DNA from: a virus
Direction: 5' to 3' (one strand)
Virus record (IMG/VR): IMGVR_UViG_3300020416_000002
Length of the DNA stretch: 64,000 nt
The notes under the pieces are model-generated. The model worked only from the letters and a program-made list of their open reading frames with translations. It was not told where the DNA came from and searched no databases. Each line of letters begins with the position of its first letter. The first letter of the stretch is position 1. The position numbers and the translations under genes are program-made. Positions 1 through 64,000 of this stretch are shown piece by piece.

Positions 1-293
1 GGGTTGACATATAATAACACGGTTCGCACACAATTATCTATGTGCAAAGAACCATCCCTACCAGGCCATTGCCCGTTAAAGTATATTTCGTCTACCTTAT
101 AGTCGCCGTCTAATATTGGTCTGAGTTGCCCCCAGAGGTGTTTATTATAGTACTCCCTATCACTTACATCATAATGTAGGAAATCATTGCCCGATCCGTT
201 ACTAGATTGAATACGCCAACTAACATCATCCGTATCATTAACAACTCTCTCAAGATCTTTTGGATCTAAGAAGTTATCATATTGCTCAATCAT
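1..293 (-). CDS. 2OG-Fe(II) oxygenase, partial (runs off window start; not in ORF track)
   Basis: Manual translation from ATG 293: MIEQYDNFLDPKDL...IYFNGQWPGRDGSLHIDNCANRVIIYVNP; HxD motif and typical YDNFL N-terminus. Confidence 0.75.
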   Translation of the reverse strand, partial: MIEQYDNFLDPKDLERVVNDTDDVSWRIQSSNGSGNDFLHYDVSDREYYNKHLWGQLRPILDGDYKVDEIYFNGQWPGRDGSLHIDNCVRTVLLYVN

Positions 294-474
294 TGTTCTC
301 TTCTAAGTACACACCGTCTCCGTCTAGAGACATCATAATGTTTGTTCCTTCGTACCAATCTAATTCATTACAGAATGATTCGGGGATTATGAGAGTATAT
401 TCGTCTGTTATCGGGTCAACCCTGAGGGATACTTTTATTTTGGAAAATTTTTTCACAAATATGTGGACTGACAC
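286..474 (-). CDS. AbrB/MazE-like small DNA-binding protein
   Basis: Pattern EYTLIIPESFCNELDWYEGTNIMMSLDGDGVYL fits the swapped-hairpin AbrB fold. Confidence 0.55.
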   Translation of the reverse strand: MSVHIFVKKFSKIKVSLRVDPITDEYTLIIPESFCNELDWYEGTNIMMSLDGDGVYLEENND

Positions 475-720
475 TTAGAATTATATATCAGAAATTTTTT
501 TTATATCTCGTTATCTCGAAGTCGATCTGGGTCGTTTATAGCTTATAAAGGTTCCATGAATTTAAATAGGCATCACCCGCCACATAATAACACATAAGAC
601 ATAAAATAACTGTCAAAATGTAACATCGAGCACTGTCAATACTGTGCTTATGTTATACTAACTGTAGCTGTGGGTTGCTGTTAATTACTCATGAACTTTG
701 AATCCCTGTGTGATACTGTT

Positions 721-750
721 ATTATAACACATAATCTCACAGACTGTCAA
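721..750 (-). promoter_or_regulatory. sigma70-type promoter TTGACA-N18-TATAAT with extended -10
   Basis: Consensus hexamers at 745-750 and 721-726 (minus strand), TG before the -10. Confidence 0.7.
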
Positions 751-824
751 CAACTGTGAGCATGCTATTTGTTAGTATGTCATGATACTTTCAGGACTGT
801 GTGTAACTTTGTGTGTCTGTGTTG

Positions 825-853
825 TTGACATTTTCAAATTCTTATGTTACGCT
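825..853 (+). promoter_or_regulatory. sigma70-type promoter TTGACA-N17-TACGCT, pointing at the DnaA-box pair
   Basis: TTGACA 825-830, TGn-TACGCT 845-853; no plus-strand gene downstream. Confidence 0.45.
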
Positions 854-1078
854 CGCTTAATGCACAACAACTCAACGCATTTAAATATACATTTAGTGAC
901 CACACAGTTAATGACATATAACACGCATATATGTTTATTTAAGTATTTAAAATAAATGCGTACTTTTCCACAAAACTGTTAATAACTGTGGAAAACACTT
1001 ATTAACACATAGTGCCCCTAATTGCGAGATTGATTGTGATAACTGCGATTTACACATTTGCGTACAGTATACACTTAA

Positions 1079-1303
1079 CTACGCATCTTTGTGGATTTCG
1101 TTGTTACTAACTAACTCACAATCTTTCCATTGGTGGGGATAAACTAGCATTGCAACTTTACAGGTTGGATGTAAACTATGGGGACAATGTGAGTCCTGTT
1201 CACTAACACAAAAGGTGATGTATTTGTCATCAACAAATTGTACTTCACCAATTATATTATCGTACTTAATTGTTACTCCGATTGCAAATTGTTCTTTCTG
1301 CAT
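1079..1303 (-). CDS. hypothetical early protein (SH3-like beta pattern)
   Basis: ORF track; part of a tightly packed minus-strand run. Confidence 0.6.
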   Translation of the reverse strand: MQKEQFAIGVTIKYDNIIGEVQFVDDKYITFCVSEQDSHCPHSLHPTCKVAMLVYPHQWKDCELVSNNEIHKDA

Positions 1304-1473
1304 GTTAGTAACTGATGTCTAGTTGATGTTAATAAGTCTTGAACATGTGCTGGTAATTGATCTCTACCTGCCCAAACATTCTCATAGTTGACTAACAACA
1401 AATTAAGAAAACTTAGTTGGTTATGTGATAACTCAATTGTAAATGTTGCTGTCTTATTTGTTGATGAACTCAT
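1273..1473 (-). CDS. hypothetical early protein
   Basis: ORF track; packed operon. Confidence 0.5.
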   Translation of the reverse strand: MSSSTNKTATFTIELSHNQLSFLNLLLVNYENVWAGRDQLPAHVQDLLTSTRHQLLTCRKNNLQSE

Positions 1474-1792
1474 TGTAATTTGTTGGATTGCTTAACTCTC
1501 TGGCGGCGTGACTCGCTGTTAGTTGTTGATACATAGAGACCAGATTTGACCTCTTCAGGATATGCTTCAAAGTATTTTACGATTTCTTCGTAATCAATTT
1601 GTTCGCATAGATTGTGGGGCATGATGTTAATTAGTGTGAATAGATTTAGATTTTAAATTGTCACTTAAGACAGGATAATCCTCCCAGTTGATAACATATT
1701 CATCAACATGATTAAACCACAATTCTTGTGGAATAGACTCCATAAGTTTGTCAATGTAGATGTCATTTAGTTGTTCGGAATTAGTCATTTAA

Positions 1793-2125
1793 TTAACTCT
1801 CAGTAAGTGATTTGAGTGATAAGTAAGCGATATCAAAATCATTATTCATTATATCACATAAGGAGCGAATTTGTTTCTCTCCATATGCATAAATGTGAAA
1901 AATGTTGTCCTCTTCATCATCATCTTCAACATACACTATATTACAATCTTCCTGCTCATATTTATTGACAAAGTTAATAATAGTGTCATAAGATTTGTCA
2001 AAGAACTCAACAACTAACTCACCTACATATCCATGAAAAAAGTTAAGATCTTTGCTAAGTTTGTCAATTGTTAGTGATTTACGAGGCATGATTGTAAGAA
2101 TGAAAGTAATAAAGAAAGAGGGCAA
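1793..2125 (-). CDS. hypothetical acidic early protein (start probably the internal MPRKSL)
   Basis: ORF track. Confidence 0.6.
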   Translation of the reverse strand: MPSFFITFILTIMPRKSLTIDKLSKDLNFFHGYVGELVVEFFDKSYDTIINFVNKYEQEDCNIVYVEDDDEEDNIFHIYAYGEKQIRSLCDIMNNDFDIAYLSLKSLTES

Positions 2126-2140
2126 TTTGCCCTCTATGTG

Positions 2141-2458
2141 TTAACTAATTGCTAACTCGAAACCGTCAACAAAATCCTCTTTGAGATTTTTGTAACCTAC
2201 GAACCACTCGAAATTCTTTTGGAATACTCTAGCACCATATGAAAATTCATCTAATAGTGCATTGAGTCTAGACTTAGTGGTGTTAGACTGCCAACCACCA
2301 TCGAAGAGTAAAATCGAATTTTGTCTTACTGTGGCAATATGGTTGCCATGAAGATAAACAAATGTCTCTGCACCATCGTGCTGAACTGAAGTGTTTGAAG
2401 AACTGAAGTTACGCCCCTGTCTGATAGCGTCGTTCATTTGTTGTTCGATTTTTCTCAT
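2141..2458 (-). CDS. conserved phage hypothetical (MRKIE...LHGNHIA...GGWQSNTTKSRLNAL family)
   Basis: Recognisable phage family motifs; start moved to ATG 2458 because the longer start overlaps the promoter. Confidence 0.75.
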   Translation of the reverse strand: MRKIEQQMNDAIRQGRNFSSSNTSVQHDGAETFVYLHGNHIATVRQNSILLFDGGWQSNTTKSRLNALLDEFSYGARVFQKNFEWFVGYKNLKEDFVDGFELAIS

Positions 2459-2519
2459 GTGTTGTTGTTTGTTGTTATTATAATAATAGGGCATTTTGGG
2501 GGTCATTGCAACCCCCTGT

Positions 2520-2541
2520 GTGACACTTTGTTAGGTGGCAC
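2520..2541 (-). promoter_or_regulatory. early-promoter palindrome copy 1 (GTGACACTT-TGTT-AGGTGGCAC); -35 TTGCAA 2506-2511, -10 TATTAT 2483-2488
   Basis: One of 11 copies with fixed spacing to a -10 box. Confidence 0.8.
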
Positions 2542-2845
2542 ATGATAGTGCTGAATTGAAAAATTGTGGAATAGTATTGAAGTCGGTTACCTCGTAACCG
2601 TAACCCTCTACACGAGAATCAACTTCATTTGTGAAATCTTTGTAATTAATATAACTCTTTGATTGAGTAGCACCTTGGAATGTGACAATCTTAAGCAACT
2701 GACGAGAGTTTATAGAACCATCCAAATACTTAACAGGATAGAAATCAACTTTCATTGATGCTTTTTTAGATGTGAGTTGCATAGGATTGACTAGAGAAGA
2801 ATGATTGAAGCGAGGGTATCCCTCAGCGTTTGATAATGTGAGCAT
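2531..2845 (-). CDS. hypothetical early protein (likely start MQLTSKK at 2782)
   Basis: ORF track; stop codon lies inside palindrome copy 1. Confidence 0.65.
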   Translation of the reverse strand: MLTLSNAEGYPRFNHSSLVNPMQLTSKKASMKVDFYPVKYLDGSINSRQLLKIVTFQGATQSKSYINYKDFTNEVDSRVEGYGYEVTDFNTIPQFFNSALSCAT

Positions 2846-2896
2846 CGCTTCAATACTATTATTATAGCGATTGAGCGAGCACTGTGGGGTGCTAGT

Positions 2897-2918
2897 GTGA
2901 CAGTTTGTCTACTGGCAC
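2897..2918 (-). promoter_or_regulatory. early-promoter palindrome copy 2; -10 TATAAT 2861-2866
   Basis: GTGACAGTT-TGTC-TACTGGCAC, 30-nt gap to the -10. Confidence 0.8.
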
Positions 2919-3091
2919 AAGTCATTGAATCGGCGTGTTGCCTCTTCTGCTATAACTGGCAAGTATCCTAGTTTGCTATTTTGCTCTAATGCATATAATT
3001 GATCATCAGTCAAATTATGCTCTTTTCTGTAATCCTCCCATGATTCGTCGTAACATGTTTCTAAGAGTGATTCGTGGTGAAGTGATGACAT
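2909..3091 (-). CDS. hypothetical early protein (MSSLHHESLLETCYDE family)
   Basis: ORF track; directly downstream of promoter copy 3. Confidence 0.7.
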   Translation of the reverse strand: MSSLHHESLLETCYDESWEDYRKEHNLTDDQLYALEQNSKLGYLPVIAEEATRRFNDLCQ

Positions 3092-3127
3092 TTTTCTTAA
3101 TTCGTTTGTATATACTAATTGTACATG

Positions 3128-3150
3128 AAAAAAGCGGTCTTGTGACCGCT
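3128..3150 (-). terminator. intrinsic terminator AGCGGTC-ACAA-GACCGCT-T-run, overlapping the promoter
   Basis: GC stem plus U-tract; identical copy at 4974-4996. Confidence 0.75.
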
Positions 3151-3153
3151 CAG

Positions 3154-3175
3154 TGTGCAGTTTGTGAACTGTCCA
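3154..3175 (-). promoter_or_regulatory. early-promoter palindrome copy 3; -10 TACAAT 3118-3123
   Basis: TGTGCAGTT-TGTG-AACTGTCCA, 30-nt gap. Confidence 0.75.
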
Positions 3176-3358
3176 CTAATCCTGATCTTGGATTATGTCC
3201 CATACTGCGATATAATTATTTAACCATTTTTGTTGTGAAATGGTTAGGGCATCGATCTCAGCATACTGGTGCCCATATAAAAGATCGTCAGCACTCATGA
3301 AAGGAAGATCGTTTTTAGAGCAAAAATCCTCTAATACATCTGATAAAAAATCTAACAT
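3176..3358 (-). CDS. hypothetical early protein
   Basis: ORF track; start abuts the upstream stop. Confidence 0.65.
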   Translation of the reverse strand: MLDFLSDVLEDFCSKNDLPFMSADDLLYGHQYAEIDALTISQQKWLNNYIAVWDIIQDQD

Positions 3359-3774
3359 TACTTAACCTCCTGTGGAATTGCAACAGGTCTAGAGGTGTCT
3401 TCGTTATAAACCTGATAAGCATGCCATTTATTATCTTTGAATAGATAAGCGAACTCACCACAACATCTATCAGTCGCTTTAATAAAATCCTTGAAATTCT
3501 TATGTAATACTGGTGGCACATTCTCGCCACGCTCACTATAATATTCTGGGCATGGTTTACGCTTTACAAATTCCTGTTTGTCATAGTCATACACATTGTC
3601 TGACCAACATGAACTCATGTCACCACCATCAATTAATTCGGCAACATTTTGAATTTCATTGAACTGCTGTTCAAGAGTAACGCCTAACCACTCTGGATAA
3701 CCATCCCAGTGATGATAAGCGGATAGAATTGAACCGTCTGATAATTGAAGTCCGATGCGTGAATTAGTTGACAT
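3358..3774 (-). CDS. conserved phage hypothetical (MSTNSRIG...YHHWDGYPEWLG family)
   Basis: Widespread YxHxDGYP phage family; start ATG 3774 lies after promoter copy 4. Confidence 0.8.
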   Translation of the reverse strand: MSTNSRIGLQLSDGSILSAYHHWDGYPEWLGVTLEQQFNEIQNVAELIDGGDMSSCWSDNVYDYDKQEFVKRKPCPEYYSERGENVPPVLHKNFKDFIKATDRCCGEFAYLFKDNKWHAYQVYNEDTSRPVAIPQEVK

Positions 3775-3837
3775 TTGTTGTTGTTTGTTTGTTATGTACT
3801 TATTATAATGCCTATTGTAGAGCAATAGGGCAATAGT

Positions 3838-3859
3838 GTGACAGTTTGTCGATTGTCAT
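3838..3859 (-). promoter_or_regulatory. early-promoter palindrome copy 4; -10 TATAAT 3802-3807
   Basis: GTGACAGTT-TGTC-GATTGTCAT, 30-nt gap. Confidence 0.8.
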
Positions 3860-4191
3860 AGGTATTGAATTTCTCCCTGTTCTACTGCTTCCATATATTC
3901 ACACATATCAGAATGTGCCTTTTCTTTATTGTCATTATTTTCTTTCCATGTTAAATCTTTGTAGATATCAAAAAGTATTTCCATATTGACGCCCTCCCAG
4001 TCAGTCCATGAACTGACATATTCTAATTGTGATTTGTCATAACCACCTGATTTAAGACTAGGTGCAGTTATAAACTCAAATGCAATGTCAATGAAAAAAT
4101 GTCTTCCAAACTCTTCGGATTGAATAGTTTGCAATGGAATAAATTCACCATTGTCATCATTTAAGTAATTTTTGAATATGTAAGTTCTCAT
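3856..4191 (-). CDS. hypothetical early protein
   Basis: ORF track. Confidence 0.65.
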   Translation of the reverse strand: MRTYIFKNYLNDDNGEFIPLQTIQSEEFGRHFFIDIAFEFITAPSLKSGGYDKSQLEYVSSWTDWEGVNMEILFDIYKDLTWKENNDNKEKAHSDMCEYMEAVEQGEIQYL

Positions 4192-4394
4192 TATACAATC
4201 CCCTGAGCAACTAAATCAAAAATGTCACCGTAGTCAAATACGATTTCACCAGTTGAATTTTCTCGGACACATGAATATCCGTAATCCTGACCCCATTCGA
4301 TACATGCATTTTCTGCAGTCTCTAGGTCAGATGTATAAATGTCACCACCGATAGTCTTAGATGGTGTTTCGATTGTGTAAAGGAATTTGTTCAT
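4191..4394 (-). CDS. hypothetical early protein, probably leaderless
   Basis: ATG lies 7 nt after the -10 at 4401-4406. Confidence 0.65.
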   Translation of the reverse strand: MNKFLYTIETPSKTIGGDIYTSDLETAENACIEWGQDYGYSCVRENSTGEIVFDYGDIFDLVAQGIV

Positions 4395-4436
4395 GTCTTT
4401 ATTATAAGGAAGATTTGCATGTAATAGGGAAACTGT

Positions 4437-4458
4437 GTGACAGTTTATTATCTGTCAC
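4437..4458 (-). promoter_or_regulatory. early-promoter palindrome copy 5; -10 TATAAT 4401-4406
   Basis: GTGACAGTT-TATT-ATCTGTCAC, 30-nt gap. Confidence 0.8.
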
Positions 4459-4715
4459 TCTCCTATAAACTTATAGTTGTAATCATAGAGTAAAATGTCT
4501 CTGACTTTCTCTCTGTCAAGTGAGTCACCATCACCCCAGTTAAAAAGTGTTTCAGTCTCATCAGCACATAATTGTAGATAGTTGTAAACTGCATTGTAAA
4601 TGTCAGTTCTACATAATGGTTGCTTAGTCTCTTTAGACATCATAGGATAAACTGGATCATCCTGACCATAAAATGAATCAATGTAATCAACAAATTCAAT
4701 CATTTCTCTTTGCAT
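4455..4715 (-). CDS. conserved phage hypothetical (WGDGDSLDREKVRD motif)
   Basis: ORF track; familiar cyanophage early-protein motif. Confidence 0.7.
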   Translation of the reverse strand: MQREMIEFVDYIDSFYGQDDPVYPMMSKETKQPLCRTDIYNAVYNYLQLCADETETLFNWGDGDSLDREKVRDILLYDYNYKFIGE

Positions 4716-4717
4716 GA

Positions 4718-4936
4718 TTAACCCTCCCCTCTAATGTAACCATTTTCAGATTTGATGAACTGGTCTAACATAGGGATATGTAATTCAGGATCATCTAGAT
4801 CGATTCCATTTAGATGATATACACCCCACTCTGCTATCTCTTGTAAAAACTCTGACCAGTCAGCACATACACATGCAACATTACTCATATTGCGTGAATA
4901 TAGAATTCTGTTAATAACTGTTTGGGTTTTAGTCAT
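4718..4936 (-). CDS. hypothetical early protein
   Basis: ORF track; downstream of promoter copy 6. Confidence 0.65.
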   Translation of the reverse strand: MTKTQTVINRILYSRNMSNVACVCADWSEFLQEIAEWGVYHLNGIDLDDPELHIPMLDQFIKSENGYIRGEG

Positions 4937-4973
4937 AATACTGTTGTTGTTTGTTATATACTAATTGTACACA

Positions 4974-4996
4974 AAAAAAGCGGTCTTGTGACCGCT
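4974..4996 (-). terminator. intrinsic terminator, duplicate of 3128-3150
   Basis: AAAAAAGCGGTCTTGTGACCGCT identical in both places. Confidence 0.75.
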
Positions 4997-4999
4997 TAG

Positions 5000-5021
5000 T
5001 GGACAGTTTGTCAACTGTCAC
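5000..5021 (-). promoter_or_regulatory. early-promoter palindrome copy 6; -10 TACAAT 4964-4969
   Basis: TGGACAGTT-TGTC-AACTGTCAC, 30-nt gap. Confidence 0.8.
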
Positions 5022-5312
5022 CATCTTTGATAAATTCATCTAGATCGTTTATAATGCTCTCAATGTCCTTTTCTTCATCATCACTCAAATCAATGTAACA
5101 TTGCTCAATGCACCATAACAGTAAATCCGCTTGATTTCTATTCAGTTTGAGATTGATTTGTGAAGTGATCATTTGTTAAGAGGTGAATTAAAATATGCTT
5201 TGTTGACTGTGTAAACAGTAAACAATGCAACAGCGATACCCAAAAAACCTAACCAAAGAATAGGTGAATGGGGAAAATCGTAAGTTGGAATTGTCATTGA
5301 ATTTGTCATTGA

Positions 5313-5585
5313 TTAATAACCGTAATTTGGAAGTTGTGAGTCATCGTCATCTTCATTAGCAAAATACATTGCATTGAATTGAGCGATGTTTAAATAGTCC
5401 TTTTCATGATATCGTTGCCACTCTGAATCGTCTTCAGGAATAAAAACGAACTCTTCACAAAAATGCTCAACAGATGCAAGTTTTTGTTTTTCAATGCACC
5501 TGAGCATGTCACCGATCTGTTGATCATCCATTTCACATTCATCGATGCAAAATGCGATGTTCTTTTCAAGTTGTTCAGTACTCAT
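5313..5585 (-). CDS. hypothetical acidic early protein
   Basis: ORF track. Confidence 0.65.
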   Translation of the reverse strand: MSTEQLEKNIAFCIDECEMDDQQIGDMLRCIEKQKLASVEHFCEEFVFIPEDDSEWQRYHEKDYLNIAQFNAMYFANEDDDDSQLPNYGY

Positions 5586-5711
5586 TGATTAGTGCCTTGA
5601 TTAGTACATTGTCAATATACTCGTTATCTGGAGCATATTCAAGTGGTCTTGTGCCACTTTCTAAACTGTCATACCAGAAGTCATTCCAGTCCTCTTTTGA
5701 TGCTTCACTGA

Positions 5712-5879
5712 TCATGGTGCATAAACCTCCCATTGTGATTTGTTTACTGATTCTCTGCAGCACATACAAGTTAGTGCTGACCAACTAAAATGATATACTT
5801 TAGAGGTCTGGGAGCATTTAGGGCAAGTTATCCACTTGCCGTCTCTACTTGCTCTAGTGTAACGATTAACTTTAGTCAT
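5712..5879 (-). CDS. small zinc-ribbon protein, 55 aa (below ORF-track cutoff)
   Basis: Manual translation MTKVNRYTRASRDGKWITCPKCSQTSKVYHFSWSALTCMCCRESVNKSQWEVYAP; two CxxC pairs; ATGA overlap with the next ORF (5575-5715). Confidence 0.7.
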   Translation of the reverse strand: MTKVNRYTRASRDGKWITCPKCSQTSKVYHFSWSALTCMCCRESVNKSQWEVYAP

Positions 5880-5964
5880 GAGTGAGGATCATACTTGCGA
5901 ATAATGTAAAGAGCGAGGGCAACACCTACTGATGTTGACCCGAAAATGATTAAAAACAATGGCA

Positions 5965-6327
5965 TTAACCCCTCCTAAGGTAAAGATAACCGCCTGCCCA
6001 GTCTGTAAAACTAGGATCATGCACCATTCTTCTCTCTGAAATAAGTCTCATATCAAATCTGACATGCTTTGCAGGAGATTTCCAAGATGCAGGTTTGTAA
6101 ACTTCACCAGTTTTACGATCTACAAATGCATGAACACTACCGTCATGCAAGATCTTCCAGTATTTCTTGCCTTGAGACATTGAAAATTCCTTGCCTTCCT
6201 TACCCCATCTACGAGAGTAGTTTTCTTCAAGAGATCTGCACATTTGCCAAGTCCACTTTTCTACTCTCTCTGTTAGAGATAGATTTTCATCTGCAATAGT
6301 TGCGATAGTTGGAATTGGTTTGAGCAT
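5965..6327 (-). CDS. conserved phage hypothetical (SVHAFVDRKTGEVYKPASWKSPAKHVRF family)
   Basis: Well-known cyanophage hypothetical motif; start lies after promoter copy 7. Confidence 0.8.
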   Translation of the reverse strand: MLKPIPTIATIADENLSLTERVEKWTWQMCRSLEENYSRRWGKEGKEFSMSQGKKYWKILHDGSVHAFVDRKTGEVYKPASWKSPAKHVRFDMRLISERRMVHDPSFTDWAGGYLYLRRG

Positions 6328-6352
6328 AAGACCTCTTGTTGTTATATTATTA

Positions 6353-7303
6353 TTATACACGCTCTAAGGCATCTGTAAGTCCATTGTGTACCACTTTATC
6401 AACTGGCACACGCTCATCAATTAATGAACTGTACTCTTCATGCAGTTCACATCCTATATAATTTCTGCCCAGATCCCTTGCTACCATTGCAGTTGTGCCA
6501 CTTCCCATGAACGGATCTAGTATGATATCACCCTTTTCTGATCCCGCTTTAATACATGGTATAATTAAATCGGGTGGAAATACTGCAAAATGAGCACCCT
6601 TATAAGGTTTATTTGTTATAGACCAAACTGATCGTTTGTTCTTTTTTGCATAACTTTTACTTAACCCTGTGTGAGGGGATAAACCAGTGCCAACATTATG
6701 ATACTTACCTTTACTACGGTTGCGAGTACCCCAGTCCCTAGCAGGTTCTTTGATTGCTTCGTTGTCATAATAATACTTTTTGTTTTTACTTAATAGGAAT
6801 AAGTATTCATGGGATTTTGTACATCTATCTCTTACACTTTCAGGCATTGGATTAGGTTTATGCCATATAATATCCTGTCTGAGATACCATCCATCTGCCC
6901 TTAATGCAAATGCCAACATCCAAGGAATACCAATTAAATCTTTCTCTTTTAGTCCCTCTAATTTGTTACCTCGTCTAGCACATTTATCAGGTAAATCTTG
7001 TTTAGTATTTGATACAGTTTGTTTAACTAATGCCTGACCTTTTCCTGGTCTATAGTTATAATAACTGTCACCAATATTTAACCATAATGTACCATCATCA
7101 GTAAGACAATTTCTAACACCTCTAAACACATTTACAAGATTATTAATATATTCTTCTGGTGTATCTTCTTGTCCTATTTGATTACTTTCTCCACCATAAT
7201 CTCTTAATCCATAATAAGGTGGGGATGTAACACACATCCTTACTTTATCATCAATTTGTTGCAATGTGTCACGACAATCGCCATATAATATGATATTATG
7301 CAT
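6353..7303 (-). CDS. beta-class amino DNA methyltransferase (SPPY, likely N4-cytosine)
   Basis: VTSPPYYGLRDY catalytic motif, IWHKPNPMPES, HFAVFP, DPFMGSGTT SAM motif. Confidence 0.92.
   Translation of the reverse strand: MHNIILYGDCRDTLQQIDDKVRMCVTSPPYYGLRDYGGESNQIGQEDTPEEYINNLVNVFRGVRNCLTDDGTLWLNIGDSYYNYRPGKGQALVKQTVSNTKQDLPDKCARRGNKLEGLKEKDLIGIPWMLAFALRADGWYLRQDIIWHKPNPMPESVRDRCTKSHEYLFLLSKNKKYYYDNEAIKEPARDWGTRNRSKGKYHNVGTGLSPHTGLSKSYAKKNKRSVWSITNKPYKGAHFAVFPPDLIIPCIKAGSEKGDIILDPFMGSGTTAMVARDLGRNYIGCELHEEYSSLIDERVPVDKVVHNGLTDALERV
6388..6409 (-). promoter_or_regulatory. early-promoter palindrome copy 7 (inside the MTase 3' end); -10 TATAAT 6352-6357
   Basis: GTACCACTT-TATC-AACTGGCAC, 30-nt gap. 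Confidence 0.75.
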
Positions 7304-7494
7304 TAGTTAAGATTAATCCTCTTAACATCTACATCACCATACTGTTCTTTAACAGTTCTAGATGCTGATTGATAATTAGTAGCAGGAACTGTAACAGTAA
7401 TCAAACCCATATCGTTACGATAAAATGTAACTGAGGCGGTGCGATTGTTGCCAAACATAGTTAAGAATTGATAGAGGGAACAGTAGTGAGACAC
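7303..7494 (-). CDS. hypothetical (likely start MFGNNR)
   Basis: ORF track. Confidence 0.5.
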   Translation of the reverse strand: MSHYCSLYQFLTMFGNNRTASVTFYRNDMGLITVTVPATNYQSASRTVKEQYGDVDVKRINLN

Positions 7495-7656
7495 TTGATA
7501 ATTTCAATTTCAGTGCCTAGATCATTTTGAATTAATACCTTAGCAGCATTTGGTGTACTAGCAAACTTTTCTTCAGTATAATGTTTTCTACCGTTGGGAA
7601 GTTTGCGATAAGTAACTGACTGAATGTAAGACATAATTGTTATTTAAATTTGTAAT

Positions 7657-8847
7657 TTATTTAGTGACAGTAGAGATAGCAGGCAAACCTTGATTGAAAA
7701 TAGTATCAACAACTGCTTCAACTTTGCGAGCAGTGGATACACCTACATTAGAGTAAACTGGGACACATACGAGACCGAATACTTTAGTCTCATCACCTTT
7801 ACGAATAACTCTACCGATTGTTTGACTGATACCTATGTAATCCATAGAACGCAAAAACAATACTGCTTCAAGTCCATTGACATTGATACCTTCTGAGAGT
7901 ATGCTGTGATGGAGTACAACAAAACGAGTTTTGTCTTTACCCCATGCATTTAGTTGCTCAAAGAACTTGTCACGATTGACTTTTTTACCATTGATGATTG
8001 CACCAGTTTTTGCTGTGATGTACATCCAATTGTAACCACGCTGAGATAGTTCATAACAAAAATCAGTGTGAGTAACTAGATTTACAATTTGCTTAGTTGA
8101 CTTTGCACAAATGAGCACTTTATGCTTTTTGATGTTGTCAAGAGACTGCAGCATTTGCTCTGAATCTACATCAGCAACCAACTCATCTTTTTTGAGCAAA
8201 CGAGAGGTATAAACTTCTACCTTTGGTGGTAGAATGTAACCTTGATCTACAAGAAGAGGAGCGGGAACCTGACATATTACATTGCCATACACTGCTGTGT
8301 CATTCATACCTGCCTTGAAAGGTGTTCTAGAGTGTTTTGGAGTGGCAGTGAAGAAATAACAACGCTGAGCATTAGCAGCGAAATGCTCTGTAGCAGGGAA
8401 GAAGTTTTTTTGAACTGAGTTGTGTGCTTCATCAAAGTAAATAGTGTCAACATTTAGGTTAGCATCGACAACTCTACGCAAACTGTGATAAGTTGTGAAG
8501 ATGAAGCGATGGCATTGCATTTGGGAGCACATCACATCAAATAATGCGATCTGCTTTGCATTTGTTGTGCTGAAATGCTTAGTCTCACCACTGTGGATGT
8601 GTGCAGGCACGACATCAGGACGAGCAAAACCATCGAACTCTAGAAATTCCTCGCACAATTGCTGTGCAAGTAGAATACGAGGAGCAACAACAACAAATGT
8701 CAATGGATGAGTAGACTCATTCATTTTTGTAATTGCATCAGTGATCATGCATGCAGTCTTACCACCACCAGTAGGAATAATTACCTGACCTAAGTCATTG
8801 TTACTCATTGCATTGACTGCTTCAATTTGATGGGGACGAAGTTGCAT
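7657..8847 (-). CDS. SF2 DEAH helicase (ResIII-like)
   Basis: Q-motif LRPHQ, Walker A PTGGGKT, DEAH, TATP, LSEGINV, QTIGRVIR. Confidence 0.92.
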   Translation of the reverse strand: MQLRPHQIEAVNAMSNNDLGQVIIPTGGGKTACMITDAITKMNESTHPLTFVVVAPRILLAQQLCEEFLEFDGFARPDVVPAHIHSGETKHFSTTNAKQIALFDVMCSQMQCHRFIFTTYHSLRRVVDANLNVDTIYFDEAHNSVQKNFFPATEHFAANAQRCYFFTATPKHSRTPFKAGMNDTAVYGNVICQVPAPLLVDQGYILPPKVEVYTSRLLKKDELVADVDSEQMLQSLDNIKKHKVLICAKSTKQIVNLVTHTDFCYELSQRGYNWMYITAKTGAIINGKKVNRDKFFEQLNAWGKDKTRFVVLHHSILSEGINVNGLEAVLFLRSMDYIGISQTIGRVIRKGDETKVFGLVCVPVYSNVGVSTARKVEAVVDTIFNQGLPAISTVTK

Positions 8848-8879
8848 AAACCTTGATTGCTATACATGTATTATGACAT

Positions 8880-8905
8880 AAAAAAAGCACCCTGTAAAGG
8901 GTGCT
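8880..8905 (-). terminator. intrinsic terminator AGCACCCT-TTAC-AGGGTGCT-T-run; loop carries -35 TTTACA (17 nt to CATAAT 8870-8875)
   Basis: 8-bp stem plus U-tract. Confidence 0.75.
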
Positions 8906-8927
8906 GTGCCACTTCAAAGACTGTCTA
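8906..8927 (-). promoter_or_regulatory. early-promoter palindrome copy 8
   Basis: GTGCCACTT-CAAA-GACTGTCTA, 30-nt gap to CATAAT. Confidence 0.7.
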
Positions 8928-9082
8928 GAACAGGACTGCCCATACCCAAACAACAACAAGAGTATAAATCAGGAAGTTACGCTGTTCCTTGACAGACTCA
9001 CTCTTTTGAACGGCATCAAATAATTCTGCCTTAGTGTTCTTGAGTGATAGTTTCATAAAGCAAAGTATGTAAGTGTGAGATA

Positions 9083-9284
9083 AATGTGGTTAAGAGAGTG
9101 GGGCAATGATCTGGGTTTCACCCATGTTGCCCAAATTTACCCTATGGGAATCGCTTACACCTGTACCCCTACTGAACTAGCAAGTAATCATATAAGGAAT
9201 CTTAGTAGGATAACCCCACAATCCAAAATGATTGAACCCTTGCTATCGTTCGGGCATAGGAACCACATATCCCTTAACCACATT
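9083..9284 (-). ncRNA. ~200-nt structured non-coding RNA of unknown class
   Basis: 15-bp terminal helix AAUGUGGUUAAGGGA/UCUCUUAACCACAUU, several internal stems; predicted +1 of promoter copy 9 falls at the 5' end of the helix. Confidence 0.75.
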
Positions 9285-9288
9285 CTTA

Positions 9289-9480
9289 TTATAGCAAGTC
9301 CATGTCCTTACGCTGGTGACCTTGTGACACTTTATCAACTGTCTCCCACCAAGGGTGTTTCCACTCGGCACTAACTGGTTTCTCCCATGTGTCAGAATTA
9401 CTTTCTACCCACCTTTTTAGAGCGTAATATCTATCCTTCCATGTTTGTGCTTCCTCCTTTAAGATTTGCTCTGTGTTCAT
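9289..9480 (-). CDS. hypothetical protein
   Basis: ORF track; C-terminus is read through promoter copy 9. Confidence 0.5.
   Translation of the reverse strand: MNTEQILKEEAQTWKDRYYALKRWVESNSDTWEKPVSAEWKHPWWETVDKVSQGHQRKDMDLL
9324..9345 (-). promoter_or_regulatory. early-promoter palindrome copy 9; -10 TATAAT 9288-9293 (drives the ncRNA)
   Basis: GTGACACTT-TATC-AACTGTCTC, 30-nt gap. Confidence 0.8.
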
Positions 9481-9668
9481 AGTTGATCTGAGATTAAAAG
9501 TGATGGATTGCCAAGTTGAACTTCGATTTCATCGAAAATTCTTTCAAGAGTGTTTGACATATTATTGTAACCAGTTCCAACATAGATTTGACCCACTACC
9601 ACTGCAGCAGTGCAAATACCCCAGAACCTATAATATGCTGATGATTTGATTTGATTTTTTTTAGACAT
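9477..9668 (-). CDS. small single-TM hypothetical protein
   Basis: FWGICTAAVVVGQIYVG hydrophobic segment; GGAGG SD upstream. Confidence 0.7.
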   Translation of the reverse strand: MSKKNQIKSSAYYRFWGICTAAVVVGQIYVGTGYNNMSNTLERIFDEIEVQLGNPSLLISDQL

Positions 9669-9920
9669 GAAAAAAGACCTCCTATTTCATTATTATATCA
9701 CATTCAAAACCGATTTATTTATTATACCTGTGTTCTAGCATGATCCTGTAGAAATGATCTCTCATTGTCAATAGATCTTCTTGTTCCATGGGATCTCCTC
9801 CTGCCCATTTACTACATGCCTGAGTGAGACCAGTGTGGATAACCCTAACTGCCTCTATTGGCAATTCTAAATGATAATACTCTTCTTCCTCCATGATTAC
9901 TCATTCAAAAAATCTATTTA

Positions 9921-10649
9921 TTACACATGCAAATGAAACATCATACCATGATATCCTGAATTATATTTCTTACCTGATCCCTTCATTTGTAAATGAAACA
10001 TTTTCTTACCATCTTCATCCCTGAATTCTAGAGTTGTGTTGTTCATTGTCCACTTCCCTCCTTCAATTCTCCTGAGCATTGCAACAACTGACATCATTCT
10101 GATCATTTCAGATCCTTTTCTATGCCATATGACAGTATCAACGGCATCACCTTCAAAACCTCTAGTAACAATCACATCAAATAATGATACTTTATTTTTG
10201 TTGATCCACTTCAAAAATGCGTTGCAAACCTTCTTATCTATGTTATCACGATAAATCCTATTCTGTCTCTTTTCAGCGTCACTCAGAGCGATTTCAGGGT
10301 GCTTAGACTCGACAATAGAGACACATTCCTTATTAGGATAACCGAAGAATTGTCTGATAAATGTCTCACTAAGTGTGCCCTTGAGTTTAAAATGTTTTAT
10401 AAATTTCTCTGCTGATAATAATGCTACTTGAGTATGATTTTTTGATGCACTCTTTACTGAATACTTTCTATTACTAATAGTCTCCATGATATCCACCTTA
10501 GTGCATGGTCTCCCATCAACTTTATGATCACCACCAAATAATTCATCAAATGTAGCAGCAAGACGATGTTCAAATTCATGACCATCTTTTTTTGCTTTTC
10601 TTCCTGCTACTGCTCTGGTTGTCATTTCTGATCTCTTAGGTATCTTCAT
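9921..10649 (-). CDS. PD-(D/E)xK endonuclease, type II restriction-enzyme-like (likely start MTTRAV at 10625)
   Basis: GHEFEH...KVDI...YSVKS catalytic arrangement. Confidence 0.6.
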   Translation of the reverse strand: MKIPKRSEMTTRAVAGRKAKKDGHEFEHRLAATFDELFGGDHKVDGRPCTKVDIMETISNRKYSVKSASKNHTQVALLSAEKFIKHFKLKGTLSETFIRQFFGYPNKECVSIVESKHPEIALSDAEKRQNRIYRDNIDKKVCNAFLKWINKNKVSLFDVIVTRGFEGDAVDTVIWHRKGSEMIRMMSVVAMLRRIEGGKWTMNNTTLEFRDEDGKKMFHLQMKGSGKKYNSGYHGMMFHLHV

Positions 10650-10682
10650 ATTAGTGTATTAAATTATGATATGGTGCAATGG

Positions 10683-10704
10683 TGGACAGTTATTTAACTG
10701 ACCT
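10683..10704 (-). promoter_or_regulatory. early-promoter palindrome copy 10; -10 TAATAT 10648-10653
   Basis: TGGACAGTT-ATTT-AACTGACCT, 29-nt gap. Confidence 0.65.
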
Positions 10705-12090
10705 TATATCAAATGTTAGTTCACCATGCACTTCTTTTAAATCTATATGAGGAACTATTAGTGGGAACTTATCAGCATAATCAGCACCAAAACCATAAGC
10801 ACACTCTACAAAATCTTTATAGTTACCTGCAAAATTGGGTAGGTCATGTCCAATATATTCATGTATTCTACCATAGATAAAATCTTGAGTTAATTTAGGA
10901 TCATCTGCAATAATATTATAAAAGTCATCAGTAAAGTTTTGATCTTCATTTAATATAGTAAAATTCATAATATCTTTATTGTTTAATAAATCCCTAGAAT
11001 CTTTACTAATAGTTCTCCAGAATGGTGAATCATACTTAGAACCAAAACTATACATCCATGCTGCGTTTTTATACCAGTCATCAACAACTGTTGAATAATA
11101 CCAGTCATTTAAATGATTAACTAGATTTTGATTATGGGGATCTTCATCAAGTACATAATCACATATTTTATCTGACATGTAATCATAATACATGCCTGCC
11201 AAAGATTCTAATGGATCAATAAATCCAATAGCATTACCATTGCGAAGATATCTACCACTGTGATGCACCATATACTTTGATAATCTAGGTGTCCATGTAA
11301 ATTTCTTGTACGGATAACCTAGTGACTCAGGAATTATAGTTCTAAAATCTTTTAGTGCCTCCTCTTCAGTTGTAATATTATCATTATAAGTATATCCAAA
11401 TGTTCTCCTTGACTGTAATGGTATTCCAAACATCCACCCATTTTGATGAGCATATGTTATAGTACAACCCCAATCTGCTGGTTCGGGTAGTCTTAATGCT
11501 AATACAGTATTTACAGATACGAACTTAGAATCAAAGTAATAATCATCATGTAATAATGACTTACCACCAGTGCAATCAATAACAAAATCAAATCGTTTTT
11601 GATATAACTCAGATTTAGATGATGATAGATAAACACCATCGGGAGTAAACTTTATATCTGTTATATTCTCATCCCTTAGTGATAAGTTAGGTGTAAATTT
11701 TGGTAGATATTCTAAAAAGAATTCACTAAAATATCTTGTATCAAAATGCATACCCACTGAGTGTGGATCTAACCATCTAACAAAATTGCGTTTTTTACCC
11801 CATCCAATAAACTTATTACCAAACTTAATTGTGGCATCAAAATACCTCTTAAAATGAGGAGCAACCATGGTTGTGGTATTTGATATTTGTGATGGTAGAT
11901 CAGGTGTAGTTGACTCACCTATACCAAATATACTGATATCTGAGTCATATATCCATGTCAATTCTGTCTCAACCTGACGATTTTGCCAGTTTTTGCTGTT
12001 AGGTTCAACCTCTATTGCTCTCTCATCAATTAATCTTAATAGGCAATTGATACCAACAACGCCTGCACCCAATACTGCTATTTTTCTCAT
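10690..12090 (-). CDS. flavin-dependent (tryptophan halogenase/PrnA-like) halogenase
   Basis: GAGVVG, GIGESTTP, ATIKFGNKFIGW (catalytic-Lys region), DCTG, GWMFGIPL, GNAIGFIDPLES. Confidence 0.85.
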   Translation of the reverse strand: MRKIAVLGAGVVGINCLLRLIDERAIEVEPNSKNWQNRQVETELTWIYDSDISIFGIGESTTPDLPSQISNTTTMVAPHFKRYFDATIKFGNKFIGWGKKRNFVRWLDPHSVGMHFDTRYFSEFFLEYLPKFTPNLSLRDENITDIKFTPDGVYLSSSKSELYQKRFDFVIDCTGGKSLLHDDYYFDSKFVSVNTVLALRLPEPADWGCTITYAHQNGWMFGIPLQSRRTFGYTYNDNITTEEEALKDFRTIIPESLGYPYKKFTWTPRLSKYMVHHSGRYLRNGNAIGFIDPLESLAGMYYDYMSDKICDYVLDEDPHNQNLVNHLNDWYYSTVVDDWYKNAAWMYSFGSKYDSPFWRTISKDSRDLLNNKDIMNFTILNEDQNFTDDFYNIIADDPKLTQDFIYGRIHEYIGHDLPNFAGNYKDFVECAYGFGADYADKFPLIVPHIDLKEVHGELTFDIRSVK

Positions 12091-12091
12091 A

Positions 12092-13474
12092 TTAATATGT
12101 TTTATATCCTATAGTTCCAAATTTTTCTGGTGGATAGCAATAGTCTAACGCACTAAAACGATCTGCATAAGGAGCACCTAATCCAGTTGCTAACTCAGAG
12201 AATAATGTACGATCATTCATTATAACAAATGGCACGACTTTATGTCTACCGCTTACATCGTCCTCCTCATCACTGTGTATAAGTGCTTTGTAATCTTCAT
12301 CAGTCCATTTATCATTTAACACCTCATCTAACCAAGGTTTTCCTGGAAAGAATGATGGATGTAAATATCTCTCTTGAGATAGATATTCTCTCGCTTGTGC
12401 TTTAATATTTTTCCAAAACTTTGTATTAAATCTTGAACCATACATGTACATGAATGACAACATTGCTTGATAATCCATTGCCAATAGTTCATAGTATGTT
12501 TCTTCAATATGATTTACAATTTTTTGTCTTCCCTTCTCTTTTTCATTAATTAAATGAGTATACATTCCAATTGAATCACACATAATATGAACACATTCAT
12601 TATGAGTTGCAGTTAATGGCATAATATCAATTAATGCAGCACCATTTCTAATATATCTACCAGTATGAGGACAAACACAATAATTAGATACTCTAGGCAC
12701 CCATGTTCTCTTCTTAAACTTCCATGTACTCACATCATCATCAGGAAATGCATCCTGAATATCTTTCATAATTTCTTCATCAGTTGTATCTTTACGATGC
12801 ACTGAGTCATACATGTATATCCATAACTGTCTACTCTTAAGAGGAATACCAGTCATGTGACCATATTTACCTGCATACTCAATACAATAATCCCAATGAC
12901 CCGCTTCTGGTTTCTCTAGAATAATAGCAGTATTTACTGGTCTAAGACTGGGATCACCAAATGCATGAGGATCAAAGAGTGGATTTTTTTCTGTACAATC
13001 AATAACAAAATCATAGAACTCACCATTGATCTTTGCACCACTCTCATTGATAACAACAGAGTCAATCTGTTGTTCTATAATCTTTACACCATTACCAAAA
13101 CACTGTCCACCATCTTTTAACATTTCATTTCTAAACATTTCAATGTCAATAAACTCTGCAGTTTGTGAATGAAATGATAATTGAAAATTCTTATTACCCT
13201 GACCCCATCCAATATATTTGTACCCATGACAATCTCTAGCATCAGCATATTTTTCCATCCACCTTTTAGTTAAATTTGTAACTACCTGTAGATCATCAAA
13301 AAATGCAGGATTTGTACCTGACATCATTTCATTGTAAACTTTGTCAGGATCATGAATCAGCACATATTCATCATCTTTGAACATGCTGTGCAATCTATAC
13401 TTTGATTGTTGTAAAGATGCTAACTGCACAAATCCTGCAGCACTAGCACCAACAACGGCAATTCTTCTACTCAT
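12092..13474 (-). CDS. divergent halogenase paralogue with degenerate motifs
   Basis: Collinear with its neighbour (GASAAG, YKYIGWG, FVIDCT, HMTGIPL, RYIRNG, YGSRFNTKFW). Confidence 0.75.
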   Translation of the reverse strand: MSRRIAVVGASAAGFVQLASLQQSKYRLHSMFKDDEYVLIHDPDKVYNEMMSGTNPAFFDDLQVVTNLTKRWMEKYADARDCHGYKYIGWGQGNKNFQLSFHSQTAEFIDIEMFRNEMLKDGGQCFGNGVKIIEQQIDSVVINESGAKINGEFYDFVIDCTEKNPLFDPHAFGDPSLRPVNTAIILEKPEAGHWDYCIEYAGKYGHMTGIPLKSRQLWIYMYDSVHRKDTTDEEIMKDIQDAFPDDDVSTWKFKKRTWVPRVSNYCVCPHTGRYIRNGAALIDIMPLTATHNECVHIMCDSIGMYTHLINEKEKGRQKIVNHIEETYYELLAMDYQAMLSFMYMYGSRFNTKFWKNIKAQAREYLSQERYLHPSFFPGKPWLDEVLNDKWTDEDYKALIHSDEEDDVSGRHKVVPFVIMNDRTLFSELATGLGAPYADRFSALDYCYPPEKFGTIGYKTY

Positions 13475-14031
13475 GATTTATATTTTACTGTAGGTGTATT
13501 TAGAAAATTAATGTTAATCAACATACGGCGACCACTGACAGGTGGTGAACCTGCATGTCTACAATTTGATGGGAATTGTATTAATCTACCTTGCTTAGGC
13601 GTAGTAACATCAAGAATACTGTCCATATGGTTAAACAGATATGTATCTCCACTACTTTGGTGTGGATAATATATAAAACTAATTGCATTAGGATTACTAT
13701 TATCTATGTGTGGTGCATAATGTTTGGGTGCATCGGGAATTGGCACCTGTAATATCGCTCTGCTTCTATAGTGATAAGCAGTAGGGCATATTTCATCTTT
13801 AATTTTAGATAGTAATCCGCATAACAGATTGTGTAATAGATGATCATTAACATTTTCTTGATCATCAAATATTCCATGCACAAATTGAGAGTAACCTCTG
13901 TCACTCTCATCCATATTATCCTGATATATCCAATGAGTATCAGGACTAGAAATAAAATCTTTAATTACATGCTGATAAGATGGTGATATAAAATCATCAT
14001 ATACTTTAATCAGGGGGGAGTTCTCCGTCAT
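13471..14031 (-). CDS. 2OG-Fe(II) oxygenase
   Basis: PHID...HAG...R facial-triad pattern; PKQGRLIQFPS. Confidence 0.85.
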   Translation of the reverse strand: MTENSPLIKVYDDFISPSYQHVIKDFISSPDTHWIYQDNMDESDRGYSQFVHGIFDDQENVNDHLLHNLLCGLLSKIKDEICPTAYHYRSRAILQVPIPDAPKHYAPHIDNSNPNAISFIYYPHQSSGDTYLFNHMDSILDVTTPKQGRLIQFPSNCRHAGSPPVSGRRMLININFLNTPTVKYKS

Positions 14032-14287
14032 ATGGAATTGATAATGGAACTACTTTCTCATTAAGAGAGATTTTTAAATCTTCCCACACATCAGGATCTT
14101 CAAAATTCTCTTCAACATTATCTATAAACCCTTTGAGATCCCTGATTAGTTTCCAACATTCATCTACCTCTAGTCTCTCTTCTGGTGATAGATCATTAAA
14201 TCTGCCCATACGAGCATAATAATCGTACTTAGCAGTTACATATTCTCTAATCTTGATAAAATCCTTAAAGGTTGCAGTTACTGCCAT
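14006..14287 (-). CDS. hypothetical protein
   Basis: ORF track; overlaps both neighbours. Confidence 0.6.
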   Translation of the reverse strand: MAVTATFKDFIKIREYVTAKYDYYARMGRFNDLSPEERLEVDECWKLIRDLKGFIDNVEENFEDPDVWEDLKISLNEKVVPLSIPYDGELPPD

Positions 14288-15441
14288 GATTTGATTACTG
14301 ATATATTCGCTCTACGAAACTCGTCATCAACTAGTTTTAGAGCATTGCCATTATATGATACCACATAACCCTCATGATGTGAAGGTGCATTGTTTACAAA
14401 TGTTTTGATATCAGAAACTTTGTTTAGTTGACTGATAAGCATTTTCTTAGCAAGACGAATAGACAGGTAAGATGCAACGGTAAAATAGATATCCATTTCA
14501 TATTTTACGATGAACGCAAGACCTTGACGCTTCATGTCAGTATACTTGTCTTTACCTTTTTGAGATTTTTTACTAGCAATCTCCTTGTCCATTGCATCAG
14601 AAAAGAACTTTGCAAAATCACTAGCAACAGTCTTTGTACTGATTAGTACCTTGCCTGCACGAACTTGCTGATTGAAGAACTGTTTGAATAGCGATGCCAT
14701 GACAAATCTAGACTGACCATACTGCTGAATGATGTCAAGAAACTTAGATGAACGCTTGAGAGATCCTTGTGCTCTGTTGATGATAGCAGTATACTTAGCA
14801 GAATCACGAACATCAAAATTAGATATACCTGAATAGTCAGAACTTGCTACCCATACATCATTGGTGCTCTCAATAACTGGAATAGTATTGTATACAGCAG
14901 TTGAATTAGCAATTGTATCACCCTTGTACACTGTATGAAATACAATACCTAACTGAGATACAATAACCTTGACACCTTTAGGTGTATTTGCCTTTACAGC
15001 ATATCTGAGAGCATTAGGTTGGAATGTAATATATTGCTGATTACCAATAGTGCCCCATGCTTTATCTGACTCAGTATAGAGCAAGTCACCTTGAACGATA
15101 CCTGTAATGTTAAGTTGTGGCAAATAAAGAAGACATGCCTTTAACTTAGAACTGAGTTCTGATACACCATAGAAATTATCAATATCATCATTTGTGTAGC
15201 AAACTTTAGGATTAGTTTTGTTGAATACTGATTTAGTACCAACAAAGAACTTACCATTGAGAGGGTCAGTGCCACATATGATAGCAGGAGCACCGTCCCA
15301 TTTAGTACTGATAGATAAATTACTGTTACGACCGCTCAACTTATTACCGAACTGCTTTAAGAAGTCAACAACCTCAAAACCACCAGCAGTGCCAGCGTTG
15401 AGGATATTATCTTCTAGATGCTCTAGGTGTGTGTTTTTCAT
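14278..15441 (-). CDS. conserved phage protein with ligase-type nucleotidyltransferase motifs (DUF6267-like, from memory)
   Basis: MKNTHLEHLED start; KWDG, QGDLLY, EGYVV, KLVD. Confidence 0.7.
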   Translation of the reverse strand: MKNTHLEHLEDNILNAGTAGGFEVVDFLKQFGNKLSGRNSNLSISTKWDGAPAIICGTDPLNGKFFVGTKSVFNKTNPKVCYTNDDIDNFYGVSELSSKLKACLLYLPQLNITGIVQGDLLYTESDKAWGTIGNQQYITFQPNALRYAVKANTPKGVKVIVSQLGIVFHTVYKGDTIANSTAVYNTIPVIESTNDVWVASSDYSGISNFDVRDSAKYTAIINRAQGSLKRSSKFLDIIQQYGQSRFVMASLFKQFFNQQVRAGKVLISTKTVASDFAKFFSDAMDKEIASKKSQKGKDKYTDMKRQGLAFIVKYEMDIYFTVASYLSIRLAKKMLISQLNKVSDIKTFVNNAPSHHEGYVVSYNGNALKLVDDEFRRANISVIKSWQ

Positions 15442-15482
15442 ACCCATATTATAGTCCATAACAGGGGGTTTGGGGGATTTAG

Positions 15483-15504
15483 TGGACAGTTTGACAGGTG
15501 TCAT
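15483..15504 (-). promoter_or_regulatory. early-promoter palindrome copy 11; -10 TATAAT 15448-15453
   Basis: TGGACAGTT-TGAC-AGGTGTCAT, 29-nt gap. Confidence 0.75.
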
Positions 15505-16052
15505 CGGAACGGTTTTCCTGCGAGGTGAGCAACCATAGACCTCCTGACTCCACGAGTAACAGGTGTAATCCTATGTAGGCAAAAACTAGGAAATACTATC
15601 AGTGTTCCCTTATCTCTAGGTAAATCATCAAACAATTCAGTATGATGTATTTCTAAGTTACCACCGTCATATTCATCTGATTCACTAAGTTGTAAAGAGA
15701 ATCCAATCTTTCTTGATGGTGCATCATCACTAAGATCATTATCTACATGCCAATTGTAATGACATCCATCACTTTCATATTTAATATATTGTAAATTTTC
15801 AAATCCATCTGCCTCAAAACGATACCATTTATGATTAATTTCTCTACCTATATCACCAACACGATTATAAATCCACTCAACACCCTCATCAAAATTTATA
15901 AATGAGTTCCATGATTTTCTAATAGGATTTAATGAGTTAACATCAATACCAGACTCAAGTAAACCAATACTCTCACCAATTTGAGTTATAGTATCACATT
16001 CCTCTTTAGTAAATGCATTTGCTATGCAGTGTGGGTCAATTCTTGGGTTCAT
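15501..16052 (-). CDS. 2OG-Fe(II) oxygenase (PKHD/P4Hc-type)
   Basis: WHVD, RKIGFSLQLS, YDGG, FPSFCLHRITPVTRGVRRS. Confidence 0.9.
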   Translation of the reverse strand: MNPRIDPHCIANAFTKEECDTITQIGESIGLLESGIDVNSLNPIRKSWNSFINFDEGVEWIYNRVGDIGREINHKWYRFEADGFENLQYIKYESDGCHYNWHVDNDLSDDAPSRKIGFSLQLSESDEYDGGNLEIHHTELFDDLPRDKGTLIVFPSFCLHRITPVTRGVRRSMVAHLAGKPFR

Positions 16053-16053
16053 A

Positions 16054-16653
16054 TTATTTAAATGGTGGTCCGACTAACCATACAACTAAACTTTTTCTAA
16101 CTCCAGAAGTTACTGGTGTGACTTGATGTAGTGTATAACTGGGAAAAGCAATCACTAATCCTTTTTGTTTTGGTGCAGTCTTTAAACTTTGTGAGTGTAA
16201 TTGAAAATCACCACCCTCATACTCATCAGGATTTGATAATTGTATTGTTAGTGACAACTTACGAGAGGGTGCATCACTTTTTGTATGACCATCAATGTGC
16301 CATCCATAAAATGATCCATCACAATCATACCTAGTATACTGTAAATCCTCATTGAACCCACTGATATCAAACCTCCAGTGCAATCCATTAAGATTTCTAG
16401 ATATATTACCTATTCTATCATATAACCACTTAGTATTGTTATTTAACTCTATCCATGAATTCTGTGATTGTCTAATCGATTTATTACTTACATTTCTATT
16501 GACTGTATCTGCACCAACAACAGATGATATTAAGTTATTGGACTCACCTAAACGGATTATCTCATCACATTCTGACTCTGTAAACCCATCCTCCCAAGTT
16601 GCATAATCAACTTCATCATATGTAGGATGAGGTAATAAAGGATAAAATGACAT
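16054..16653 (-). CDS. 2OG-Fe(II) oxygenase (PKHD/P4Hc-type), tandem paralogue
   Basis: WHID, RKLSLTIQLS, YEGG, FPSYTLHQVTPVTSGVRKSLVVW. Confidence 0.9.
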   Translation of the reverse strand: MSFYPLLPHPTYDEVDYATWEDGFTESECDEIIRLGESNNLISSVVGADTVNRNVSNKSIRQSQNSWIELNNNTKWLYDRIGNISRNLNGLHWRFDISGFNEDLQYTRYDCDGSFYGWHIDGHTKSDAPSRKLSLTIQLSNPDEYEGGDFQLHSQSLKTAPKQKGLVIAFPSYTLHQVTPVTSGVRKSLVVWLVGPPFK

Positions 16654-16669
16654 AATAAACTATATTTGA

Positions 16670-17218
16670 CTAGTTGATCATACCCACTCTGGGGTCAGAG
16701 TCCTTGACTGTGTGAGGATCCATTTCTCCTTTTGGTAGGTAAGGTAATTCACGCAATGCCCTAACACTGGGATCAGTTGTAACATTTGTGGGCAATCGTC
16801 CAAGAGCGACATTATCAAAGTTAAGTTGATGCCTGTCAAATGTAGCGAGTTCATACTCCTCCGTCATAGATAAACAATTTGTAGGGCAATACTCAACGCA
16901 ATTACCACAAAAAATACATGCACCAAAGTCGATTGAATAATTTCTTAATTCTTTCTTTTTGGTTTCTTTATTCATTACCCAGTCTACCACAGGTAGATTA
17001 ATTGGGCAAACTCTCACACATACCTCACATGCTATGCACTTATCAAATTCATAATGTATTCTTCCTCTATATCTTTCAGATGGAATGAGTTTCTCATAAG
17101 GATACTGAACTGTTACAGGTCTTCGACCCATATGATCAAGAGTTACAGAGAGACCCTGCAACATATATTTTGCTGCGTTCTTAATTTCTTTTAGATAATC
17201 AAGGACTCCTTTAATCAT
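16670..17218 (-). CDS. ndhI: NAD(P)H-quinone oxidoreductase (NDH-1) subunit I, auxiliary metabolic gene
   Basis: [24 protein letters not shown]; two CxxCxxCxxxCP 4Fe-4S motifs; start ATG 17218. Confidence 0.97.
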
Positions 17219-17301
17219 ACCCACGCATATGTTGAAAATACAAGTGCGACACCCACCAATCCAAATACTATGCAAGATGATCTAATTGGTAAATCTCTCA
17301 T
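17215..17301 (-). CDS. 28-aa single-TM peptide translationally coupled to ndhI
   Basis: [28 protein letters not shown]; ATGA overlap with ndhI; first ORF after promoter 17331-17359. Confidence 0.6.
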
Positions 17302-17330
17302 TGGTTTTTCTTAACTCTATAAGTATTTAC

Positions 17331-17359
17331 ACTATAAGTGTTTTTACCTATGTTGTCAA
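17331..17359 (-). promoter_or_regulatory. sigma70 promoter TTGACA-N17-TATAGT for peptide-ndhI
   Basis: Hexamers at 17354-17359 and 17331-17336. Confidence 0.7.
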
Positions 17360-17363
17360 GTCA

Positions 17364-17495
17364 TCACCTTTTGACATCATGAGCACAACCATCACCTTTG
17401 TAATCGTCACTATCATAATATCCACCTTTTGTACCAAAGTAAAGTGTGATTGCCACGAAAGGCAATGCAACTACAGTTAAAAAAATTCCGAACAT
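17364..17495 (-). CDS. ndhP: NDH-1L small subunit NdhP, 43 aa (below ORF-track cutoff)
   Basis: MFGIFLTVVALPFVAITLYFGTKGGYYDSDDYKGDGCAHDVKR matches the NdhP signature TM-FGTxxGxYDxDxYxGxGxAH. Confidence 0.85.
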   Translation of the reverse strand: MFGIFLTVVALPFVAITLYFGTKGGYYDSDDYKGDGCAHDVKR

Positions 17496-17501
17496 AATAA
17501 T

Positions 17502-19466
17502 TTAGTAGATAACTCTAATGTCTCCTCCATTAGGTATAACCTGATATGGAGCTCCAGCAACTGCTCTACCAGCAGGAGCAGCTCCCGCTTGACCCCAGTC
17601 ACCACCTGCAATGCCAGGTGTGCCAGGTGTGCCTGGTGTGCCAGGTTGCCCATTGCCGCCTGGTGTACCTGGCGTACCTGGTTGACCTGGTGTGCCATCT
17701 GTCCCATCATCGCCAGGTGTGCCAGGTGTGCCAGGTGTTCCATCGGTGCCTGGTGTGCCAGGTGTTCCATCACCGCCAGGTGTGCCAGGTGTTCCGTCAC
17801 CTCCATCAGAACCTGGTGTGCCAGGTGTGCCTGGTGTGCCAGGTGAGGCAGCATTACATGATGCACTACCGCCAGGTGTACCAGAACCGCCAGGTGTTCC
17901 ACTGCTTCCACTACCGCCAGGTGTGCCTGGTGTTCCAGATCCACCTGAAGAACCTGGTGTGCCAGGTGTTCCATCGGTACCTGGCGTTCCAGCAGTGCCA
18001 GGTGTGCCAGGCGTACCTGGCGTACCTGGCGTGCCAGGTGTGCCTGGTGTTCCAGCACCACCTGGCGTAGCAGAGGTGCCTGGTGTACCTCCAGAAGAAC
18101 TCAAAGCACCTGTTTTATTATTCCAACCTCTACCTTCAGATCCAGATCCAGCAAAACCTTTTAGACCTTTAATACCATTGAAACCACCATAACCTTTATT
18201 ACCACCTTGTCCACCAAATCCACGGAATCCACCTGCACCACCAAATCCTTTGGCACCGCCTGATCCTGCTGATCCACCCTGTCCTCCGTAGCCACGACCG
18301 CCACCAGATCCACCTGATCCACCGCCGCCACCAGATCCACCAGATCCACCGCCGCCACCAGATCCTGGTCCTCCACCAAAGCAAGCAACTTTTGATTGTG
18401 ATGTGCCTGGTTGATTTACTGTACTCCTATTTTGAACACTAACCTGATTCGATACTCTACTTCTTCTTCTACCTTGACCCCACCATCCTCTTCTACTCCT
18501 CCTTTCCTGTCGCTGATTCTGTTGTGCTACGGTTACATTTTGGAATGTGTATGTAAATGACAATGTGGTTCTCTGCATACCAGGTGAACCAAATGAACCT
18601 GGCGTACCTGGTTGACCTGGCGATCCATCACTACCTGGCGTACCTGGCGATCCATCGCCGCCATCAGAACCTGGCGATCCATTGCTTCCGTCAGAACCTG
18701 GCGATCCGTCCACGCCAGGACTGCCAGGCGACCCATTAACACCTGGCGATCCATCTACACCGTCAACACCATTTCCAACAAAATTGCTACCATCTACACC
18801 ATCTACACCGTCAACACCATCGGATCCACCACCACCACCTGCATAAATTCTAGATTGACCACCCTCACACTCAACAAAAACTACACGAGTAGATGGTGCA
18901 CCAGGATTTGTTATCTTAACTGCGTTACCACCTGGTTGATTTTTTGCACCACCAGCAGCATAAACACCATCACCAGCAGGAGAGTTAGCAACAAAAATAT
19001 GTAGATTAGATGATGCTGAACTAGCAATAGAAACGGAAGGTTGAGCTACTTGGTCGGATACCATCCTACCCCTAATCTTCAAATATTTTGTGATATTTTT
19101 ATTGAGATTAGAATTCCAGTCTACTGCTGCTTGTGTTGAGGGAGATGATAGTGTACCAACATCAAAGTATTGTTCCTCTGTATTAGGATCCTGTTCTAAA
19201 CAATATTCTTTAATTACACTTCTAACATCATCAGGAGAAATTTCTCCACTAGTAGGTACACCTACATTCTCTGTAGAATCTAAAATGTATGGAAGATCCC
19301 CACCTTGATATGGTGCATCAAGATCAGTTACCCTACGCAATTCAGATGCTGCTAACTGTTTGTTTGGATCACCAACAGCATTTCTAATATCACCAAATGA
19401 ATGTTGTGTGCCAGGTGAACCAGTGAGTAGTAACTTAGTAGTGTTTGACCAGTCGTTTGCTGCCAT
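17502..19466 (-). CDS. collagen-like (Gly-X-Y) virion fibre protein
   Basis: Long GTP, GSP and GVD triplet runs; Gly-rich linker; follows tail-fibre genes. Confidence 0.8.
   Translation of the reverse strand: MAANDWSNTTKLLLTGSPGTQHSFGDIRNAVGDPNKQLAASELRRVTDLDAPYQGGDLPYILDSTENVGVPTSGEISPDDVRSVIKEYCLEQDPNTEEQYFDVGTLSSPSTQAAVDWNSNLNKNITKYLKIRGRMVSDQVAQPSVSIASSASSNLHIFVANSPAGDGVYAAGGAKNQPGGNAVKITNPGAPSTRVVFVECEGGQSRIYAGGGGGSDGVDGVDGVDGSNFVGNGVDGVDGSPGVNGSPGSPGVDGSPGSDGSNGSPGSDGGDGSPGTPGSDGSPGQPGTPGSFGSPGMQRTTLSFTYTFQNVTVAQQNQRQERRSRRGWWGQGRRRSRVSNQVSVQNRSTVNQPGTSQSKVACFGGGPGSGGGGGSGGSGGGGGSGGSGGGRGYGGQGGSAGSGGAKGFGGAGGFRGFGGQGGNKGYGGFNGIKGLKGFAGSGSEGRGWNNKTGALSSSGGTPGTSATPGGAGTPGTPGTPGTPGTPGTPGTAGTPGTDGTPGTPGSSGGSGTPGTPGGSGSSGTPGGSGTPGGSASCNAASPGTPGTPGTPGSDGGDGTPGTPGGDGTPGTPGTDGTPGTPGTPGDDGTDGTPGQPGTPGTPGGNGQPGTPGTPGTPGIAGGDWGQAGAAPAGRAVAGAPYQVIPNGGDIRVIY
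17610..18090. repeat. degenerate 9-bp tandem repeat (GTGCCAGGT/GTGCCTGGT) encoding Gly-Thr-Pro
   Basis: Directly visible tandem 9-mers. Confidence 0.9.
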
Positions 19467-19477
19467 ATTATATTACC

Positions 19478-22294
19478 TTATGTTAGTGATAGGGTTGCAG
19501 ATCCTACTCCTGCTACATCTATACTTAGGTTAGTACCGTTAACGATAATAGAAACACCAGTTGTTGCACTACCAACTAATGATCTCCATACACTATCTGA
19601 ACCGTAAACCTGTACTTGATCAGTAGGTCTATAGTAGATCATGTTACTAGTAGACCAACCTGGTGGTTGCTCAGGTGGTGCAGTAGGTTCATCGGTAACT
19701 TTTTGACCTTCATTTTCGATTAGTCTACCTAAGAATCCTCTCTCTTCTAGAACATTATAGTCTAGTTCAGTTGATAGACCAACACTTTGACTATCTTCAA
19801 ATCTAACTCTAAATTTCTTAGTATGACCATCATACCACATACTACCTTCATAATCCTCATCATTAACATCTACAATAGAGGGATTACCAGGTACACCACC
19901 ACTAGGAATATAGTTTCTAGGTAAGACAAACGCCTCACCCGCATACCTCATATCCAAACTACCGCCAGGTTTATCAGTATTGAAACCGACTCTATTTGTT
20001 GTGCTACCACCAACACCAATGGTTCCACCGATACCAAGATGATTATTTCTGATTAAAATTTGACTATAAATGTCAACTTGTGGATCACCATTACCTGACA
20101 TTCTTGTATTGGTGGTTCCGATACCAACATTACCTTCAAATATTGCCTGTGTATTGATTAATTGACCATTAGGTTCTCTCAACAATCCAACATGTAGTAA
20201 GTCAGTTGCTGCTCTATCACCAGATGTAGTTCCAATACCTATACCCTTTCCTTCATTCCTAGTGTCAATGAATAACTCAGAGGTTCCACTAATTTGAAGA
20301 CCACTAGCAACTCTGGATGAAATACCAAGAGTGTTAGCACCAATTCCAAGACCTATGTACTTACCAAATACCTCGGTGTCATTACCAGATGAAATCTTAA
20401 TATCATTAAATGTTGATACGCCTGCAAAACCGATAAACTTAGTACCAGTGATGAGACCAGTAACACCATCTACCTTAGCACTACCAACATCAATAGTTCC
20501 AACACCAGAAACAGTAAGACTACCATTAACATTGAGATCTTGTACTGTTGATACTCCACTAACAGTTAATCCAGCAGCACCAATTGTTGCCTTGTCTCCT
20601 TGGAATCCTGCGGTCATTGTACAGAATCCTGCACCAGTAATACCACCATTGACGCCAAATAGTTGACCATTCATAGTCACACTAGCACCAACTACGATAC
20701 CCTCTACATATTCAGCACCACCAGATGAGAAGATTTTACCACAAGTTACTGCAGCACCTGCTACATCAATACCTAGTTTACCTACACCTCCACCAGAACT
20801 GAAGTTTACAGCACCACAAGTGAGGACACCTGATTGAATATCTACTCCAGTTGTAGAGATTGAACCTCCAGTAGAGAAGATGATAGGTCCTCCGATAGTT
20901 AAACCACCACCAACAACTACACCACCACCAAGGAATTGACCACCACCAGTAAAGTCACCTCTACCCTGTGCAGTTACACCTCCATTAACACAACTCAGTG
21001 ATCCACAAGTAAATCCACCACCAACAGTCATACCATTAGAGGTATTTAATTCATCGCATGTTATATCCCCTTGGAATACCATGTCACCTGCACCAGTGAC
21101 AGTTCCAGTAAATGAACTAATACCAGCAACAGATAAACCAGCACCAACATTCAATACATCAATATCTGTTTCCGCACCAATATTAAGACTACCCGTAATA
21201 CTTCCAGCAATACCAACACTACCATCAACAATCAAATCTCCTTGATGGACTCTGACAGTACCAATAAATCCTGCTGCCTCACCAATAGCAGAACTAGTAT
21301 TACCAACACCTATGAACTCACCCACCAATAGATCTTGTCCAATAGTGCTAACACCTGATCCTTTGATGATAGAAGGTGCAATACCATCAACAGTTACAAG
21401 ATCAACAAGAATCTCTGGTTGACCTAACAAACTAAATGCAGTTTGAGCACCAATAGCAGTAGTTGCAGTACCACTAAATGTCGTAGCAGTAATAACTCCT
21501 GCCTCAGCAACAACTCCACCACTAATTCTTAAAGTTTGGAAACTTGTGATACCAGTAAATGTACCACCAACACCTTGAATATCTGTAACACTAATACTAG
21601 GAGAATCTGTCAATCCTGCTGCTACAACTGCTCTTGTGGCATTTGTAATCGTACCAATAAATGTAGGTGCTTCAACTGTTGATGTAGCAGTGACAGTGGA
21701 GAATGTACCAACATCAGCAACAACAGTTCCCTGCCCTTGTCCACTAGAGTTAACAGCAGTAATATTTTTTGCAACTAATCCTTCAAATGTACCGACACCA
21801 CTATTGGCATCCATGAATATCTCAAACCCTACACCAAAATCTGCACCGTCTCTTGGTCTTTCTGTACCAACACCTACATCTTTAAGAGAATATATTGTAT
21901 CACCAGCACCAGGATTGATCCATACAGATACAGGTAAATCTACTAAGTTTGCACCAGAACCAAAATATTCTGTTGCCCTTACTACACCACCTTCAGTTAC
22001 TGTAAATCCCGTAGTCCCAACACCAACTTGGAAAGCTGCTTCTGGTACCGTAGTTCCGATACCTACTGACGAACCAGTTCCAACATTTAATGTACCATAA
22101 TATGTTGCTACTCCAGTGACAGTTAAATCATTTAACTCTGTCAGGTTATCGACAATGACATTGCCGCGAACATCGAGTTGTTGTCTAGGTATCGTGCTTC
22201 CGATACCAACCAGACCATTATTAGAAATCAGGTCATCAGTATCTACCTGAATACCGTCTCTGAAATTGATTACTGTTTTATAATTGCTAGGCAT
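19478..22294 (-). CDS. tail fibre / virion structural protein
   Basis: Repeated VGIGTT, GVSTF and GVITAT motifs typical of cyanomyophage fibres. Confidence 0.8.
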   Translation of the reverse strand: MPSNYKTVINFRDGIQVDTDDLISNNGLVGIGSTIPRQQLDVRGNVIVDNLTELNDLTVTGVATYYGTLNVGTGSSVGIGTTVPEAAFQVGVGTTGFTVTEGGVVRATEYFGSGANLVDLPVSVWINPGAGDTIYSLKDVGVGTERPRDGADFGVGFEIFMDANSGVGTFEGLVAKNITAVNSSGQGQGTVVADVGTFSTVTATSTVEAPTFIGTITNATRAVVAAGLTDSPSISVTDIQGVGGTFTGITSFQTLRISGGVVAEAGVITATTFSGTATTAIGAQTAFSLLGQPEILVDLVTVDGIAPSIIKGSGVSTIGQDLLVGEFIGVGNTSSAIGEAAGFIGTVRVHQGDLIVDGSVGIAGSITGSLNIGAETDIDVLNVGAGLSVAGISSFTGTVTGAGDMVFQGDITCDELNTSNGMTVGGGFTCGSLSCVNGGVTAQGRGDFTGGGQFLGGGVVVGGGLTIGGPIIFSTGGSISTTGVDIQSGVLTCGAVNFSSGGGVGKLGIDVAGAAVTCGKIFSSGGAEYVEGIVVGASVTMNGQLFGVNGGITGAGFCTMTAGFQGDKATIGAAGLTVSGVSTVQDLNVNGSLTVSGVGTIDVGSAKVDGVTGLITGTKFIGFAGVSTFNDIKISSGNDTEVFGKYIGLGIGANTLGISSRVASGLQISGTSELFIDTRNEGKGIGIGTTSGDRAATDLLHVGLLREPNGQLINTQAIFEGNVGIGTTNTRMSGNGDPQVDIYSQILIRNNHLGIGGTIGVGGSTTNRVGFNTDKPGGSLDMRYAGEAFVLPRNYIPSGGVPGNPSIVDVNDEDYEGSMWYDGHTKKFRVRFEDSQSVGLSTELDYNVLEERGFLGRLIENEGQKVTDEPTAPPEQPPGWSTSNMIYYRPTDQVQVYGSDSVWRSLVGSATTGVSIIVNGTNLSIDVAGVGSATLSLT

Positions 22295-22321
22295 TATTTT
22301 AGGGTAGACAAGACCTTTTAC

Positions 22322-25300
22322 TTATTTATCTTTGATGTCATCAACTTGTTGTGACAAGTCTTTGACTGCCTCAATTAGTAGAGGTATTAGTTTATTATAG
22401 TGGACACCTTTAGTGCCGTCAGGTTTTGTTGATACTGCCTCAGGTAGAACCTTCTCTACATCTTGAGCAATGACACCAATGTCATGTCCAGTGTAGTTTT
22501 TGTTATTCTTCCAGTCATACTCAGTACCACGAATTTGCATAACTTTAGAAATAGGATCATCTAGTGTGGATACATTTTCTTTAAATGCAATGTCAGAGGT
22601 TTGACCATAGAAGGCAATAATATCATCACAGAAATGAACAGGACCACCACAGAATGTAACTCCAGCACCACTATGGAAGAAGTCTCCACTAAATGTAGTG
22701 AATCCAGTAAATTCAACATCTTGATTAAATGTTACTGGTGCATCATAAGCGGTATCAGTTGCAATTGCAACCTTAAAGCCTGGTGCTGCATTAAGAACCA
22801 GATCACCAACACCAAACTTAGTTGTAATCTCAGTCTTATTAGTACCAACACCAATTTTAACATTGTTGATGTTTGCACCGCTAGGGAAGGAACCAGTAAA
22901 TTCAATTGTACCAGCAAGTTCAATACTACCACTAGATACAACCTTACCAGTAAAGTTTACATCATTGGTAAATGTAACAGGACCATCAAACTGTGACAGG
23001 ATATTTTGTTGAGCACCACCCTCAACATTAATTCTTTGTTTGACTGTAATTTCATCAACAACAATAGAGTTAGCAGATGGATCCTCACCTGTAATGGTAG
23101 GAATAGGAATATCAAATGATTTTTCCTGTCCAGTAGCAGAGTTGATCTTCTTATTACCAATGAAGAAATCACCTCTGTTATTTAAACCAGTGTATACAAC
23201 AGTACCACCACTTCTATTTTGTGCTTGAGATAGATATTCCTCAACCTCAGTTAGTGATCTATTCTGAACCTGAGGTAGTGATGTTGAATAGTTACCAGGA
23301 CCATAACCAAGATATTCAAATGTGTGACCCGACGCTCTTAAGATAGATGGTCTTCTAGTTTCCACCGCAAGAATATTCATTTTCTTGAGAGGAGTTCCAA
23401 TAGGGTAAGATTTAGGAATTGTTCCCATTTGACCTCTGAGAACACTGAATGAATCATTACCAGCACCACCAAGTCCAGTAGATGAAACTCTAACAATCTC
23501 GTTTCCAATTTCTAAGTAATCACCAAGTTGGAATCTGTTTGCAGTTCCAATACCACTAGCATGTTGTACAGGGAATGAGGTATCTGTGTTAGCAACATCA
23601 GTCTTAAGACCAACCATGTCACCACCATAGAACTGTACAAATCTAGATCCAATCGCCTCATTGATATTAATCTTCTGATCATGATCAGAGTGTGCATGTC
23701 TCAGGATCTTGAATGTGCTACCCGCACCAACAGTAACTTGCGGATCATTTGTAGTTCTAGCAGTAAATGATGTGACACCAGTTGCAATAGCATCAATGTA
23801 GAAATCACCAATCTTAACATTGTCACCATTAATTAAAGTAAATTGATTACCTTGTCTAAGTCCATGAGCAGAATCAGTTACAAATGTAGTAATACCAGTT
23901 GTGGTATCGAACGATGTAGATGAAACACCTAAGGATTGACCAACCACAAATGCAAACTGACCTGAGACCACAGTAGGATCAGTAGTTGTTACACCAATTG
24001 TAAATGAAGTCTCATCCAATACATTTTGAATTACATGATATGTGTCACTAGTATTACCTGTACCAGTAAACTGAACTACATTTCCTACGGCATTAATAAT
24101 AGATGATGTAGGGACACCAATAGATGCACCAGCAAAATTCTCAGGGAATAATGTGGCACCACCTGTGTATCCTGCACCAGGACTTTGAATTGTAAGGTCA
24201 GTGATAAATGTGCTACCAGCACCAACTGTTACAATTGCAGTTGCACCCTGCCAATTACCAGAATTATCAAGTAATCTAACATTGTACTTAGTAGTTTCAG
24301 CAAATCCAACACCACTATTAAATGGTGATAGATTCTCATGCTCTACAAAACCATTGAAGGTATGCATACCCTTCAATTGAATGGTAGAAATACCAGAGGA
24401 TGCAGGGGTGGCACTAGATACAGCAAGTCCAACACCAAATGCGGTGGAGAACTTATTCATTGCCTCTCTAGTAACAGAGTTTAAAATACTATTAGTCTCA
24501 ACCTTACCAATTGGATCTCTTCTTGCAAATGAAACAGATGGTGGTGGATTCTTTCTTATATTGTCTCTATCTAACTGTGGATAGAAATCAGTGATCTGTT
24601 GACTATATTTTTGATTGGTAAACTCTGTGGGTGGTGCATAATCAGATGCCAACACCTCTAATAGATACACACCATCACTCTCATCTTTTTCATATTGAGA
24701 GATAATAGTGGATCTATAAACATCAAAGTTACCTTGATTGTTATTGATACTGAATCTAGGAAGATCTGTTGTTCTGTTTGAGTTCTTCTCTATATAATTA
24801 CCAGTATTTTTCTTGTCACCACTGGTATCAGTATTACTATACTGGAACTCCATGTTGTTAGGAACAGCAGTTACAACATAGAAACCATTGTATCCTTTTT
24901 CTGCAATTGCAGTAGGATTATTAGAGTCAGCGATGTCTTCTGTAAAAACGATATCACCAACTCTGACATTATGAGGTAACTCTGCTCTAACTGTTACAGT
25001 ATCACTAAGTTCACTACATGTAGCAATGAAACTGTACTTTCTCTTAAAGTCATGATCCTTTGCAGTGATACTAGTTGCAGTAATATCAGATGTCTTAGCA
25101 AAACCAGTAGATCCAGTGTTCTGTAACACAAAACCTTGAACTGGATCTCTAGAGTTATCTACCTCTTTGGGAATAACATAGCGTAATTTATATAATTTAT
25201 TTTCAATGCTTCTATTGTCCTCAAATCTCTTGAAGTATGATGGATCTGTCTCAGTAGTAGTATTAACATTAGGGTTGTTAACAATTTCAGAGAAGATTCT

Positions 25301-27583
25301 ACTATCTGGTTCTGTTAATACATACCAATTATTTTGAAGTGAATCAAATTGTACTGGATGCCCAATAGTATTTGATGATTTATCACTAACTCTACTCTCT
25401 ATCCTTAGATCTGCACCACCATACAATGCAATGGGAATATTATTAATTGCATTAGAGAATGTCTTAGCAACCTTGAGTCCAGTTGGACTAGTCTTAATTG
25501 CAAAATATACTGTATTTGGTTGCAATCCTTCTGGTAAATCACCCGTATCACTAAACACACGGATTGTTTCACCCGTGATAATACCAATGTCCTGAATTGT
25601 CATTTCAAAATTGACATTTGGCACAGTCGCAGTGGAGAATTTAGTTCCTCTATGTGAATTAATACCAACATTAGCAGTGACACCAGCACCAGTCACATTC
25701 TCTGGCATATGAATTGGTGAACTAAATTCTGTACCACCAATAGATACATATAATTTTTCATTTAGATTTGCACCAATTCTAAATCCTTGAGTCAATTCAA
25801 GAGGGGGAAGATCCTCTTTGGTAAATCCTTTAAGATATAAATGTGATGATAGACCAACCTGTTGTGTTTTAGGAACATCTAATTGGAACCAAGTAATGTT
25901 GTCCAAATCATCATCATAGGTAGACACAAACTCAGGAGCAATCATATGAGTGATATACCCTTTGTCGTCTCTTGGGAAAGCTTGCTGTCTAAATCCATCA
26001 GTGATAAGAGATAACTGACCAAAGTTGGAGTTAGAGTTAGTGATAGATGCGTCAGCACCACTCTCACCAACAAAATGAGCGTTATAACCAATAGCGAACA
26101 CCGACACAATCTGTAAAACTGCGTCGTTAGTTATCTTGACATGGCATTGTTCCCATCCTCTTCTATAGATTGCTCTAGAGTCTAAGTGGTATACAGTGCT
26201 AGGGTCAGTAGAACTAGATTCTGCTGTTAATGCTGCACCTTTTACTGTAGGATATGCAATGGATTCATATAATCTTGTCTCTGGATTGTATTTTACAAAT
26301 GCACGGTCATCTTTTTGTAGAGAGATACCAGTGAACTGTGCAACAACCATTGAACGGAAACCAGTTGCTTTAGAACCGTCAGCATGCATACCATTCATAC
26401 CATAAACTGATCTCAACGAACAGTTAAAGATATATGGTGACGCACCTTTAACAGTATCAGACTCAATAGTTACTTTAGCTGAACTAATGTTAGTTGGTTT
26501 TGCAGGTAAATTGCTTGGGAAGTTTGGAATTAAATATGTAAACTGCGTCTCATCAATAATACTTTGTACTCTAGTAGATAAATTGTAAGGAGTTACATTG
26601 ACTCCACTAATCTTAATAGGTGTACCAGCAGTTAATCCATGCTCACCTTGAGTTGTTACAGTTACCTGTGCAGTAGGTGTTAATCCATCACCAGCAATAA
26701 TTGCAGCAATATTTAATGGGTCAGTACCAAGGGCACCAACAATCTCAAATTCTTCGCGAACTGCATCAAAATCACCCTCAAAGTTAGGCCACTCATAGTT
26801 GACAGCACGACCAGTTGGTTCCTGATATGCATAACTCAACTTGTAATAATACATGTTGAGGTCTGTTTTCTCATACCCCTTAACATCGTTAACACCATCA
26901 GCATACTCAAAGCATGTTAATTTATGGTGTGAGAATGTAGGTCTGGACTGATTCTGTGGTGTAAACTGTTGGTGATCAGTATAAACTAATCCATTAGGCA
27001 ATCCATCAAACATGGAGAATTGCCAAAAATAACAGTTACCAGTGATTCTGAACAATGAAGTTGCAGGGACACTATCATCTGTTGGGTTGGGGACATATAA
27101 AGGACGGATCTTAGTCTTTCTTAAGTCAAGACCAACGATAGATGTACCACGAGGTACAATCACACCACCATTAACTGAATTGAATTTGTAAAGAATATTA
27201 TCTTCTACTGTTAAATCAAACTCACTAGTTAGAGAAAGTGAGAATAGTGATGTTGCCAAACTCTCAGCACCTGCAGGAGAAACTCCAATTGCTCTAGTGG
27301 CATCTGTAGGATCTTCTTTAATACCAAAGCCAGGTCTGTTATCAACCTGATGTTCGCCAGGATATATTAAGATGGTAGTCTTATCACTCTCGTCGTTGTC
27401 TATACCTGATTGGTATGAAAATCTAGCAGACTCCAACAATGCTCGTTGAATTGTCTTGAAGGGTTTGGTTAAAGAGTTACCCTGATTAGTAATACTATCG
27501 GTAGAGTCCAAGTCATTTGGATTAACATAGAGAATCCTACCCTCAGTATTCTTAATAAAATTCTCTAACTTATTTAAAGGCAT
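22322..27583 (-). CDS. large tail fibre with C-terminal S74 intramolecular chaperone
   Basis: SDIAFKENV...IGVIAQDVEKVLPEAV...GVHYNKLIPLLIEAVKDL; N-terminal YVNPND...GNSLTKPFKTIQRAL. Confidence 0.88.
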   Translation of the reverse strand: MPLNKLENFIKNTEGRILYVNPNDLDSTDSITNQGNSLTKPFKTIQRALLESARFSYQSGIDNDESDKTTILIYPGEHQVDNRPGFGIKEDPTDATRAIGVSPAGAESLATSLFSLSLTSEFDLTVEDNILYKFNSVNGGVIVPRGTSIVGLDLRKTKIRPLYVPNPTDDSVPATSLFRITGNCYFWQFSMFDGLPNGLVYTDHQQFTPQNQSRPTFSHHKLTCFEYADGVNDVKGYEKTDLNMYYYKLSYAYQEPTGRAVNYEWPNFEGDFDAVREEFEIVGALGTDPLNIAAIIAGDGLTPTAQVTVTTQGEHGLTAGTPIKISGVNVTPYNLSTRVQSIIDETQFTYLIPNFPSNLPAKPTNISSAKVTIESDTVKGASPYIFNCSLRSVYGMNGMHADGSKATGFRSMVVAQFTGISLQKDDRAFVKYNPETRLYESIAYPTVKGAALTAESSSTDPSTVYHLDSRAIYRRGWEQCHVKITNDAVLQIVSVFAIGYNAHFVGESGADASITNSNSNFGQLSLITDGFRQQAFPRDDKGYITHMIAPEFVSTYDDDLDNITWFQLDVPKTQQVGLSSHLYLKGFTKEDLPPLELTQGFRIGANLNEKLYVSIGGTEFSSPIHMPENVTGAGVTANVGINSHRGTKFSTATVPNVNFEMTIQDIGIITGETIRVFSDTGDLPEGLQPNTVYFAIKTSPTGLKVAKTFSNAINNIPIALYGGADLRIESRVSDKSSNTIGHPVQFDSLQNNWYVLTEPDSRIFSEIVNNPNVNTTTETDPSYFKRFEDNRSIENKLYKLRYVIPKEVDNSRDPVQGFVLQNTGSTGFAKTSDITATSITAKDHDFKRKYSFIATCSELSDTVTVRAELPHNVRVGDIVFTEDIADSNNPTAIAEKGYNGFYVVTAVPNNMEFQYSNTDTSGDKKNTGNYIEKNSNRTTDLPRFSINNNQGNFDVYRSTIISQYEKDESDGVYLLEVLASDYAPPTEFTNQKYSQQITDFYPQLDRDNIRKNPPPSVSFARRDPIGKVETNSILNSVTREAMNKFSTAFGVGLAVSSATPASSGISTIQLKGMHTFNGFVEHENLSPFNSGVGFAETTKYNVRLLDNSGNWQGATAIVTVGAGSTFITDLTIQSPGAGYTGGATLFPENFAGASIGVPTSSIINAVGNVVQFTGTGNTSDTYHVIQNVLDETSFTIGVTTTDPTVVSGQFAFVVGQSLGVSSTSFDTTTGITTFVTDSAHGLRQGNQFTLINGDNVKIGDFYIDAIATGVTSFTARTTNDPQVTVGAGSTFKILRHAHSDHDQKININEAIGSRFVQFYGGDMVGLKTDVANTDTSFPVQHASGIGTANRFQLGDYLEIGNEIVRVSSTGLGGAGNDSFSVLRGQMGTIPKSYPIGTPLKKMNILAVETRRPSILRASGHTFEYLGYGPGNYSTSLPQVQNRSLTEVEEYLSQAQNRSGGTVVYTGLNNRGDFFIGNKKINSATGQEKSFDIPIPTITGEDPSANSIVVDEITVKQRINVEGGAQQNILSQFDGPVTFTNDVNFTGKVVSSGSIELAGTIEFTGSFPSGANINNVKIGVGTNKTEITTKFGVGDLVLNAAPGFKVAIATDTAYDAPVTFNQDVEFTGFTTFSGDFFHSGAGVTFCGGPVHFCDDIIAFYGQTSDIAFKENVSTLDDPISKVMQIRGTEYDWKNNKNYTGHDIGVIAQDVEKVLPEAVSTKPDGTKGVHYNKLIPLLIEAVKDLSQQVDDIKDK

Positions 27584-27613
27584 CTCTCTATTATAAGATA
27601 CATTGTGCTTCTG

Positions 27614-27634
27614 TTATTTAGTCATCGATAAATA
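27614..27634. promoter_or_regulatory. back-to-back T4-type late promoters (CTAAATA minus, ATAAATA plus)
   Basis: Between divergent genes 27583 and 27654; similar words precede the genes starting at 22294, 43111, 43990, 44780 and 58936. Confidence 0.6.
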
Positions 27635-27653
27635 CTTCATTGGTAATAAATAG

Positions 27654-27923
27654 ATGGACTTTCAAAAAATAGCATCCACAGGTACAGCAGTCGTAGTAGT
27701 AGGGACTGGTGCCGTTGTTGGTGGAAATCAAGCACTTGACCATTATAGTGGCGGTCCTCAAAAAAGGCAAGACGCTCAAATTGAGCAAATTAAACAAATA
27801 GTTAGAGAAGAGGTATATAAACAATTAGTAGAGGCATGGCCTGTAACTAGCGGACCTGTTAAGGGAACTAAACTTCCTACAAAAGATTATAAAGAGGTAT
27901 TACCAAATGCCAGAAATAAATGA
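27654..27923 (+). CDS. hypothetical with N-terminal membrane anchor
   Basis: TGTAVVVVGTGAVVGG hydrophobic N-terminus. Confidence 0.7.
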   Translation: MDFQKIASTGTAVVVVGTGAVVGGNQALDHYSGGPQKRQDAQIEQIKQIVREEVYKQLVEAWPVTSGPVKGTKLPTKDYKEVLPNARNK

Positions 27924-28785
27924 CATATCCAATACTATACCTAATATTAATGTAAATGGTAATTATATTAATGTTAGAGGTATTAGATTTATTAACCCAA
28001 GGATTAAAGAAATTAGTGATGTTCAAGTCAACACAAGCAGAATTTGGTTAACTGAACCTCCACAAGCAATACCTCCTGTAGTTCCTGTAACAGAAATTGT
28101 AGGTACTCCCATAGTCAACATGCCTGGTTGTGTCAAAGTGCATAAAGAAAATGCACAGAAAGATCCATCTAGGAATAAGATGTTGGTCAATGATGATCCA
28201 AAACAAAATGTGGTTCTGTGTGACAATGGCATGCCATACTATGAACCACCAGATTATGACTATAGAGAACTAACATGGACAACAGTTAATACCGAACCTG
28301 AAGAGGCAGAGGGAGTAAACACTGGTGAACCACCTGCACCAGAATTCAATAGTCCCGAACCTCCTAATACAGGTGGAGCAACTGCTAATACTATTGAGTG
28401 TCCTCCACCTAATGCAAGAAGAATTGGTGATCTATCACAAAATGGTGAAGAAAGAGTTAAAGAATATAAATTGACACCTGATGGTCTAATCTGTGAGACA
28501 ATTTGGGAACCTGTTCCCACAATGGATCAGTTCCTACCTTCAGTACCTGTAGTCAGCACTACGGCAACGATAGCTGCCGTGGCCACGACTTCGGCACTGT
28601 TAGCAAAACCTCTTGCTGATCTTCTTTTGAAGGTTGTAAAACCTGTTGTGAAGAAGACGATTGCGAAGGTAAAAGAGAAGTTCCTAGGGAAGATAGATCG
28701 TCGCCCGAATCGTTCTGAACGGATGTCTGATCAGTATCGGGAGAAGAAAGGACTTCCTCCTTTGAAGAAGAAGAGGGTGAAGTAG
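27907..28785 (+). CDS. conserved cyanophage hypothetical, Pro-rich, paired Cys, C-terminal anchor and basic tail
   Basis: PGCV...LCD...ECPPP...ICET; TTATIAAVATTSALLA. Confidence 0.75.
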   Translation: MPEINDISNTIPNINVNGNYINVRGIRFINPRIKEISDVQVNTSRIWLTEPPQAIPPVVPVTEIVGTPIVNMPGCVKVHKENAQKDPSRNKMLVNDDPKQNVVLCDNGMPYYEPPDYDYRELTWTTVNTEPEEAEGVNTGEPPAPEFNSPEPPNTGGATANTIECPPPNARRIGDLSQNGEERVKEYKLTPDGLICETIWEPVPTMDQFLPSVPVVSTTATIAAVATTSALLAKPLADLLLKVVKPVVKKTIAKVKEKFLGKIDRRPNRSERMSDQYREKKGLPPLKKKRVK

Positions 28786-29896
28786 ACCACTTAGGTTGAG
28801 GTAATTGATGTTCATGTGGAATAACTACACCACCTGGTTGAGTTACTACCACATCAGCACAAATAGCGTGGTAAGGAGAAGCAGGGTGGAAAAATATGCC
28901 CTGTTTTTTTAATTCTCCACAATTTTTTAACCTCGCGATCTCAAAATCTAATCTTTTATTAGCAGTGACTTGTTGTACAGATGCTATCTGTGCCTCTGCT
29001 GCCTGCTCACACTGGTCTCTTAGTTTTTTATTTAATGGTATGGATAAAGTAGCAGACAGTCCAGCATTAAATGACTGGTTTGCTCTCATGTCAGTCCTTA
29101 CTGGTTTATACCATGTTGGTGCCATGTTACCACCTGACACTGCATCAGGTATACCATCAGGACCATCTACATCAATTTCAATCTCAATACTTTCGCCATC
29201 CTCAAACCATCTACTACCATCATCTTTAGTTCTTGTGTCATACCATGACTCCCAAGGGTAGTTCTTTACTGTGACTGTTTGTTTAGTAGTCTTACCAGAC
29301 AAGTCAGTCATATTATATTGTGGTTCATTGTAGAAATCTTCCCAAGGATGTTTTCTACTGTCGGCAAACTGAATATATGGCGTAATGTTTAGTGTACTAC
29401 CTTGACACTGCACACCACCACCGTAGGTGTTAGTTATGTATGGACCTTGTAAAACTTGTATTGCCTGGTTGGTGACTGAGCCCGAACTATTCGCAATGGG
29501 ATTAGCTGTTGCACTTACACCCCCTACACCTTCCGCCATTGTGACAGGGACATGTGCAAGTTGAGTTAGACATAGTGCTATTGGGTAAAGGTACTTGTTG
29601 TGTCTGTTACGCTTTCTATTACCGTTGTTCTCTGGATTAGGGTTTGATTTGTCATACCTGGTCCAGAATAACTCTGTGAAAATTGGAAAGCCTGTCCTGG
29701 ACTGGACAGTGTGAAGTTGTTTTGACTTGATAGATCTAAGGCATCGAATGAAGAGGTTACCTGACCTGTCACGGCTGTGCCGTTTGTTGCCGTTGCTGAA
29801 GTGCTTGGCGTTACTGTTACTGTTGATGTGTTCACTGGGGGATTCAAAGGTTGACCGTTGTTGTCGATCCCTACCCCTGTCACTGAGTACTCCCAT
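28559..29896 (-). CDS. conserved cyanophage hypothetical, putative exported/outer-membrane protein (start uncertain: 29896 or 29539)
   Basis: GVSATANPIANSSGSVTNQAIQ; FNAGLSATLSIPL followed by a long helix. Confidence 0.7.
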   Translation of the reverse strand: MGVLSDRGRDRQQRSTFESPSEHINSNSNAKHFSNGNKRHSRDRSGNLFIRCLRSIKSKQLHTVQSRTGFPIFTELFWTRYDKSNPNPENNGNRKRNRHNKYLYPIALCLTQLAHVPVTMAEGVGGVSATANPIANSSGSVTNQAIQVLQGPYITNTYGGGVQCQGSTLNITPYIQFADSRKHPWEDFYNEPQYNMTDLSGKTTKQTVTVKNYPWESWYDTRTKDDGSRWFEDGESIEIEIDVDGPDGIPDAVSGGNMAPTWYKPVRTDMRANQSFNAGLSATLSIPLNKKLRDQCEQAAEAQIASVQQVTANKRLDFEIARLKNCGELKKQGIFFHPASPYHAICADVVVTQPGGVVIPHEHQLPQPKWSTSPSSSSKEEVLSSPDTDQTSVQNDSGDDLSSLGTSLLPSQSSSSQQVLQPSKEDQQEVLLTVPKSWPRQLSLP

Positions 29897-30054
29897 CCTG
29901 TTCTATAATCAATTGAATTTATTGTCTCCGTAACGGTAGATGTAGTTTCCGTGTGGCTCGTCATTGAGCCTTGTTGGAAATTTGGGACCACGGGCACCGC
30001 ATTAGCAGTACCCGTACTACCTAGTAAGACTATAATAGTTATAAGTCTTTTCAT
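29578..30054 (-). CDS. exported Thr/Ser-rich beta protein
   Basis: Sec signal MKRLITIIVLLGSTGTANA. Confidence 0.75.
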   Translation of the reverse strand: MKRLITIIVLLGSTGTANAVPVVPNFQQGSMTSHTETTSTVTETINSIDYRTGWEYSVTGVGIDNNGQPLNPPVNTSTVTVTPSTSATATNGTAVTGQVTSSFDALDLSSQNNFTLSSPGQAFQFSQSYSGPGMTNQTLIQRTTVIESVTDTTSTFTQ

Positions 30055-30063
30055 TAGGCATAT

Positions 30064-30579
30064 CTACTTCACGGTAAGTTCTGATACGAATTGTCCAGTA
30101 GCTGAAGTTCCAGCTCCACCAGCAGTGATTGTCATCACACCTGCAGAGGTGATTGTACCAGCTAATGTTCCTGCGACACCTCCCGATTGAGTGGTAACCT
30201 GTCCGTATGCAGGCATGTCTGCGACAATACCACTAGTGACATCTACACCTGTACCAATTGGATTTACAGCGTCCCCTGCAATGAAGGATTCAGAGAAGCT
30301 AAATGCAGATCCACTAGTATTTAATTCGTATGTGCCTTGGGTTTGTGTAGCTGCAGCTGCAGTTGAACTCTTAGTAATACCACCAAAAGTAGCAGAGTCC
30401 GATACCTTGATATTGTTGCCACTAACGGAATAAGTTGATCCCAGCCTTGTAGCTTGAGTCGCTGCTCCATCTACACTGAGTTGTGTGCTAGTCGTCAATC
30501 GATGCACCAAGTCGGCATTTGCAGGAGCTCCAAGAAGACCTGCACTTGCAAGCATAATCAATGAAAAAATTCTTTTCAT
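30064..30579 (-). CDS. exported Thr/Ser/Gly-rich beta protein
   Basis: Sec signal MKRIFSLIMLASAGLLGAPANA; shares an AFxFSxS motif with its neighbour. Confidence 0.75.
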   Translation of the reverse strand: MKRIFSLIMLASAGLLGAPANADLVHRLTTSTQLSVDGAATQATRLGSTYSVSGNNIKVSDSATFGGITKSSTAAAATQTQGTYELNTSGSAFSFSESFIAGDAVNPIGTGVDVTSGIVADMPAYGQVTTQSGGVAGTLAGTITSAGVMTITAGGAGTSATGQFVSELTVK

Positions 30580-30634
30580 TTGACAGTATTAGACTATGTA
30601 CAGTATATATATCTAAAAAAATCTTAATTTATTA

Positions 30635-30973
30635 TTAAACCTTAAAAGGCACTGACTCACTAGGTTCTAGCATTTCATCTAGTGGTTCAAAAGGTAGTCT
30701 CTCCTTTGCTTTTGGTAGTCCTTGTTGACCAGGCAATTCATCTACACCCTTTGCAGTAGTATCAATTACTTGATCTAGAATAGGTGCATTAATTTTTTTG
30801 TAGTAAAGGTTCTTCCTATCTGCTACGATAGAACAAGTTCTATTCAATTCAACAAGTTCTCGTGCGTGTTTCTCCCATCCACAGTCACAATACTGTTCAC
30901 CTTTCTCTGTATATACCCTATAAAATGGATACATGTGATAAGGAATAGTTCCTCTTTTTGGTTCGTTAGTCAT
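30635..30973 (-). CDS. hypothetical protein
   Basis: ORF track. Confidence 0.6.
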   Translation of the reverse strand: MTNEPKRGTIPYHMYPFYRVYTEKGEQYCDCGWEKHARELVELNRTCSIVADRKNLYYKKINAPILDQVIDTTAKGVDELPGQQGLPKAKERLPFEPLDEMLEPSESVPFKV

Positions 30974-31073
30974 CCAAATGTACTCGCGTTGTAATGTTTT
31001 CTAATAGGGGCATAAACAATTTTTTGTTTCTTTGTAACTACCTTGTAAATTCTGAGTAATAGATCTGTCTTCA

Positions 31074-31265
31074 TCACTTACCGACCCCCATGGGGTCATC
31101 CGCTTGTGCCTCTAGTTTAGAAATATCAGGGTGTTTTGCATACAGCGGACCTTGATAATCTCCAGCATATGCAGGGTTGTTAAGTTTGTGAATTGCCTTT
31201 GATGCCTCAGGAGTTTCTTCCCACTCCCAAGTCTCTCCTTTGCTGCTGACGAATTGCCGTTTCAT
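31074..31265 (-). CDS. hypothetical protein
   Basis: ORF track. Confidence 0.55.
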   Translation of the reverse strand: MKRQFVSSKGETWEWEETPEASKAIHKLNNPAYAGDYQGPLYAKHPDISKLEAQADDPMGVGK

Positions 31266-31373
31266 AAATCAAATTCCTTGTGTAATGCGATAAAATCAGA
31301 CCAATCCTCTTCCTCTTCTATAATTTCTTGGATAGTTTGAGAGTATTGATCCTCATAGTCTAAACCATCATCC

Positions 31374-31685
31374 TCATTTTCTGGAGGATTTTGTGACTTT
31401 AATTTCTTCATAAAAGATGTCCTCTGGATCAAGAACCGTTTTGCAGAATTCTACTACATTGATGAACTCTTGTGTTCCATCACATTCTACCACTTTTTCA
31501 TCACCATCCGAAGAAATACAAACGATTGTCCGCTTCCCAAGGTTGATGACAACTCGTGAGATGTATTCATCGTCTGGGTTGTTCATACTGTGCCTTAACC
31601 ATATTCTATTATTGTAACAGGAGAGTATCATGGTGTCAACCCCAGAGCTGTTACAACTATATATGATACCAAAACGATAGAACAA
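31374..31685 (-). CDS. conserved cyanophage hypothetical (likely start MNNPDDEY)
   Basis: SSDGDEKVVECD...F motif; TTGACA/TACAAT promoter overlaps the annotated N-terminus. Confidence 0.65.
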   Translation of the reverse strand: MFYRFGIIYSCNSSGVDTMILSCYNNRIWLRHSMNNPDDEYISRVVINLGKRTIVCISSDGDEKVVECDGTQEFINVVEFCKTVLDPEDIFYEEIKVTKSSRK

Positions 31686-32169
31686 ATCTCTCAGATCCCT
31701 CTACCTTATTAACATAGTGTAGGTTTTCTGAATTCTTAAAAATAAAAAGTCTGCCTGGTTTTGGTTCAACGAATATGTCTTTAAATATCAAATTACCGCC
31801 AGTAAATCCATCATTTAAATATAACATCGCTGCAAGAACATTTTGTTTGTGTCCTGTATTACTATCTACATGAGGTTTCATCCATGTATCTACTGGCCAT
31901 CTGACAATACCAGCATATTCTAAAGTACACTCTTGAAAAGTTTGTACCTTAGCATTAACAGCAAGTACAACTGGATCATCTTCCTCTGGTGTAACTGGAT
32001 CTACTGAGTTACCCCAGTACATAGCACCATGATCTATCCACTCACCCTCAAATGGTTCATAGGTATGATTTAGTGAGCGAGTAGATCCTTTGTTGGCAAG
32101 AGCGTAATCAATTAGTCTTTGACACTCACTCTCACTAATAAACTCGTCCTCAGTATAAGGTAAACTCAT
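31657..32169 (-). CDS. 2OG-Fe(II) oxygenase (prolyl-4-hydroxylase-like)
   Basis: PHVD, LYLNDGFTGG, PKPGRLFIF, HYVNKV, R. Confidence 0.88.
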   Translation of the reverse strand: MSLPYTEDEFISESECQRLIDYALANKGSTRSLNHTYEPFEGEWIDHGAMYWGNSVDPVTPEEDDPVVLAVNAKVQTFQECTLEYAGIVRWPVDTWMKPHVDSNTGHKQNVLAAMLYLNDGFTGGNLIFKDIFVEPKPGRLFIFKNSENLHYVNKVEGSERFVLSFWYHI

Positions 32170-33020
32170 TTTGTTTTAGTATTTGGAGGACCAGCAAAAT
32201 CGGGGTGATCATATCTGCGATTCTCAAAGTCATCAGAATAATGATGTGGATCAGGATAGTCTTTCCAACTATCACCTTCGTATTCAGTAATCAATGGATT
32301 GATATCTTTTCTCTCTGCGTATACATGATAGAAACAATCAATTTCTTTATCCTCTTTGCCATGTCCTCTATGAATCGTAATCATTTTATTATCAAACTCT
32401 TTGACATATAATTTCTGACATGTACCAATAGGAGTTAGTTGTACTGTAATACTATCTTCATGCACCAGATCAGTCCAGTAATATGGAAGTAAAATAGTAT
32501 TTGATCCTTTTAATCTACCACGATAGTATACTGCAACCTCTGGTCCTTCAATACATGCGTATCTAAGTCTATGCCCTTCTCCTCTAGTAGGATGAACTAA
32601 GTCAAATGGTTTTGGTGATGCGTCTGCTGCGTTAAATCTAGATGATAGGTCACCAATATTACCATGATCAAAAAATGCGTTACCACCTACCTGTAGAGGA
32701 TAACTGCTAGTCCCTTTAATAAAGGTATCACCCATAATATCTGCACTCTTACAGACATATAATTCTTCTTCAATCTGTGTCTGTTGTAATGTAGTGATGC
32801 CTGGTCTTACTAGAAGATTACCAGTGTAAATTCTAACACTACCATGAGTAATTTCAATGTCAGTATTTTTATCAGGAGTTCCTAAGACATCAACAAAACT
32901 ACCAATGAGAGTAGGATCCTCACTATAATTTAAATTGTCTTGATATTTGTAGGGTTTATTTGCAACATCTTGTTTGACATTACAATTAAAATTAGTGGGA
33001 TTAGATTCAGAGGCTGACAT
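32166..33020 (-). CDS. baseplate spike-associated protein (gp5 C-terminal-like)
   Basis: KPFDLVHP...LRYACIEGPEVAVYYRG domain; position after gp5-like genes. Confidence 0.6.
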   Translation of the reverse strand: MSASESNPTNFNCNVKQDVANKPYKYQDNLNYSEDPTLIGSFVDVLGTPDKNTDIEITHGSVRIYTGNLLVRPGITTLQQTQIEEELYVCKSADIMGDTFIKGTSSYPLQVGGNAFFDHGNIGDLSSRFNAADASPKPFDLVHPTRGEGHRLRYACIEGPEVAVYYRGRLKGSNTILLPYYWTDLVHEDSITVQLTPIGTCQKLYVKEFDNKMITIHRGHGKEDKEIDCFYHVYAERKDINPLITEYEGDSWKDYPDPHHYSDDFENRRYDHPDFAGPPNTKTK

Positions 33021-33025
33021 GATTT

Positions 33026-34357
33026 TTAAGTGTTAAATGTTTTGTTGACGAGACCAGAGATCATACCACCCTCTAATAGAGTTTTAGCAGCATTTGATGC
33101 AAGATCATCTAAGGCACCCTCACCAAGTGCTCTTTGAATATCTTTTTGTGCCTCTTCAGCAGCTAAAGATACAGCAGATAAAGTTTCGGAGTTCAATTTT
33201 TCTGAAAGATTTTTCTTGATAGCAGCAACCTGATCAATCTTAAATCCTTTAGGAACAAGAGAATCCATGACAGCAAGTTGGTCACTAGTCTTAGCACCAA
33301 CAGTAGCAGCAGCACCTTTACCAAGAAGTCCAGATGCAATTTGATCTTTGACACCAGTGAGAGAGTGACCACCTGATATGACACCAAAGGAAGATTTGGC
33401 AGCACTGGTGAGTGATCCAATATCTCCTCCTGCAATTTTACCTATAGAACCAATAGAACTTAGTGCAGAGTTGTTACCCAATAAAGAAGATGCATTAGCA
33501 GTTATACTTGAGGGATCTCCAATAATACCACTTGCTTTGTCAACTAAACTGCTAAGTCCACCAAAACCAGATCCTCCTGTAACCTTTCCAAGAGCACCAC
33601 TAATTGATTCTGGGATAGCATTGGCACCCTCACCAGAAATAAAGTTTGTAAGATCCTCCAGTGGTCCTTTTAATCCAAGAGCAGCTTCCTCAACTGCTTT
33701 TTCAATTGCCTCGATACCACCAATATCGGGATTATTAATACCAAGATCTTGTAAACTTAAACCTAAACCCTTAGCAGCAGCACCTGCAACACCACCATCT
33801 CCAAGAGGACCAGCACCTAAAGATGTTGCTTGAGTTGCAATATCAAAGAATTTGGCAATAGTATCATCAGGAACAAAACTATTAGCAAGAACCTTGGCAC
33901 CCCATGATTTAGGTACTAAGTTTCCTTTCTTACCATATGATGATACAGTGTTTGATTTTAATAAGATACGACCAGTGGTTGCCTTCATGTTAATATTTCT
34001 ACCAGCATCCAGATCAATATCTCTTTCTGCATGTACTGCAATATCTTTTGCATTAACACGAACTCTACCTCTATCAGCATTGATAGTGATATCTCCTGTA
34101 GCAGCACTTACTCTAATGTCAACACTATTAGGATTATTCTTATCTCCTGCTCTAATTTCAATAGACTTGTCACATGCCACACGACCTAATCCAGATCCAT
34201 GACCATGAGTAATCAAGAACACCTCTTGATTATCATTCACTGCATATATTTTAAATGTTTCTGCACCATCCCTACCAATTAGAGGAGAACCAGATTCAAT
34301 ACGAAAATGAGATCCTCTAGAATCAATAACTCTCCTGCCCCAGTTCTTAGTAGTCAT
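33026..34357 (-). CDS. gp5-like beta-helix spike protein with Gly/Ser/Ala-rich tail
   Basis: GDITINA/DIDLDAGRNINMKA octapeptide periodicity. Confidence 0.6.
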   Translation of the reverse strand: MTTKNWGRRVIDSRGSHFRIESGSPLIGRDGAETFKIYAVNDNQEVFLITHGHGSGLGRVACDKSIEIRAGDKNNPNSVDIRVSAATGDITINADRGRVRVNAKDIAVHAERDIDLDAGRNINMKATTGRILLKSNTVSSYGKKGNLVPKSWGAKVLANSFVPDDTIAKFFDIATQATSLGAGPLGDGGVAGAAAKGLGLSLQDLGINNPDIGGIEAIEKAVEEAALGLKGPLEDLTNFISGEGANAIPESISGALGKVTGGSGFGGLSSLVDKASGIIGDPSSITANASSLLGNNSALSSIGSIGKIAGGDIGSLTSAAKSSFGVISGGHSLTGVKDQIASGLLGKGAAATVGAKTSDQLAVMDSLVPKGFKIDQVAAIKKNLSEKLNSETLSAVSLAAEEAQKDIQRALGEGALDDLASNAAKTLLEGGMISGLVNKTFNT

Positions 34358-36909
34358 TAGTATCCATATCCTCCGCTATCGACAGATCCACTTGAGTTGT
34401 TATCAGATGAGTCATCCATATCCAATACACTAGTTGTGTTGTCAGTATCTGTATTTGGTGGTGGTGTTGATGATGTAGGTCTCAAATCTCTTCTCGGTAA
34501 GTCAGTGGCAGAGTTATCAACCTGTGGTAATGGTGTCTCTGGAGTTTTCATGATGTTTAATTTACCACTTCCTCGTACACAGTCTACCACAGTAAGAACT
34601 CCTTGCTGTCTTTCTTCAGGAATAGGACCGAAGATTGGTCTAAGTATTGCACCTTCACCAGTCTTTGTTTTAATTGTGAAGATTGGTTGAGATTCAAATT
34701 TAAGGATATTTAATACCTTAACAGAATTTATACCACCAGTAACAGGATCAATAACTAATTCATATGTAGGTTTGTTAGAAACATTTATTAGAAGATCTGT
34801 CTCTGGAACTAAACCTGCTCCAGCACTAACAACATTAGAAGGGATAGGTTCTCCCGTTGCAGGATCAAATTGTTGTTCTTCATCAACAGTGTCTTGAGTA
34901 TCAGGGTCACGGAATCCTCCTCCTTTTGGAACAATTGTAATTAGGTTTTCTTCGATGATACTATCACCAGGCGTATAACCAGTGCCAGGATCCTGTACGA
35001 ATACAGTAGTCACACCAACATTATCATCAATAGCACCCTCTTCTACAATTGGGTACCCTTCACCAGTGCTTGTAATAACAACACCAACAATCTGACCATT
35101 TTCATCAATGATTGCTTCACCATGAGCACCATATCCCTTACCACACTTATCAGCAAAACTAATAGCGGGAGGTGTTCTATAATTTCTGCCAGGCACAGTA
35201 ATGTTAGCACCAATAATGCCTGCAGTTCTACTTACACTATCAGCAAGAGTAGTTAATCCTGGCGTATTCTCAATAAAGTTACCAAGAACAACATTACCAA
35301 TTGCTCCTATACCACCTCCACCAAATATTTGCATAGTGGGGTTACCACAATTCTGCTTACCACCAGTACAAGATCCACCACTACTTAGATCATCAATTAG
35401 TCCAGATATTCTACCAACACTACCAAGACTATTTGTAACTCCAGATGGTATTAAGTTGCCAAACTTACTCTTAACTAAACCACCAACAAGAGCACTAGGA
35501 TTTTGTACAGCATCAACAATGCCACCAATACCATCAGTAATTCCACCAAGTCCATCGGCAAGTGAATCAATTTGATTTGCAATTCCTGCAAGACCTTTAG
35601 TACCACCACCTTTAGATTGTTTGTTCATGGCATAGGAAACATATGCGAAAGGATCTGCCCCTTTCTCCATAGGACCACCAGAGACTTCATACTTTCTTAT
35701 GGGAGGACACTTATCTTTATTTGTTTGTCCGCAATCTAGAAATCCTCCAAAATCTTCAATAGCTAATGCTGAACCCCTTAGGAGATCCCCTATGTCAAAT
35801 CCATCCAAGATATTAGAAAGATCTGCTAAAGGTAACTTCATAGCATCAGCAATATTATTAGTAATATTATTCAAAAAGTTAGCAGCAAAGTTAGTAGTAA
35901 CACAACCAGCAAGACCAAGACCAGATGCTAACAAATCCTTCAACATGTCAGAAACTGTTCCTCTCAATCCTTCAACTACCTTGTTAGCTACACATGATAA
36001 AGCGTTCTCTGCGTTCTTAATTTTAGGTATCTCACCAATTTGAGCTGCTCTACCAGCAGCGTGTGCAACTGCATATGATTGTGGTGAGTTGCCAGTTTGT
36101 GCAAATACTTTACCAAAAGTGTCATTATATAATTTCTCCAATCCATCTTGTAATTTTCCTTCTAACTCATCATATGCAAAGTCAAACATTCGTCCAACAA
36201 ATGCATTACTCTGAGTTTCTATTAAGTCAGCAACAGCATCGATCTCTGCCTCTAATGCCATCCCAGTCAATTTGAATTGATCTATTCTATCTGCCATATT
36301 CTCAAGGGCAGTAGACATTCTTGATATAGGAGTTGGACTACATGTGTCTGGAGTAATTTCTTTACGACCAGATCCATTTTGATCTACAAAGGTGCCTTCA
36401 TTAGCACTAGTATTTGTTATCTGTGACTCAGCGTTTTGTTCTCCTGTTTCTTTTTGTTTTATTTTATCAAATGCAGGAGTAACTTCTGTGAATCCTGTAA
36501 ATGGTACAAATGGGGTAGAAAATTCTTCAGTTCCTTGATTTATCTCAACACCAGTTGCTCTACCAAAATGACCTAAAATTGCAGGTATTTGTGCATCATC
36601 ACCATCTAAAAAGAATCCAAATACAATGTCACCCTGTTGTAGTTGAGTTGATTTTGAATAGTTTGCGGAACCACTACCTACAGTGGTAGGCAACAAACAT
36701 ATTGCCCAAGGGAGATCCTCATTAGGGATACCTGGCGATTCAGTAAATGGATGATAACCCATGATACGAACCTTGTATCTAGATGCCCACCCTTCACCAT
36801 CATTGATTTGATCAGGTTGAGCATCCCTAGGAGCAACCTGACCAATCCACCAACGGAAACCGTCTCGGCCTAAAAATTTTGCTTTACCTAAAACATCTGT
36901 TTCTAACAT
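34357..36909 (-). CDS. gp5: baseplate hub subunit gp5 (OB-fold N-terminus)
   Basis: DGFRWWIGQV, RYKVRIMGYHP, LPWA, GDIVFGFFLDG. Confidence 0.85.
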   Translation of the reverse strand: MLETDVLGKAKFLGRDGFRWWIGQVAPRDAQPDQINDGEGWASRYKVRIMGYHPFTESPGIPNEDLPWAICLLPTTVGSGSANYSKSTQLQQGDIVFGFFLDGDDAQIPAILGHFGRATGVEINQGTEEFSTPFVPFTGFTEVTPAFDKIKQKETGEQNAESQITNTSANEGTFVDQNGSGRKEITPDTCSPTPISRMSTALENMADRIDQFKLTGMALEAEIDAVADLIETQSNAFVGRMFDFAYDELEGKLQDGLEKLYNDTFGKVFAQTGNSPQSYAVAHAAGRAAQIGEIPKIKNAENALSCVANKVVEGLRGTVSDMLKDLLASGLGLAGCVTTNFAANFLNNITNNIADAMKLPLADLSNILDGFDIGDLLRGSALAIEDFGGFLDCGQTNKDKCPPIRKYEVSGGPMEKGADPFAYVSYAMNKQSKGGGTKGLAGIANQIDSLADGLGGITDGIGGIVDAVQNPSALVGGLVKSKFGNLIPSGVTNSLGSVGRISGLIDDLSSGGSCTGGKQNCGNPTMQIFGGGGIGAIGNVVLGNFIENTPGLTTLADSVSRTAGIIGANITVPGRNYRTPPAISFADKCGKGYGAHGEAIIDENGQIVGVVITSTGEGYPIVEEGAIDDNVGVTTVFVQDPGTGYTPGDSIIEENLITIVPKGGGFRDPDTQDTVDEEQQFDPATGEPIPSNVVSAGAGLVPETDLLINVSNKPTYELVIDPVTGGINSVKVLNILKFESQPIFTIKTKTGEGAILRPIFGPIPEERQQGVLTVVDCVRGSGKLNIMKTPETPLPQVDNSATDLPRRDLRPTSSTPPPNTDTDNTTSVLDMDDSSDNNSSGSVDSGGYGY

Positions 36910-37169
36910 CAGTCGTCGTATACTCTACACTCAAAAGCGTCTGGATGATTGTCACAATAAATTTCTAATACTTGATCACTATGTCTATTATGCCAATCGT
37001 CAATTCTAGCATCATTAGGAGAAATTTTTTCACCTTCATGCTTATCCATAAATCCATGCAATTTTAAATCTTCTGGAGTATACTCAAGCATACCATGATT
37101 GACATGTTCTTTCCCATCTTTAGGATCAATATACTCGTGAATGTGTTTTTCTGATTGATTGCAAGTCAT
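36909..37169 (-). CDS. cp12: CP12-domain protein with atypical His-rich N-terminus
   Basis: C-terminal LEIYCDNHPDAFECRVYDD is the CP12 C-terminal disulfide loop. Confidence 0.7.
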   Translation of the reverse strand: MTCNQSEKHIHEYIDPKDGKEHVNHGMLEYTPEDLKLHGFMDKHEGEKISPNDARIDDWHNRHSDQVLEIYCDNHPDAFECRVYDD

Positions 37170-37178
37170 AGAACCTCT

Positions 37179-38492
37179 TTATTGTTTACTCCCAGAAGTG
37201 TCCCGTAGGACTCTGAGAGATGTGTATGATCTGTTGCCAGCAAAGTAGTGACTGAGCTCCTTTATAATATATAGACCGCTCAGTTTATCGTCAACCTCAT
37301 CATCAGAGGTAACTTTTGGAAACTGACAATCTATTTTATCACCTGCCATCAACTTTATGTTAACTGGCACTGTTAATGTCATGGATTGATTAAATAAACT
37401 ACTGTATCTCCAAATTGATTGTGCCATATCCTCAGTTTGAGGTTGTACAACCGTAGTGTCTACCTTAGGTTCTAAACATCCAGTAGCATTGATTCCAGTT
37501 AGAATTCTATGTGCCATGTATGGTCTACTAAAAGGATGTTCTCCATTAGTAGGATCAGCTTCTGGGGGTGGTTCATCCAATTCTGTTCCTAAGTGTTCGC
37601 CACCCATTGTTCCCCACTTAGCAGCATATGATGTATCATACTGAGTAAATCCCCATGTGTGTGGATTAAAATAAATTCTATATGTAGAATATTCTCCAGA
37701 CGCTGCAGACCTAAGAATATTTGCATGACTTTCTACAGTATATCCTAGAATTTTTTTAAAATTTAATTCTGAATTTTCACCAGTTTGAACACCACGATTA
37801 AAAATATACTCTGCAACTACATCACCACTAATGAGACTCTCAATAGACTTGAATCTCATACCATTTCTAGTTTGCCAAAAGAAAAATCCAGCAGTATTTT
37901 GTTTAGAGTTTTCAGGTATTGCTCTTGCGGCAAGCATAGGTGCAATGGTAAATGGTTTTCGCATGTTACCAATAAAATTAATCTTTCCTTTTGTGTTTTC
38001 TACCTCATCAATATCATCCCCAGTAAACTTACATGCCTTTAGTAAAACATTTATTAGATCTGAAATACTTTTACCAACAAACTTTTCAATAATTCTAGTG
38101 TTGTTATTGATAATTGCATGTCTAGATACTAAATTTAAAGTAAATACCTCCAATTGTTTCTCACCAACATAATTTGATATGTTATTGACATACATATCAA
38201 TTACAAATTCACCAACAGATGTTCCACGATCAAGTTCAATTGGAGTTGTTAAATGTATTTCTACTTTTTCTCCTCCTCTAATCGGTAAATCATCATATAC
38301 ACCTCTCTGTCCTGATGATGGATCAGCAGTATTTGTAATGGATAGATTAGCAGTAAAGGTAGGAGAAAAAAGATCTTCAAAATACTGAAATTCGACAACA
38401 CCAGCCTTCAATTCAATCTCTTTACTCCCGTCTAGGGAAAAGATCGTGAATCTTTCAAAAGTTGAACCTTGAGTAGGGGATGCTAATGCCAT
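37179..38492 (-). CDS. baseplate hub protein (gp27/GPD-like)
   Basis: YFEDLFSP, LPIRGGE, GFFFWQT, SGLYIIKELSH. Confidence 0.7.
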   Translation of the reverse strand: MALASPTQGSTFERFTIFSLDGSKEIELKAGVVEFQYFEDLFSPTFTANLSITNTADPSSGQRGVYDDLPIRGGEKVEIHLTTPIELDRGTSVGEFVIDMYVNNISNYVGEKQLEVFTLNLVSRHAIINNNTRIIEKFVGKSISDLINVLLKACKFTGDDIDEVENTKGKINFIGNMRKPFTIAPMLAARAIPENSKQNTAGFFFWQTRNGMRFKSIESLISGDVVAEYIFNRGVQTGENSELNFKKILGYTVESHANILRSAASGEYSTYRIYFNPHTWGFTQYDTSYAAKWGTMGGEHLGTELDEPPPEADPTNGEHPFSRPYMAHRILTGINATGCLEPKVDTTVVQPQTEDMAQSIWRYSSLFNQSMTLTVPVNIKLMAGDKIDCQFPKVTSDDEVDDKLSGLYIIKELSHYFAGNRSYTSLRVLRDTSGSKQ

Positions 38493-40402
38493 TAAGTAAA
38501 GTGATTATTGAGAACTCTCATAATATCGATTACATTACGACCTTCAGATGAAGTTTTTACCATAGATGTCGCACTAACTTTTTTAGTTCGTGGTTTTGCT
38601 ACGGTTGTGTTATTTATGATAGGGATTGGAATCGTGTACTTTTTCTGAAGTGGTTGTTCTGGAATATTCTCCTGAATAGTGCTAGAAATTGGTGGAGCAT
38701 TAATTGGTGCTTCTATTGGTTCAAGAGTAAAACCAGCATCATCAGGCACTTGGATAACTTGAGCGGGTGTGATATTAGTTTTACGAGTTTTACTAATTGG
38801 GTCTGGTCCTCTGTTCAAATGGAAAATTGTATATTGTCTTCCCTTGAAGGTAAATAAGATATTATTTCCTTCACCTCCACCACTTTGCTGATAGAGATCA
38901 CTTTCATTATATGAAATCTCAGGTGAGAATTGGATAGGTGCGTTGTTAATATCTTTTGAAGCAAAGTCAGGACCAAAATGAGGACTTTGTGTAAACGCCC
39001 GCCAAGGTGATGCAGGAGAAGATACCCTATATGAACTCAATGGTCTACCACGAACAAAAATATGATCCATAATTTCATGATCTGCTGTGATATGATCGCG
39101 TTCCCAATTAGTAGCTGGATATCTCTGAATATGAACATGAGGACCACTAGATCTACCAGTGCTACCAACATATCCTACAACCCTGCTATCACCAATATTT
39201 GAACCACCTCTTCCCATAATCTTTTGAGCACGATTAGAATTTAGTTGACCATTACCAACTCCCTGTTTAAATCTTGTAAAAGCCTCAGTAATTTTAGAAT
39301 CTGGAATAGTAATCATATTATCACCAGTTCCTAAAAACATTTTAAGGTGTCTTGCAAAATCCTCTTGGGTGCTTTCATGACTTAATCCTTTGTTGACTAG
39401 AAAATTCGTAGCAAGGGAGTCTTGAATTTTTGGAGTGAATTTAGCAGTCATTGGAATGATTGCTTGTGTTGCATAGACTTGTAACATATCGGGATTCATA
39501 CCATATCTTCCCACATCAGGTGCATCCATAGTAGATACCTCTTCTAAAGTTTTACTTGTTAATTCTGGATCATTTTCTGATCCGATTGAAGTATAACTGA
39601 AGTTCAAAGATTTTGCAACTAAATCCAGTAATGCCATATAGTTTGGATCTCTGTATACAGTTTTCGGATCCATATCATTAGTTGGATTTGGGGTATTTGA
39701 TGACCTTCCATCAAAAACATTTGTACCTTCAGGAGTTATAAGTTCCTCAGCTTTATCTTCTGCATTATTAGCATTTTCAAGTCTTGGATTTTTATATCCC
39801 TCTTCCTTACCATAATTTAAAATCATATTTTTAATATTCTCAAATGCAGCAACTGCAGCATTTTTTTCATTTCTTAATTCATCCGACAACTCACCAAATT
39901 CTTTTCTAATTTGACCAGACTTATCAGTAAAATCAAATTGTTTTAAATTATTCCAAACTGCTTTGATTACATCACCAATTTCTTTAAATATTTTAACTAT
40001 ACCTTGCATCAATTCATTTACATATGTAATAACCCTATTGACTTTTGCAATTAAATCTTCTATAAATTTAACAATCTCTGGTAATTTATCTAATAAAAAC
40101 CCTATAATTAATTGACCAATGACCTCTAGTAAATTGTCAAAAAAACCACCCTTCTTTTTCTTAAGTGCCTGACTTACACCACCAGTAGTTTTTAAAGGTT
40201 TTGCCTCTAGAACTCTTTCTTTTTCATCTTTTTTCTGACTATCTAATAATTTTTGTCTATCAATATTTCTGGTGTTTATTTGAGATTTTCTTGCTCTAAT
40301 TTTTGCACCCATAGCCTTCCTAAGACCTTGCGAAGTTTGTCTAATCGCAATGACCCCAAAACTAATTGTTGAAAATACTTCTTTATTAGGTATAAGTTTC
40401 AT
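38492..40402 (-). CDS. tail-associated protein with lysozyme-like remnant and circularly permuted M23 peptidase
   Basis: VGRYGM...FTPKIQD; GSTGRSSGPHVH precedes HFGPD and GGGEGN...FHL. Confidence 0.65.
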   Translation of the reverse strand: MKLIPNKEVFSTISFGVIAIRQTSQGLRKAMGAKIRARKSQINTRNIDRQKLLDSQKKDEKERVLEAKPLKTTGGVSQALKKKKGGFFDNLLEVIGQLIIGFLLDKLPEIVKFIEDLIAKVNRVITYVNELMQGIVKIFKEIGDVIKAVWNNLKQFDFTDKSGQIRKEFGELSDELRNEKNAAVAAFENIKNMILNYGKEEGYKNPRLENANNAEDKAEELITPEGTNVFDGRSSNTPNPTNDMDPKTVYRDPNYMALLDLVAKSLNFSYTSIGSENDPELTSKTLEEVSTMDAPDVGRYGMNPDMLQVYATQAIIPMTAKFTPKIQDSLATNFLVNKGLSHESTQEDFARHLKMFLGTGDNMITIPDSKITEAFTRFKQGVGNGQLNSNRAQKIMGRGGSNIGDSRVVGYVGSTGRSSGPHVHIQRYPATNWERDHITADHEIMDHIFVRGRPLSSYRVSSPASPWRAFTQSPHFGPDFASKDINNAPIQFSPEISYNESDLYQQSGGGEGNNILFTFKGRQYTIFHLNRGPDPISKTRKTNITPAQVIQVPDDAGFTLEPIEAPINAPPISSTIQENIPEQPLQKKYTIPIPIINNTTVAKPRTKKVSATSMVKTSSEGRNVIDIMRVLNNHFT

Positions 40403-42222
40403 GCTGAGTACACGCTAATATAATGGTACAAATAATCATTAGATGGATTTGCAGTAGGAATGTTAATACCAACAGTAGGTGATGAACCATCCTCACCATC
40501 ACCCTCGCCTGATGTTGCACCAGTGCCAGCAGTATCTGGCACAAACTCAAATGTTGGTAAATTTTCAGTCACATTATTGTAAATATTACTAAAACCTTCT
40601 CTAGCATTTGATATAGCATTATCAATATCCTTCATGGGAGTGAAGTTTTCCTGAAAATTACCATCCTCGTTTATATTGTTTGGTGTAACAGCTTCCATAT
40701 TAACATCAGATATATCAGTTGATGTTTTAGTAGTGCTAATAGGAATATCGTCTAGTCCTGGATATATTCTCGCCATAATCCTAGCGATTTGCTCATACAC
40801 AAGAGGATCTTTAACAGTATCATCTAATGTACCAAGTTTTCCATCAGGACCAGGTTCTTCACTTCTACTTCCAATACCACCCAAATTGAGAACTCTCATT
40901 GCTAGTGTATTGATAATATTATTATCACCTTCAGGTAAACTTGCCTTTAATCTTCTAACCTCTTTGAGGGTTTGTTGGAATTGAATTTCTAATTTGTCAA
41001 TTTGTATTTTTGCACCCTCCACATTTGTTTTTTTCTTTATTTGTTCTTGATATTCAAATTGTGCTTGTCTAATCCTAGACATGTCTCTATAAAGACCTGT
41101 TAAGTTTTGTAAGGTGGCAAGTTGTGGTTCTGTTCTATCAACATTCTTTGCTAGTTTAACTAGATTTTCCCTCTCAAAAGCAAAATCGGTCTTATCAGTG
41201 CCCTGCCATAAATATCGTTTATCTTCGTTGCTGCCGATTCCTAGAGCGGGTGAATTAATCAAGGATCCTTCTGCACCTGCTTTTCTATACCTAGGATCAC
41301 CAGTTCCATAGTATCCCAGTTCTAATGCTTTAATTTGTTTTTTAATCTCAGCAATAACGGTATTTCTCTCTGCCTCTTGGAACATTCTTTGGAAAATATT
41401 TCCCGTTAAATCTCCTTCTTCTGCTTTTTTTAATTCCTCTTTTAAGTTATCAATTACAACTTGCCTATCACCGTTAGCATCTGCAACTGCCTTAGCAATT
41501 TGTCTTTCTGCATCACTCTGTACATTAGTTTTTGCGAGGTTGAAGGCCATTACTGCTGCAATACCCATCCACACAACAGGATTTGCTAAGAGCGATAAAA
41601 TTGCAGGAATAGATGAAATAATTGCTCCTACTAAAGCAGTGATACCCGAAATAATTAGCGGTATACCAAACTGAAATGCTGCGAATACACCAACAGCAAC
41701 TAAACCAACTTTGATAAGATTATCTCGTATGTTTTCTAATGTTTTTGTATCCCCTGCATTATATGCCTTTAACGCCTTAAGTCCTTTATCTGCTAAGAAA
41801 CCAAGAAATAAATTTTTTAGCACATCCATGAGTCTCCCCATCAAACCCTTAGTCTTAGTACCAAGAGCAACGATAGGTTTTGTAAGTTTTTTAATTACAG
41901 AACCTTCAATAAATTTTTCTTTATTTACTTTCTTCTTTATATCTGCGTCTTTTTTGGATCTCTGTCTCTCGTCTTGGAACTCTTTATTGTCTAACTTAAA
42001 GTCAAGTTTAAGTAATTCCTGTACTGCAACTAAATTTCTATTAATCGCCTGTATTTGATTACCTAAAGCAGCAAAATCATTCTCTTTAATTGAATTTTCG
42101 GCAACAGCATTTTGTCTAGCAGTATCCATTCTCTGCGTCCCTGTTCGTGAGGATCTAGGCAGGAGTTTATCTACTACTACAACCTGTTTAGGTTTTGGTG
42201 CTTGCTGTTGTTCTTCAACCAT
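40399..42222 (-). CDS. tape-measure / gp29-like protein
   Basis: Coiled coil plus hydrophobic helices; position after gp26/gp51. Confidence 0.6.
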   Translation of the reverse strand: MVEEQQQAPKPKQVVVVDKLLPRSSRTGTQRMDTARQNAVAENSIKENDFAALGNQIQAINRNLVAVQELLKLDFKLDNKEFQDERQRSKKDADIKKKVNKEKFIEGSVIKKLTKPIVALGTKTKGLMGRLMDVLKNLFLGFLADKGLKALKAYNAGDTKTLENIRDNLIKVGLVAVGVFAAFQFGIPLIISGITALVGAIISSIPAILSLLANPVVWMGIAAVMAFNLAKTNVQSDAERQIAKAVADANGDRQVVIDNLKEELKKAEEGDLTGNIFQRMFQEAERNTVIAEIKKQIKALELGYYGTGDPRYRKAGAEGSLINSPALGIGSNEDKRYLWQGTDKTDFAFERENLVKLAKNVDRTEPQLATLQNLTGLYRDMSRIRQAQFEYQEQIKKKTNVEGAKIQIDKLEIQFQQTLKEVRRLKASLPEGDNNIINTLAMRVLNLGGIGSRSEEPGPDGKLGTLDDTVKDPLVYEQIARIMARIYPGLDDIPISTTKTSTDISDVNMEAVTPNNINEDGNFQENFTPMKDIDNAISNAREGFSNIYNNVTENLPTFEFVPDTAGTGATSGEGDGEDGSSPTVGINIPTANPSNDYLYHYISVYSA

Positions 42223-42392
42223 TAGCCTGTTTGTGCTTTAAGGTTCTCTTCTTCAATATGAGATTTAAGTAGAGAAAGATATATTTCCCGTTCCCACGGG
42301 ATCATGTTTTCAATATCACTCAAGCTATATTTATGATGCTGCATGAGGGCGAAGTTGATCTTGTAATAAGAGACAAGATCCTCATGCAACAT
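42222..42392 (-). CDS. gp51: baseplate hub assembly catalyst, gp51-like, 56 aa (below cutoff)
   Basis: Manual translation MLHEDLVSYYKINFALMQHHKYSLSDIENMIPWEREIYLSLL. Confidence 0.85.
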   Translation of the reverse strand: MLHEDLVSYYKINFALMQHHKYSLSDIENMIPWEREIYLSLLKSHIEEENLKAQTG

Positions 42393-42394
42393 CG

Positions 42395-43111
42395 CTAGTT
42401 GAAAAAAGCTGCTAATCCCTCAAGTGGAATAGTGCTCTCTACTTTTGTAACGGGATTGACAACTGTGACTTCATGATACAATCTGGGCATAGTAGCAAAA
42501 AATTTCTCTAGTTTTTTAAATTGCATTGATCCCAGTCCTTCTAGGAATTCAACCATTTCTTTGTGAGTAAAATCAGTTGACTTCCAAGTTTCTTCATCAT
42601 TGTAGATCATATCAACACAATCAGCGATCATATCAAATGATTGATCAAATCCAATATTTTCTATATCAAAGTTATCTTTAATAAATTGATCTAGTGATGG
42701 ATACCTCATTTTCATAGTAAGGGTATCATCTAATTTGATTTCTGGATCATGCTCTGGATCACGAATCACTCTAATCTCATCAAGGTTGACTGACATGTCT
42801 ACCTGAGTCTTACCGTCATCAGGACAAGTAACTTTAATCTCGACAGACTCACCAACTGACTTTCCTCTAACATTTAAGAAGAGATACTCAATATCAAATG
42901 TGGATAATTTATCAACTTTGATACCTCTAGTGAGGATACAGTTGTTTAAGACTTGTTTAACTGCAGTAGCAATATCTTTGATATCATTGCTCTCCATTGC
43001 AATAACAAGGATTTTTTCTTCTTTAACAAGAAAAGGTCTATATCTAACTTTTTTATTAGACGAAGGCAACACCAACTCATAAGTTGGAGAATTAATCTGG
43101 GGTAATGGCAT
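42395..43111 (-). CDS. gp26: baseplate hub subunit gp26
   Basis: MPLPQI, YRPFLVKEEKIL, FDIEYLFLNVRGKSVGE. Confidence 0.92.
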   Translation of the reverse strand: MPLPQINSPTYELVLPSSNKKVRYRPFLVKEEKILVIAMESNDIKDIATAVKQVLNNCILTRGIKVDKLSTFDIEYLFLNVRGKSVGESVEIKVTCPDDGKTQVDMSVNLDEIRVIRDPEHDPEIKLDDTLTMKMRYPSLDQFIKDNFDIENIGFDQSFDMIADCVDMIYNDEETWKSTDFTHKEMVEFLEGLGSMQFKKLEKFFATMPRLYHEVTVVNPVTKVESTIPLEGLAAFFN

Positions 43112-43133
43112 AATAATTTTATCAGTGGCTTAT

Positions 43134-43955
43134 TTAGGCGTTAAATCTAACGGATTCTTCAGGATTAAAACCTAGAGCAATATTTGTTGATGCTGGTACT
43201 ACTGGGAAGTCACCAATAATTTCCTCCTCAACAGAATCGTTATTAGATAAATCAGCACCAGTAGTGATAGGAGTTGGAATACTAAAGTCGTTCATTAGTC
43301 CGATACGCTTACGCGATCTACTATCAAACGCTCCAAAGAAGTAACGATCATAGGCGAATGTTACTGTACATTCTAGCACCCTATTACCATTATAGGCAAC
43401 GGGCATTGAAGTTACATTAACGGGGAATGCATTTAAGAAGGTATACTCTATACTTCTAAAATGATCTTTACCAAACTTCTGTACCTTAATACTATCACAT
43501 TTATACTCATTAGGATACTGCATACGATGATAATATCCTTGCTCTACTTTATCGTTAATAGATCCCTCGGCACCCATATCAGCACCAGACGCTATAAAGT
43601 CTTGCCATAACTCAAAAAATTGCAATACTCTATAATCAGTATCAACATAAAAAGTAAGATTAGTATCAGTATATACTCTAGTATGAGCAAACTTCTCAGT
43701 GATACCAATTCTATTACCTTCAATCTGTGCCGTACCAAAACTGGTTGCTGGTAATTGTGCTTGACTACAAAGCAATCCTAGATCTCTAGTAATAAAAAAG
43801 TTACTAACAAGAGGTGCTCTGGTTGTGATATGTCCACGCAGTCTAGTCAATGCACCAAACCCACTGAAGAATACTTCATAATGGTTGGTGGTCTCAACTT
43901 TTTGGAACAGTCTTCTTATCTGTTCCGTTTTCTTCTTTCTTGGATAAATGGGCAC
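43134..43955 (-). CDS. tail tube initiator (gp54/gp19-like)
   Basis: LCSQAQLP, TFYVD, FLNAFPVNV, VTFAY. Confidence 0.75.
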   Translation of the reverse strand: MPIYPRKKKTEQIRRLFQKVETTNHYEVFFSGFGALTRLRGHITTRAPLVSNFFITRDLGLLCSQAQLPATSFGTAQIEGNRIGITEKFAHTRVYTDTNLTFYVDTDYRVLQFFELWQDFIASGADMGAEGSINDKVEQGYYHRMQYPNEYKCDSIKVQKFGKDHFRSIEYTFLNAFPVNVTSMPVAYNGNRVLECTVTFAYDRYFFGAFDSRSRKRIGLMNDFSIPTPITTGADLSNNDSVEEEIIGDFPVVPASTNIALGFNPEESVRFNA

Positions 43956-43989
43956 AATAAATACCTAAAGATTATCGTTATGGTACAAC

Positions 43990-44421
43990 ATGGCATATTC
44001 AGGTAAGTTTAGACCTACAAATGTACAAAAATATCGAGGGGACTACCGTAATATTATTTATCGCAGTTTGTGGGAAAGAAAATTTATGAAATATTGTGAT
44101 AAAAATGAGAATATTATTGAATGGGGTAGTGAAGAGATTATAATCCCATACCGTTCTCCTTTAGATAACAGGTTACATAGGTATTATCCAGATTTTTATA
44201 TAAAGGTAAGATCTAGGACTGGTATTAAAAAAATGATTATTGAAATTAAACCTAAAAAGCAGTGCCTTGAACCAAAACCTCAAAAGAGAAAGACTAAAAC
44301 ATATATTAGAGAGGTAATGGAATATAGTAAAAACCAAGCAAAATGGCATGCTGCTAGAGATTATTGTCTAGATAGACGCATGGAGTTTAAAGTATTTACG
44401 GAGGAACATTTAGGTGTCTAG
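43990..44421 (+). CDS. gp4: head completion protein gp4
   Basis: YSGKFRP.N..KYRGD..NIIYRSLWE, WGSEE, RYYPDF, EIKP. Confidence 0.92.
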   Translation: MAYSGKFRPTNVQKYRGDYRNIIYRSLWERKFMKYCDKNENIIEWGSEEIIIPYRSPLDNRLHRYYPDFYIKVRSRTGIKKMIIEIKPKKQCLEPKPQKRKTKTYIREVMEYSKNQAKWHAARDYCLDRRMEFKVFTEEHLGV

Positions 44422-44764
44422 GCTACAGGAGGTTGTAGACAAAGCAACTGGACTAAGAAGTCCAGATGATATTATGGAGGAAATTTTAGTGGCACTTACT
44501 GACACTAAAAGAATACTTCCAGAGATAGGAAAATATTATACATTTGTATACCTAGCAAAAACACCTGGCATAGAATATGATGAGTTTCCTCTAATAGCAT
44601 GCATGGAATTGGAGAGATGGGGAATAAAAGGATTTAACTATCATTGGGGCAAAATGAGAAATTATACATGGGAGGAGGTGATTGGTGAGTTCTATGAAGT
44701 GCTACCAATAGAGGTGAATGACGCAAGAAATCTAAAATATGCAAAATTCAAGCTAAATACATAA
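44414..44764 (+). CDS. gp2-like DNA end protector (short form)
   Basis: GKYYTFVYLAKTP...YDEFPL...GFNYHW. Confidence 0.7.
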   Translation: MSRLQEVVDKATGLRSPDDIMEEILVALTDTKRILPEIGKYYTFVYLAKTPGIEYDEFPLIACMELERWGIKGFNYHWGKMRNYTWEEVIGEFYEVLPIEVNDARNLKYAKFKLNT

Positions 44765-44779
44765 AAATACCTCTGTGTA

Positions 44780-45802
44780 ATGGCGATTTTAGAAGGAACA
44801 TCATTTTTTCAAGAGAGTCTTAGCAATTTAACTAGTTCTGGTAGCAATGCTGGCACTAATGCACCTCCTGCAGAACCATTGAGGTATCCTATTGACATGA
44901 TTGCAGAGACTACTGACTATTTTAAATTAGATATTCTTGAGTATCCAAGAAACGGAGGAGGAACTGCTGGATTTTCAGCTTTACAGGAAGGTGATAAATT
45001 ATCAACGATAAGATCAAGTGAGGTTACTGATGTTGCTGCAAAAGCAAGAGCAAAACAAACAATTATTCTCCCTATACCTCAAAGTGTAAAAGATACGAAT
45101 GGTGCTGGTTGGAGAGAGGATCAATTGAATGATGTAAATGCACTTCTCGCTCAAGGTGGCATCAATCTTATGGAGTCTTCTGCATTTGGATTAAATACCA
45201 TCGCTAATGCATTTGCAAATCCAAGTAAAGCAGGCAACCAAGTAAAAAGTCAATTTTCCGATTTAGCTAATTCTGGAAGAGCACAAGGATTGGTTGATTT
45301 AATTAAAGCAAGAGCTGCTGCATCAACTGCAAATCTTGTAGGTGGTAATGTATCAGCAAATGGATTATTATCAAGGGCAACTGGACAAATTGTCAATCAA
45401 AATACTGAAGTATTATTTAACTCTGTTAAATTAAGAGGATTTGATTTTGGTTGGGATCTTACTCCTAGAAGTCAAACTGAAGGTATTATGTGTGGCAAAA
45501 TCATTAAGATGTTAAAAAAATCTTTGTCGCCAAAATTTGATAGGGCAAACCCAACTGGATTTTTAAATGCTCCTGACATATTCAGGATTACATATATGAA
45601 AGGGAGTGGTGAACATCCATTCTTAAATAAGTTTAAGGCACTTGCATTAAAAAATATGAGCATGAACTATACTGGTTCAAATACATACGCAACATATAGC
45701 GATGGAACTCCTATTCATATGCAGTTACAACTCACATTTATGGAACTTAATCCTATCTACTCTGAGGATTATGCTGGTACAACTAACGGAGTTGGATTCT
45801 AA
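44780..45802 (+). CDS. gp48: baseplate tail-tube cap gp48
   Basis: LRYP, IILPIP, LFNSVKLRGFDF, PRSQTE, LTFMEL. Confidence 0.88.
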   Translation: MAILEGTSFFQESLSNLTSSGSNAGTNAPPAEPLRYPIDMIAETTDYFKLDILEYPRNGGGTAGFSALQEGDKLSTIRSSEVTDVAAKARAKQTIILPIPQSVKDTNGAGWREDQLNDVNALLAQGGINLMESSAFGLNTIANAFANPSKAGNQVKSQFSDLANSGRAQGLVDLIKARAAASTANLVGGNVSANGLLSRATGQIVNQNTEVLFNSVKLRGFDFGWDLTPRSQTEGIMCGKIIKMLKKSLSPKFDRANPTGFLNAPDIFRITYMKGSGEHPFLNKFKALALKNMSMNYTGSNTYATYSDGTPIHMQLQLTFMELNPIYSEDYAGTTNGVGF

Positions 45803-46437
45803 TGGCAAATCATTACTTTAAAAGTTTACCTGACATACAGTACAGGAACCCTCTCAAGACTAGTAATACTCTTGACAATTATGTCACTGCAAAAAATTTA
45901 TTTGTCAGAGCAAAAGTTAGAGATGATATTATCCCTTCAATCACTTTCTTAAGATCTTATACTATTGAGGACGGTGAAAGACCACAAGATGTTGCAGAGA
46001 GATTGTATGGTGATCCACTGTATGATTGGGTTGTTCTAATAACTGCCAACATAATCAATGTCAGACAAGATTGGCCAATGAGTAGTAGGAATTTATACAA
46101 TTATTCTGTTAACAAATATGGTGGTGATCTAAACGCAACTAGAAACTATGAAACAGTTGAGGTTAAAGATAAGAATGGTAGATTAGTGTTACCTGCAGGA
46201 TTATCAGTTGACAAGAACTTTAGTATACCTGACCCTGACTCATTTAATATTACTCTTAATCCAGTTCTAGGCATTACAAATTTTCTAGCAGAGACTAGAC
46301 TAAATGAAAAGAAACGAAATATTAAATTAATGAGAAAAGAATTTCTCACACAATTCTTGTTGGATCATAAAAATGCAGTCGAGTATAAACCATCCTCGCA
46401 GTTTAAGTCTCGCAATTTAAAACAAGCAACTGGATAA
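45802..46437 (+). CDS. gp53: baseplate wedge gp53
   Basis: YFKSLPDI, GERPQDVAERLYGD, WVVL, NEKKRNI. Confidence 0.9.
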   Translation: MANHYFKSLPDIQYRNPLKTSNTLDNYVTAKNLFVRAKVRDDIIPSITFLRSYTIEDGERPQDVAERLYGDPLYDWVVLITANIINVRQDWPMSSRNLYNYSVNKYGGDLNATRNYETVEVKDKNGRLVLPAGLSVDKNFSIPDPDSFNITLNPVLGITNFLAETRLNEKKRNIKLMRKEFLTQFLLDHKNAVEYKPSSQFKSRNLKQATG

Positions 46438-47040
46438 TTATCTTAATTTAGGACCACTTGCCCATCCAACCAACACATATCTCACACCTTTTGTTATTGG
46501 GTTTGCTTTATGTGGGCATCGAGAGTCAAATACAACACAAGCACCTTTCTTAGCGGGAATGGTGCAATATTTGTTGTAGTAATCTACAATGACTAACTCT
46601 CCTCCCTCATAATCCTCTGGATCTGAGAGTTGAACACTCATGGATAATTTTCTCCAAACTTTTTTGTTAGGAGCTACACCATAGTCACAATGCCAATCAA
46701 ATCTACCGCCAGGTTTATATCTTAACACTTGAAACTCAAAAGTATTGATGTCAAACTGATATTGTTTAAAATTAATTCTAGTGAGGATTGATTCTCCGAT
46801 TAACTCAACATCAGTTCCCCTCCTAGGTGGATGAACATCACAAACTCTAAAATCTTCTCTAGAGTCGCCAGGAATTTTCTCAGGAATCCAATATTCCTCA
46901 GTATCTGGGATTTCTTCAATATATCTTGTTAATCTATCTTTTGCTTCATCATTTAGAGCAAACAGATAAAAAGGGTCTTCATGAGACCGATTCATTTCAT
47001 CTCTTTCTGCTGCTCTCTCAGAGAGAGTTTTTGTTTTCAT
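46438..47040 (-). CDS. 2OG-Fe(II) oxygenase (PKHD-type)
   Basis: WHCD, RKLSMSVQLS, YEGG, HKANPITKGVRYVLVGW. Confidence 0.9.
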   Translation of the reverse strand: MKTKTLSERAAERDEMNRSHEDPFYLFALNDEAKDRLTRYIEEIPDTEEYWIPEKIPGDSREDFRVCDVHPPRRGTDVELIGESILTRINFKQYQFDINTFEFQVLRYKPGGRFDWHCDYGVAPNKKVWRKLSMSVQLSDPEDYEGGELVIVDYYNKYCTIPAKKGACVVFDSRCPHKANPITKGVRYVLVGWASGPKLR

Positions 47041-47042
47041 AA

Positions 47043-47447
47043 TTAAAGAAGTGCTTCAAGTTGTGATACAGAAGTGGCGTTAGTAATGGTATTATATGGT
47101 ACTGTGGGGTTTGATTTAAGTGATGCAGATTCACCCCTCATATCTGCTATTGATTGAATATCTTCATTCTCTTTTTTAATTGAGAGATATCTACTCTCCA
47201 AAATTTCTTTGGTAATAGTCTTTGCATCATCTAATTCAGCAATGACATTTTTACTGTCATGGTAATACTTCCATGCTGATCTAAATGCAGTATTTGGTAG
47301 TTCAGATGCATCAATTAAAGAATACTCTGATGCAGTAATATCCTTTGCAATGATGGCATCATCAGATAGAGTGCAATCCACTGTAGGAATCACAACTCTA
47401 CACTTTCCATCTACGCCATTAAAGACTATGACTTTATCTCTTGCCAT
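47043..47447 (-). CDS. hypothetical (tail-fibre-assembly-like)
   Basis: KDI...IDASELP..FRSAW motif. Confidence 0.6.
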   Translation of the reverse strand: MARDKVIVFNGVDGKCRVVIPTVDCTLSDDAIIAKDITASEYSLIDASELPNTAFRSAWKYYHDSKNVIAELDDAKTITKEILESRYLSIKKENEDIQSIADMRGESASLKSNPTVPYNTITNATSVSQLEALL

Positions 47448-47636
47448 TATGAATTAGCAGCAGCAGTAATTACAATACTCTGTGCCCAAGGATAAGCGAT
47501 TGAGATTTTATTTCTAGCGTCGGTATCATCCTTCGCATATACATCTGCTCTAGTAGTGTTGGTATTATTACCATCATCAAAAGTGGCAGTGTAGTGATCT
47601 CCTTTGTATGCAGCCATTATTCTAGTTTAAGTAAAC

Positions 47637-47662
47637 AAAAAAGAGGGAGTTACCTCCCTCTT
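47637..47662 (-). terminator. intrinsic terminator after gp32; late promoter TATAAATA immediately upstream (47662-47669)
   Basis: AAGAGGGAG-GTAA-CTCCCTCTT-TTTT. Confidence 0.85.
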
Positions 47663-47669
47663 ATTTATA

Positions 47670-48542
47670 TCATTCTTCCGCAAGACGCTGGAAGTATGCT
47701 AGTGCATCATCCTCGCTCTCTTTAGCGGTAAGTTGTTTTACTGGTTCTTGTGTTCTCTCTTCTATCTCATCCTCAATAGATTCATCATACGCTACAGGTT
47801 GTGCAGATGGGATCTTAAGAACAGCGTCAAGACGCTTCTTGAGATCTTCGTATGGTTTGAATTTATCAGTAGAGATCAATTCTGCAAGAGAATATTCCTT
47901 CTTCCAAAGTGCTTCAAGTGCGTCATCATCTTCCAAGAGAGCACCTTGCTTAGCAAACTCTGAAGAGTCGTAGTTCCAGTAACCAGCGACTTTCTTGATC
48001 TTGATCTTAAAGTCTGCTCCTTGCCAGAAGTCAAAAGGATTGATAGGTGACTCATCCTCAAACTCTGGTTGCATAGCACCCATGATTTTGTCAAAAATCT
48101 TTTTACCGTATTTGTATAGAAAAACTTTTCCCTCATTTTGAGGATTGGCAGGATCCTTAACAATATAGATGTTGCTATAGTAGGAAAGTTTACGCTTTTG
48201 TTTACGAGCGATTTCTTTGTCAGAGTCAACCCCACTGTTCCAGAGTCGAGTATTGTACTCAGATACTGGATCTTTACCATTAAGAGTAGTAAGACTATTC
48301 TCAATGTACCATCCGCCTGGTCCTTGGAAGGCATGTGAATACAATTTTACCCAAGGAAGGTCTTCACCATCAGGTGCAGGAAGGAATCGAACAACTGCGT
48401 ATCCGTTACCTGCTTTATCAACTTCAGGTTTCCAGAGACGCTCGTCTCCTTGATTAGGGGAATTAGATTTCTCAACTTCTTTAACCAGTTTTGCGGTCAA
48501 AGAACCGAGAGATGATTGCTTTTTAAGCGATGCAAAAGACAT
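47670..48542 (-). CDS. gp32: single-stranded DNA-binding protein gp32
   Basis: MSFASLKK, DERLWKP, GNGYAVVRFLP, HAFQGPGGWYIENSLTT, acidic tail. Confidence 0.97.
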   Translation of the reverse strand: MSFASLKKQSSLGSLTAKLVKEVEKSNSPNQGDERLWKPEVDKAGNGYAVVRFLPAPDGEDLPWVKLYSHAFQGPGGWYIENSLTTLNGKDPVSEYNTRLWNSGVDSDKEIARKQKRKLSYYSNIYIVKDPANPQNEGKVFLYKYGKKIFDKIMGAMQPEFEDESPINPFDFWQGADFKIKIKKVAGYWNYDSSEFAKQGALLEDDDALEALWKKEYSLAELISTDKFKPYEDLKKRLDAVLKIPSAQPVAYDESIEDEIEERTQEPVKQLTAKESEDDALAYFQRLAEE

Positions 48543-48585
48543 AAGATTTGGCCTGTGTAATTGGATTTGGCTTGTGTACTGGTCT

Positions 48586-48614
48586 ATTATAGGGCGACAG
48601 TGCTCCCATGTCAA
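48586..48614 (-). promoter_or_regulatory. consensus sigma70 promoter TTGACA-N17-TATAAT for gp32
   Basis: Perfect hexamers at 48609-48614 and 48586-48591. Confidence 0.85.
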
Positions 48615-48953
48615 TTATTTTCCGTCTTTAAGACCCTGCCTTACTTTATCTAAAGTCTTTCTCATATTAGAGAAAAGGACATTACAATCAACATCCTTTG
48701 GAAATCCCATCAGAATAGCAGAGTCCCTTACATTCTGTGCTACCTCAGCAGCACGAGGATCATCAGACAATTTCATGCGAGTATAAAGAATTTGCTGTTT
48801 ATCTAAAAGTTCATCGAGTAATTCAAGATGATCTATTTGTTCATCAAGGGGAAGTTCTGGAAATTTAAAGACTTGAGAATATACCTCTTCCTGCATTTCA
48901 TTGATAATATCCATTTCCTCCTTAACTATATCGCTATCGAAAAAATTAGACAT
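48615..48953 (-). CDS. DUF1825-family protein
   Basis: FFDSDIV.EE...KQ.I.YTR.KLSDDP.A. Confidence 0.85.
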   Translation of the reverse strand: MSNFFDSDIVKEEMDIINEMQEEVYSQVFKFPELPLDEQIDHLELLDELLDKQQILYTRMKLSDDPRAAEVAQNVRDSAILMGFPKDVDCNVLFSNMRKTLDKVRQGLKDGK

Positions 48954-48995
48954 GAATCTCCGTTCTGTAATACTATTTATGTTGATTATACCATA

Positions 48996-49250
48996 TTAAA
49001 GAGGGAGTTTGGCACGAGTGGTTTTCTTCATAAAGTTCAGTTGTTGGGCATCACATTTCAATTTTTCCTTAAGTGGTTTAGAAATCAGTTTAGTTACTGA
49101 GTCTAATTCAATACTGTGCTCGTCACAAAACAAAATAACTGCATCAATGTAGTTGATTTTCTCAACTTTGACAAGTTTTTCAATTTCAACGGCAAATTTT
49201 GCTGCTGTCATAAACTTTTTATTCAGTGCTGTTGTAAATTCATTTTCCAT
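48996..49250 (-). CDS. gp33: late transcription co-activator gp33
   Basis: FAVEIE, YIDAV, LISKPLKEKLK.DA..LN. Confidence 0.9.
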   Translation of the reverse strand: MENEFTTALNKKFMTAAKFAVEIEKLVKVEKINYIDAVILFCDEHSIELDSVTKLISKPLKEKLKCDAQQLNFMKKTTRAKLPL

Positions 49251-49917
49251 GTAATTCTAGTTGATAGTTTAAGAAGTTTTCTATGTAAGAAACTAGTAGG
49301 TTCATATATTTTTTCTTATCGTATTCTTCATAAACTACACACTCGCCGTCTTCACATGCCATGATAATGACAAGTTTTTTAACTGGAGTACCTGTTAGTT
49401 CATAATACATGCATGCATATGCTGCTGCCTGTACAAAGTACCCTTCAATCCAACTCCTAGGTTTTGGTGCCTTAGATGTTTTAAAGTCAATAACAGATAA
49501 TTCTCCGTTATATTCTCCAATGCAGTCTACAGTACCAGCAACTCCAAGTTGTTTACTATAAAGAGCACCCTCTAGAGTGTGGATATTGTCAATCTTATTA
49601 AGAGTGGGTTTAGCAATCTTAAATAAGAACTCTGAAATGGGACGCACTTCAGGTAAATCCTCATTTTTTAAATAATGCTCTGTAAGAGTGTGCATGTCGG
49701 TGCCACGACTAGTTGCCTTACGAGTAATCTCGTTTGCCTTGTCTTCACCGACTCTTTTTCTCCATTTAGCAAATTTTGCTCTATTATAATGACTCGTGAC
49801 AGATGTGATAGAAACTAATTTTAGTAGTTCATCTTCATCTGGAACCGAGTAATAACGAACTCCATCAATAGTTTCTCTCTCCAATGGAGAAAGATCTACA
49901 TCTACATGATTAAACAT
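49240..49917 (-). CDS. PD-(D/E)xK exonuclease
   Basis: SITSV, RGTDMH, AGTVDCI, IDFKTS, QAAAY. Confidence 0.9.
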   Translation of the reverse strand: MFNHVDVDLSPLERETIDGVRYYSVPDEDELLKLVSITSVTSHYNRAKFAKWRKRVGEDKANEITRKATSRGTDMHTLTEHYLKNEDLPEVRPISEFLFKIAKPTLNKIDNIHTLEGALYSKQLGVAGTVDCIGEYNGELSVIDFKTSKAPKPRSWIEGYFVQAAAYACMYYELTGTPVKKLVIIMACEDGECVVYEEYDKKKYMNLLVSYIENFLNYQLELHGK

Positions 49918-50672
49918 TACATACTCAAAGCGTGTTTAGTAATTAGATATTCTTTACAAAGACCTGAACGAACGATGTCTTCAAGACCAAATTCAATACA
50001 TGAGAATGAAGGCATTTGCTGTAAGATATTCATAAAATCAAGGATACCATTTCTCTCTTTATCTCGTGTGAGATCAGATTGAGTAGCATCACCACAGAAG
50101 TGAATTTTTGTATCCTCTCCTACTCTTGTTATTATACTATCTAATTCGTGAAAATTCAAGTTTTGACACTCGTCAACAATAACAATAGCATTATCAAGAG
50201 TTGTACCTCTTATAAAAGATGTACTCCAAAAAGAAATAGTCTCCTGAGTTTTAAGATTGCCATAAAGCATCTCAAAATCAGCATCGGAGTTCATCTCAAA
50301 CATATACTTTACCATATTCTTGTAAGGAATTTGATAAAGTGCGGATTTGTCCTCATGGTCACCAGGTAGGAAACCAATTTCCCTAGTGGATACCAAAGAA
50401 CGCACAATGTAAATTTTTTGGTATGGAGTTGTTTCATCCAATACCTCTTTTATGGCATTATATAATGTAATAAAAGTTTTACCAGTACCTGCACAACCAT
50501 ATACAAAAAGATTCTTTCCTGCTTTATAATCATCAAACAACTTTCTCTGATTGTCAGTCAGTGGTTGTATGTCTGTGAGAAAATCATTGTTGATTGGTTT
50601 TTTCCGACGCATTTGTTTTGCCGAATGTCCAATCCCAATAATTGCACCTGCAGTTTTTCTTTTTCTTGGCAT
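49917..50672 (-). CDS. phoH: PhoH-family ATPase
   Basis: GCAGTGKT, REIGFLPG, IRGTTL, DECQN, CGDATQSD. Confidence 0.96.
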   Translation of the reverse strand: MPRKRKTAGAIIGIGHSAKQMRRKKPINNDFLTDIQPLTDNQRKLFDDYKAGKNLFVYGCAGTGKTFITLYNAIKEVLDETTPYQKIYIVRSLVSTREIGFLPGDHEDKSALYQIPYKNMVKYMFEMNSDADFEMLYGNLKTQETISFWSTSFIRGTTLDNAIVIVDECQNLNFHELDSIITRVGEDTKIHFCGDATQSDLTRDKERNGILDFMNILQQMPSFSCIEFGLEDIVRSGLCKEYLITKHALSM

Positions 50673-50673
50673 A

Positions 50674-50928
50674 TTAGTCTAAAGTGAGTTTTTGGCGATT
50701 TTGACCTGTTTTTTGAGCTCTTCCTAAGATCTCATTCCAACCAGGTTTGGATTTTCTGAGTTTGTCTTTCCACTCTCCAACTTCTCCTACACCAGGCATC
50801 GTTGATGGATCAGACCAATCCCTTTTCCAATCGGGATTATCCTCACACCACTTAGACCATTCTGTGATACTCATTGCAACTTCTTTCTGTTCGCCAGTCT
50901 CTTTGTTAATTACAGGATAAGTAGCCAT
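50674..50928 (-). CDS. conserved cyanophage hypothetical (MATYPVINKETGEQKE)
   Basis: Familiar gene between thyX and phoH. Confidence 0.8.
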   Translation of the reverse strand: MATYPVINKETGEQKEVAMSITEWSKWCEDNPDWKRDWSDPSTMPGVGEVGEWKDKLRKSKPGWNEILGRAQKTGQNRQKLTLD

Positions 50929-50951
50929 AAAAGTTTACAAGGTAGTTTTAT

Positions 50952-51587
50952 TTAGACCCACTCCAATGCCTCTGCACAAGTTGGGAATTGTTCGGTAAAT
51001 ACTGTTTTACACTCATTAGCAATATCCATATGCTCTTTTTGAGTGCCATTTGCAGTTCTTAGTTCAATATAATGAATCCATGAACGACATGAACCTGTCA
51101 TGTAGATTTTAGTCGGAGTTGCTAACGGGAGAACAAATCTCGCACATTCCTTCGCAATGCCCTCACGGATAAGTTCATTGTATAGATCAGTTGCCTGAAC
51201 GAAATGCCTTTGAATAATTTTTTGAAGTTGTTCCTTCTGACTCTGCGAGATATCATCGATAGAATTTTGTCTATTTTTACTGTCCTGCCTCCTAAGTTCG
51301 GGTACAGGAATATTTGTTGCTAATAAATTAGCATCTGCATAGCGTTGTGAAAACTCTTGGAATGTAAAACTACGATGTCTTAAAATTTGTGCTGCAATAC
51401 CTCTGGTAGTTTCAATTTCAAGCGTCATAAACGCTTGCTCAAATACAGACCAGTGGTTATGTTTGATGCAATATTTTAAAAGTCCAGCGTAATTAGGATT
51501 CTCTTGATTATTCGGATTTGATACTCTGGCAACATATGCCATGAGTTTTTCCGCATCAGGTGTTGCCTGAATCAGGTTTACTGTCAT
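50952..51587 (-). CDS. thyX: FAD-dependent thymidylate synthase
   Basis: HWSVFEQ, QILRHRSFTFQEFSQRY, ECARFVLP. Confidence 0.96.
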   Translation of the reverse strand: MTVNLIQATPDAEKLMAYVARVSNPNNQENPNYAGLLKYCIKHNHWSVFEQAFMTLEIETTRGIAAQILRHRSFTFQEFSQRYADANLLATNIPVPELRRQDSKNRQNSIDDISQSQKEQLQKIIQRHFVQATDLYNELIREGIAKECARFVLPLATPTKIYMTGSCRSWIHYIELRTANGTQKEHMDIANECKTVFTEQFPTCAEALEWV

Positions 51588-51679
51588 CCTGTAGTCTTCT
51601 CAATTGTTTTAATTTAAGTTGTGCCTTTGCTCTCTTTTTTGCCCTACGCATATAAGAAAGTTCAGACTCAGTATACATT

Positions 51680-51958
51680 TCAGGGTTTTTTAACGCTTTC
51701 TTCACCAGTTTGATGGTGTCTTTTAGTCTCATAGTACCTTTTGTAAAAACTTACTAATTTTTCAGTATTGCTGTTTCCTTGCGAAATCCAGTCATGAGCA
51801 CATTCGTAGATTGATTGTGCATGATAACCTTTACAACCATATTTAGTTAGTAGTAGTTTAAGGCACTCTTGTCTGAGTTTCATTTTTTGCGGTGTGTACC
51901 GCCAATCATCAGACATAACTTGACACACAATCATCATCCTTAACATAACAAGGTACAC
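51680..51958 (-). CDS. hypothetical (likely start MSDDWRY)
   Basis: ORF track. Confidence 0.6.
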   Translation of the reverse strand: MYLVMLRMMIVCQVMSDDWRYTPQKMKLRQECLKLLLTKYGCKGYHAQSIYECAHDWISQGNSNTEKLVSFYKRYYETKRHHQTGEESVKKP

Positions 51959-52163
51959 CTGCAGGGTCTAACCATTTGGTGTATTCAAAATCCTCGATAG
52001 CATAATCTAACTGGACTTGATTGTCACATAGGTACATATCCCTGTATCGATTAGTATACTCATCGATTTTTTGGATACGAAAATCAGGTTTTCCGTTAAT
52101 CTCCAATGTACCACACTGGACATAACGATAGGGATACCTCTCAAGGATAACGGTAGGTTTCAT
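51909..52163 (-). CDS. conserved cyanophage hypothetical
   Basis: ERYPYRYVQCG...YTKWLDP. Confidence 0.75.
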   Translation of the reverse strand: MKPTVILERYPYRYVQCGTLEINGKPDFRIQKIDEYTNRYRDMYLCDNQVQLDYAIEDFEYTKWLDPAGVPCYVKDDDCVSSYV

Positions 52164-52636
52164 GGTTTAGGTTTGAGATACTTCTCTATTTTACCAAATT
52201 CTAGCACATAAAACAAGCTCCTGTGAATACCCATTTGACGCAATTTGGCAATACGATGTTTGCCATCAATCATGCGATATTTCAAATTATAGGGATTAGG
52301 AGCATTTTTTGCGATAATGCCAGGATATGTAATTTCACAATCACTGTATCTTTTCTGATCTACAGTTTTCATGAAAAGTTCTCTAGACAGGTTCATGCCT
52401 TTCCAAGCAATTCTATCATGAGATATAATTTTTATTTTTTTATCTGTTAATAGGTGAAAGATGTCGGATAATTGGAGTATCATTGTTTCTCCGTTTATTC
52501 TCCAATCTCCATATAATGAGAGACTGCAAGAATGAACCCCATTAATCGGGATATCCGTCATCGTCGAATACTTCATCATAGTCGGTGGGTTTTTGAGGAA
52601 AATCACTGAGAACTTCCTGTTTTGTTGTATAAGCAC
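52160..52636 (-). CDS. ParB/Srx-like domain protein (likely start MTDIPI at 52561)
   Basis: YPGII...YRMIDGKHRIAKL. Confidence 0.6.
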   Translation of the reverse strand: MLIQQNRKFSVIFLKNPPTMMKYSTMTDIPINGVHSCSLSLYGDWRINGETMILQLSDIFHLLTDKKIKIISHDRIAWKGMNLSRELFMKTVDQKRYSDCEITYPGIIAKNAPNPYNLKYRMIDGKHRIAKLRQMGIHRSLFYVLEFGKIEKYLKPKP

Positions 52637-52723
52637 TTATGTCAGAGTAAATTTCTGACTCAATCTCTTCAACAATGTTTTTTAGATCAAAAAGTAAAAC
52701 TTTTAATTTTCCTTTGTTCATGA

Positions 52724-52990
52724 TTATTCATTCAGTAGTTCACTAGACCTTCTATCTATGTTTGACATAGTTGAACTTGACTTAAAATATTTGTTTATAA
52801 CTTCTAATTGATCATCATATCTAGCAATCTTATCAAGTTCAACTTGGATTGCCTCAGTAATATCTGAATGCTCTCCAATACCTGCTGGATGCTCTAGATA
52901 TACCTCCACATTTGCTCTGTGTTTGGCAATTTCGCCTTGAGCATGTGCCAATACTGCTCTAAGCAGTTGTTCTCTCATATGAAGTGCCAT
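52724..52990 (-). CDS. conserved phage hypothetical (GIGEHSDI family)
   Basis: HRANVEVYL..PAGIGEHSDI. Confidence 0.8.
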   Translation of the reverse strand: MALHMREQLLRAVLAHAQGEIAKHRANVEVYLEHPAGIGEHSDITEAIQVELDKIARYDDQLEVINKYFKSSSTMSNIDRRSSELLNE

Positions 52991-53020
52991 AGACTTAGTA
53001 ACTTTTTAACATTATAGTAT

Positions 53021-53047
53021 AAAAAAAGAGGGGTGTAAACCCCCCTT
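53021..53047 (-). terminator. terminator of the riboswitch operon; loop carries -35 TTTACA, 17 nt to TATAAT
   Basis: GGGGGG-TTTACA-CCCCTC-T7. Confidence 0.75.
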
Positions 53048-53070
53048 GATACCAATGATGGATCTGACCT

Positions 53071-53172
53071 TCAGATCTCTGTACCCCTCAATAGGAGTAC
53101 TTCGCCGTAAATAAACGCGAGAAACACGGCACATCCTATGGAGATTCCTCCGACAATGTATAGTGCTTCCAT
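53071..53172 (-). CDS. 33-aa single-TM peptide
   Basis: MEALYIVGGISIGCAVFLAFIYGEVLLLRGTEI, 4 nt after the DUF4278 stop. Confidence 0.6.
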   Translation of the reverse strand: MEALYIVGGISIGCAVFLAFIYGEVLLLRGTEI

Positions 53173-53176
53173 TGGT

Positions 53177-53320
53177 CTAACTCTTAGAGGCGAACTTGCG
53201 TTTCACCTTAATGCCACGATACATTAGTTCATGGTTACGGTTTTGTTCTCTCTCTGCGAGAACTTTTGCTTTATATCCTTCGGCGTCGTATTTGACACCG
53301 CGATAGGTGATTTGAGTCAT
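53177..53320 (-). CDS. DUF4278-family peptide, 47 aa (below cutoff)
   Basis: MTQITYRGVKYDAEGYKAKVLAEREQNRNHELMYRGIKVKRKFASKS; two YRG repeats; AGGAG SD. Confidence 0.85.
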   Translation of the reverse strand: MTQITYRGVKYDAEGYKAKVLAEREQNRNHELMYRGIKVKRKFASKS

Positions 53321-53354
53321 TTGCCTTCTCCTGAAGTAGTTGGGATTTTAGCCC

Positions 53355-53597
53355 CGTTCCTTCAGTCGTTTGCGTCCCATGTACATGTTAGACCCATTGT
53401 TTCAACTAGATGAACTTGATAGATTTCCATGATTTCAATCCTCTGTTGAGGTGTGAGGTCAGGATGTCTTTTTACGCGATCAAGCTTTTCAGCAATATCC
53501 GCACAAGTTACACCTGCGACCAATAGTCCTACTAAATGTATCATAGGATGAACGCTCCGTTCCGCGACCTACTTGCGTCCCTTTCGGGATGAACGAT
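53355..53597 (-). ncRNA. glutamine riboswitch (glnA/downstream-peptide family), nested double form
   Basis: AUCGUUCA-UCCC GAAA GGGA-CGCAAGUA...CGACUGAAGGAACG; starts 7 nt after TATAAT (53604-53609); precedes DUF4278. Confidence 0.85.
53362..53544 (-). CDS. 60-aa protein encoded inside the riboswitch
   Basis: GGAG SD, hydrophobic N-terminus, two Cys; the WDAND* end is encoded by aptamer sequence. Confidence 0.7.
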   Translation of the reverse strand: MIHLVGLLVAGVTCADIAEKLDRVKRHPDLTPQQRIEIMEIYQVHLVETMGLTCTWDAND

Positions 53598-53697
53598 ATG
53601 TGCATTATAACACATTACTATGTATATGACCACTTATTGTAACATTTTGTAAAGTGAATCCTACAGACCAAAAAAATTATGGAATTTTTTTTCCCGA

Positions 53698-54465
53698 TTA
53701 TCTGTAATTGGGGTTCGGTTTTCCCTCAGGGATTGAGTCTAAAACTTTTTCTCTTGGGAACCAACCGAGTTCACACAGTGCTGTAGTGTCAGCACATGTA
53801 ACATCTCTCTCGCCTGGCGTGTGCTCCTTGACTGGTAGATTTGCTTGACCAAATGCCTCTGCTAGTTCTCTTACCGTAGTAGTTTCTCCTGTTCCAATAT
53901 CAATAACTCCTGTGGTTGTGCTTGTCATTAAGTAACAAATTGCTCTAGCAACATCCTTCACATGAATCCAATCTCTTTTATGATTAGTAATATATTTTGC
54001 GGTCTTATCCTGTAACATTCTGTAAAGCATGTCAGGTCTGCTATTCTCACCGTAGACGGTCTGGAATCTCATTCCTACACTATTAGGTGGTGCTTGTAGT
54101 TCATTGACCTTCTTGGTGATACCATAAGGGTTCTGCCACCACTCTTCGACTTGTGCAGAACTAGCATAGAGTAACCTAGTTCTATATTTCCTACAATATT
54201 CAAAAATAGGTTTAGATTTCTCTACATTATTCTCCCAAAATTTTTCTGGATTATCTATGCTGTCTCTGATAGCAGCAAACGCTGCTAGATGAATAATAAC
54301 ATCATAGGGTTGATCAAACATACCAATCTCAGACTGAAAATCCCCGATATCATCGGGGAAATCCATACCATCAACTGAGTATCCATAACCTGCATCATGT
54401 CTAAGGTGATCAAACACATAACTGCCAATGAATCCCTTATGACCCGTAACAAGGATCTTTGTCAT
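53698..54465 (-). CDS. NAD-dependent nucleotide-sugar epimerase
   Basis: TGHKGFIG, HLAA, YASSA, YGITK, RDWIHV.D. Confidence 0.9.
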   Translation of the reverse strand: MTKILVTGHKGFIGSYVFDHLRHDAGYGYSVDGMDFPDDIGDFQSEIGMFDQPYDVIIHLAAFAAIRDSIDNPEKFWENNVEKSKPIFEYCRKYRTRLLYASSAQVEEWWQNPYGITKKVNELQAPPNSVGMRFQTVYGENSRPDMLYRMLQDKTAKYITNHKRDWIHVKDVARAICYLMTSTTTGVIDIGTGETTTVRELAEAFGQANLPVKEHTPGERDVTCADTTALCELGWFPREKVLDSIPEGKPNPNYR

Positions 54466-54854
54466 TCTTTTTTCTTTCTTTTTGATGGTGGTTTAGGTTG
54501 AGTACCCCAAAGAGCGGGTTTCCTATTACCTTTTGTAAATGCGATTGCCTTCAATCCCTTCTTGAGTTTGTCCCAATAGAAATTAAAGATGTCACTTTGT
54601 TTTTGTGCCATCACAATGTCGTAGTGGATGACATCAGAATTGTCTGAAGTATATGATACTACAAACGAATTGGTAGGCAAAGAAGTGTCTTGCGACTTAG
54701 CAAAGTCACAATCTGTTTCATGGATATTGATCCAGTATACTTCCTTTGCCTCCTTTTTCTCTTCAGGAGTCCATACTCTAGACCCTGTTGCCCCAGACGA
54801 TATCGGGGTAGGCTTCTTTAACGACTGGGAAGCTGCATTTGTATTTTCTGCCAA
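54462..54854 (-). CDS. conserved cyanophage hypothetical
   Basis: IHETDCD...LPTNS...DIV...IF..YWD. Confidence 0.7.
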   Translation of the reverse strand: MAENTNAASQSLKKPTPISSGATGSRVWTPEEKKEAKEVYWINIHETDCDFAKSQDTSLPTNSFVVSYTSDNSDVIHYDIVMAQKQSDIFNFYWDKLKKGLKAIAFTKGNRKPALWGTQPKPPSKRKKKE

Positions 54855-55239
54855 GTTTTTTGTCCTTTGCTAAACATAATACTTCTGCTTCACCTGGATT
54901 TAAGGATTCAAGCAGTTGGATGAACAAGACCTCACGGCGAGTGCTCGTGAGTTCATAGTTACCTCCTTCAATGAAATTATACAGTGTTCTGTACTCAGAT
55001 GCAAGTTTGCTCTGAGATTCCACTGTAGGGGAAGGATTTGGTTCATATGGTACATCTCCATCTGGTAATGCACTCTTCAAACTCTCATCATAATTCCAAA
55101 TAAGACAGTAACGAAGTGCTTTAGAGTCATAGTTTCTAAGCAATTCAATCTTTTTATCTTTAGTCTTTGCCTTATGAACTGCGTCCAAGACTTCACTAAC
55201 GAGAGGTTTAGGTGGTAATTTTGCCATAATAAGTTTCAA
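54778..55239 (-). CDS. conserved T4-like hypothetical (LPDGDVPY...RREVLFIQLLE family)
   Basis: Familiar core motif. Confidence 0.8.
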   Translation of the reverse strand: MKLIMAKLPPKPLVSEVLDAVHKAKTKDKKIELLRNYDSKALRYCLIWNYDESLKSALPDGDVPYEPNPSPTVESQSKLASEYRTLYNFIEGGNYELTSTRREVLFIQLLESLNPGEAEVLCLAKDKKLGRKYKCSFPVVKEAYPDIVWGNRV

Positions 55240-55242
55240 AAG

Positions 55243-55473
55243 TTAAATGTCGTCTTCTACATCCTCATTTTCATTCAAAAAACGAAATGCAATTAGAGAG
55301 TCAGGAAGAATGTTTCCATCTTCATCATACATTTCAGGATGAGTTGGAGGATTAATGTTAGGTCTGTCGTGATGATAAAACATGTACTCTCTGAGTACCC
55401 ATCCTAACATTACAGACAAAATTGCTGTCAGGATAACAAAAAAAGATCCGAAGACCAAAGATACTGCTAACAT
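55243..55473 (-). CDS. single-TM hypothetical (HPEMYDEDG motif)
   Basis: TM helix followed by a conserved motif. Confidence 0.75.
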   Translation of the reverse strand: MLAVSLVFGSFFVILTAILSVMLGWVLREYMFYHHDRPNINPPTHPEMYDEDGNILPDSLIAFRFLNENEDVEDDI

Positions 55474-55535
55474 TGTTTTTCTCTATAGGGTTATTTTAGA
55501 ATTTAAAAATGCCCCTCCATGCTAATTAATTTTAT

Positions 55536-55787
55536 TTAGCTAGCGAGTTTGCGTTCTTTAAAAAAGGAGGCAACTTCAAGAGACCCTCCTACATGTACTC
55601 TTCCCTCTTCGGGAATGTCAACAACCACTTGAGGAAATTGAAAGGAATTAAATTCCTGATTGAATTCCTCAATCGTAAAGTGTTCGTCCAAAGTATACAC
55701 TCTATAAGTTTGTTTTGTCAACTCCATGAGTTGCTTAACTTTGTCACAATAATCGCAACCATCCATTGAGTAGACAGTAAAGTTCAT
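55536..55787 (-). CDS. glutaredoxin
   Basis: CDYC, FPQV, GG; late promoter TATAAATA at 55811-55818. Confidence 0.9.
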   Translation of the reverse strand: MNFTVYSMDGCDYCDKVKQLMELTKQTYRVYTLDEHFTIEEFNQEFNSFQFPQVVVDIPEEGRVHVGGSLEVASFFKERKLAS

Positions 55788-55813
55788 AGTAGTTTAGGAA
55801 TATGAAAAATTAT

Positions 55814-58800
55814 TTATAGGAATGTAGGTTCTCCATCTTGACCTCCATACACAACTATATTAACATCCCTTAGGTCTTCTGGAGCAGGAATGCCGTTATA
55901 TATTGTAACACCAAATCCCGTAGTTGTCCTGTCGTATACGGTAGCATCAACTAAACCGCCAGGAAAATTGTTTGTGCCTCTACCGTTGATGACCACCGCA
56001 TAGTTATTATCATTCATTTCGTCAGCAAAGTTCACTTGGTAAACACCTGTAGATTGCTGTTCAATGGAACTAACATTGTGTGATCTATCGCCAGGCACAT
56101 AGTCACTGTTACCCACACCTAAGTTAGTATTCATATACCATGCAGTAGCACGACCCTCAAACATTTGAGTGTGTGTGCATGTCTTTAGACCTGCCTTATT
56201 TTTATACTCTCCTACCCTCAAGACTTTATGGAAGTCACTGTTGAATACTTGAATGGAGTTACCCATACTACCCATGGTAGTTCCAACTCCAACACCATAG
56301 TAGAATAACTGAGGTGTCTCTTCAGTGACTTCAATTTCTGTGAATGTTCCAGTAACAGTAACACCTTGAGTCATCTTAGCAGGACTTGTAGTACCAAACC
56401 CTACTGGATCACCTGACGCTGCATAGTAAAATTCAAGAGGATAATTTGCCTGCTGTGCAGCATTTTCAAATCTATATGTTTGTCCTACCTCAAACCTTAA
56501 GTAAGGTGACTCAAAACCTTGAATGTTGATTGATCTATCAGATCCAACACCAATATATCTGTGATCTGCTGTCTTAGTACCAAGAGTAACAGGTAGAGGT
56601 AAGAAGTTTGCTTTGTGCTCAGTGTAGAGACTCTTAGATGTCTCTGCAGCACCTGTTAAGGTAGAGAATGACGCTGCCTGTGCAAAGTTAGCATTGAGTG
56701 CATTAGAGGCGATTCCTGCGTTGTCTGCGAAGGTAGCAACACCTGCAAGGTTTGCAAAGGTAGCAACTCCACAGATGTCAGCATGAGGAACCTTCTGAAC
56801 TGATACAGTTGTAATACCAGAAGATACTGAAGTAACATCAATGCTTTGTGCAAAGTTAACAGTGATACCTGTTCCTACAAAACTTCCACCATTCTGAATA
56901 CCAATACCACTACCTGTAGCAACGATACCAGTGAGTTGACTACCATCACCAAAGAATTTGTCAGTGGTTCTGATAGGATTATTAGTAAAGATATCAAAGT
57001 CACTCGTGATACCTGATGCTACACTAGCAGTGGCAGAGTTACCTGTACACTGATCAGCAACTCCAGCAGTATTAGCACGAGTTACAGCAACACCAACGGC
57101 AAGAGAGTTAGCAGTTTCAGCAACGGTCGCTACACCAGCAACAGATGCGAAGTCTGCGGTAGATGCATTAGGAATTGTACCAGCAGTAATTGTGGCAACA
57201 CCAGCAGATACTGTAGTAATATTAAACTCCGATCCAAAGTCGATAGTAGCAGCAACACCAACTTGAGATCCATTACTGGTAATACTAACACCAGATCCAG
57301 CAGCAATCACACCAGTGATAGCAGATCCATCACCAGCAAACGCTGTGGCAGTGATAACACCAATAGTATTGACACTTCCATCAGTTCCTACACCAGCAAA
57401 CTGAAGTTCAATAGGTCTAGTGTATGCAGCAAATGCTACATCAGTTCTAGATGCTCTAGTAATTAAAGTTTGACCACTAGCAATACCAATATTATCAATC
57501 GTTAAATCTTGTAATGGTTGTAGTCTCTGTCCAAACACAAAGAAATCTGCAACGCTAAAGGTGCTAGTGTCACCTTCGGCAATACCAACGGAGACTGCAG
57601 CAGTTTGATCAGAGTTTCTATTTGATACATGAATAGTTGCTACACCATCATACTTTGATGTAAATAATCCTACATTATCATTAATCTGAGGGAAAGCAGT
57701 GCTACTAATATATGAATTTCTTCTACCTAAATTTTTCTGAACATCTGCATTGACATTACCATATGCTTTGTTAGCGATGACAGTAAAACTTACGCCAGGT
57801 TCAGATGAGGAAACATATACTGCGTCACCTGGTTTTAAGGTAACATCATCATACATGTCATTGCCACCAACTTTCATTGGAATACCATAGGCAATGTAAT
57901 CTGAGTCTAGGTTACCAGCATAGACACCACTTAATTTTGCACCATTGCCGTGAGTAACAGATACATTAAGTCTAGCAAGATCAGCAGCGTCGCCACCATC
58001 TATGGTAACAATATCACCATCAGTATAATTGAGACCATCATTATTAATTACTGCACTAACTACAGTTCCATTATTATCAACCTCAATATCAACAGTTAAT
58101 CCAGAACCAGAACCACCTGCTGCAGACAATACAATGATACCATTCATTGTGGGATGACTCATGCACTGATAGTAGTATGTCCCTGCAGGAAGTCCTGTAG
58201 TGTCCCAAGTAACATTGGCAGTTCCCTGTCCAGTTACACCACCAGCAGCAGCACCACCTAAACTAGTTCTGATAGCAAAGGGGTGAGCAGGAGCAATAGC
58301 AGTTAGATCAACATTAAGAGTGTCACCAACGGTAAGATTAATTGTAGGAGCGTTACCAGATACTGCTCCAAGTCTATCAGTACCACCACCGCCAAAAGTA
58401 TAGAAGTCTCCACCATATCCTCCGTGCTGTGCTGAGACAACATATACAGTATATGATTCTGGAGCACTGGAACCAGATATTGATGTAGTGCCAACATCTG
58501 CGTAAATACCTTGTGTATAACCAGTACCATTACTAATAAAAGGACCTAGTGTCTTAGCACCAGTGGCGTTGGCGTTTGGAATTGTAAGGACATCACCAGT
58601 AGAGTATCCTGAACCATCTGCAACAATTTCAACTTCAGTTACTGCACCATTAGAAACCTCGGTAATATTAACAGACGCTCCTGTTCCAGATCCTCCAAGC
58701 AAAAGTAGATTTGAACCAAGAGAGTAACCAGATCCACCATCAGTGACTGTTAATTCTTGAGCACCACTGTCACCAGATATTGACACAGAGTGAGTTAACT

Positions 58801-58936
58801 CCTCCTCAGTTTGATTTGATGCTGAGATGTTAACTGTTACCATTTCGGTTGCTGTATACAACAGGGTATTGGTAACAGTACCCAGTTGTAATGTAGTTTT
58901 CAGCGAGGCAAGTCTTCCTATCACGGCTCTAAGCAC
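55814..58936 (-). CDS. virion structural/fibre protein with cupredoxin-like domain
   Basis: GSGY repeats, GVITAT.F.GDGS fibre motifs, HPF...YYYQCMSHPTM. Confidence 0.75.
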   Translation of the reverse strand: MLRAVIGRLASLKTTLQLGTVTNTLLYTATEMVTVNISASNQTEEELTHSVSISGDSGAQELTVTDGGSGYSLGSNLLLLGGSGTGASVNITEVSNGAVTEVEIVADGSGYSTGDVLTIPNANATGAKTLGPFISNGTGYTQGIYADVGTTSISGSSAPESYTVYVVSAQHGGYGGDFYTFGGGGTDRLGAVSGNAPTINLTVGDTLNVDLTAIAPAHPFAIRTSLGGAAAGGVTGQGTANVTWDTTGLPAGTYYYQCMSHPTMNGIIVLSAAGGSGSGLTVDIEVDNNGTVVSAVINNDGLNYTDGDIVTIDGGDAADLARLNVSVTHGNGAKLSGVYAGNLDSDYIAYGIPMKVGGNDMYDDVTLKPGDAVYVSSSEPGVSFTVIANKAYGNVNADVQKNLGRRNSYISSTAFPQINDNVGLFTSKYDGVATIHVSNRNSDQTAAVSVGIAEGDTSTFSVADFFVFGQRLQPLQDLTIDNIGIASGQTLITRASRTDVAFAAYTRPIELQFAGVGTDGSVNTIGVITATAFAGDGSAITGVIAAGSGVSITSNGSQVGVAATIDFGSEFNITTVSAGVATITAGTIPNASTADFASVAGVATVAETANSLAVGVAVTRANTAGVADQCTGNSATASVASGITSDFDIFTNNPIRTTDKFFGDGSQLTGIVATGSGIGIQNGGSFVGTGITVNFAQSIDVTSVSSGITTVSVQKVPHADICGVATFANLAGVATFADNAGIASNALNANFAQAASFSTLTGAAETSKSLYTEHKANFLPLPVTLGTKTADHRYIGVGSDRSINIQGFESPYLRFEVGQTYRFENAAQQANYPLEFYYAASGDPVGFGTTSPAKMTQGVTVTGTFTEIEVTEETPQLFYYGVGVGTTMGSMGNSIQVFNSDFHKVLRVGEYKNKAGLKTCTHTQMFEGRATAWYMNTNLGVGNSDYVPGDRSHNVSSIEQQSTGVYQVNFADEMNDNNYAVVINGRGTNNFPGGLVDATVYDRTTTGFGVTIYNGIPAPEDLRDVNIVVYGGQDGEPTFL

Positions 58937-58985
58937 TTTTTTTAGTATTTATCTGTGCTAGAATATATACAGTAAACATCTTAGC

Positions 58986-59765
58986 ATGAACATTATAACG
59001 GGATCCGATGGATTCATTGCAAGGCACTTTCAAAGTTCCCTTGACAATGGTATTGGAATTGATATGGAGAACTGTTTTGATTTTTTCGACAACTTTAAGA
59101 GTTGGGATAAAATTGATATGATTATCCATCAAGGTGCGTTGTCCTCTACGACCAACAAGAACCTTGAGATGGTCTACAAATACAACACTGAATATAGTAT
59201 TAAGTTATTTGAGAAAGCAATTGAGTATGGTATCCCTGTAAAGTATGCTAGTTCAGCATCTGTCTATGGTAATCAGCAAGGTATCATTAATCCTTTAAAT
59301 TATTATGCATTATCAAAAGCAACCATAGACTATTGGGTCTTGGATAATATTGATCGCTTCAGGTATATTCAAGGGTTCAGATACTTTAATGTGTACGGAT
59401 CAGGTGAACAACACAAAGGAACTATGGCATCACTAGTCAGTCAGTTTCAGTGGCAGGCGGTGACTGGTCAAATACATCCGTTTGAGGGGAGCGATCAGAT
59501 ATATCGTGACTATGTGTGGGTAGGGGATCTTGTGAATGTTGTACTATCAAACACTGCGGGTTCTGGCATATTCGATCTTGGCACAGGAGAGCCAATAACA
59601 ATTGACACTGTAGCTCAACTAGTTTCAGCAAAATCTGGGTCGAAACTGTCTCCAATTCCTTTTCCTCCTAATCTTAAAGGTAAGTACCAATATTATACCA
59701 AAGCTGACATGGAATGGTTAAAAGATTACAAATTTAAGACTGTGGAAGAGTATCTCCTTGAATAA
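58986..59765 (+). CDS. hldD: ADP-L-glycero-D-manno-heptose 6-epimerase-like
   Basis: TGSDGFI, HQGALSSTT, YASSASVYG, PLNYYALSK, RYFNVYG..E.HKG.MAS. Confidence 0.85.
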   Translation: MNIITGSDGFIARHFQSSLDNGIGIDMENCFDFFDNFKSWDKIDMIIHQGALSSTTNKNLEMVYKYNTEYSIKLFEKAIEYGIPVKYASSASVYGNQQGIINPLNYYALSKATIDYWVLDNIDRFRYIQGFRYFNVYGSGEQHKGTMASLVSQFQWQAVTGQIHPFEGSDQIYRDYVWVGDLVNVVLSNTAGSGIFDLGTGEPITIDTVAQLVSAKSGSKLSPIPFPPNLKGKYQYYTKADMEWLKDYKFKTVEEYLLE

Positions 59766-60111
59766 CTCGATGAGAGTCGGAGTCAAAATGCTGTGTAGAA
59801 AATTCAAATAATTCTGAGTCTTGTATTGCTACCATCTGGTGTCTAGTTCCTCTTTTCATGTGGAACTTCATGCCAGGTTCTAGTATTAATGTGTTTGCCT
59901 TTGCTAGATCATCATCCTTGCCATAAAACAAATGAATGAGACCTGACTGTAGATAAAAGGTTTCGTCTTTTAATTTGTGGTAGTGCCATGAGCATCTTTT
60001 ATTTTTAGCAATGAATAAAAGTTTACCGCAATATTCTGGAGAGTTAGCGATCCACTTCTCGTAACCCCATCCTTTTTCTACAAATTTAATTCCTGAATCT
60101 GTCATACTCAT
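59734..60111 (-). CDS. cupin-fold sugar isomerase
   Basis: KGWGYE.W, SWHYHKLKDETF, H, EFST. Confidence 0.8.
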   Translation of the reverse strand: MSMTDSGIKFVEKGWGYEKWIANSPEYCGKLLFIAKNKRCSWHYHKLKDETFYLQSGLIHLFYGKDDDLAKANTLILEPGMKFHMKRGTRHQMVAIQDSELFEFSTQHFDSDSHRVIQGDTLPQS

Positions 60112-60132
60112 AGTCTCCCATTATATAGTATA

Positions 60133-60927
60133 TTATTTGAGGATACCATCTACATCCTCCATGGTCAAAGTATATGTGCCAGGATTTTGTACCGCTATCG
60201 CTGCACATCTATTAGCAAAATTAATAGACTCATCCATGTCTGGTAACTGTACATAATAAAACACTAGTGCTGCTAAAAATGTATCGCCAGCACCTGTTAC
60301 ATCAAACACTCTAGTGATAGGGACAGGAAATGTTTTATGATTCCACAATGCACCATTGGCACCGTGAGTTACAATCATATTCTCACCCTTAGGTATATGA
60401 TTTGCGTCTAATAAATTAAATTCTTTCTGATTAATTTTATAGATTATATTAGGATACTGTGTAGGTAACTTCTTCTTTTTAGTGTCAACAAATACTTTTA
60501 TGTCTGGATTCCTACTAGCAAGATGTTGAATATCTTCTACAGATATAAATCCTTTATCATAATCTGATATAACAATAGCATCATAACTTTGATGCACTGC
60601 TGCCATGGTAATTTGAGAAGGATGTAATGGTTCTACCTCTGGTTCAGTATCCAGACGCATGATCTGTTGATTAGATTTCTCATGAACATATCTTGTCTTA
60701 GTAATCTTCTCCTTATGAGTCAAGAAGTTTACATTGATACCAAGAGACTTTAAATTCTCATAAACATTTGCTGCCATGCCAGGAGCACTTTGAGTCTCCC
60801 TATATTTCATAACAGGAATTGGTGCTTCAGGACTTAAACGATCACAAGATCCATACACCCATTCATCGGTACAACTATCCCCGATCAATAATACATTGAA
60901 TTGTCTTGCTAGTCGCATACTTTTCAA
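60133..60927 (-). CDS. heptose-7-phosphate kinase (HldE kinase domain / HldA)
   Basis: RLSPEAPIPV, AANV, KTR, SDYDKG, DVTGAGDTF. Confidence 0.9.
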   Translation of the reverse strand: MKSMRLARQFNVLLIGDSCTDEWVYGSCDRLSPEAPIPVMKYRETQSAPGMAANVYENLKSLGINVNFLTHKEKITKTRYVHEKSNQQIMRLDTEPEVEPLHPSQITMAAVHQSYDAIVISDYDKGFISVEDIQHLASRNPDIKVFVDTKKKKLPTQYPNIIYKINQKEFNLLDANHIPKGENMIVTHGANGALWNHKTFPVPITRVFDVTGAGDTFLAALVFYYVQLPDMDESINFANRCAAIAVQNPGTYTLTMEDVDGILK

Positions 60928-61300
60928 TCCTATCGTAAAATTTTAGTTCAGCAGACCAGTAAGAACCTATTACTGATTTACCTTTCCAATCAGAACCTAC
61001 AACCATTATATCAGGTTTGATGTCCTTTACCAAGGACTCTAATGATTCATCACTATCAAAATACCTGACTTCATCAACTGCTGATAGAGCAATAAGCATG
61101 ATGCCCCTATCTTCCTGATTATATATTGGTCTAGTAGATCCTTTTTTTTCTCTCACTCTGTCGTCAGTATCAATACCAACTACAAGATAATCTCCAAGAG
61201 ATTTTGCCCAATTCAATAGTGATACATGACCAGGATGTAAGAGATCAAATGTCCCATTAACAAAAACTCTTACAGGTGCAAACGGATGTACTAATTTCAT
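60875..61300 (-). CDS. heptose-1-phosphate adenylyltransferase (HldE AT domain / HldC)
   Basis: NGTFDLLHPGH, KGSTRPI, GSDW. Confidence 0.88.
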   Translation of the reverse strand: MKLVHPFAPVRVFVNGTFDLLHPGHVSLLNWAKSLGDYLVVGIDTDDRVREKKGSTRPIYNQEDRGIMLIALSAVDEVRYFDSDESLESLVKDIKPDIMVVGSDWKGKSVIGSYWSAELKFYDRIEKYATSKTIQCIIDRG

Positions 61301-61887
61301 TTTCTACCTATTTTATATGCAATTGTTGCACGGAGACCAGTGTAGTCTGCGTCAAATGATAGACCCTTATGCATTAATTTACCTAAGAATACACAAACTC
61401 TACCAGGTCTAGGTGCCACTCTCATAACATTATCACTTTCAAATTTGATACAAGTTTCTCCATGATACTCTTCTTTAGCATCTTGATTTACATAGTATAT
61501 CATGGTTATACCATTATCCTTACAATCCTTATGATAAATTGTATTATGTAAATATTGTTGTCCATTGATTAGGATTTCTCCTAGTTGAATGTCCTCATTA
61601 GTCATAGTTCTACAGACCGCATGATATATCATGGGGAACAATGAGTCATTAGCAATGGGTGACAAAGGTTCGGGATAAATTTTTTGAGAAAAAGCAGGCA
61701 CTTCTTTTTCTGGATTTCTGGTCTCGGTATAGTGACCGAATCTCCACCCAGAAGAGTCCATGACAGTTCGATGAACATATTCAATAAACCAGTCAGGGAA
61801 TAAGTTATCAATTACAATAACTTTTTCCTCATCAATATTATATTGTGAGAAGTCAAGTCGTTCTTGACTACAATCAACACTAATCAT
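61297..61887 (-). CDS. 2OG-Fe(II) oxygenase
   Basis: INGQ...HKD, PRPGRV, HKG, RATIAYK. Confidence 0.8.
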   Translation of the reverse strand: MISVDCSQERLDFSQYNIDEEKVIVIDNLFPDWFIEYVHRTVMDSSGWRFGHYTETRNPEKEVPAFSQKIYPEPLSPIANDSLFPMIYHAVCRTMTNEDIQLGEILINGQQYLHNTIYHKDCKDNGITMIYYVNQDAKEEYHGETCIKFESDNVMRVAPRPGRVCVFLGKLMHKGLSFDADYTGLRATIAYKIGRK

Positions 61888-63784
61888 TTGGAACTTTAAT
61901 AAGTTTGTTATACTCAGGGAGATAGAGATACTCTAGTCCACTATTAGAAAGAGTCTTCATTGCATCTTCTAATGTCTCTACCAATGGTTCACCACCAAGA
62001 TTAAATGATGTATTGAAAATAATAGGACATCCAGTCTGCTGATAAAACTCATTGATAATATTATAGTAATGATTGTTTTGTTGTTTGGTTACTGTTTGAA
62101 TTCTGCAGGTCTTATCAACATGAATAATTGCAGGAATCTTTTCTTCAATGCCAGGTTGACAGTTGACTGCATACATCATAAAAGGAGTGTCCTCCATACC
62201 ACGAAGATCAAACCATTCATGCACATGTTCTTTAAGAATAGATCCAGCAAAAGGTCTAAAGAACTCACGCCTTTTCAATTTATTCACATGATCTTTTCCA
62301 TCAGGATCACGAGGATCATAAAGCAAAGAACGATTACCTAATGCTCTAGGACCTGCCTCAGATCTACCTTGGAATAAAGCAACAATGTTTTTATTAGTAA
62401 TTAGTTCTACTACATCTGCGTATGTAGCATCTTTAATCTCTGCTTCATAATCATATACCATTTTGTTAATGGTTTCTTCCATGTAATTATACTGAGGACC
62501 GAGATATAGATTTTCAATGCGGTCACGAACTCTAGTATCTTTGGTAATACGATGATGCCATAGTAGAGCAGCACCTAATGCTGTACCAGCATCGTTACTG
62601 ACAGGTTCAACATAAAGATTGATACCCTCATCTTTGAGTTGGTCAAGATACCAATAGTTAGCAACACAATTTAATCCATATCCACCAGATAAAACAACAT
62701 TTTTGATACCACTATCCTTAACTGCTTTTCTGATTAGATTTAGAACCTGCTGTTGAGTATCGTTTTGTACTCTCCATGCAAAATTCTTTCTACCTTCACA
62801 GTCATATGATTGTTTAATTTTAGAATCTGCTACTCCTGTTTCATATTCTTTTTCTGATACAATCTCATTGATCTCTGGTTCATACCAAAGATTTTGAATT
62901 GCACCATTAGGATACATTGGAGTAAAGATATTACTATCTGCTAAATCTACGGGTAACATACCACACTTGTTAAACAAAGGTGGAATGTAACTACACTCTT
63001 TACCATAAGGTGACAGTCCCATAGTTTTACCTGCCTCAATAGCAGGGAATCCACAGTATTCAGTCACTGCCTCATAAGTTTTTACAATGCCACATTTGTG
63101 ACTTGCAATCAGTTCATGATGATCATTTTGTGGTGATTCATAGTTAACATCTTGACCATACCCAGACCAGAATCCAGAATCAAAATTGTTGTAGTAGTTT
63201 AAAGGTGATGCAAACTTAGAACCTAAGTGTTTATATTTTGTGTCAAACTTATGTGGGTAAGCACATTCAAAAATAGTCTCTGTCTCCCAGTAATCCTCAA
63301 CTTCTTTTTTCTTGGCACCAAACTTAACCCATGAACCTGCACCGTCAACAATTACAGCAACTGCGTTTTCAAATCCAGAGTTATAAAATGCTGCTGCAGC
63401 ATGTGTTCTATGATGGATGTGTCCCATGTCAATGACATTTTTAGGAACCTCTGCACCACATGTTCTTTTTTTAATCTCATCCTCAGGTAAAGAGTTTACA
63501 TCAGGCAAGAGACCAATCTTTCTTGCAAGACCATAGTAAGGATCATTCATAGAATAATCCAACTTCATATCAGGATGTCCATCTAATCTAGTAGTATGAA
63601 CACAAACAAAATAATCTAACCTGTCTGTGTACTCCTTGATCTTTAAAATAGATGCTAGAGGACCACCATCATACTTTGCTCTAGTCAATCTCTCTTCTTC
63701 TAGAGCAAATACTAACTTACCATCTTTTAATAAAGCAACTCCAGAGTTATGTCCTCTAGCAACTGCTGCAATCCATTGTGCCAT
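61880..63784 (-). CDS. carbamoyltransferase (NodU/CmcH family)
   Basis: EEERLTRAK, HHRTHA, GKTMGLSPYG, GPRALGNRS, KRREFFRPF, NTSFN. Confidence 0.93.
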   Translation of the reverse strand: MAQWIAAVARGHNSGVALLKDGKLVFALEEERLTRAKYDGGPLASILKIKEYTDRLDYFVCVHTTRLDGHPDMKLDYSMNDPYYGLARKIGLLPDVNSLPEDEIKKRTCGAEVPKNVIDMGHIHHRTHAAAAFYNSGFENAVAVIVDGAGSWVKFGAKKKEVEDYWETETIFECAYPHKFDTKYKHLGSKFASPLNYYNNFDSGFWSGYGQDVNYESPQNDHHELIASHKCGIVKTYEAVTEYCGFPAIEAGKTMGLSPYGKECSYIPPLFNKCGMLPVDLADSNIFTPMYPNGAIQNLWYEPEINEIVSEKEYETGVADSKIKQSYDCEGRKNFAWRVQNDTQQQVLNLIRKAVKDSGIKNVVLSGGYGLNCVANYWYLDQLKDEGINLYVEPVSNDAGTALGAALLWHHRITKDTRVRDRIENLYLGPQYNYMEETINKMVYDYEAEIKDATYADVVELITNKNIVALFQGRSEAGPRALGNRSLLYDPRDPDGKDHVNKLKRREFFRPFAGSILKEHVHEWFDLRGMEDTPFMMYAVNCQPGIEEKIPAIIHVDKTCRIQTVTKQQNNHYYNIINEFYQQTGCPIIFNTSFNLGGEPLVETLEDAMKTLSNSGLEYLYLPEYNKLIKVPND

Positions 63785-64000
63785 TACTTAAATCCCTTTG
63801 GAGTTTTGTTATCACAACATGATTTAGTTTGTTGTGGTTGTTCTTGTTTAACGATAGGAACATCTTTTGACTTACCCAATCTTTTCTTACAGGAGTCAAT
63901 GATATTCTTGATGTCATCATCCGTCATGGACATACATTCATCGTTCATCATATCCTGTTGATCTTCCATAGTCAACCTGATAGGAGAGAATGTTCTTCTG
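63784..64000 (-). CDS. C-terminal part of a longer protein entering from beyond the window
   Basis: Frame is open to the window edge (RRTFSPIRLTMEDQ...); the track start is an internal TTG. Confidence 0.6.
   Translation of the reverse strand, partial: RRTFSPIRLTMEDQQDMMNDECMSMTDDDIKNIIDSCKKRLGKSKDVPIVKQEQPQQTKSCCDNKTPKGFK

Follow-up and report, generated by a model that had tools for sequence, protein, structure and literature searches.

An uncatalogued structured RNA with an arm for reusable hairpins in P-SSM2-like marine cyanomyoviruses

The stretch of DNA between the stop codon of a 63-codon ORF (9289-9480) and a 43-codon ORF (8925-9056), both on the minus strand, raises the question of whether the gap between the two genes encodes an RNA and, if so, of what kind. 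It lies in the 64,000 nucleotides of IMG/VR record IMGVR_UViG_3300020416_000002 analysed here (hereafter the window), where the genes near it are all on the minus strand. A sequence-only reading of the window had proposed that positions 9083-9284 of that strand encode an unannotated, multi-stem and possibly pseudoknotted RNA of ~200 nt with its own early promoter. Our results bear out an unannotated multi-stem RNA, conserved and without Rfam, tRNA or tmRNA match, and we conclude that this stretch is almost certainly an uncatalogued, autonomously folding RNA gene or 5' domain, carried in single copy by P-SSM2-like marine cyanomyoviruses.

The minus strand of the region folds with a minimum free energy of -68.9 kcal/mol, as compared to -53.75 +/- 4.15 kcal/mol for shuffled sequences (z = -3.65), and none of 200 shuffles folded as well. 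An inverted-repeat scan recovered every helix of the proposed fold at the minus-strand coordinates given for it, and that fold exceeds chance both by this z-score and by the covariation described below. The plus strand of the region folds about equally well, so that the strand is not decided by folding energy alone. The region is also richer in GC than its flanks, as had been noticed, but only modestly (0.44 vs about 0.34-0.42).

Searched against Rfam 15, the window gave no match on the RNA at the gathering score, nor did the segment 8850-9500 at E <= 10, and a minimal 117-nt copy of the RNA (locus L092) was likewise without an Rfam match. ARAGORN found neither tRNA nor tmRNA in the window. 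That the sequence-only reading had matched the RNA to none of the manA, wcaG, PhotoRC-II, glnA, tmRNA or RNase P RNAs is thus confirmed by Rfam and ARAGORN. In a blastn comparison of the region with phage records, matches were confined to the 3' ~90 nt (78-92.5% identity) and came from eight records: P-SSM2 (three records), P-SSM5, and four single-cell marine viruses. No feature is annotated beneath the match in the annotated records, and the four single-cell virus records are entirely unannotated. The P-SSM2 match sits inside the 367-nt gap between PSSM2_070 and PSSM2_071, and its flanks cannot be aligned, which indicates that the RNA is much better conserved than its surroundings. No paper printing the conserved sequence strings was found in the literature searched.

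A pattern derived from two invariant strands of the RNA retrieved at least 119 marine viral contigs, and a second, independent pattern, anchored on the stems P5 and P6 alone, retrieved 36 additional contigs; the family therefore comprises at least 155 marine viral contigs plus the phages P-SSM2 and P-SSM5. Both junction strands vary by single bases only in the 36 contigs found through the independent anchor, and their near-invariance is thus not an artefact of the search pattern. The 27 short copies align cleanly, and RNAalifold assigned them 36 pairs, 21 with compensatory changes. A covariance model built from these 27 was used to align 101 copies, from which 100 distinct sequences were scored. 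In the window the model has a single match across all 64 kb, at 9084-9278 (cmsearch; 107 bits, E = 2e-32). Among the 100 distinct copies, 94.8% of pair cells hold standard pairs, as compared to 36.6-49.1% when partners are slid by 1-3 columns, and changes on both sides occur in 25 of the 36 pairs (475 cells). None of 500 shuffles reached any of five covariation measures. G-U exceeds A-C by 322:30 across the family pairs, which identifies the transcribed (minus) strand as the strand under selection. This family-level covariation backs all six helices, P1 to P6, and the selected features of the RNA are its fold and its junction nucleotides.

The conserved core is ~120 nt long, with about 50 near-invariant positions, and is built of two stacked three-way junctions joined by near-invariant strands. 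P1 and P2 lead to a three-way junction bearing P5/P6 and P3, and P3 leads to a second junction bearing P4 and a near-invariant 19-nt strand. From 5' to 3', the order is P1 (mostly 8-10 bp), a bulge of 3-4 nt, P2 (3 bp), UU, P3 (6-7 bp), P4, the 19-nt strand UUCAGGUGUAAGCGAUUCC (UACAGG... in the window), the 3' strand of P3, the invariant GUAAAUUU, P5 holding P6 with its tip GGUGAAACC, and the 3' strands of P2 and P1. The discrete unit of ~200 nt that had been proposed is accordingly replaced by a conserved unit of ~120 nt plus an insert of ~80 nt in P4, with no terminator immediately after the RNA in the window.

In the window, the whole structured RNA (9083-9284, minus strand, as are all features below) consists of the family core and the P4 insert. 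P1 pairs 9270-9284 with 9083-9097, giving 15 bp with one G-U in the inverted-repeat scan. The part shared with the family is 9270-9277, and 9278-9284 is an extension peculiar to the window; P1 has 8-10 bp in 66 of 89 copies and was counted as 16 bp in the window, and all seven of its modelled pairs are compensatory. A UAU bulge (9267-9269) precedes the 5' strand of P2 (GUG plus G, 9263-9266), which pairs with CAC at 9098-9100 and becomes ACG/CGU and GCG/CGC in other copies, two of its three pairs being compensatory. The extension of the closing helix by GUGG/CCAC thus stands as a pairing but not at its full 4 bp; it competes with GGGCAA/UUGCCC for one C, and P2 of the model has 3 bp.

The 5' strand of P3, U-CCUAUG (9255-9261), pairs with 9140-9146: CCUAUG at 9260-9255 with CAUAGG at 9146-9141, and U9261 with G9140. 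Its 3' strand and the following junction strand together span 9133-9146, CAUAGG (9141-9146) being followed by GUAAAUUU (9133-9140). Six of the seven pairs are compensatory, and the 6-bp helix occurs in 12 distinct, fully complementary versions (119 copies among the matches listed). The long-range pairing CCUAUG/CAUAGG of the sequence-only reading is therefore real and covarying, but it is an ordinary nested helix rather than a pseudoknot. A mutual-information scan for extra or crossed pairings returned only the nested helices and one pair extending P6, so that the possible pseudoknotting was not upheld. The alternative pairing GCCCGAA/UUUGGGC was not supported either, its GGGC belonging to P5 and covarying with its own partner.

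P4 begins with CCC (9252-9254), which pairs with GGG at 9166-9168 (helix 4 of the alignment), and is followed by the near-invariant junction strand UACAGGUGUAAGCGAUUCC (9147-9165), invariant in the alignments. This strand may form a small hairpin, GGUGU/AUUCC, a candidate that is invariant in every copy. P5 (GGGCAA/UUGCCC, 9132-9127 with 9106-9101) encloses P6 within 9101-9132, and P6 itself is UGGGU-GAA-ACCCA (9112-9124) with the invariant tip GGUGAAACC. Compensatory changes were found in four of six pairs of P5 and in two of four pairs of P6, in addition to the covarying pair that extends P6. UGUAA and UGAAA do not have loop sizes suited to a T-loop or a boxB-like element, and these readings were dropped. 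In the 5' part of the window's RNA, AUGUGGUU is present twice (9261-9268 and 9276-9283), so that the 3' tail AACCACAU (9084-9091) can pair with either copy; the family lends no support to this alternative fold, which is peculiar to the window.

The P4 insert (9169-9251) makes up ~80 nt of the window's 200 nt and is a reusable hairpin module, AAUCAUUUUGGAU ... CCUUAUAUGAUUA. Its outer stems are GAAC/GUUC and UAGCAAG/CUUGCUA (9245-9239 with 9184-9178), the inverted-repeat scan adds AAUCAU/AUGAUU (9233-9228 with 9191-9186), and it holds a small hairpin, GUGGG-GUUAU-CCUAC (9205-9219). The same module sits in the P4 arm of nine distinct copies among the matches listed, with an inner segment of 5-82 nt; the outer stem covaries in two of the nine, and the inner stems are invariant. 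The small hairpin recurs elsewhere: one other copy has it directly in P4, and it also belongs to an unrelated RNA array lying 3 kb away from a core. Thus, the window RNA is a three-level nest of a small hairpin within a module within P4. The span of P4 ranges from 19 to 236 nt among the matches listed, and P4 is a permissive arm in which different phages bear different reusable hairpin modules.

Other recurrent modules of related contigs are absent from the window. One of them lies directly 3' of the core at loci L018, L009, L015, L108 and others and resembles an H-type pseudoknot: its 5' strand (CAACCCC, AGUCCC, AAUCCC and so on) covaries with the loop strand of a hairpin, GGUAGUUUC ... GGAAACUACC, and a U-run often comes next.

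With respect to transcription, an extended -10 element, TGCTATAAT (9288-9296, hexamer 9293-9288), can be read from the sequence 4 nt ahead of the closing helix, and the start predicted from it, about 9283-9280, falls within the first turns of that helix. The proposal of a promoter with its +1 at the closing helix is supported by this placement, which the window shares with about half of the family, but a sigma-70 consensus scan calls no promoter at 9288-9296 because there is no -35 element. A -10-like hexamer occupies the family-equivalent position in 51 of 100 unique copies, as compared to 0-1 per position elsewhere, and in 48 of 89 copies in a second count; in about half of the copies the box ends 6-8 nt before P1, and the remaining half are preceded by another RNA module or a gene end. 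About 30 nt before the -10 box of the window lies the motif GACAGTT-GATA-AAGTGTCAC (9324-9343), which fits a family motif, ACTG[G/T]CAC, that precedes the -10 box by a constant spacing in 27 of 100 copies (e.g. L022, L048 and L112). This motif may serve as an operator or determine the specificity of these early promoters. It is often half of a ~22-bp palindrome, as in L022, where it reads TGTGCCAGT-N6-ACTGGCACA.

Similarity between copies breaks precisely at both ends of P1, with flanks that differ on either side and that, apart from U-runs, are unrelated and unstructured. A U-run follows P1 directly in 25 of 89 copies, and 11 of 89 have both the promoter and the U-run. In about 12% of copies the RNA is followed by a promoter belonging to the next gene, and many copies have an ORF start 10-35 nt beyond P1 without an intervening promoter. 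In the window, the next terminator is an intrinsic hairpin with a U7 tail at 8886-8905, after the 43-codon ORF, and a transcript beginning with the RNA would probably run on through that ORF and end there. At 8870-8905, this terminator overlaps a promoter, TTTACA-17-CATAAT, ahead of the helicase gene, forming a composite like the PeSLs discussed below.

The 43-codon ORF starts 27 nt after the RNA and encodes a product with a hydrophobic C-terminus. It is an ORFan, with no homologue in about 130 related loci and no homology to PSSM2_071; it probably shares a transcript with the RNA and lies outside the conserved element. A search for constant neighbours, in which 2,724 ORFs from 126 loci were clustered, found no protein gene constantly adjoining the RNA. 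The recurrent neighbours are all co-oriented with the RNA: N6A methyltransferase, a 144-aa protein, DUF7717, a ResIII/DEAD helicase (gene 7657-8847 of the window), DUF6267, 2OG-Fe(II) oxygenase, a glycine-zipper protein and ORFans. The first downstream genes fall into more than 10 mutually unrelated clusters, including DUF7717, the helicase, DUF6267 and ORFans. At about 16 loci (e.g. L010, L031, L099, L104 and L118) the core ends in a U-run followed directly by TGTTATAAT and a DUF6267 gene, whose product in this sub-family has a KxDG motif (ligase-like); the DUF6267 gene of the window (14278-15504) is about 5 kb from the RNA.

ORFs of 96 codons (9084-9374, plus strand) and 31 codons (9188-9283, minus strand) overlap the region, which could in principle make it a protein-coding stretch, or else an origin or repeat acting at the DNA level, with no RNA. 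Such a reading can hardly be right, considering that an antisense ORF of at least 50 codons is kept in just 35 of 126 loci, that the 31-codon ORF is lost in other copies with a stop after about seven codons, that insert lengths range over 19-236 nt, that stem changes are compensatory with the G-U excess given above, and that there are no tandem repeats.

The complete genomes of P-SSM2 and P-SSM5 contain one copy of the RNA each, as do five contigs of 79-113 kb. Only one contig among the matches listed, L021, has two core copies (1213-1337 and 2122-2258), about 800 nt apart, one minimal and the other with the P4 module of the window.

Several known RNAs offer points of comparison. GOLLD and ROOL are large, ornate, phage-associated RNAs whose function is not known. 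Like them, the window RNA is phage-borne and highly structured, with invariant junctions and optional modules; unlike them, it is far smaller, specific to cyanophages, not beside tRNA genes, and without an Rfam match. 6S RNA (RF00013) is a long rod, for the most part double-stranded, that opens into a large central bubble. The window RNA is likewise small, stable-looking and closed by a terminal helix, but its consensus is branched, with two three-way junctions and neither rod nor central bubble, and it does not match the model, so that the 6S-like polymerase decoy suggested earlier was not sustained. ToxI-like type III antitoxins consist of tandem ~36-nt repeats beside an endoRNase toxin gene. 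An antitoxin of this type, which had also been suggested, finds no counterpart here, as there are no tandem repeats in 8800-9600 and no recurring neighbouring nuclease gene.

The closest parallels in setting come from cyanophages and T4-type phages. The orphan structured RNAs manA (RF01745) and wcaG (RF01761), found by covariation in non-coding gaps, mainly in marine cyanomyovirus DNA and viromes, have no known function (Weinberg et al. 2010, PMC2864571). The window RNA is also a covarying orphan RNA in a non-coding gap of a marine cyanomyovirus. In contrast to manA and wcaG, with which it shares no sequence or structure match, it has two stacked three-way junctions, lies at transcript starts before unrelated genes, and has one arm whose conserved modules can be swapped. 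PeSLs, known from T4-type phages, each combine a promoter with a hairpin in a short unit that recurs many times in a genome (Arbiol et al. 2010, PMC2839356; Comeau et al. 2014, PMC4122927). Like a PeSL, the window RNA lies in a hyperplastic early region and has an early-type promoter and sharp, recombination-like borders; unlike a PeSL, it is a ~120-nt multi-junction fold with one copy per genome. The single copy in each of the window, P-SSM2, P-SSM5 and the five large contigs speaks against a PeSL cassette, and the two PeSL papers do not cover this RNA.

As to function, we tentatively favour the reading that the RNA acts through a partner that binds it, serving as a decoy or scaffold early in infection. 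The active entity would be the folded core, acting neither by base-pairing to a target nor through a peptide. A macromolecular partner, which may be a host or phage protein or complex, would recognise a specific surface made up of the invariant junction nucleotides, and hairpins plugged into P4 or strung alongside would add further binding sites. Transcription is predicted to begin in the first base pairs of P1, from the extended -10 promoter, and the base-paired 5' end would shield the RNA from 5'-end-dependent RNases. The autonomy of the element, its single copy, the conserved cargo hairpins that it tolerates, and its occurrence in both stand-alone and leader contexts favour a bound RNA over a cis-acting switch of one gene. 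Against it, no constantly adjacent protein gene presents itself as the partner, and so many invariant junction nucleotides are equally typical of riboswitch aptamers and ribozymes. Moreover, the many copies in which an ORF starts shortly after P1, with no promoter between, would suit a cis-acting leader, and the promoter plus U-run layout of a discrete small RNA is confined to the 11 of 89 copies mentioned above.

A leader of that kind could be a riboswitch-type sensor, in which the two-junction core would be an aptamer that senses the state of the host through a small molecule or ion, with closure of P1 gating termination or ribosome access. The covarying stems around invariant junction strands do resemble a conserved aptamer core, the element is at the 5' end of transcripts, the U-runs mean that P1 could act as a terminator stem, and in some copies an ORF start follows P1 at 10-35 nt. 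We nevertheless consider a classical single-pathway riboswitch rather unlikely. The downstream genes are mutually unrelated, where a riboswitch would be expected to precede functionally related ones; conservation halts exactly at the end of P1 and, the U-runs aside, no recurring expression platform is seen; P4 holds conserved, reusable modules rather than arbitrary stem extensions; some copies precede the next gene's own promoter, e.g. TGTTATAAT before DUF6267; and stand-alone use is seen beside use as a leader. The promoter-proximal position would also suit processive antitermination of the HK022 put or Bacillus EAR type, in which the nascent RNA would bind its own polymerase so that early-region terminators are read through. 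Put and EAR are antitermination RNAs, EAR being similar in size to the present family, and the window RNA resembles them as a promoter-proximal folded RNA in an early operon with terminators; it is also present once per genome and is followed in the window by a terminator and then a long row of co-oriented genes. Unlike a relative of put or EAR, however, the family has no homology to put or EAR and no similarity to any catalogued element, about half of its copies are not promoter-adjacent, and some themselves end in a U-run, which together make antitermination improbable.

The two remaining alternatives concern the fate of the early transcript. Small ribozymes are common in phage intergenic regions, and a conserved core with variable peripheral stems, bordered by the ends of P1, might be a self-cleaving ribozyme of a new class, or a dedicated processing signal for an RNase, through which the transcript is cut at the edge of the cassette. 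As judged from the sequence, however, this is about as improbable as antitermination: Rfam models of hammerhead, twister, twister-sister, pistol, hatchet, HDV-like and glmS ribozymes gave no match, the near-invariant positions far exceed the needs of a small ribozyme, and copies that begin at the transcription start have no upstream RNA to remove. Stem-loops at the 5' end are known to make bacterial mRNA more stable, and with a start predicted no more than about 2 nt from P1 in about half of the copies, the element could be a mere stabiliser whose base-paired 5' end guards the transcript from RNase E or RNase J. This is very unlikely, since a simple hairpin would suffice; the invariant junctions and the copies inside transcripts would be unexplained, and neither a general stabiliser nor a repeated PeSL-type cassette would be expected to occur just once per genome.

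A wider proposal, possible though we regard it with considerable doubt, is that the core represents a new RNA class, either a ribozyme or riboswitch or an RNA-only counter-defence decoy, for which P4 would be a plug-in socket in each case. Constraint at the level seen here is usually found in ribozymes, riboswitches or RNP cores, and yet this RNA, with about 50 near-invariant nucleotides in a covarying scaffold, is absent from Rfam. If the proposal is true, phages would assemble multivalent early RNAs from reusable hairpin 'cargo' modules, nested within or chained to one another, and the socket-like arm with its reusable hairpins would be a natural example of modular RNA design. The minimal form of ~120 nt is small enough for direct biochemistry and structure determination, and P-SSM2 with Prochlorococcus NATL1A provides a cultured system in which to study the RNA.

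The distribution of the family is narrow. With P-SSM2 and P-SSM5 as positive controls, no match was found at E <= 10 in P-SSM4, Syn9, P-HM1, S-SM2 or P-TIM68. A host origin was rejected, as 185,579 prokaryotic species genomes (one per species) yielded a single match, on a phage-like contig of 1.9 kb. This contig (L128, CAZRCY010000231.1) is binned into a Poseidoniales (archaeal) MAG and is probably a mis-binned phage fragment; in it, the core is followed by a DUF6267 gene of the cyanophage type.

What the first reader, a model, noticed from the sequence alone, without database searches (positions are those of the whole stretch)
53355..53597. Nested twin glutamine aptamer with a whole protein-coding gene inside one loop
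Seen (minus strand): AUCGUUCA UCCC-GAAA-GGGA CGCAAGUAG GUCG C GGAACG GAG CGUUCA UCCUAUG-[ORF]-CAUGGGA CGCAAA CGAC UGAAG GAACG. The unit CGUUCA-P2-CGCAA...GGAACG occurs twice. The E-loop helix (AGUA-G-GUCG / CGAC-U-GAA) can only form between unit 1 and unit 2, about 200 nt apart, so the units are interlocked. The second P2 is formed by the start of the 60-aa ORF pairing with its own end (UCCUAUG-A-UACAU with AUGUA-CAUGGGA, 12 bp), burying the AUG. Its SD (GGAG) sits in the GAACG-GAG-CGUUC hairpin, and its last codons and stop (WDAND-UGA) are the aptamer 3' strand. Known: glnA and downstream-peptide motifs bind glutamine and occur in cyanophages; I do not recall a description of an ORF embedded in an aptamer. 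Inference: a reciprocal switch. Glutamine binding closes the loop, silences the inner gene and frees the DUF4278 SD, while ribosomes on the inner ORF melt the aptamer, possibly giving cooperative or bistable nitrogen sensing.
Basis: partly seen in the sequence, partly recalled or inferred. Interest (0 to 1): 0.9.

Follow-up and report, generated by a model that had tools for sequence, protein, structure and literature searches.

The report
Gene inside nested twin glutamine riboswitch
In this ocean cyanophage a glutamine-sensing RNA made of two sensor cores, one folded inside the other, closes one stem around a real 60-codon gene, so sensing nitrogen and translating that gene cannot happen on the same RNA at the same moment; hundreds of related phages share the layout and I found no published description of it.

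Summary
Confirmed. A T4-like cyanophage leader (minus strand, 53597-53354) holds two glutamine-aptamer cores. Across 348 distinct homologs, covariation picks the nested fold: P1 pairs 348/348 and 347/348 against 273 and 272 if tandem; the long-range binding-site pair agrees. The outer core is a type-I (glnA) aptamer; the inner is a circularly permuted core sharing P3, which covaries across the gene. The 60-aa ORF is a real gene (PHROG 504, two invariant Cys, family dN/dS 0.17-0.33). Either P2 loop, both or neither carries such a gene; free-standing copies also exist. Corrections: only 4-5 bp of the '12-bp' helix are conserved; the inner SD is absent in 43% of filled loci; a ribosome stopping on the inner gene should also free the DUF4278 SD, so 'reciprocal, bistable' is unsupported. 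Best model: glutamine turns DUF4278 on and probably damps the inner gene. No binding or reporter data exist. Partial precedents: tandem glnA RNAs, a 16-codon uORF in a B12 aptamer, intron-loop ORFs. The scan found this layout before on other DNA (69 notes, at least 54 genomes).

The parts
53639..53652 (-). One-mismatch NtcA-like box (TTA-N8-TAC) at the position where homologs carry GTA-N8-TAC; also reads as an HLR1/RpaB repeat (53636-53653)
   Evidence: GTA-N8-TAC in 246/329 homolog upstream regions vs 2% shuffled, mostly 31-32 nt before the -10 box; perfect HLR1 match only in this window
53604..53632 (-). Sigma-70-type promoter with extended -10; predicted start about 53597
   Evidence: -10 box 7-8 nt before CGUUCA in 231/348 homologs
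53590..53595 (-). Outer aptamer P1 5' strand (C1 of the outer glutamine site = 53595); pairs with 53355-53359
   Evidence: Watson-Crick at P1 position 5 in 348/348
53578..53589 (-). Outer P2 hairpin (P2a), empty here; holds a 60-75 aa gene in 67/348 homologs
53564..53577 (-). Outer junction CGCA, E-loop strand AGUA and P3 5' strand
   Evidence: P3 compensatory variants
53550..53563 (-). Inner (circularly permuted) P1 hairpin; SD GGAG of the inner gene at 53558-53555 includes the equivalents of glutamine-site G40 and G41
   Evidence: 347/348 and 337/348 pairs; numbering from PMC6698751
53362..53544 (-). 60-aa gene inside inner P2 (P2b): PHROG 504, hydrophobic N-terminus, helix-loop-helix between Cys14 and Cys54
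53536..53548 (-). P2b 5' arm with the AUG; pairs with 53375-53386
53354..53386 (-). P2b 3' arm, inner CGCA (G18, C19, A20 = Ala58 codon), P3 3' strand, E-loop GAA (holds the stop codon), outer P1 3' strand and long-range G
53328..53365 (-). Expression platform: CUGAAG (53365-60) pairs with CUUCAG (53336-31), which overlaps the DUF4278 SD AGGAG (53332-28), around a small hairpin 53355-42
   Evidence: pair probability 1.0 without ligand; 6/6 pairs in 159/251 homologs vs 11/1255 controls
53177..53320 (-). DUF4278 (IF17-like, YRG) 47-aa gene
   Evidence: Pfam PF14105 E 1.1e-5; YRG-type gene follows 329/348 elements
53071..53172 (-). 33-aa hydrophobic ORF in the same predicted transcript
   Evidence: 47 tblastn hits among fetched loci
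53025..53047 (-). Intrinsic terminator

Best explanation
A phage-specific two-site glutamine riboswitch at the 5' end of a small nitrogen-responsive operon. The outer core is a type-I (glnA) aptamer; its P3 is closed not by a loop but by a second, circularly permuted core, giving two three-way junctions head to head on one helix (shown by covariation). A real small-protein gene sits in the variable P2 loop of the inner core, and its coding sequence folds into a rod that brings its ends together (shown statistically). Without glutamine the 3' strand of the aptamer pairs over the DUF4278 SD; glutamine captures that strand and turns DUF4278 on (helix conserved; direction inferred from host type-I/II switches). 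Both binding sites need the last codons and stop of the inner gene, so a ribosome finishing that gene and the bound fold exclude each other (follows from the structure). Glutamine probably lowers inner-gene initiation by locking the two SD guanines in the inner pocket and stacking P2b over the AUG; the gene would be read mainly before its 3' end is transcribed or at low glutamine (inferred). A ribosome stopping on the inner gene should also uncover the DUF4278 SD, so DUF4278 is opened by either route rather than strictly reciprocally (inferred). Probabilities: structure 0.95, both sites bind Gln 0.75, DUF4278 ON 0.8, inner gene measurably repressed by Gln 0.55.
For: Nested pairing 348/348, 347/348, 345/348, 337/348 vs tandem 273, 272, 253, 250; 7/7 and 4/4 independent pairs follow the nested partner, 0 the tandem one. 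P3 variants GACU/AGUC, CAACG/CGUUG, GGAAGG/CCUUCC, all in gene-filled loci. P2b pair 4 is C-G 109, U-A 30, U-G 4, never C-A; about 6/7 independent pairs. An empty twin passes the RF01739 gathering score with the inner core as a 38-nt P3 insert. All binding-site nucleotides of PMC6698751 are present in both cores. 272/272 embedded proteins have exactly two Cys; dN/dS 0.17-0.33. Loop-gene interiors fold better than synonymous shuffles: median z -2.2 (P2b) and -3.4 (P2a) vs -0.6 for control genes. Anti-SD helix conserved. NtcA box upstream in 75%. Host type-I/II switches are ON switches for DUF4278 genes (PMC6212724).
Against: No binding, probing, reporter, ribosome-profiling or proteomic data. 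The nested secondary structure is 8.2 kcal/mol above the MFE in ViennaRNA, which ignores E-loop, triples, Mg and ligand. 96/222 filled loci lack a GGAG-type SD and the SD link fails on independent pairs. Empty forms are common (109/348) and the family also occurs free-standing, so nesting is not required by either partner. The inner core lacks an E-loop and its long-range G sits in a 3-nt loop; 11/348 break that pair. The tree for independent pairs rests on a 45-aa gene, and recombination can mimic repeated change.
Confidence: 0.6

Rival explanations
1. Tolerated cargo: the twin riboswitch controls only DUF4278; the gene is parked in a variable loop (like intron-loop ORFs) to share the promoter, is translated mostly co-transcriptionally, and is little affected by glutamine.
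For: All four occupancy states occur within the same scaffold types; free-standing family members exist, one directly downstream of DUF4278 behind an empty twin (L554); P2a genes are nearly leaderless with no SD in a binding pocket; 43% of P2b genes lack the SD.
Against: The P2b gene's last codons and stop are themselves aptamer strands in about 207/222 cases, so the two functions cannot be independent on one molecule; GGAG appears in 126/222 filled but 2/126 empty loci.
Confidence: 0.22
2. First reader's strict reciprocal, cooperative or bistable switch: glutamine silences the inner gene and turns on DUF4278; inner-gene ribosomes melt the aptamer and keep DUF4278 off.
For: Structure, SD position and mutual exclusion are as described.
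Against: The inner stop codon (53364-62) lies inside the anti-SD strand (53365-60), so terminating ribosomes should open, not close, the DUF4278 SD; both sites form only after the 3' end is made; no data on cooperativity.
Confidence: 0.1
3. One working site: the inner permuted core is a structural scaffold (or binds another ligand) and only the outer type-I core senses glutamine.
For: Inner core has no E-loop and a tight linker; 11/348 break its long-range pair.
Against: It keeps every ligand-contact base, and its long-range pair flips C-G to G-C together in L241 and L295.
Confidence: 0.07
4. Two ordinary glnA or type-II aptamers in tandem, each pairing within itself, with the ORF overlapping by chance.
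For: This is how Rfam scores the 5' unit and how the 2010 discovery alignment laid such sequences out.
Against: Tandem pairing fails in about 75 (P1) and 95 (long-range pair) of 348 homologs where nested pairing holds; P3 strands only pair across units.
Confidence: 0.01

Closest known systems
Glutamine-I riboswitch (glnA RNA, Rfam RF01739; Synechocystis gifB leader, PMC6212724)
   Same: Outer core: P1, P2, E-loop, P3 three-way junction, long-range pair, DUF4278 gene downstream, predicted anti-RBS release.
   Different: P3 is capped by a second permuted core instead of a loop; P2 loops can hold whole genes; found only on phage DNA here.
Glutamine-II riboswitch (Downstream-peptide, RF01704; structure PMC6698751)
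   Same: CGCA with GGAACG-G long-range pair, no E-loop in the inner core, YRG peptide downstream; a two-piece form binds glutamine.
   Different: No downstream pseudoknot helix; the third helix is shared with the other core; strand order is permuted.
Tandem glutamine riboswitches (PMC2864571; 157 doublets in PMC9481103)
   Same: Two cores in one leader; the 2010 glnA alignment already contains such phage-like sequences, including gene-filled ones.
   Different: Described as tandem; in the rows read each unit was aligned alone with the ORF left in the flank; 'nested' and 'interdigitated' do not occur in PMC9481103.
uMetE2 uORF inside the M. tuberculosis metE B12 aptamer (PMC11260477)
   Same: A translated ORF inside a riboswitch aptamer affects the downstream gene.
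   Different: About 16 codons, weakly translated, single locus; not a conserved folded protein family, not an optional cassette closed by an aptamer stem.
ORFs in peripheral loops of group I/II introns; type-I toxin mRNAs closed by 5'-3' pairing (own knowledge, not tested)
   Same: A whole gene looped out of a structured RNA; start region sequestered by long-range pairing.
   Different: Here the host RNA is a metabolite sensor, and the gene's end is part of the binding site.

Membership tests
Glutamine-I riboswitch (RF01739) | P1-P2-P3 three-way junction with E-loop AGUA/GAA | tested here: met
   Outer core; covariation
Glutamine-I riboswitch (RF01739) | Long-range G23-C60 type pair | tested here: met
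   C-G here; C-G 250, G-C 95 of 348
Glutamine-I riboswitch (RF01739) | Rfam gathering score 35 bits | tested here: not met
   Window: none at gathering, 31.4 bits on the 5' unit; an empty twin reaches 38.3, so the insert causes the miss
Glutamine-I riboswitch (RF01739) | Upstream of a DUF4278/gifB-like gene | tested here: met
Glutamine-I riboswitch (RF01739) | Selective glutamine binding and ON regulation | not testable with these tools
   needs probing, ITC, reporter
Glutamine-II riboswitch (RF01704) | Conserved core C1:G40, G18>G2:C39, C19:G41 | tested here: met
   bases present in both cores
Glutamine-II riboswitch (RF01704) | Pseudoknot with a helix closed downstream of GGAACG | tested here: not met
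   24.7 bits vs 33, helix broken in the alignment; covariation supports nested pairing
Ordinary tandem riboswitch | Each aptamer folds within its own contiguous sequence | tested here: not met
PHROG 504 (inner protein) | Profile match | tested here: met
   E 1.8e-15 over the full profile; 52/82 aligned members match
IF17 / GS inactivating factor (downstream peptide) | Inhibits glutamine synthetase | not testable with these tools
   only the DUF4278 match; short forms lack the IF17 C-terminus (PMC6212724)

The most novel reading that the evidence does not exclude
A natural head-to-head, two-site riboswitch with a circularly permuted inner aptamer whose P2 loops act as gene slots: glutamine binding sequesters the inner gene's SD in the ligand pocket and its stop codon in the E-loop, giving opposite outputs (inner gene down, IF17-like gene up) from one RNA, with occupancy of the slots varying among cyanophages.
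Probability: 0.45. Interest if true: 0.88.

Novelty: new variant of a known kind. Interest (0 to 1): 0.76.

Why it matters
It extends riboswitch architecture in two ways: a nested, permuted two-site aptamer, and a conserved protein gene of 50-75 codons carried inside an aptamer stem with its last codons forming the binding core. The element is widespread in T4-like cyanophages (445 records), is missed by Rfam when filled, and sits with an NtcA box and an IF17-like gene, so it is a likely route by which these phages read and steer host nitrogen status. Cultured phages such as Syn9 (gp196, gp197, gp198) make it directly testable. It also suggests that other riboswitches with gene-sized loops are hidden from current searches.

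Tried and rejected
Rfam at gathering threshold finds nothing in the window. Tandem and type-II topologies were rejected by covariation. A conserved 12-bp closing helix was rejected: beyond pair 5 pairing falls to about 20-50%, one column apart; the close relative L479 keeps 5 bp. Host origin: all seven complete GTDB matches looked like stray phage DNA; the five whose flanking genes were listed carry T4-like cyanophage genes. Function of the inner protein: Pfam only a sub-threshold HTH hit, no PDB fold match, viral fold hits only uncharacterised cyanophage proteins, Atlas only unnamed viral clusters under 0.9. 'Family occurs only in aptamers' was rejected. SD-occupancy link on independent pairs: not significant. 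HLR1/RpaB box: not conserved in homologs (8/329 within two mismatches). RNA contigs from two marine metatranscriptome studies cover parts of the element and ORF, but contigs cannot show strand, start or level and may hold DNA: weak. Ames and Breaker 2011 and the Syn9 transcriptome paper were not held; the glnA alignment file was cut, so its consensus line was not seen. The window's own assembly is not held.

Full report
Observation. The window is a T4-like cyanophage region (ssDNA-binding protein, PhoH, ThyX-like and tail-fibre-like genes on the minus strand; names from sequence features and own knowledge). A sigma-70-type promoter puts the start at about 53597, two bases before the first CGUUC, and the same spacing holds in 231 of 348 homologs. 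The 60-aa ORF runs 53544-53362, DUF4278 follows at 53320-53177, then a 33-aa hydrophobic ORF and a terminator. Rfam misses the element at its normal threshold and scores only the 5' unit weakly.

Homologs. An empty version matches 445 phage records, labelled Synechococcus, Prochlorococcus, cyanophage or marine virus, nearly always once per genome. In GTDB seven complete matches were found; the five whose flanks I listed carry phage genes. The scans were aimed at variants on one side of a pair, leaving the partner free, so the counts test pairing but are not population frequencies.

Topology. Two readings were possible: tandem units that pair within themselves, or a nested fold. Position 5 of P1 is Watson-Crick in 348/348 (outer) and 347/348 (inner) under nesting, but 273 and 272 under tandem pairing. 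The long-range pair that floors the ligand pocket holds in 345 and 337 under nesting, 253 and 250 under tandem. On a tree of the downstream peptide, 7/7 and 4/4 independent pairs follow the nested partner and none the tandem one (weak tree, recombination possible). P3 covaries across the gene: GUCG/CGAC becomes GACU/AGUC, CAACG/CGUUG or GGAAGG/CCUUCC in gene-filled loci. An empty twin passes the type-I gathering score with the inner core as a 38-nt P3 insert. So the outer core is a type-I aptamer and the inner one a circular permutation without E-loop, joined head to head by P3. Both keep the ligand-contact bases defined in the type-II crystal structure, which also showed that a two-piece aptamer binds glutamine (PMC6698751).

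The gene. P2 loops come in four states: inner filled 172, both 50, outer only 17, neither 109. Syn9 has both filled (gp196, gp197) before gp198. The 272 distinct embedded proteins all have exactly two cysteines 34-40 residues apart, and 271 join in one BLAST cluster across both loops. Median dN/dS is 0.17-0.33 in five subfamilies. The window protein matches PHROG 504 and is predicted as two helices between the cysteines (pLDDT 80); no function emerged. The family has 354 clusters at 50% identity, and five sampled members without the aptamer-derived tail are free-standing genes, one just downstream of DUF4278 behind an empty twin. The AUG lies at position 4-5 of P2. The closing helix is conserved over 4-5 bp; pair 4 is C-G, U-A or U-G and never C-A. 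The 12-bp form is local to this subfamily. Gene interiors, ends removed, fold better than synonymous shuffles (median z -2.2 and -3.4; control genes -0.6; DUF4278 -1.3), as expected if the loop must bring its ends together.

Mechanism. Shown by sequence: the inner gene's Ala58 codon supplies G18, C19 and A20 of the inner pocket, the next codons form P3, and its stop is the start of the E-loop GAA strand, whose variant AAA keeps a stop. The SD GGAG begins with the G40 and G41 equivalents. The strand CUGAAG can instead pair with CUUCAG over the DUF4278 SD: probability 1.0 without ligand, 6/6 pairs in 159/251 homologs against 11/1255 controls. Established: type-I and II switches turn DUF4278/gifB genes on, probably by freeing the RBS (PMC6212724). 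Inferred: glutamine turns DUF4278 on (0.8); both sites bind (0.75); the inner gene is damped (0.55). The nested fold lies 8 kcal/mol above the MFE in a model without tertiary terms, consistent with a ligand-dependent state but not proof of it. A ribosome stopping at 53364-62 covers the anti-SD strand, so inner-gene translation should open DUF4278 too; this argues against a strict reciprocal or bistable switch. GGAG-type linkers occur in 126/222 filled and 2/126 empty loci, but the link is not significant on independent pairs. An NtcA box precedes 75% of homologs (2% in shuffles), 31-32 nt before the -10 box; this window has a one-mismatch version. Its sign of action is unknown.

Known versus new. 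Glutamine riboswitches in cyanophages and tandem copies are reported (PMC9964418, PMC9004378, PMC2864571, PMC9481103). The 2010 alignment contains such sequences, laid out unit by unit with the ORF in the flank in the rows I read. A short translated ORF inside a B12 aptamer is known (PMC11260477). In nine literature searches I found no description of the nested permuted twin or of whole genes in its P2 loops; two key papers were not available. Earlier scan notes report the same layout in at least 54 other genomes; they agree but were not used as evidence. A neighbouring note proposed the same anti-SD helix, which I had tested independently, and an RpaB box, which my test did not support as conserved.

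Verdict. Real, conserved and apparently undescribed; a new variant of the glutamine riboswitch with strong structural evidence and an untested regulatory output. Interest 0.76.

Noticed in passing
upstream of homologous elements; window 53639-53652: NtcA box GTA-N8-TAC in 246/329 homologs, 31-32 nt before the -10 box rather than the usual 22; degenerate here and overlapping a perfect HLR1 repeat. Present in 101/107 empty, 46/49 doubly filled, but only 83/157 inner-only elements.
   Followed up: partly
window 53071-53172 (-): 33-aa hydrophobic, probably single-membrane-span ORF after DUF4278, conserved in 47 fetched loci, not listed by the ORF finder at 40 aa.
   Followed up: partly
L554:900-1377: Empty twin aptamer, DUF4278, then a free-standing PHROG-504-like gene overlapping its stop: a possible intermediate in capture or escape of the loop gene.
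   Followed up: partly
L122, L146, L151 (P2a): Genes of a subfamily usually found in the inner loop sit in the outer loop, so the gene has moved between slots.
   Followed up: partly
L244, L245 and kin (CGGA scaffold): P3 is a near self-complementary repeat with two symmetric A-C mismatches; the freshwater-type scaffold (L124) has one central mismatch.
   Followed up: no
L004, L006, L018 and others, just after the aptamer: An extra variable hairpin of about 25 nt is inserted between aptamer and DUF4278 SD in about 15% of elements without loss of the anti-SD partner.
   Followed up: no
L106: An element in which the inner hairpin and most of the gene are deleted in one step.
   Followed up: no
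L489, L495, L502, L522, L532, L542, L547: Cyanophage-type contigs binned into GTDB bacterial and archaeal MAGs/SAGs.
   Followed up: partly
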